Origin: Escherichia phage CBA6
Length of the DNA stretch: 9,022 nucleotides
Sequence record: KM389297.1
Strand: one strand, 5' to 3'
Shown here: one piece after another, positions 1-9,022 of the stretch
How positions within the stretch are numbered: position 1 is the stretch's first letter
Layout: each line of letters starts with the position of its first letter
The notes under the pieces: model-generated
What the model was told of the DNA's origin: nothing
Database searches by the model: none
Seen by the model: only the letters and a program-made list of their open reading frames with translations
Program-made: the position numbers and the translations under genes

Positions 1-6150: not shown

Positions 6151-6438
6151 ATGAAGAAATATGTTCGTCTGAACACTGTACTTGAATCAGTTATAGAATA
6201 TTTCATAATGCAGCACCTCAGAGCAGAAAATGAACACGTGAGCGACGCTCTGACTTATGATCACCGGATAGTGGTTCATTCCGTCGAAATAGTGGATGAC
6301 GAATTGTTGATTGCCAATGTTGAGCATGCTCTCTGGGATGAAGTGTTAGATCAGTACGTTCAACCGAAGTTCACACAGATCGAGTTATCTGCCATGTGGC
6401 CACCTGAAACAGTTTTCAATATTGATATACAAAGTTAA
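6151..6438 (+). CDS. Hypothetical small acidic protein (95 aa)
   Basis: ATG 6151 preceded by AGGGGG (6141-6146), 17 nt after the upstream stop. About 19 Asp/Glu against about 6 Lys/Arg. Confidence 0.5.
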   Translation: MKKYVRLNTVLESVIEYFIMQHLRAENEHVSDALTYDHRIVVHSVEIVDDELLIANVEHALWDEVLDQYVQPKFTQIELSAMWPPETVFNIDIQS

Positions 6439-6516
6439 TATTCACGTCAGTCCGCGCTATTCCAGCGTTCCGTTGTCTAACACAGAAGTGTTAACCAACT
6501 TTTCAATAAAAAGTGG

Positions 6517-6544
6517 TTTACATCTTCTAAAAAGGCAGTATATT
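6517..6544 (+). promoter_or_regulatory. Sigma70-like promoter candidate (-35 TTTACA, 16-nt spacer, -10 TATATT) for the 6612 gene
   Basis: TTTACA at 6517-6522; TATATT at 6539-6544. Contains the same AAAAGGCAGTATA motif (6530-6542) seen upstream of gene 32. Lies in a 173-bp intergenic region. Confidence 0.4.
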
Positions 6545-6611
6545 AATGTTCCAGACGCACAATTGAACATTAAACTGCCAAAGAAGGTTACTACACAAAA
6601 GGGTTTTTATT

Positions 6612-7571
6612 ATGTCCTATATTCTTCATATCGAGTCCGGCCTGAAATTTGAAATTGATGGTAAAACCGCTGCTGATCTTCAAGCAGAAATCAAAGGTGC
6701 AGACCTTATCATCGGCAACGTCACGTTACGCCGTATGATGGAAGGCGTCCTCCAGTCAGCCAACGGCTTTGAACTCATTGAAGGTCTGAGCCAGGAAGAG
6801 AAAGAAGAGACTCTCGAAGCTCTTGACCGCGCTGAAGCCGAAAAAGTTAAACCGACCGAAGATGCGGGGGTTAAACAGGGCGACGGTGAATCAAATCCGG
6901 TGATTGACGCCGAAGAAACGGTTGGGCAACCTGTCGGTGATCAAAATTCCCAGACCGTCGAAGACGGTTCTCTTGAAGTCAACAAAGACGGCTCCATTTC
7001 CCTGGTAGTTGAAGGCGAAGAAGTTCTTGACGAAGAAGCGCAAGCCCGTGCTGAAGAAGTTCGCCGTCGTATGCTGGGCACAACCGTTGCTGAAGCAATC
7101 GCCGACGTTGAAAATCCGAAGGATGATCAGGCTTTAGCGAACGCGAAGGCGGTTCTGGCCAAGAAATCTTCTGAAATGCGTCCTGCGTCTTCTACTGAAG
7201 AACGCAAGCGTCGTCATAACAAACGTGAAGAAATGGTTGAAGCCGCTCGTGCTTCTAACTATGGTCCAATCCTGGCGGCGGTTGAAGCAGGGGTTACTCC
7301 TGAAGTATATTTGAGTTATGTGAACCCTGATATGCGCTGGTTCCAGTTCCCTGTCACTGAATTGGCAGACGAAGCCAATCCGCATGCCCGCACTAACACC
7401 TATGTTGATCTGGCGCCTATCGTTTCCGGCGGCTGGGGTTTCAGTCTGTATGTGAATGGTAAGTCATTCACCAAGCGTCAGAAAATCAAAGAAACTGACG
7501 CTGAATCTCTGGTAAAGGCTATCAACGAATGGCTACCTCAGGCGTTGGCCGAAGCGAAAGCTGCTGCGTAA
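6612..7571 (+). CDS. Hypothetical protein (319 aa) with acidic low-complexity central region
   Basis: ATG 6612 with GGG-rich SD 8 nt upstream. N-terminal region (about 60 aa), then an E/D-rich segment (EEKEETLEALDRAEAEKVK...EGEEVLDEEAQARAEE), then a C-terminal domain (SNYGPILAAVEAGVTPEVYLSY...GGWGFSLYVNGKSF). Followed by a strong terminator. No family recognised. Confidence 0.6.
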   Translation: MSYILHIESGLKFEIDGKTAADLQAEIKGADLIIGNVTLRRMMEGVLQSANGFELIEGLSQEEKEETLEALDRAEAEKVKPTEDAGVKQGDGESNPVIDAEETVGQPVGDQNSQTVEDGSLEVNKDGSISLVVEGEEVLDEEAQARAEEVRRRMLGTTVAEAIADVENPKDDQALANAKAVLAKKSSEMRPASSTEERKRRHNKREEMVEAARASNYGPILAAVEAGVTPEVYLSYVNPDMRWFQFPVTELADEANPHARTNTYVDLAPIVSGGWGFSLYVNGKSFTKRQKIKETDAESLVKAINEWLPQALAEAKAAA

Positions 7572-7599
7572 TTTAACTCAGAAGCATTCAATAGATGAA

Positions 7600-7633
7600 G
7601 GGGCTGCTATAATAGCAGCTCCTTTTGTTTATT
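7600..7633 (+). terminator. Rho-independent terminator
   Basis: GGGGCTGCT-ATAAT-AGCAGCTCC: 9-bp stem with one G-U pair, then TTTTGTTTATT. Starts 29 nt after the stop at 7571. Confidence 0.75.
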
Positions 7634-7643
7634 GGAGCACACC

Positions 7644-7718
7644 ATGTCGTATTCGCTCAAAGGGTTGTTGAAGCGCCCCGTACATCTGTTTGCTGTCGAA
7701 GGGGAATATCCGGCATGA
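7644..7718 (+). other. 24-codon mini-ORF with strong RBS, ending at a TGA that is in frame with the downstream kinase
   Basis: GGAG (7634-7637) with 6-nt spacer to ATG 7644; translates MSYSLKGLLKRPVHLFAVEGEYPA then TGA at 7716-7718. The kinase ORF begins 6 nt later in the same frame. Confidence 0.3.
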
Positions 7719-7724
7719 GGAGAG

Positions 7725-8294
7725 TTGTATTACGTTAAAGGCTCCAACGGTAGCGGCAAGTCCACTGTCCCTTCCTATCTGGCGGAGAATGATCCTCAGG
7801 CGTATGTCGTGACCTACAATGGCAAGATCATGCTCACAGTTTGCCCTTCCTATAACATTATCTGTATTGGTAAATATGACAAGTCTAAGTCTAAAGGTGT
7901 TGATTCCCTGAAAGATACCGAGCAGATGTTGTTCGCCTTGTCCATTGCTGATCAGCCGGAATATCTGAAATATGACGTGTTGTTTGAAGGAATCATCCCT
8001 TCAACTTTGCTCAGCTCATGGATTCCCCGCCTGACGCGCCCACCGCGCGAATTAGTCGTGCTCTTCATGGACACCCCGCTTGAAACCTGTGTTTCCCGTG
8101 TGAAATCACGCAACGGCGGCGCAGACTTCAATGAAAGCCTGGTTGTCGAAAAGTGGGAGAGAGTTCATGACCACCGCCAACGGCATAAAGGCTTGTTCCC
8201 TACCGTTCCCGCAGGTATGATGAAGTCCAATGGCCTGACTATAGAGCAGGCTGTTTTTGCGTTTCTCAATCGTGATTTTGGGAGTATTGATTGA
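7725..8294 (+). CDS. P-loop nucleotide/nucleoside kinase-like protein (189 aa); substrate unknown
   Basis: Walker A GSNGSGKST at residues 6-14 after the beta-strand-like LYYVK. The only start codon in frame after the TGA is TTG 7725; GAGG at 7717-7720 gives a 4-nt spacer. Stop TGA 8292-8294 overlaps the ATG of the next gene. Confidence 0.65.
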   Translation: MYYVKGSNGSGKSTVPSYLAENDPQAYVVTYNGKIMLTVCPSYNIICIGKYDKSKSKGVDSLKDTEQMLFALSIADQPEYLKYDVLFEGIIPSTLLSSWIPRLTRPPRELVVLFMDTPLETCVSRVKSRNGGADFNESLVVEKWERVHDHRQRHKGLFPTVPAGMMKSNGLTIEQAVFAFLNRDFGSID

Positions 8295-9022
8295 TGGAAA
8301 TTTTTGCTTTAAACAATAATGATATGCTGAAGAAGGCTGTGTTGGCCATCCGTGAACACGGCATTGAGTCAGATCCTGGCAACGCAGAGATTAACACTGA
8401 CGGCACTCGTTTCATTGATGGTGTAACAATTACAGTATCAGATCCACGTGACCGTTGGCTTTCCGTTGAAGGCCGCAACTCGTCGGCAATTGCTGCCATC
8501 GGTGAGACATTCTGGGTGTTGTCCGGACGTAATGATATCCGTTTCCTTTCGAAAGTCTTACCCCGCGCCGCCAACTTCTCTGATGACGGTGTAACCTGGC
8601 GAGGCGCGTATGGCCCACGTCTGTACAATAATGGCCAGTTGGATAGTGTCATCAGCCGTCTGCGTAATAATCCCAACACCCGTCAGGCGTATCTCACCAT
8701 CTATGATCCGGCGCTGGACTCAGATGAAGGTTTGGCCACCCATAGTGAAACTGGAGAAGCCAAGACCAAGGACATGATCTGTAATCTTGCTCTATTGTTC
8801 AGTATAACAGAAGGGCGATTGAATATCACTGTCATTAACCGCAGCCAAGATGTCTTGTGGGGCATGAGTTCAATCAATTTCATTGAATTCTCTATCCTGC
8901 AAGAAGTTCTGGCGAAAGTGCTGAATGTCGAAGTTGGGTATTACAAACTGTTTTCTAACAATCTTCATTATTACAACAATGAAGTTAGTCGGAAACAACT
9001 CGGGGGTATCACTAAGAAGACC
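8294..9022 (+). CDS. Thymidylate-synthase-family pyrimidine hydroxymethylase (T4 gp42-like), 3' end beyond window
   Basis: Not in the ORF track because no stop occurs before the window end; hand translation of frame 8294 gives 243 codons with no stop. NPNTRQAYLTIYDP, DMICNLALL, INRSQDVLWG and NNLHYY match T4 gp42 (NPDSRRGIMIYTRP, FMCTNT, NMRSNDVVFG, GSLHVY) and the TS fold. Lacks the PPCH motif of true TS and has the longer hydroxymethylase-type insertion before the catalytic Cys. Confidence 0.8.
   Translation, partial: MEIFALNNNDMLKKAVLAIREHGIESDPGNAEINTDGTRFIDGVTITVSDPRDRWLSVEGRNSSAIAAIGETFWVLSGRNDIRFLSKVLPRAANFSDDGVTWRGAYGPRLYNNGQLDSVISRLRNNPNTRQAYLTIYDPALDSDEGLATHSETGEAKTKDMICNLALLFSITEGRLNITVINRSQDVLWGMSSINFIEFSILQEVLAKVLNVEVGYYKLFSNNLHYYNNEVSRKQLGGITKKT

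Follow-up and report, generated by a model that had tools for sequence, protein, structure and literature searches.

A conserved acidic accessory protein in a three-gene module of Ackermannviridae phages, and its distance from Ocr/ArdA-type DNA mimics

Small acidic phage proteins are frequently DNA mimics or inhibitors of host nucleic-acid enzymes, and a sequence-only reading of Escherichia phage CBA6 had proposed, from composition, that one 95-aa protein of this phage has such an anti-defence profile. Does the locus bear this out? We analyzed a stretch of 9,022 nucleotides from sequence record KM389297.1 (hereafter the window), which matches Salmonella phage Vi01 (Kuttervirus, Ackermannviridae) along its entire length at 98.9% identity. 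Positions 5399-6459 show no base difference from Vi01, and the DNA of the gene in question, here called orf95, is 100% identical to Vi01_063c. The open reading frame and the Shine-Dalgarno (SD) sequence of its own that had been read from the letters were both confirmed, down to the ATG, the AGGGGG at 4 nt and the TAA, and the neighbor directly upstream is indeed acidic. The ATG of orf95 lies 17 nt past the stop codon of this upstream 243-aa ORF (orf243), and an SD-like sequence precedes the gene at all homologous loci. The gene and its neighbors on which the analysis draws are as follows.

4635-5339, plus strand: gp2 DNA end protector, context gene
5402-6133, plus strand: orf243 (Vi01_064c; PHROG 4253), acidic, net charge -15, pI 5.10
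6141-6146, plus strand: Shine-Dalgarno sequence AGGGGG of orf95, 4 nt 5' of the ATG
6151-6438, plus strand: orf95 (Vi01_063c, orf00070; PHROG 4562), ATG, 95 codons, TAA
6612-7571, plus strand: orf319 (Vi01_062c; PHROG 3905), third member of the trio described below, acidic, net charge -24
7644-8294: kinase of 5-hmdU DNA (gp67 in ViI), Pfam PF18748 at E 9e-107

The orf95 protein matched the PHROG 4562 profile at E 4e-53, with residues 1-95 aligned to profile positions 1-95 of 103. A tblastn match to orf95 was present in 255 phage records, and all annotated ones listed carry the label "hypothetical protein." Judging from these matches, PHROG 4562/Vi01_063c is the family of orf95 itself, a known family of hypothetical proteins of Ackermannviridae. 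A word-indexed homolog search returned six proteins and its repetition with a profile 17, an HMM search run exhaustively over 1.84 billion cluster representatives returned eight, and a scan of IMG/VR identified 20 loci, all of them in genomes of 154-164 kb with identical synteny. As far as sequence searches reach, the family is small and confined to the Ackermannviridae, every homolog with a checkable source coming from a genome or context of this type. No mention of the orf95 protein was found in the literature searched on its locus tags and accessions, on Ackermannviridae transcriptomics or on anti-defence.

Within Kuttervirus, the dN/dS of orf95 is 0.014-0.08 with dS up to 0.64; within Miltonvirus it is 0.027, and within Taipeivirus dN is 0. 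Neighboring genes have similar dN/dS values (tail tube, 0.02; orf319, 0.03; gp2, 0.00). The orf95 is a real coding gene under strong purifying selection.

The gene has been lost from LIMEstone1 (Limestonevirus, NC_019925), in which a remnant can be read on the minus strand in the region 11463-11667. The intergenic DNA after the orf243 homolog starts there with TTGGTTTTCAATATTGACGTTGAAAGTTAA, coding for LVFNIDVES and a stop, which corresponds to the last eight residues of the Agtrevirus protein plus the stop (the last nine codons are left). The alignment reveals a clean deletion of ~265 nt that takes out the SD sequence, the start codon and ~86 codons; the regulatory region downstream of the deletion is intact. 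Dickeya phages were not among the 255 records with a tblastn match, yet 19 Dickeya records matched the DNA of the region. In Kuttervirus aagejoakim (MT074474.1, 97436-97666), an in-frame deletion of 18 codons removes most of strand 1 of the predicted fold, and the protein is probably non-functional in this viable phage. Since orf95 is absent from Limestonevirus and truncated in aagejoakim, it is dispensable: an accessory gene, though strongly constrained wherever it is kept.

The orf95 protein contains 17 acidic residues (D7, E10) and six basic ones (K3, R3) together with H5, giving a net charge of -11 and a pI of 4.55. The strongly negative charge and the six basic residues given by the sequence-only reading hold, and its count of about 19 acidic residues was slightly high. 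Set against the 76 proteins annotated in the first 50 kb of Vi01, orf95 has the most negative net charge per residue (-0.116) and the fifth lowest pI (sample median, 5.9). The acidity of orf95 exceeds the Vi01 background. It is also a property of the family: all 21 members compared, down to 26% identity, are acidic, with net charges of -7 to -20, pI values of 4.05-4.87 and charges per residue of -0.075 to -0.183. Conservation reaches 85% or more in ten acidic columns of the family alignment, including E12, E16, E46, D49, D50, E51, E58, D63, and E78.

An AF2 model of orf95 built with 17 family sequences reached a pLDDT of 80.9 and a pTM of 0.69. It comprises two helices (residues 9-26 and 28-36) followed by three strands (38-49, 52-63, and 73-80), and the BFVD models of the Erwinia and Serratia homologs, obtained independently, agree with it at TM 0.75-0.79. 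With good predicted confidence, orf95 is modeled as a small alpha+beta domain, a helix packed on an antiparallel sheet, possibly in a cystatin-like manner. In this model, the conserved acids E12 and E16 are placed on helix 1, E46, E58, and E78 midway along the three strands, and D49-D50-E51 at the tip of a hairpin. Residues 84-95 have a pLDDT below 50. The C-terminal W-P..V-F-N segment is conserved without a confident fold in the model, and F89 and N90, both invariant or nearly so, are modeled at this low confidence, as would be expected of a docking motif. Homologs outside Kuttervirus and Agtrevirus carry an additional C-terminal tail of 8-30 residues that includes aromatics; in the more distant genera these tails are strongly acidic (for example, ...DEFEDSDYRGF, ...VYDEANSFR, and ...YEDFFEEYDS).

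The modeled fold carries no functional transfer. A Foldseek search against all 350,542 PDB chains gave a best E of 0.12, and the Foldseek lists contained no known anti-defence structure (Ocr, ArdA, Ugi, Arn, anti-CRISPR or other); no enzyme-like match to the model was found. Neither orf95 nor any of 17 family members belonged to a Pfam family at threshold, ArdA included. The PADLOC defence-system models gave no match at E up to 1, nor did NCBIfam or PDB, the latter queried by sequence and by profile. Chaperone homology, named beforehand as a refuting observation for the anti-defence proposal, was absent from Pfam, PHROGs, and NCBIfam.

The position of orf95 is remarkably stable. The order gp32, tail tube (opposite strand), gp2 DNA end protector, orf243, orf95, orf319, 5-hmdU DNA kinase, and dUMP hydroxymethylase-like thymidylate synthase is identical in Kutter-, Agtre-, Taipei-, Milton-, and Nezavisimistyvirus and in one metagenomic contig of 156 kb; the genes past the thymidylate synthase vary somewhat from genus to genus. 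From the tail tube gene up to and including orf319, a shorter metagenomic contig agrees with this order. Short Logan contigs of the most distant relative (26% identity) retain the trio of orf243-, orf95-, and orf319-like genes, preceded there by a gene other than gp2. Because the trio persists where gp2 no longer adjoins it, the conserved unit is the trio and not a link to gp2. At every locus, 12-41 nt separate orf243 from orf95, and both genes are therefore probably co-transcribed; a G-rich SD run lies inside this gap in eight of nine loci.

The first gene of the trio evolves very differently from the second. Kuttervirus has two alleles of orf243, of 243 and 248 aa, which share 79% amino acid identity and are set between genes that are 97-100% identical. 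In the same pairs of Kuttervirus genomes, gp2 is identical and orf95 is 97-98% identical (dN about 0.01), and orf243 differs at 21% of its amino acids. Between genera, orf243 identity is only 24-38%; from Kuttervirus to Agtrevirus, amino acid identity is 77-90% for the flanking core, 66% for orf319, 64% for orf95, and 32% for orf243. Conservation in orf243 is limited to RIFGxEF, TGYExG, and DFxxG near the N terminus and PNFY near the C terminus. With orf243 hypervariable while orf95 barely changes, the gene that resembles a participant in an arms race is orf243 and not orf95. A homolog search with orf243 returned only two close proteins, its AF2 model had a pLDDT of 38.6, and neither orf243 nor orf319 matched Pfam, NCBIfam or PDB sequences. 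The orf319 protein has a Glu-rich central stretch, and its N-terminal 76 aa are kept even in the most distant contig (42% identity).

Several features of the surrounding genes are recorded here in their own right. The stretch 3750-4500 in the tail-tube gene holds 61 of the 103 differences of the window from Vi01, a divergence of ~8% against <0.5% elsewhere, which suggests that this 750-nt stretch is a recombination patch. The kinase gene, whose product in ViI (gp67) was shown to have kinase activity by Lee et al. (PMC8989533), is mislabeled "terminase small subunit" or "baseplate hub" in many records. Relative to Vi01, its copy in the window lacks 12 nt in frame at 7690, and a C-to-T substitution at 7716 places an in-frame TGA at codon 25; the P-loop and most of the domain are still covered by an ORF that restarts at TTG 7725.

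Candidate expression signals were located along the trio and upstream of it.

4594-4601, plus strand: late-type element TTTAAATA, preceding gp2
4615-4622, minus strand: perfect late-type element TATAAATA, preceding the tail-tube gene
5340-5365, plus strand: promoter-like motif TTCTAA-N14-GATAAT, upstream of orf243-orf95
6517-6544, plus strand: sigma-70-like promoter TTTACA-16-TATATT of orf319, in eight of eight orf95-carrying loci
7597-7625, plus strand: strong intrinsic terminator hairpin (-30.6 kcal/mol, z -6.0), closing the trio
Copies of the promoter-like motif: window 5340-5365 and 7587-7613; Vi01 26244-26269, 29980-30005, 38896-38922, and 41144-41169

The interval between gp2 and orf243 contains a hairpin in most loci and a -10-like TATAAT or GATAAT in all nine; in most of the nine loci, this -10-like element sits 12-15 nt past a TTC(A/T)A(T/A) element. 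In the window, the motif at 5340-5365 is partly inside a hairpin at 5345-5379 (-15.7 kcal/mol), and its position is kept in seven of nine loci. In this copy, as in that at 7587-7613, the -10-like hexamer is located in a hairpin loop. The pattern TTC[AT]A[TA]-N12-15-[TG]ATAAT occurs five times in positions 1-50 kb of Vi01, where 100 first-order Markov simulations predict 0.48 +/- 0.70, and four of the five copies are intergenic and upstream of correctly oriented genes. Its position is conserved across genera before orf243 and before the 5-hmdU kinase operon, and before gp32 in some genera. According to Kutter et al. (PMC3184105), MotA and AsiA are absent from ViI-like phages, in which neither early nor middle promoters had been identified. 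The TTC(A/T)A(T/A)-N12-15-(T/G)ATAAT pattern may represent the early or middle promoter class left unidentified in that 2011 paper on CBA120. If the motif is a promoter, a reading that follows from its consensus, orf243 and orf95 would be expressed together with the genes of DNA metabolism.

A second route of expression is conceivable. The back-to-back late-type elements are well conserved, the one on the gp2 side being kept in eight of eight loci compared and both in seven of eight. The hairpin after gp2 has no strong T-run, and late read-through into orf243-orf95 is therefore possible; the late-type promoter upstream of gp2 could possibly drive orf95 in this way as well. A T4-type late promoter right before orf243 (TATAAACA, 5381-5388) was also considered and rejected, because only 13 nt separate it from the ATG and it would run into the SD sequence.

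Downstream of orf95, the annotation of LIMEstone1 places an early promoter at the position equivalent to the orf319 promoter. A perfect palindrome, TAACAC-N4-GTGTTA, lies at 6478-6493, ~25 nt 5' of the -35 element of this promoter, and is kept in Agtrevirus and Limestonevirus with different loop bases; it might serve as an operator or form an RNA hairpin. The next promoter-like motif (7587-7613) precedes the 5-hmdU DNA kinase gene and has its TATAAT in the loop of the terminator hairpin. An Rfam search of the window identified no RNA family.

Data on virion composition are available for phage Sajous1, whose CsCl-purified particles yielded 61 proteins by mass spectrometry (PMC10892097). The list includes gp26 (gp2) with three spectra and gp29 (orf319) with 10, and contains neither gp28 (orf95) nor gp27 (orf243). 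Since orf95 should give tryptic peptides of 15, 18, and 22 residues, its absence from the list is meaningful, though not proof. The second refuting observation named beforehand, a lack of any protein product, did not arise, the analysis of the protein having covered virions. In the LIMEstone1 record, the homologs ORF047 and ORF048 are without the confirmed-structural flag, unlike ORF50 and ORF059-062, and ORF047 and ORF048 do not occur in the LIMEstone1 paper. The LIMEstone1 homolog of orf319 is not flagged as confirmed structural, yet orf319 gave 10 spectra in the Sajous1 virion.

What, then, might orf95 do? The reading that we place first, tentatively and with somewhat less than even confidence, is that of a non-structural accessory protein acting by stoichiometric binding, in which the conserved acidic surface contacts a basic surface of a partner and the C terminus provides a second contact. 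Under this model, orf95 would be made from the same message as the hypervariable orf243, as part of a module of three genes (orf243, orf95, and orf319) that stay together throughout the family, and would be expressed alongside genes of DNA metabolism, before or during replication. It would work stoichiometrically through protein-protein binding, its putative acidic surface docking on a basic, probably nucleic-acid-binding surface of the partner and thereby blocking or redirecting it, and the C-terminal motif, or the tail in other genera, would form the second contact. The partner might come from the host, in the sense of counter-defence or takeover, or from the phage itself, with orf243 and orf319 as examples. 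Counting against this model are the strong purifying selection and fixed synteny, in which orf95 differs from most mobile anti-defence genes, and the near-constancy of orf95 beside a variable orf243, unexpected for a tight obligate complex of both.

A narrower proposal, close to the original one, is that orf95 acts as a DNA mimic or in anti-defence by filling the site at which a host nuclease, such as a restriction enzyme or RecBCD, binds DNA. It can draw on the highest negative charge density in the Vi01 sample, which is near that of Ugi (-0.116 vs. -0.143), on the conservation of the acidic positions, including the mid-strand Glu residues of three strands and the DDE hairpin tip, on the absence of orf95 from the virion list, and on its dispensability in some lineages. 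The gp2 DNA end protector is encoded close by, and a block of RecBCD would complement it; an acidic inhibitor of a nucleic-acid enzyme would also fit the promoter-like motif common to the genes of DNA metabolism. However, orf95 resembles neither Ocr, ArdA, Ugi nor any solved anti-defence protein in sequence or fold, and its charge density is about half that of Ocr. A dN/dS of ~0.02 and an invariant synteny are unlike those of arms-race genes, and orf95 has a fixed position, purifying selection of core-gene strength and no mobility. In addition, Vi01-like phages already shield their DNA by 5-NeOmdU hypermodification (PMC8989533), and the literature searched held no experimental link. We consider this proposal unlikely; in a looser sense, orf95 may still act as an acidic inhibitor of a nucleic-acid enzyme.

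A bolder form of the same idea is that orf95 founds a new class of nucleic-acid mimics, in which a cystatin-like domain with a Glu stripe and a DDE hairpin, joined in some genera by an acidic aromatic tail, would act inside the cell against a host enzyme of DNA ends or DNA binding (such as RecBCD, or a nuclease of restriction or defence), blocking it and so complementing the virion-borne gp2. To this version we give rather little credence.

Just as little can be given to the view that orf95 is a dedicated partner of orf243, whether as regulator, antitoxin-like neutralizer or folding helper, with a role only inside the phage module. The tight linkage at every locus (12-41 nt), the relative at 26% identity included, speaks for such a pairing, and so does the faster evolution of orf95 (64%) and orf243 (32%) between genera relative to the flanking core (88-90%). 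Against it, LIMEstone1 has orf243 without orf95, and within Kuttervirus the near-constancy of orf95 (97-98% identical, dN about 0.01) beside a 21% amino acid difference in orf243 is contrary to the prediction of a tight obligate complex.

The possibility that orf95 is a late morphogenetic factor, that is, a chaperone or transient assembly partner for gp2, head completion or the tail tube, appears distinctly improbable to us. Many T4 assembly chaperones are small, acidic, and missing from virions. The orf95 lies two genes downstream of gp2 with the tail-tube gene close by, the late-type TTTAAATA before gp2 is conserved, and the weakly T-tailed hairpin after gp2 would permit read-through. Limestonevirus, however, has deleted orf95 yet keeps gp2, the tube gene, and the structural genes of its virion proteome; the trio is not beside gp2 in the most distant relative; orf243-orf95 have their own promoter-like motif, shared with genes of nucleotide metabolism; and Pfam, PHROGs, and NCBIfam offered no chaperone homology.

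Least probable of all is a role as an accessory of thymidine hypermodification or nucleotide metabolism, inhibiting a competitor of the 5-hmdU pathway among the host enzymes or serving as a small metal-binding subunit through its His and Glu residues, for although H29, H43, H59, E46, E58, and E78 are conserved in the alignment, 5-NeOmdU was reconstituted in vitro with only gp67, gp160, gp226, gp243, and gp247 and needed no orf95 (PMC8989533), Limestonevirus has the kinase and hydroxymethylase genes without orf95, and no enzyme-like fold match is at hand.

The tentatively preferred reading of orf95 as a binding protein bears on phages of practical interest. Vi01-like phages (Kuttervirus and relatives) are widely used in the biocontrol of Salmonella and E. 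coli O157, and over half of their genes have no function assigned. Nearly universal in the family, and constrained yet dispensable, orf95 lends itself to study as a candidate host-interaction factor. Should it turn out to inhibit a nuclease or DNA-binding protein of the host, it would bring a new fold into the repertoire of DNA mimics and anti-defence proteins and help to explain host range. As the evidence stands, orf95 is another conserved hypothetical protein and would not surprise a specialist; what the analysis chiefly offers is a negative answer on mimicry of the Ocr/ArdA type, along with a three-gene module now defined, a deletion found in nature, candidate residues, and a candidate promoter class.

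Among known systems, the nearest fold class for the orf95 model may be the cystatin-like one (cystatins, latexin, IseA/YoeB, VirB8, and NTF2-like proteins). A direct reading of the sequence located neither cystatin signature: the QxVxG motif of the first hairpin is absent, the tip being D49-D50-E51 and the nearest similar string QYVQP at 68-72, and so is the PW motif of the second hairpin, W83-P84 being reversed and outside a hairpin.

The comparison with Ocr and ArdA that the sequence-only reading had called for was carried out and failed on fold, Pfam, profile, and charge density. Like these proteins, orf95 is small, acidic, phage-encoded, and of low pI. The Ocr fold is helical, whereas the orf95 model is alpha+beta; the charge per residue is -0.239 in Ocr and -0.116 in orf95; and the orf95 gene is located neither at a genome end nor in a leading region, unlike those of Ocr and ArdA. 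Alignment of the orf95 profile to Ocr (T7 gp0.3) with hhalign gave a probability of 0.08, the sole PHROG match of orf95 being 4562. With an alpha+beta model, no ArdA domain, null profiles, and about half the charge density of Ocr, membership of orf95 in the Ocr/ArdA type is rejected.

A profile comparison with Ugi of PBS2 was null, and no Ugi-type relationship in sequence or fold was found. In general features, Ugi and orf95 are similar in size (84 vs. 95 aa) and in charge per residue (-0.143 vs. -0.116) and share the mixed alpha/beta class, and both proteins come from phages with non-canonical pyrimidines in their DNA. The C-terminal tails of the distant orf95 homologs, in turn, recall those of SSB and T7 gp2.5.

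Follow-up and report, generated by a model that had tools for sequence, protein, structure and literature searches.

What is encoded by the 319-codon open reading frame that precedes the 5-hmdU DNA kinase gene of this phage, and what could its product be used for? The window, the whole 9,022-bp stretch of DNA that was analyzed, is a segment of a Kuttervirus (ViI-like, Ackermannviridae) genome. Along its whole length it shares 98.9% identity with Escherichia phage ECML-4 and Salmonella phage Vi01. The genes of the window and the features of the locus are listed in Table 1. Known RNA families (Rfam) are absent from the whole window.

Table 1. Genes of the window and predicted features of the 319-aa gene, with positions counted from the first letter of the window.
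Feature	Position	Strand	Description
RuvC-like resolvase, small membrane protein, FmdB-like protein, gp33, 79-aa ORF			First block of genes, in this order
gp32 (ssb) promoter, comparator	2472..2499	+	TTAACT-16-TATAAT
13-mer AAAAGGCAGTATA, first copy	2485-2497		Within the gp32 promoter
gp32 SSB gene	2571-3608		After the 79-aa ORF; PF08804 match, E 6e-66
gp54-like tail-tube initiator gene		-	Between the gp32 and gp2 genes
T4-type late promoter TATAAATA	4615-4622	-	Sole copy in the window; serves the gp54-like gene
gp2 DNA end protector gene	4635-5339		
Two hypothetical ORFs, 243 aa and 95 aa			Between the gp2 gene and the 319-aa gene
A/T-rich upstream element TTCAATAAA	6502..6510	+	UP-like (putative role); common to the promoter class
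Predicted sigma70-type, T4-early-like promoter	6516..6544	+	-35 GTTTACA at 6516-6522, 16-nt spacer, -10 TATATT at 6539-6544
13-mer AAAAGGCAGTATA, second copy	6530-6542		Upstream of the 319-aa gene
Predicted 5' leader	6551..6611	+	About 61 nt; start placed from the -10 element
SD-like AAAGGG	6597-6603	+	8 nt before the ATG
319-aa gene (PHROG 3905)	6612..7571	+	34.8 kDa, pI 4.6; ATG start, intact; before the 5-hmdU DNA kinase gene
N-terminal alpha/beta module, aa 1-60	6612..6791	+	Strand-strand-helix-helix-strand; AF2 pLDDT ~88
Acidic helix, then disordered acidic linker with two low-confidence helices, aa 61-190	6792..7181	+	
Conserved basic helix ERKRRHNKREEMVEAAR, aa 191-216	7182..7259	+	
C-terminal alpha+beta domain, aa 217-319	7260..7568	+	Helix, four strands, long helix
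Rho-independent terminator	7597..7635 (also given as 7597-7625)	+	13-bp stem, 3-nt loop, T-run
5-hmdU DNA kinase (HMUDK) gene			Next after the 319-aa gene

The gene itself is not new. It corresponds to Vi01_062c, Marshall_145, PS5_17, Sajous1 gp29, and LIMEstone1 ORF047, all of them fully syntenic with it and labeled hypothetical protein, as it is in more than 200 GenBank phage records. The protein is 99% identical to a cluster that holds an Escherichia phage EP75 protein. It matches the profile of PHROG 3905, a family of unknown function, over its full length (E 3.2e-175; residues 1-319 against positions 1-312 of 312). Because the GenBank entries, PHROG 3905, and the annotation of the promoter and terminator in LIMEstone1 predate this analysis, the gene as an entity was already known. 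Vi01_062c is mentioned in no paper that was found, and the literature search returned no transcriptome or infected-cell proteome for the Ackermannviridae. The ATG at 6612 is taken as the start codon because the N-terminus, MSYILH, is invariant across 25 homologs.

The family is small and lineage-restricted, since only 35 clusters (at 50% identity) came out of a profile search that covered 1.84 billion representatives exhaustively. Those tested match PHROG 3905 alone. Searches by tblastn with distant members (e.g., P0128) gave matches in at least 350 phage records, nearly all of them Ackermannviridae or close kin. The matches are spread over Kuttervirus, Taipeivirus, Limestonevirus, Agtrevirus, Aeromonas phage phiA8-29, and several Vibrio phage genera (207E48.1, VPALA, VP-1, YC, and GR28A). 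The 319-aa gene is part of the true core of Ackermannviridae genomes. The initial annotation could not place the product in any T4 protein family, and the searches agree. Zero Pfam families were found at E <= 0.1, the PDB-sequence search gave no match, and Foldseek against the PDB returned nothing significant. The BFVD search returned only uncharacterized Ackermannviridae orthologs, and PHROG likewise gave no characterized relative.

The transcription signals around the gene can indicate how it is expressed. The best two sigma70-like sites in the window are TTTACA-16-TATATT (6517-6544), upstream of the 319-aa gene, and TTAACT-16-TATAAT, upstream of gp32, each scoring 10/12. Both contain the 13-mer, which occurs in exact form only at these two places in the window. 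None of 200 shuffles gave three or more matches at up to two mismatches. In the whole 157-kb genome of Vi01, exact copies are likewise present only upstream of ssb and of Vi01_062c. The motif that was first reported as shared with the gene 32 promoter is thus real. It does not constitute a conserved regulatory word in itself, because the LIMEstone1 ssb and ORF047 promoters differ at that stretch, and it is best regarded as a Kuttervirus-specific likeness of two closely related promoters.

The promoter of the 319-aa gene also belongs to a small phage-specific class, TTCAATAAA..GTTTAC(T/A)TCTTC..TATAnT. GTTTAC is the -35 consensus of T4 early promoters. Five strict members of the class were identified in Vi01, upstream of Vi01_187c, 146c, 121c, 095c, and 062c. 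These genes are on one strand and none has an assigned function. A sixth promoter, a variant, lies upstream of Vi01_089c. The TTCAATAAA word is also found upstream of the -35 element in Vi01_146c, 095c, and LIMEstone1 ORF047, and 187c has a near-match, TTGAATAAA. The authors of the LIMEstone1 record independently labeled the orthologous site a putative early promoter and marked a terminator downstream of the gene.

The terminator has a predicted folding energy of -22.7 kcal/mol (z = -4.6), and none of 200 shuffles folds as well. The Marshall and LIMEstone1 records both annotate a terminator here. The leader and start region are less structured than 199 of 200 shuffles (z = +2.0). A promoter-like site is present upstream of the ortholog in LIMEstone1, Vibrio 207E48.1, VPALA, and Aeromonas phiA8-29. 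A hairpin with a T-run was found directly downstream in all six lineages examined, including VP-1 and YC. The dedicated promoter and strong terminator described in the initial annotation are therefore borne out, and its proposal of an independent transcription unit is supported by the recurrence of the promoter-gene-terminator layout in LIMEstone1, 207E48.1, VPALA, and phiA8-29. Taken together, the promoter class, the LIMEstone1 annotation, the conserved promoter and terminator, and the open leader point to an insulated monocistronic unit that is probably expressed early and strongly. High expression is suggested by the strong promoter and terminator, by the unstructured leader, and by what looks like carry-over of an ortholog, along with other non-virion proteins, into a CsCl-purified virion preparation (discussed below).

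The protein has two conserved domains that are split by an acidic region, as had been proposed from the sequence. In an alignment of 25 homologs, residues 1-75 and approximately 190-319 are conserved and the acidic middle is variable. The AlphaFold2 pLDDT is below 50 over residues 79-140 and about 90 over residues 205-319. Residues 79-141 carry a net charge of -14. A survey of 132 family members found inter-domain linkers of 57-286 aa that are net acidic in every case, with -0.11 to -0.26 charge per residue. Because the linker is always acidic in these members despite only 30% identity between Vi01 and LIMEstone1, its composition, and not its sequence, is under selection. In the basic helix that follows, with the motif ERKRRHxKREEMV, seven residues (R198, K199, R200, R201, H202, K204, and R205) are the same in all 25 sequences, and R200 is also invariant in a deep alignment of 30 sequences.

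The modeled C-terminal domain may resemble, in fold, the type III secretion chaperones AvrPphF ORF1, SicP, Spa15, SycN, and VecA (alpha-beta-beta-beta-alpha-beta-beta-alpha). Other possible fold likenesses are to YbjN/AmyR-type proteins, the FP dimerization domain of Fbxo7 and PI31, and PsiB. All of these are protein-binding or dimerizing alpha+beta sandwiches. The chaperone-fold likeness is to be taken as a lead and not as membership, because there is no Pfam signature and Foldseek is silent.

The N-terminal module is used in more than one protein, and this is the new finding at the locus. It can be recognized in a paralog of 162 aa, Vi01_089c, and, fused to DUF3489, in gp207 of Delftia phage PhiW-14. 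Vi01_089c, a member of PHROG 3764 (also a family of unknown function), was picked up as a second Vi01 protein by the N-terminal profile. The N-modules of PHROG 3905 and PHROG 3764 align with hhalign over the whole 58-residue module (probability 84%, E 7.5e-6), and the AlphaFold2 model of Vi01_089c has the same order of strand-strand-helix-helix-strand. The C-terminal sheets of the two proteins may also be related (probability 52%). Vi01_089c is a one-gene unit as well, with an early-type promoter and a terminator, and lies just downstream of the primase gene. It differs from the 319-aa protein in that it has neither the long acidic linker nor the basic helix, and it adjoins the primase gene where the 319-aa gene adjoins the nucleotide-metabolism module.

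In PhiW-14 gp207 and in a number of metagenomic proteins, the N-module is followed by a low-complexity linker and then by DUF3489. The three architectures align without gaps in the core of the module. The fusions differ in that their C-terminal domain is DUF3489 (a Pfam domain of unknown function) and not a chaperone-like domain, and the linkers of the metagenomic fusions are rich in Lys, Ala, and Pro, not acidic. PhiW-14 gp207 sits in a T4-like replication cluster with clamp, clamp-loader, RegA, and MazG genes. For the metagenomic fusions, one IMG/VR contig was recovered and its genomic context was uninformative. No further relatives of the module were found when its profile was searched against 5.8 billion proteins, and no solved structure was found. 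The ribosomal P0/uL10 insertion domain gave a weak match (E 0.07-0.4) from the short-paralog profile only. It was treated as chance because it was lost with the combined N-module profile and was not supported by Pfam. M6 ORF049, which is described in the PhiW-14 record as similar to gp207, was also set aside; by eye its C-terminal region is like the DUF3489 type and its N-terminus is unlike the N-module.

Conservation and genomic position can indicate the kind of function that the gene serves. Between Vi01 and LIMEstone1, the N-module is 72% identical and the C-terminal domain 82%. By comparison, gp32 is 75% identical, UvsX 68%, the ThyA-like protein 76%, and the 5-hmdU kinase 85%. The folded domains are as conserved as core replication enzymes. 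The adjacent 243-aa ORF is only 33% identical, and the difference from this neighbor points to a constrained core function and not to an arms-race gene. The gene stands at the 5' head of a module that runs [HMUDK]-ThyA-like hydroxymethylase-dNMP kinase-dUTPase-...-UvsX-gp41 helicase. It has this position in seven lineages (Kuttervirus, Limestonevirus, Vibrio 207E48.1, VPALA, phiA8-29, YC, and VP-1). In YC a ThyA-like gene is downstream of the ortholog, and in VP-1 there is a 202-aa ORF and then UvsX. Since the kinase is adjacent in neither, the tie is to the module as a whole and not to the kinase.

Tentatively, the protein can be read as an adaptor or tether that is abundant, made early, and not part of the virion, and that works in the DNA-metabolism program of the phage; gene neighborhood is its sole link to DNA metabolism. 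The strong T4-early-like sigma70 promoter would drive early transcription of the insulated one-gene unit. The product would probably be an abundant, soluble, acidic, non-virion protein of 35 kDa. It could serve as a flexible, probably dimeric, adaptor in the replication, recombination, and nucleotide-metabolism program. The secretion-chaperone-like C-terminal domain and the adjacent basic helix would grip one partner, and the 60-aa N-module, a portable unit carried on the long acidic disordered tether, would dock to a second partner or hub. We infer the early timing, the high abundance, the dimerization, and the adaptor mechanism from these features. Some observations count against an adaptor. 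The strong terminator sets the gene apart from its downstream neighbors, the Sajous1 ortholog was detected in purified virions (see below), and in vitro reconstitution of the ViI pathway for thymidine hypermodification succeeded with the protein left out (PMC8989533).

It is less likely, and on balance doubtful, that the protein is a host-takeover or anti-defense decoy, in which the acidic disordered region would mimic nucleic acid and the folded domains would give specificity. Its target could be a conserved host DNA-binding protein, for example RNAP, RecBCD, a nucleoid protein, or a nuclease such as a restriction enzyme. The early-type promoter and one-gene cassette layout fit such a role, as do the pI of 4.6 and the linker that stays net acidic while its sequence diverges. 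The other Vi01 genes of the same promoter class are small and have no assigned function, which is typical of early takeover genes. Alt, ModA, MotA, and AsiA are also missing from ViI-like phages (PMC3184105), which leaves early host takeover in these phages to be accounted for. However, the pace of evolution in the folded domains is as slow as that of replication enzymes, and the syntenic position is fixed across hosts that range from Vibrio and Aeromonas to Enterobacteriaceae. Anti-defense genes tend to evolve fast and to be patchily distributed. In addition, the acidic residues are in a disordered segment, whereas Ocr and ArdA present a rigid surface shaped like DNA.

The adaptor reading could be taken further, to a version that is improbable. 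The N-module would be a previously undescribed portable docking domain of hypermodified-thymidine T4-like phages (Ackermannviridae and PhiW-14) that brings different payloads to one replication-factory hub. The 319-aa protein, as abundant as gp32, would then be an acidic scaffold that organizes replication, recombination, and post-replicative modification. If this were true, the payloads would comprise DUF3489, the chaperone-like domain, and, in the short paralog, a small beta domain.

Very unlikely is a more restricted role, as an accessory scaffold for post-replicative thymidine hypermodification that recruits the 5-hmdU DNA kinase and later enzymes to new DNA. The presence of the N-module in PhiW-14, another hypermodified-thymidine phage, is in line with it. 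The proposal is weakened by the in vitro reconstitution, which worked without the protein (PMC8989533), and by lineages such as YC and VP-1, where the gene next to the ortholog is not the kinase. The strong terminator also lies between the two genes, and in this window the kinase gene has a nonsense codon but the 319-aa gene is intact.

Equally slim is the chance that the protein is packaged in the virion and injected, like the internal proteins of T4 or its Alt protein. Acidity and partial disorder are frequent in packaged proteins, and the 319-aa protein has both traits. A comparison with virion proteomes, which the initial annotation had suggested, was made with two phages. In Sajous1, gp29 gave 10 spectra in CsCl-purified virions, whereas the same preparation yielded 2 for the prohead core protein and 4 for the scaffold (PMC10892097, Table 6). 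However, that preparation also contained clear non-virion proteins, namely RegB with 31 spectra, a ParB-like protein with 11, gp32 with 5, and glutaredoxin with 4, and its authors warn of contamination (PMC10892097). Details on gp29 are absent from the supplementary files of that paper. In LIMEstone1, ORF047 is absent from the 39 virion proteins that were identified by mass spectrometry (PMC3296691). The simplest reading of the Sajous1 result is carry-over of an abundant soluble early protein.

The gene itself also argues against packaging. A scan of the window found no T4-type late promoter at the gene, and its promoter is of the early type. It lies outside every structural module, and Vi01 has its head module elsewhere, with its own gp22, gp21 protease, and scaffold genes at 102-104 kb. 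Scaffold and internal-protein families (gp22, IPI-III, Alt) gave no match to the protein in Pfam, PHROG, PDB, or BFVD, and no (L/I)xE protease motif can be read at the expected place of its N-terminus. A match to a capsid-scaffold or internal-protein family, with fitting context in relatives, had been named as what would overturn the first description of the gene. Instead, relatives place the gene in a replication and nucleotide-metabolism module and not with head genes. A scaffold or internal protein was rejected on gene context, promoter type, and proteomics, and a virion role is unlikely. An analog of gp59 or UvsY was rejected because Vi01 encodes both at other loci (Vi01_038c and Vi01_139c).

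Ackermannviridae phages are widely used for biocontrol and therapy. The 319-aa gene is among the small number of core genes shared across the family that lack a function, and its expression seems to be like that of gp32. With Alt, ModA, MotA, and AsiA missing, there is as yet no account of early regulation and host takeover in ViI-like phages. Dissection of the domains provides some handles, namely the N-module that recurs in other proteins, the tether whose acidic composition is under selection, the chaperone-like C-terminal domain, and the short paralog. The architecture of the protein and the reuse of its N-module are mildly interesting as leads.

The protein can be compared with several known systems. 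Its C-terminal domain shares only about 8% identity with Class I type III secretion chaperones, YbjN, FP-domain proteins, and PsiB. The 319-aa protein differs from the Class I chaperones in having no Pfam CesT or YbjN match and no significant Foldseek match. Its chaperone-like domain is also part of a multidomain phage protein, with no secretion-system context. Unlike the DNA mimics Ocr, ArdA, and Arn, it does not have a rigid acidic surface with B-DNA-like spacing. Unlike T4 MotA, it does not have a sigma-binding N-terminal domain joined to a double-wing DNA-binding C-terminal domain. A parallel in layout is the T4 gp32-type unit. In both units a strong promoter with a shared -10-proximal word precedes the gene and a terminator follows it, and both products are about 34-35 kDa. 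The PF08804 OB-fold family matches gp32 in the window and not the 319-aa protein, which is acidic, and whose acidic region is internal whereas that of gp32 is a C-terminal tail.

Downstream of the 319-aa protein's gene (the orthologue of Vi01_062c) lies a second gene, Vi01_061c in Salmonella phage Vi01, whose product matches Pfam PF18748 (E 9e-107). ViI gp67 has been verified by experiment to be a 5-hmdU DNA kinase (PMC8989533). Together, the match and the published work show that this gene and Vi01_061c encode 5-hmdU DNA kinase. On the same grounds, the labels "terminase small subunit" (RefSeq records, PHROG 800) and, in phage PS5, "baseplate hub" are wrong for the kinase. The true small terminase of Vi01 is Vi01_162c, not Vi01_061c.

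The kinase gene is disrupted in the window. Codon 25 (7716-7718) carries a CGA to TGA nonsense change, and 12 bp (TGTAAAACCACC) are missing in frame between 7692 and 7693. An 829-nt query from the kinase region covers 841 nt in the best 12 of 258 related phage records, and thus those 12 do not carry the deletion. Direct alignment found neither the nonsense codon nor the deletion in the kinase genes of Vi01, Sajous1, and Marshall. The P-loop is kept in a 189-aa ORF that restarts at TTG 7725. The second kinase of ViI, gp243, could compensate for a disrupted gp67 orthologue.

Coordinates of the features discussed
Feature	Location	Strand	Remark
5-hmdU DNA kinase gene, disrupted	window 7644-8294	+	orthologue of ViI gp67
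T4-type late promoter word TATAAATA	window 4615-4622	-	sole copy in window
Predicted gp32 leader	window 2506-2570	+	
Vi01_089c, 162 aa, PHROG 3764	NC_015296 57669-58157	-	outside window
Promoter-class sites, including the 089c variant	NC_015296 near 144205, 99225, 80597, 63974, 39993, 58200	-	
PhiW-14 gene 207, N-terminal module + DUF3489	L015 (PhiW-14) 4539-5216		

The 60-aa N-terminal module of the 319-aa protein is shared with a short paralog, Vi01_089c, and the C-terminal sheet is possibly shared as well. In PhiW-14 and in metagenomic proteins, the module is followed by a low-complexity linker and then DUF3489 (proteins P0145, P0147, P0148, and P0150-P0153). Thus, the module is mobile between architectures. 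In Enterobacter phage EspM4VN, the orthologue is apparently present as two ORFs, BFVD A0A4P2WVB7 (112 aa) and A0A4P2WVS1 (222 aa). A frameshift within the low-complexity linker, or an error in sequencing it, probably accounts for this split.

A small class of promoters, TTCAATAAA..GTTTAC(T/A)TCTTC(A/T)A(T/A)AA..TATAnT, was found in Vi01. It precedes five small genes that have no assigned function (187c, 146c, 121c, 095c, and 062c), and a variant lies ahead of 089c, which is flanked by this early-type promoter and a terminator and adjoins the primase gene. An early-promoter consensus eluded the authors of the CBA120 study; this class may represent it. In Pseudomonas phage M6, ORF049 heads the thymidine-hypermodification cluster and has, by eye, a DUF3489-like C-terminal region. 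Upstream of it, CTTTACTTCTTC (L016, the M6 stretch, 9360-9385) resembles the -35 and spacer of the Vi01 early promoter; this likeness is probably a coincidence.

In the window, a minus-strand gene for a gp54-like tail-tube initiator begins about 35 nt downstream of TATAAATA, a position that fits late expression of this structural gene. A GC hairpin, GCCCGAAGGGGC (about 2541-2552), sits immediately 5' of the RBS in the predicted leader of gp32, and Rfam gave no match there. This hairpin might be a translational operator, comparable to the T4 gene 32 operator.

Follow-up and report, generated by a model that had tools for sequence, protein, structure and literature searches.

Results

A 5-hmdU DNA kinase gene with an interrupted 5′ part

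We analysed a stretch of 9,022 nucleotides from Escherichia phage CBA6 (KM389297.1), which in its full length is called the window below. It belongs to a ViI-like Kuttervirus (Ackermannviridae) and shares 98.9% identity with both Vi01 and ECML-4 across its full length. The gene at 7644-8294 is located between the orthologue of Vi01_062c and the dUMP hydroxymethyltransferase gene, as in Vi01, and based on synteny and an identity of about 99% it is the orthologue of Vi01_061c (YP_004327432, ViI gp67). ViI gp67 is listed among the 5-hmdU DNA kinases and was assayed for this activity (PMC8989533; PMC5889632), and it is named '5-hmdU DNA kinase 1' in UniProt. Judged by gene order and sequence identity, the window carries the ViI gp67 gene of this phage; gp67 catalyses the first step of post-replicative thymidine hypermodification.

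The 189-aa ORF in the window scored 355 bits against the Pfam family PF18748 (HMUDK_HMUD1), compared to 386 bits for the full-length Vi01 orthologue, at a cut-off of 27. The Walker A P-loop GSNGSGKST is encoded at 7740-7766, after the first β-strand, and its positions are invariant in 22 homologues. The kinase core matches that of ECML-4 completely and that of Vi01 at all but one residue. The allele in the window has the same gene position, the same ATG and the same ribosome-binding site (RBS) as ViI gp67. In contrast to gp67, Arg29 is replaced by a stop codon, the residues VKPP are missing and the longest ORF consists of 189 codons starting from a TTG. The features of the locus are summarized in Table 1. 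An earlier reading of this DNA (the original prediction) had placed a 24-codon frame at ATG 7644, its stop at TGA 7716-7718 and the kinase frame in the same phase from TTG 7725 to 8294, and all of these coordinates were confirmed. The TGA is followed by GGA and GAG and then, 6 nt past the stop and in the same phase, by the TTG.

Table 1. Features of the kinase locus (positions are those of the window)
Feature	Position	Strand	Remarks
Terminator-like hairpin	7597..7625	+	13-bp stem, TATAAT in loop region, then T-run; between upstream gene (ends 7571) and kinase gene
Shine-Dalgarno GGAG, native kinase start	7634..7637	+	6-nt spacer to ATG 7644
Severed kinase N-terminus, 24 codons + TGA (MSYSLKGLLKRPVHLFAVEGEYPA)	7644..7718	+	Residues 1-16 and 21-28 of the relatives' 220-aa protein
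Junction of 12-nt in-frame deletion	7690..7692	+	GTA AAA CCA CCT (VKPP, the relatives' codons 17-20) missing; from alignment to Vi01 and Maynard
Out-of-frame 7-codon ORF	7715..7738	+	ATG AGG AGA GTT GTA TTA CGT TAA; runs across TTG 7725
TGA nonsense codon	7716..7718	+	C-to-T transition at 7716; CGA/CGG/AGA (Arg29) in relatives
Shine-Dalgarno-like GAGGAG	7717..7722	+	Part of the relatives' Arg-Gly-Glu codons; ends 2 nt before TTG 7725
Kinase core ORF, TTG + 188 codons + TGA (8292-8294)	7725..8294	+	PF18748 positions 19-196 of 196
dUMP hydroxymethyltransferase gene start (thymidylate-synthase family)	8294..9022	+	Runs off the window; Pfam Thymidylat_synt on the orthologue in a 157-kb metagenome scaffold

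At its 3′ end, the stop codon of the kinase gene and the ATG of the dUMP hydroxymethyltransferase gene share one nucleotide (TGATG, 8292-8296). This is the classic −1 nt overlap of co-translated operon partners (PMC10666635) and points to a translational link between these two genes for hypermodification; therefore the premature stop at 7716 could also lower the expression of the downstream enzyme. The kinase gene normally ends in this TGATG overlap, which is distinct from the lesion.

The name of the kinase gene varies between databases. The RefSeq label of the orthologue (Vi01_061c in NC_015296.1 and many Ackermannviridae records) is 'terminase small subunit', and some GenBank records label it 'baseplate hub'. 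We traced the terminase label to PHROG 800, which the kinase protein matches at 1.7e-67. The real small terminase of Vi01 is Vi01_162c, and the terminase label is an annotation error that has spread through the records of an enzyme characterised by experiment.

Along the window, the nearest relative changes. Positions 1-4000 show only 10 differences from an ENA metagenome scaffold, positions 4000-6000 are the part most divergent from this scaffold (about 100 differences) and positions 6000-9022 differ from ECML-4 at only 6 positions. This mosaic relatedness in the sequence indicates recombination among Kutterviruses. The gp54-like baseplate tail-tube gene (3636-4775, minus strand) carries 3 of the 7 nonsynonymous changes that the window shows against ECML-4; its ORF extends to GTG 4775 (379 aa), while the relatives annotate 314 aa from 4580.

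The relatives encode the kinase in a single ORF

In the relatives, the same ATG opens a single ORF of 219-221 codons. This was found in Vi01, Maynard and ECML-4, in 20 IMG/VR loci and in the 157-kb metagenome scaffold, and in some annotated records the native ORF has up to 224 aa. An alignment over residues 1-220 was obtained for 22 loci and, with tblastn, for about 335 phage records. The comparison of the orthologous region, a check that had been proposed together with the original prediction, revealed an Arg codon at the position of the TGA in all relatives, within one continuous ORF.

For a closer look at the N-terminus we used 12 distinct sequences from Ackermannviridae, a set that reaches down to 79% protein identity. 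In all 12, Arg29 is encoded by CGA, CGG or AGA and the KPP motif is invariant. Synonymous codon variation among these sequences was observed at S2, K6, G7, L8, K10, R11, P12, V13, H14, F16, K18, P19, P20, V22, Y26 and R29. For instance, R11 is invariant as a residue and is encoded by CGC, AGA or AGG, and the invariant V13 uses all four codons. The pN/pS ratio was 0.21 for codons 2-31 versus 0.12 for the core, and V13, H14, F16, P19 and G30 show at least 90% conservation in homologues down to 52% identity. As judged from these substitution patterns, the 31 residues in front of the kinase core are under purifying selection. Positions 1-18 of the Pfam profile fall within this N-terminal extension. 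In the window, no complete PF18748 domain is found in one frame: positions 1-18 lie upstream of the TGA and four of those codons are deleted. In an AlphaFold2 model based on a 22-sequence alignment, residues 1-30 are ordered (pLDDT 80, 92 and 91), with a strand at residues 9-12.

Codon 32, the position of the TTG, is TTG in close relatives alone; more distant ones have CTC, CTT or ATC, and therefore there is no conserved internal start. By this comparison, the native design of the gene is a single ORF and the 24-codon 'mini-ORF' of the original prediction is the severed native N-terminus. An extension of 27 residues in front of the Walker A strand had been thought unusual, but it is the conserved state in all relatives. 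The residues of the 24-aa peptide are conserved, with the low pN/pS given above, but they are so as the N-terminus of the kinase and not as a separate peptide.

Truncated kinases annotated in vB_EcoM-ZQ1 and A221 (174 aa) were considered as further cases and rejected. In vB_EcoM-ZQ1 and A221 (locus 466-1125), the deposited CDS begins at an internal GTG past Walker A, whereas the DNA carries an intact ORF of about 219 aa from an upstream ATG; these truncations are start-codon miscalls.

Two lesions in the N-terminal arm

Compared with all relatives, the in-frame TGA is evidently a strain-specific nonsense mutation (CGA to TGA) beside a 12-base deletion. A nonsense mutation had been one of four options in the original prediction and is the one that the Arg codon of the relatives bears out. 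The deletion, which is in frame and lies inside the 24-codon stretch, is visible only by comparison with relatives. Its junction is located 25 nt upstream of the nonsense codon, and its placement is ambiguous by 2 nt (TG microhomology).

Within the kinase gene, nothing separates the window from ECML-4 apart from the C-to-T change at 7716 and the missing 12 nt. Moreover, the 12-nt gap is the sole indel across 9 kb in comparison to Vi01 and ECML-4. Over the whole window, 85 substitutions distinguish it from ECML-4 (74 synonymous, 7 nonsynonymous and 4 intergenic), and no frameshifts were found.

With respect to the origin of the lesions, a template switch was considered for the C-to-T change. 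The change raises the matches in a 9-nt quasi-palindrome (7713-7721 with 7793-7801) from 7/9 to 8/9, which is within chance, and this origin was rejected. The same applies to CRISPR escape, considered because a single protospacer would span both lesions: among GTDB representative and complete E. coli genomes, none had a spacer-like match to the wild-type segment.

The lesions are unique and are reproduced in a second assembly

We searched for both lesions in public sequences. The 12-nt deletion was absent from 218 matching phage records (blastn), in which the best identity across the deletion was 86.0%, corresponding to 12 gaps and one mismatch, and the pattern of the deletion junction had no match in IMG/VR. 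In each of the 45 near-identical phage records (45/45), it is precisely the T of the TGA that is mismatched. For the TGA allele and the deletion junction, pattern searches of the DNA, both exact and degenerate, gave no match in IMG/VR, JGI metagenomes and GTDB genomes, and in total the TGA pattern was absent from four collections; as a control, the same degenerate pattern with CGN found 15 and 2 loci. When the exact 189-aa product was looked up, it was recorded for a 9022-bp NCBI contig, evidently the window, and for a Logan assembly of SRR547957.

The Logan contig SRR547957_5 is identical to window positions 4213-8980, both lesions included, and SRR547957_9 is identical to positions 1-4017. 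The break between them (about 4017-4213) falls inside the gp54-like tail-tube gene. An assembler artefact behind the lesions is unlikely, because a second, independent assembly of SRR547957, probably the same run, reproduces both of them.

One alternative is that the lesions represent an error of sequencing or of the consensus, or a minority variant of this sample, and that the real phage has CGA and the 12 bases and makes a normal 220-aa kinase. No public relative shares the lesions, and the gene is otherwise identical to that of ECML-4. The contig spans only 9 kb of a phage of about 157 kb, suggesting low or uneven coverage, and the Logan assembly is even more fragmented. Two anomalies within 26 nt could also share one bad stretch of reads, and with both assemblies probably from the same run, a low-coverage consensus error or a dominant in-sample variant is possible. 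On the other hand, the independent assembler gives both lesions exactly, on an unbroken contig of 4.8 kb, and sequencing platforms do not typically produce 12-nt deletions by error outside homopolymers. The remaining 9 kb are free of indels and frameshifts, and this clean pattern, with a synonymous to nonsynonymous ratio of 74:7, argues for a good consensus quality. Taken together we regard an error or minority variant as rather improbable and infer that the phage population does carry the lesions.

Initiation signals upstream and downstream of the premature stop

The Shine-Dalgarno (SD) motif TTATTGGAGCA upstream of the ATG is kept in 22 related loci, with the minor variants TTATCGGAGCA and TTATTGGGGCT. 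The claim that ATG 7644 has the best RBS in the region was correct with regard to spacing, but not with regard to the pairing energy with the anti-SD, which is −5.6 kcal/mol at this site compared to −9.4 kcal/mol for GAGGAG at 7717-7722.

The TTG at 7725 had been described as the only possible start of the kinase frame, with a short-spaced SD, and we can confirm both. It is the only ATG, GTG or TTG in frame upstream of Walker A, and the next GTG and ATG follow after the P-loop. The SD spacing is 2 nt at this TTG, in comparison to 5-9 nt at the other gene starts of the window.

The same C-to-T change that produced the stop also created an ATG at 7715, which overlaps the stop as ATGA. An SD-like sequence, GAAGGGGA, is present 9-10 nt upstream of this ATG (−7.9 kcal/mol). 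The function of the short ORF at 7715-7738 can only be predicted; it could be a competitor of translation restarting at TTG 7725.

The hairpin upstream of the gene is annotated as a terminator in phage Maynard, and its sequence is kept in relatives including Aglimvirinae. It stands just upstream of the kinase RBS, and therefore transcription of the kinase and hydroxymethyltransferase genes must use read-through or a promoter that overlaps the hairpin.

Properties of a kinase without the N-terminal arm

Two kinases that lack the arm, M6 gp54 and ViI gp243, are active 5-HMUDKs in vitro (PMC8989533), and the 5-HMUDK of YuA has been purified and cloned for enzymatic assays. YuA gp13, the orthologue of M6 gp54, begins with MKYINVRGCNGSGK and has no arm, and in ViI gp243 the P-loop starts at residue 7; therefore the catalytic core has no universal need for the arm. 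The extension-less kinases (M6 gp54/YuA gp13 and ViI gp243) share with the predicted TTG product a first β-strand that lies only few residues from Met1 (MYYVKGSNGSGKST versus MKYINVRGCNGSGKTT). However, they are only 21-30% identical to gp67 and evolved without the arm, whereas the arm of the gp67 clade is conserved and is modelled as packed on the protein.

The truncated 189-aa protein was modelled with a pLDDT of 88 and a pTM of 0.84. The confidence of the invariant KSKSKGVD loop decreased from about 80 with the arm to 69 without it, which is weak evidence. By sequence, no solved structure was found for the kinase family, and Foldseek gave only generic P-loop kinases (TM about 0.45-0.5). By analogy to the arm-less enzymes, a restart product without residues 1-31 could work. 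The strong conservation of the arm in the clade, on the other hand, argues that the arm-less protein is impaired. In the relatives, the paralogue gp243 could compensate.

Discussion

We consider it likely that the locus carries two recent lesions in the conserved N-terminal arm of a 5-hmdU DNA kinase 1 gene, that the core can be made only through a restart at TTG 7725 or rare readthrough, and that the allele, probably a hypomorph or null, is tolerated with the help of gp243. In this scenario, ribosomes starting at ATG 7644 would release a 24-residue fragment. The kinase core would be made by termination-reinitiation or weak de novo initiation at TTG 7725, giving a product without residues 1-31, or by rare readthrough of the UGA. 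The output of core is expected to be low, because the start is a TTG, the SD is too close and the ORF from ATG 7715 runs across the TTG. The allele would then most likely be a hypomorph or null, and it may be tolerated by means of gp243, the second active 5-hmdU DNA kinase of ViI-type phages. That translation restarts, how much truncated product is made, how active it is and whether the paralogue compensates are all matters of presumption here.

In E. coli, reinitiation is still seen at +2 and +14 nt but mostly disappears at +38 nt; in reporter pairs, 30-95% of the coupling was kept at +2 nt and 80-100% was lost at +38 nt (PMC10666635). By analogy, reinitiation at +6 nt would be mechanistically reasonable. 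The reinitiation idea of the original prediction thus fails as a native design, but it survives in the mutant, where a restart at TTG 7725 would be the sole route to the core apart from rare readthrough.

A sub-case of this explanation, which differs from it in product amount and activity only, is that of a functional split gene, neutral or selected, in which efficient reinitiation at TTG 7725 yields normal amounts of a fully active truncated kinase. The stop-to-start distance of 6 nt is inside the E. coli reinitiation range, the strong SD-like GAGGAG is on site, arm-less 5-HMUDKs are active and the truncated protein models well. These points have to be weighed against a TTG start with an SD only 2 nt away, the new ATGA overlap leading into an out-of-frame ORF that covers the TTG, the strong purifying selection on the arm and the loss of Pfam positions 1-18. 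The downstream core has no further damage, but nothing can be read from this, given the evidently very recent origin of the lesions. In our estimation a fully functional split gene is therefore an unlikely outcome. Similarly, it is doubtful that we are dealing with a viable natural Kuttervirus whose arm-less 5-hmdU DNA kinase 1 is made only by reinitiation at a UUG 6 nt past an opal codon. If this were true, either the conserved arm would be dispensable for DNA-base phosphorylation, or gp243 alone would sustain 5-NeOmdU hypermodification.

Programmed decoding of the UGA (readthrough, selenocysteine or a suppressor tRNA) to a full-length kinase is very improbable. Of the stop codons, UGA is the one most prone to leakage in enterobacteria, and the frame continues in phase past it. 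However, the stop is absent in all relatives, which have an Arg codon instead, and the G after the stop provides a comparatively efficient termination context. No stable structure was found downstream (the fold z-score of +2.2 means a weaker fold than that of shuffled sequence), there was no Rfam match and the window contains no tRNA. In the relative Vi01, the tRNA cluster comprises Met, Asn, Gln, Tyr and Ser only and has no tRNA with a UCA anticodon. Even a readthrough product would still be without VKPP. The readthrough option of the original prediction is thereby abandoned as recoding, the stop being unconserved and structure, Rfam match and tRNA in the window being absent.

Regulation of the kinase by a native leader peptide or uORF, with termination-reinitiation, would fit the short ORF with its good RBS and the 6 nt between stop and next start, but can practically be dismissed, as the stop occurs in no relative, the 'leader' is an in-frame, selected N-terminus and the TTG is unconserved as a start. 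With the single ORF of the relatives, the selected N-terminus and the lack of a conserved internal start, the leader/reinitiation or native TTG start that the original prediction had favoured does not hold.

With two recent lesions in the arm as the preferred explanation, the correct annotation would be a disrupted, pseudogene-like or N-terminally truncated 5-hmdU DNA kinase 1 allele, and not a leader peptide followed by a TTG-started kinase. The significance beyond annotation is small. If the lesions are real, the phage would be a ready-made natural mutant for studying the requirement of the arm and the redundancy of the two ViI-like paralogous kinases. The published reconstitution work states that it is not known which of the five genes are necessary (PMC5889632).

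The premature stop is followed after 6 nt by an in-frame start (TTG 7725). Restart proteins after early nonsense mutations have precedents in lacI and T4 rIIB. With these restarts and with reinitiation coupling in E. coli, the window shares an in-frame start few nucleotides past a premature stop and an SD-like sequence nearby. In contrast to the lacI and rIIB restarts, the predicted restart in the window has a TTG start, an SD spacing of 2 nt and a competing ATGA start in another frame. The nearest known phenomena are restart proteins and termination-reinitiation coupling.

Follow-up and report, generated by a model that had tools for sequence, protein, structure and literature searches.

The DNA analysed here, referred to as the window, is a contig of 9,022 nt from Escherichia phage CBA6 (sequence record KM389297.1) that is 98.9% identical to phages ECML-4 and Vi01, with all 9,022 nt covered. 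The gene order matches that of Vi01_075 to Vi01_060c and, judged by this similarity, the source is a ViI-like Kuttervirus of the Ackermannviridae. A reading made from the letters alone (hereafter, the sequence-only reading) had described a Walker-A kinase gene whose TGA shares one base with the ATG (8294-8296) of a gene for a hydroxymethylase of the thymidylate synthase (TS) family. This arrangement was indeed seen, and the annotation of Vi01 has the same one-base overlap (9145-9807 and 9807-10847). A terminator-like hairpin, identical letter for letter in Vi01 and ZQ1, follows the upstream gene (6612-7571) and precedes the kinase gene, and a simple scan from this hairpin to the ATG at 7644 returned no sigma-70 promoter. 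Very probably, the kinase and hydroxymethylase genes are the first two of the ViI-like nucleotide/DNA-modification operon. The features of the region are collected in Table 1.

Table 1. Features of the kinase-hydroxymethylase region in window coordinates.
Feature	Position	Strand	Remarks
Terminator-like hairpin with T-tract	7597..7625	+	13-pair stem, 6 GC pairs
Remnant of the ancestral kinase 5' end	7644..7718	+	alignment with Vi01 CDS start; 24 codons, then premature TGA
12-nt in-frame deletion junction	7690..7691	+	relative to all relatives
Premature stop TGA	7716..7718	+	C→T at 7716; CGA (Arg29) in Vi01
Predicted 5-hmdU DNA kinase core (HMUD1, ViI gp67 ortholog)	7725..8294	+	189 codons from TTG; PF18748
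Walker A / P-loop GSNGSGKST	7740..7766	+	residues 6-14 of the 189-aa ORF; fits GxxGxGK[ST]
Shine-Dalgarno-like GGGAG	8280..8284	+	9 nt upstream of the hydroxymethylase ATG; read from sequence
TGATG stop/start overlap, kinase to hydroxymethylase	8292..8296	+	one shared base, 8294
Predicted dUMP hydroxymethyltransferase, TS superfamily (ortholog of Vi01_060c 'thyA')	8294..9022	+	first 243/346 codons; contig ends here
Catalytic Cys163 (TGT)	8780..8782	+	E. coli ThyA Cys146
Base-specificity residue Asn195 (AAT)	8876..8878	+	E. coli ThyA Asn177

The product of the kinase ORF begins MYYVKGSNGSGKST and matches the Pfam family PF18748 (HMUDK_HMUD1) with 355.3 bits (E=9.4e-107; curated cut-off, 27 bits) over profile positions 19-196 of 196. 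The profile search that the sequence-only reading had proposed for the kinase thus leads to HMUDK_HMUD1 and not to the dNMP or thymidylate kinases, since the Pfam models dNK (E=0.12) and Thymidylate_kin (E=0.3) gave non-significant scores below their cut-offs. Moreover, 188/189 residues of the core are identical to gp67 of Vi01 (YP_004327432), which is encoded at the same locus and named '5-hmdU DNA kinase 1' (HMUD1_BPSAV) in UniProt, and the N-G-x-G-K-S-T residues of the P-loop are invariant in 20/20 full-length gp67-type homologs. These comparisons identify the ORF as the ortholog of ViI gp67 (HMUD1). ViI gp67 phosphorylates 5-hmdU in DNA in vitro and, like gp243 of the same phage, forms 5-PmdU on 5-hmdU DNA (PMC8989533). 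Genes of this kinase family (5-HMUDK) are linked to dUMP hydroxymethyltransferase genes (PMC5889632), a linkage found here in the TGATG overlap. A sequence search for solved 5-HMUDK structures returned none (best E=0.055), and Foldseek with the AF2 model of the kinase retrieved generic P-loop kinases only (polynucleotide kinase, gluconokinase, and adenylate kinase) at TM 0.45-0.55. A more distant relative is the 5-hmdU DNA kinase gp54 (AN14_13) of Pseudomonas phage M6, which belongs to the same family and carries out the same reaction with ~30% identity; however, its gene is part of an uninterrupted cluster for hypermodification that includes radical-SAM and aGPT-Pplase genes and leads to 5-NedU and not to 5-NeOmdU.

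The assignment of the second gene to the TS family is borne out by matches to PF00303 (E=6.5e-15) and phrog_3676 (E=1.9e-144); these scores, like that of the kinase, put both ORFs well clear of chance. All 243/243 residues in the window are identical to those of a 346-aa homolog (P0026), which in turn is 99.7% identical over its full length to the Vi01 hydroxymethylase; since 243/346 codons are present, the C-terminal helical domain falls outside the window. The catalytic Cys163 is invariant in 120/120 homologs and aligns with ThyA C146 and the corresponding Cys of T4 gp42, and the counterparts of ThyA C146, R166, S167, D169, H207, Y209, and E58 are all kept (119-120/120 homologs). The sequence-only reading had regarded the residue that sets dCMP or dUMP specificity as ambiguous, because the segment WGMSSINFIEF gives Ile or Asn depending on where a gap is placed. 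Pairwise alignments do differ in this respect, as the Asn falls on Asn against TS and the Ile falls on Asp against MilA. The alignment of the homologs places Asn195, and not an Asp, in the specificity column, which holds Asn in 113/120 homologs and Asp in 7/120 and is preceded by a column that is always hydrophobic. Since Asn195 shares its column with Asn177 of ThyA and with the corresponding Asn in SP10, M6-like, and SPO1-like enzymes, the substrate would be dUMP. The conserved residues, Asn195, and the chemistry of ViI DNA, in which 5-NeOmdU is formed from 5-hmdU and dC is canonical, together suggest that the enzyme converts dUMP into 5-hmdUMP and does not make dTMP or 5-hmdCMP.

Homologs of this hydroxymethylase occur in the 5-hmdU-based phages SP10, M6-like, and SPO1-like. 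Together with ViI Vi01_060c, these enzymes have in common with the CBA6 protein the catalytic Cys, the Arg, Ser, Asp, His, and Tyr residues, and the Asn at the specificity position, although the SP10, M6, and SPO1-type enzymes exhibit only 26-35% identity to it. In this subfamily, the specificity residue is shifted one position downstream, to G+5, relative to ThyA and T4 gp42, a spacing common to the CBA6, M6-like, and SPO1-like enzymes, whereas T4 gp42 contains an Asp at G+4. T4 gp42 and E. coli ThyA share with the CBA6 enzyme the fold and the covalent-Cys, methylene-tetrahydrofolate chemistry, but only 18-19% identity; a C-terminal extension of ~110 aa sets the latter apart, and ThyA His147 and Trp80 are replaced in it by Asn and Ala, respectively. 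The AF2 model of a 100%-identical full-length homolog (pLDDT 95.4) finds its best solved match in the pyrimidine hydroxymethylase MilA, the CMP 5-hydroxymethylase of Streptomyces rimofaciens (PDB 5jnh, 5b6d; sequence E=5e-18), with TM 0.73 over ~350 columns, including the C-terminal helical domain, versus ~0.55 for TS. However, MilA contains Asp at the specificity position, acts on CMP, and is only ~20% identical. The Asn/Asp toggle in the Asn195 column could be used to call uracil versus cytosine specificity.

A T4-like hydroxymethylcytosine (hmC) module, in which a dCMP hydroxymethylase would be paired with a kinase of free nucleotides (a dNMP or thymidylate kinase), might be expected from the distant relationship of both proteins to those families, from RefSeq/GenBank labels such as 'thymidylate synthase', 'thymidylate kinase', and 'cytidylate kinase', and from the fact that the nearest solved hydroxymethylase structure is that of the CMP enzyme MilA. 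This interpretation is already contradicted and appears vanishingly improbable. The specificity column contains Asn and not Asp, the dNK and Thymidylate_kin scores stand against an E-value of 9e-107 for HMUDK, and relatives encode a separate dNMP kinase (phrog_139) after the hydroxymethylase. Moreover, ViI-like DNA contains canonical, unmodified dC together with a 301-Da thymidine derivative, and no glucosyltransferase annotation is present in the 19.5-kb neighbourhood of Vi01. None of the findings that the sequence-only reading had named as telling against it was obtained, and its suggestion of a module that makes a base other than T4-type hmC, with a dUMP hydroxymethylase and a P-loop 5-hmdU DNA kinase, agrees with the PF18748 score, the gp67 orthology, and Asn195. 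Thus, HMUD1 (a gp67-type 5-hmdU DNA kinase) overlapping by one base with a TS-superfamily dUMP hydroxymethyltransferase is, with high confidence, the best explanation of the region.

In the corresponding pathway, the hydroxymethylase would use Cys163 and methylene-tetrahydrofolate to convert dUMP into 5-hmdUMP. In relatives, its gene is followed downstream by those of a dNMP kinase (phrog_139, 9e-48) and a dUTPase_2-type NTP pyrophosphatase (phrog_173), which may, respectively, lift 5-hmdUMP towards the triphosphate and clear competing dUTP/dTTP, after which the polymerase would incorporate 5-hmdU. The 5-hmdU DNA kinase would then move one ATP phosphate onto the hydroxymethyl group of 5-hmdU in DNA, as demonstrated in vitro with ViI gp67 and gp243. 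In ViI, gp247 (a serine:DNA transferase) and gp226 (a PLP decarboxylase) have been shown to complete the route to 5-(2-aminoethoxy)methyl-dU (5-NeOmdU). In Vi01, gp243 matches PF18747 HMUD2 and gp247 matches PF18724 ADDT, while gp226 reaches a sub-threshold 30.7 bits against PALP (cut-off 35). Judging from its 99%-identical relatives, CBA6 presumably also encodes HMUD2, the serine transferase, and the PLP decarboxylase. What the sequence-only reading had offered as a candidate module is already published, as the gene pair and the pathway are those of the characterised thymidine-hypermodification system of ViI, and the module is not new. The ViI pathway was reportedly predicted in 2016, its product identified in 2018, and its enzymology described in 2021. 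In ViI, for which the pathway has been reconstituted (PMC8989533, PMC5889632) and gp226 has been shown experimentally to be a PLP-dependent decarboxylase (PMC8989533), 5-NeOmdU stands in place of ~40% of T and blocks restriction enzymes.

The new detail of this locus is a 12-nt deletion and a premature stop codon near the start of the kinase gene, which recur in an independent Logan assembly of SRR547957 and were seen in no other sequence searched. In Vi01 and all other relatives, the kinase gene begins at the counterpart of the window ATG 7644, 81 nt upstream of TTG 7725, and encodes 220 aa. In CBA6, this ancestral start (SD GGAG at 7634-7637) opens a frame of 24 codons with the translation MSYSLKGLLKRPVHLFAVEGEYPA, and the nonsense codon occupies residue 25 of the CBA6 HMUD1 frame. 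The residues taken out by the deletion, V17-K18-P19-P20 in the numbering of ViI gp67, belong to the conserved VH-F-KPP motif. Thus, the CBA6 allele resembles ViI gp67 in its genomic position, P-loop, and one-base overlap with the hydroxymethylase gene but differs from it in the loss of VKPP (residues 17-20) and in the stop at the Arg29 codon, with only the last 189 of the 220 codons forming the open frame; full-length Vi01 gp67 covers PF18748 positions 1-196, whereas positions 1-18 are absent from the window ORF and the domain is incomplete. TTG 7725 is the first start codon past the TGA and the sole start that retains the P-loop, with GGAG 2 nt upstream (7719-7722). The alignment with relatives indicates that the TTG 'start' is a remnant and that the kinase is not naturally a protein of 189 aa beginning at the P-loop. 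The short length remarked on in the sequence-only reading, like the position of the P-loop at the N-terminus, is due to the nonsense mutation and not to family design. A frameshift route around the stop was considered and rejected, as the +1-frame ATG at 7715 closes after 7 codons.

The stop and the deletion could be sequencing or assembly artefacts, or minority variants, in a phage that really encodes a normal 220-aa HMUD1, and it is true that the 9-kb contig comes from a fragmented draft and that the variant is confined to one data set. The lesion was found in 0/48 phage records of close relatives, all of which keep the extra 12 nt and the CGA (the search query spans 151 nt and the matching stretch 163 nt in all 48 records), and the deletion-junction pattern gave 0 matches in IMG/VR. 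Among the other listed members of the 49-member kinase protein cluster (40 were read and 15 listed), which all measure 220-224 aa, none shows it, nor do 10 contigs that share the upstream gene unchanged (kinases of 220-223 aa), and a Salmonella enterica contig (L004) whose hydroxymethylase is 100% identical over the 243 residues encodes an intact 220-aa kinase. However, the Logan assembly of SRR547957 agrees base for base with the NCBI contig over 4,768 nt, both lesions included, every other gene in the window is intact, and homopolymer or low-coverage errors do not typically take the form of a clean 12-nt deletion together with a substitution. An artefact is, therefore, improbable. Once the two lesions are set aside, only 2 substitutions separate CBA6 from Vi01 between positions 7572 and 9022, which points to recent lesions and shows no trace of decay or of ongoing selection.

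Regarding the consequence of genuine lesions, full-length HMUD1 in CBA6 would be obtainable only through rare UGA read-through, and the gene is probably either crippled or limited to making a truncated core. Re-initiation at TTG 7725, or direct initiation on the adjoining GGAG, might still produce an active 189-aa core and leave the pathway unaffected. From the TTG onwards, the 189 codons are undamaged and their product departs from that of Vi01 at a single amino acid, and the TTG lies 6 nt beyond the stop; the SD spacing is poor, yet termination/re-initiation at this distance is possible. Moreover, the M6-type 5-HMUDK, of 187 aa, naturally begins MKYINVRGCNGSGKTT without the extension, two residues before the first strand and just ahead of the P-loop strand like the TTG product, and it is active (PMC8989533). 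Since this member lacks the N-terminal segment and is active, the segment is not family-defining. Nevertheless, the extension is found in every homolog of the Ackermannviridae clade down to 55% identity with nearly invariant residues (V13, H14, F16, and P19 are conserved, P19 nearly invariantly), falls within the Pfam domain, and is structured with high confidence in the AF2 model. A 2-nt SD-to-start spacing and a TTG codon also predict weak initiation. Since ZQ1 has ATC in place of the TTG, this start is not a conserved one, and nothing hints at a naturally short isoform. A functional truncated kinase is thus a serious but distinctly less probable outcome. Somewhat favoured over the other outcomes is a null or strongly hypomorphic HMUD1 allele, whose loss would, we propose, be buffered by HMUD2 (gp243), the second 5-hmdU DNA kinase of ViI-like phages.

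A nonsense allele in one of two paralogous DNA-base kinases is a natural mutant that could be used to assess redundancy. With about even confidence, the contig is taken to represent a viable Kuttervirus in which HMUD1 has been naturally knocked out or N-terminally truncated, which would offer a ready-made test of HMUD1/HMUD2 redundancy, of the level and pattern of 5-NeOmdU, and of the need for the N-terminal extension. If so, CBA6 could show whether HMUD1/gp67 and HMUD2/gp243 are redundant or whether the amount or sequence pattern of the modification depends on them (e.g., less than ~40% of T, or another site preference), and it would reveal how far HMUD1 depends on its conserved extension.

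Annotation of these genes deserves attention in related genomes. The 174-aa 'kinases' of vB_EcoM-ZQ1 and A221 were considered as independent truncations and rejected, since the ZQ1 DNA has an intact full-length frame and the short products reflect mis-called GTG starts. In RefSeq and PHROGs, HMUD1 also commonly goes under wrong names ('terminase small subunit', 'baseplate hub', or 'thymidylate kinase'), and the hydroxymethylase is wrongly called 'thymidylate synthase'.

The overlapping kinase and hydroxymethylase genes at the end of the window are part of, and work like, the published thymidine-hypermodification system of Salmonella phage ViI (Vi01); this kinase/hydroxymethylase system is already known. 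Both open reading frames are real genes with profile matches, which confirms what the sequence-only reading had seen, a P-loop kinase overlapping a thymidylate synthase (TS)-family hydroxymethylase. The kinase matches PF18748 ('HMUDK_HMUD1, 5-hmdU DNA kinase', E=9.4e-107), with no significant match to the Pfam deoxynucleoside kinase (E=0.12) or thymidylate kinase (E=0.3) families, and base 8294 belongs both to its TGA (8292-8294) and to the ATG of the hydroxymethylase, which is cut off by the end of the window (9022) and matches PF00303 (thymidylate synthase, E=6.5e-15) and phrog_3676 (E=1.9e-144). This kinase has already been described as ViI gp67 (HMUD1; HMUD1_BPSAV in UniProt), encoded in Vi01 by Vi01_061c (YP_004327432). 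Its 189-aa product differs from Vi01 at one position, Vi01 being the odd one out, and this exact protein is on record in a single NCBI contig only; as that contig measures 9,022 bp, the window corresponds to all of it, and the hydroxymethylase gene is interrupted where the contig stops. Gp67, its paralog gp243, M6 gp54, ΦW-14 gp37 and SP10 gp186 each convert 5-hmdU in DNA into 5-phosphomethyl-dU, with ADP as a by-product (PMC8989533). Moreover, 5-(2-aminoethoxy)methyl-dU has been reconstituted with gp67, gp160, gp226, gp243 and gp247 together, and a dUMP hydroxymethyltransferase co-occurs with 5-HMUDK (PMC5889632). HMUD1 kinases are widely mis-annotated as 'terminase small subunit', both in RefSeq and in phrog_800 (the separate small terminase of Vi01 is Vi01_162c), and orthologs also carry the labels 'baseplate hub', 'thymidylate kinase' and 'cytidylate kinase'.

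At the specificity site of TS and T4 gp42, Asn reads uracil and Asp reads cytosine, and swapping the residue swaps the specificity. The earlier choice between Ile and Asn at this site reflects a real ambiguity of pairwise HMMER alignments, in which the Asn of GMSSIN pairs with the TS Asn and, against MilA, the Ile pairs with Asp. A MAFFT alignment of 120 homologs plus reference sequences settles the residue as Asn: the column five residues past the invariant Gly (G190) holds Asn (113) or Asp (7) and no other residue, and only hydrophobic residues fill the column ahead of it (Ile 103, Val 7, Ala 7). This Asn/Asp column aligns with Asn177 of E. coli ThyA and with Asn in the enzymes of SP10, AN14 (an M6-species phage) and CampHawk (SPO1-like); for the hydroxymethylases of the SP10, M6 and SPO1-like phage groups, dUMP is the known or accepted substrate. 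A loop longer by one residue is common to the M6-like, SPO1-like and window proteins (GAYGAN, GTFGAN, GMSSIN), and the window enzyme conserves the catalytic Cys163 and the equivalents of ThyA E58, R126, R166, S167, D169, H207 and Y209. The AF2 model of a full-length homolog (P0026; 346 aa, 100% identical across the window's 243 residues; pLDDT 95.4) finds its best solved match in MilA, a CMP hydroxymethylase (TM 0.73, including the C-terminal helical domain), with thymidylate synthases ranking behind (TM ~0.55). In published LC-MS of DNA from ViI, CBA6, CBA120 and 1.255.O, dC is canonical and one extra nucleoside stands in place of ~40% of thymidine. On the basis of the family alignment, conserved residues, structural model and base composition, the enzyme is predicted to be a dUMP hydroxymethyltransferase; no direct assay of the ViI hydroxymethylase was found in PMC8989533 or PMC5889632. 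The Asn site and the gp67 orthology thus support the suggested pairing of a dUMP hydroxymethylase with a 5-hmdU DNA kinase, whereas a T4-type hmC module fails as a reading, since the window pair shows neither of the two defining features tested: the specificity site is not Asp, and the kinase is not of the dNMP-kinase family.

The seven homologs with Asp in this column (GFSGID...; P0086, P0107, P0117, P0121, P0128, P0139 and P0145) are candidate dCMP or CMP hydroxymethylases inside a mostly uracil-specific clade. Past the window, residues 245-346 of P0026 are predicted with confidence to fold into a helical C-terminal domain of ~100 aa, which is present in MilA, SP10, M6 and SPO1-type enzymes, whereas it is absent from E. 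coli ThyA and T4 gp42.

Features of the window and of the pathway genes in its relatives (L004, phage contig from a Salmonella assembly)
Feature	Position	Strand	Details
Tail tube gene	3636-4580	-	overlaps substitution-rich 1 kb (3500-4500)
Terminator-like hairpin, 13 bp	7597-7625		just upstream of kinase gene
Original ATG of HMUD1	7644	+	GGAG 6 nt upstream (alignment with Vi01)
12-nt deletion	between 7690 and 7691		loses V17-K18-P19-P20 of gp67
Premature stop	7716		C->T, Arg29 CGA -> TGA
Kinase ORF, 189 codons	7725-8294	+	TTG start, reads MYYVKGSNGSGKST...
Hydroxymethylase ORF, 243 codons	8294-9022	+	runs to last base of window
dNMP kinase (Vi01, L004)	directly after hydroxymethylase, four-base overlap		phrog_139, E=9e-48
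dUTPase_2-type NTP pyrophosphohydrolase (Vi01, L004)	second after hydroxymethylase		PF08761, phrog_173
ACT-like protein (Vi01, L004)	third after hydroxymethylase
gp243 (Vi01)			PF18747, 'HMUD2'
gp247 (Vi01)			PF18724, 'amino acid:DNA transferase'
gp226 (Vi01)			PALP match sub-threshold, 30.7 bits vs cut-off 35

What is left as a curiosity is that one of two paralogous DNA-base kinases is represented here by a natural nonsense allele. Full-length gp67 has 220 aa and covers Pfam positions 1-196, whereas the window ORF covers positions 19-196 only, because of the deletion and the premature TGA revealed by alignment with Vi01; the TTG (Leu32 in Vi01) is simply where translation could first start past the TGA. 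The deletion is the sole indel relative to Vi01 across the entire 9 kb, and besides the two lesions the kinase-hydroxymethylase region (7572-9022) holds only two other substitutions. The 174-aa 'putative kinase' of phages ZQ1 and A221, considered as a truncation, was rejected as a mis-called start on an intact gene: it begins at a GTG past the P-loop (L003 1290-1560, vB_EcoM-ZQ1, MW650886) and the upstream frame is intact, so that the annotated protein lacks its first 46 residues, and with them the Walker A motif.

The lesions are absent from 48 close phage records, from IMG/VR, from the other members listed of the 49-member 90% cluster (40 read, 15 listed; all 220-224 aa) and from ten contigs with an identical upstream gene. 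This absence from every other sequence searched would suit an artefact or a minority variant; however, both lesions recur in the Logan assembly of run SRR547957, which matches window 4213-8980 at 100% identity, and such an origin is improbable. The allele is rather somewhat favoured to be a null or strong hypomorph, tolerated thanks to HMUD2. Impairment is argued by V13, H14, F16 and P19, which are nearly invariant among HMUD1 homologs down to 52% identity, and by the AF2 model, with a strand at residues 9-12 and pLDDT ~90 over residues 11-30; judged by both, the lost segment would not be a floppy tail. Moreover, initiation at the TTG, with GGAG merely 2 nt upstream, should be weak, although re-initiation 6 nt past the TGA is plausible. 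Conversely, the active M6 kinase (187 aa, beginning MKYINVRGCNGSGKTT) can be aligned one to one with the residues of the TTG product, and thus an extension-free core is able to support catalysis in this family. That the truncated HMUD1 core is functional is plausible, if less favoured, given the near-invariant, predicted structured segment and the weak start. In any case, the hydroxymethylase could be translated without coupling, as a GGGAG of its own lies 9 nt ahead of its ATG.

By megablast, the entire window has its home in the ViI-like phages (Kuttervirus, Ackermannviridae); along its full 9,022 nt it is 98.9% identical to Escherichia phage ECML-4 and Vi01. Its gene order is that of Vi01_075 to Vi01_060c: Gp26 baseplate hub, RuvC-like resolvase, gp33, gp32 SSB, tail tube, DNA end protector, three unknowns, and then the HMUD1 kinase and 'thyA'. 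Gene context past the window was read from relatives alone, where three genes follow the hydroxymethylase in both Vi01 and L004, with UvsX and the gp41 helicase next, and the later pathway genes lie ~100 kb off in Vi01. Among these, gp226 has PLP-dependent decarboxylase activity (PMC8989533). Positions 3500-4500 hold 62 of the 91 substitutions relative to Vi01, the remainder of the window being ~99.6% identical, a pattern that resembles a mosaic or recombined patch within the tail-tube gene. Directly upstream of the kinase, an uncharacterised acidic protein of 319 aa (6612-7571; phrog_3905, no Pfam match) is kept at every Kuttervirus locus examined. The hairpin that follows, its tip spanned by TATAAT, is perfectly conserved even in ZQ1, despite diverged flanking coding sequence.
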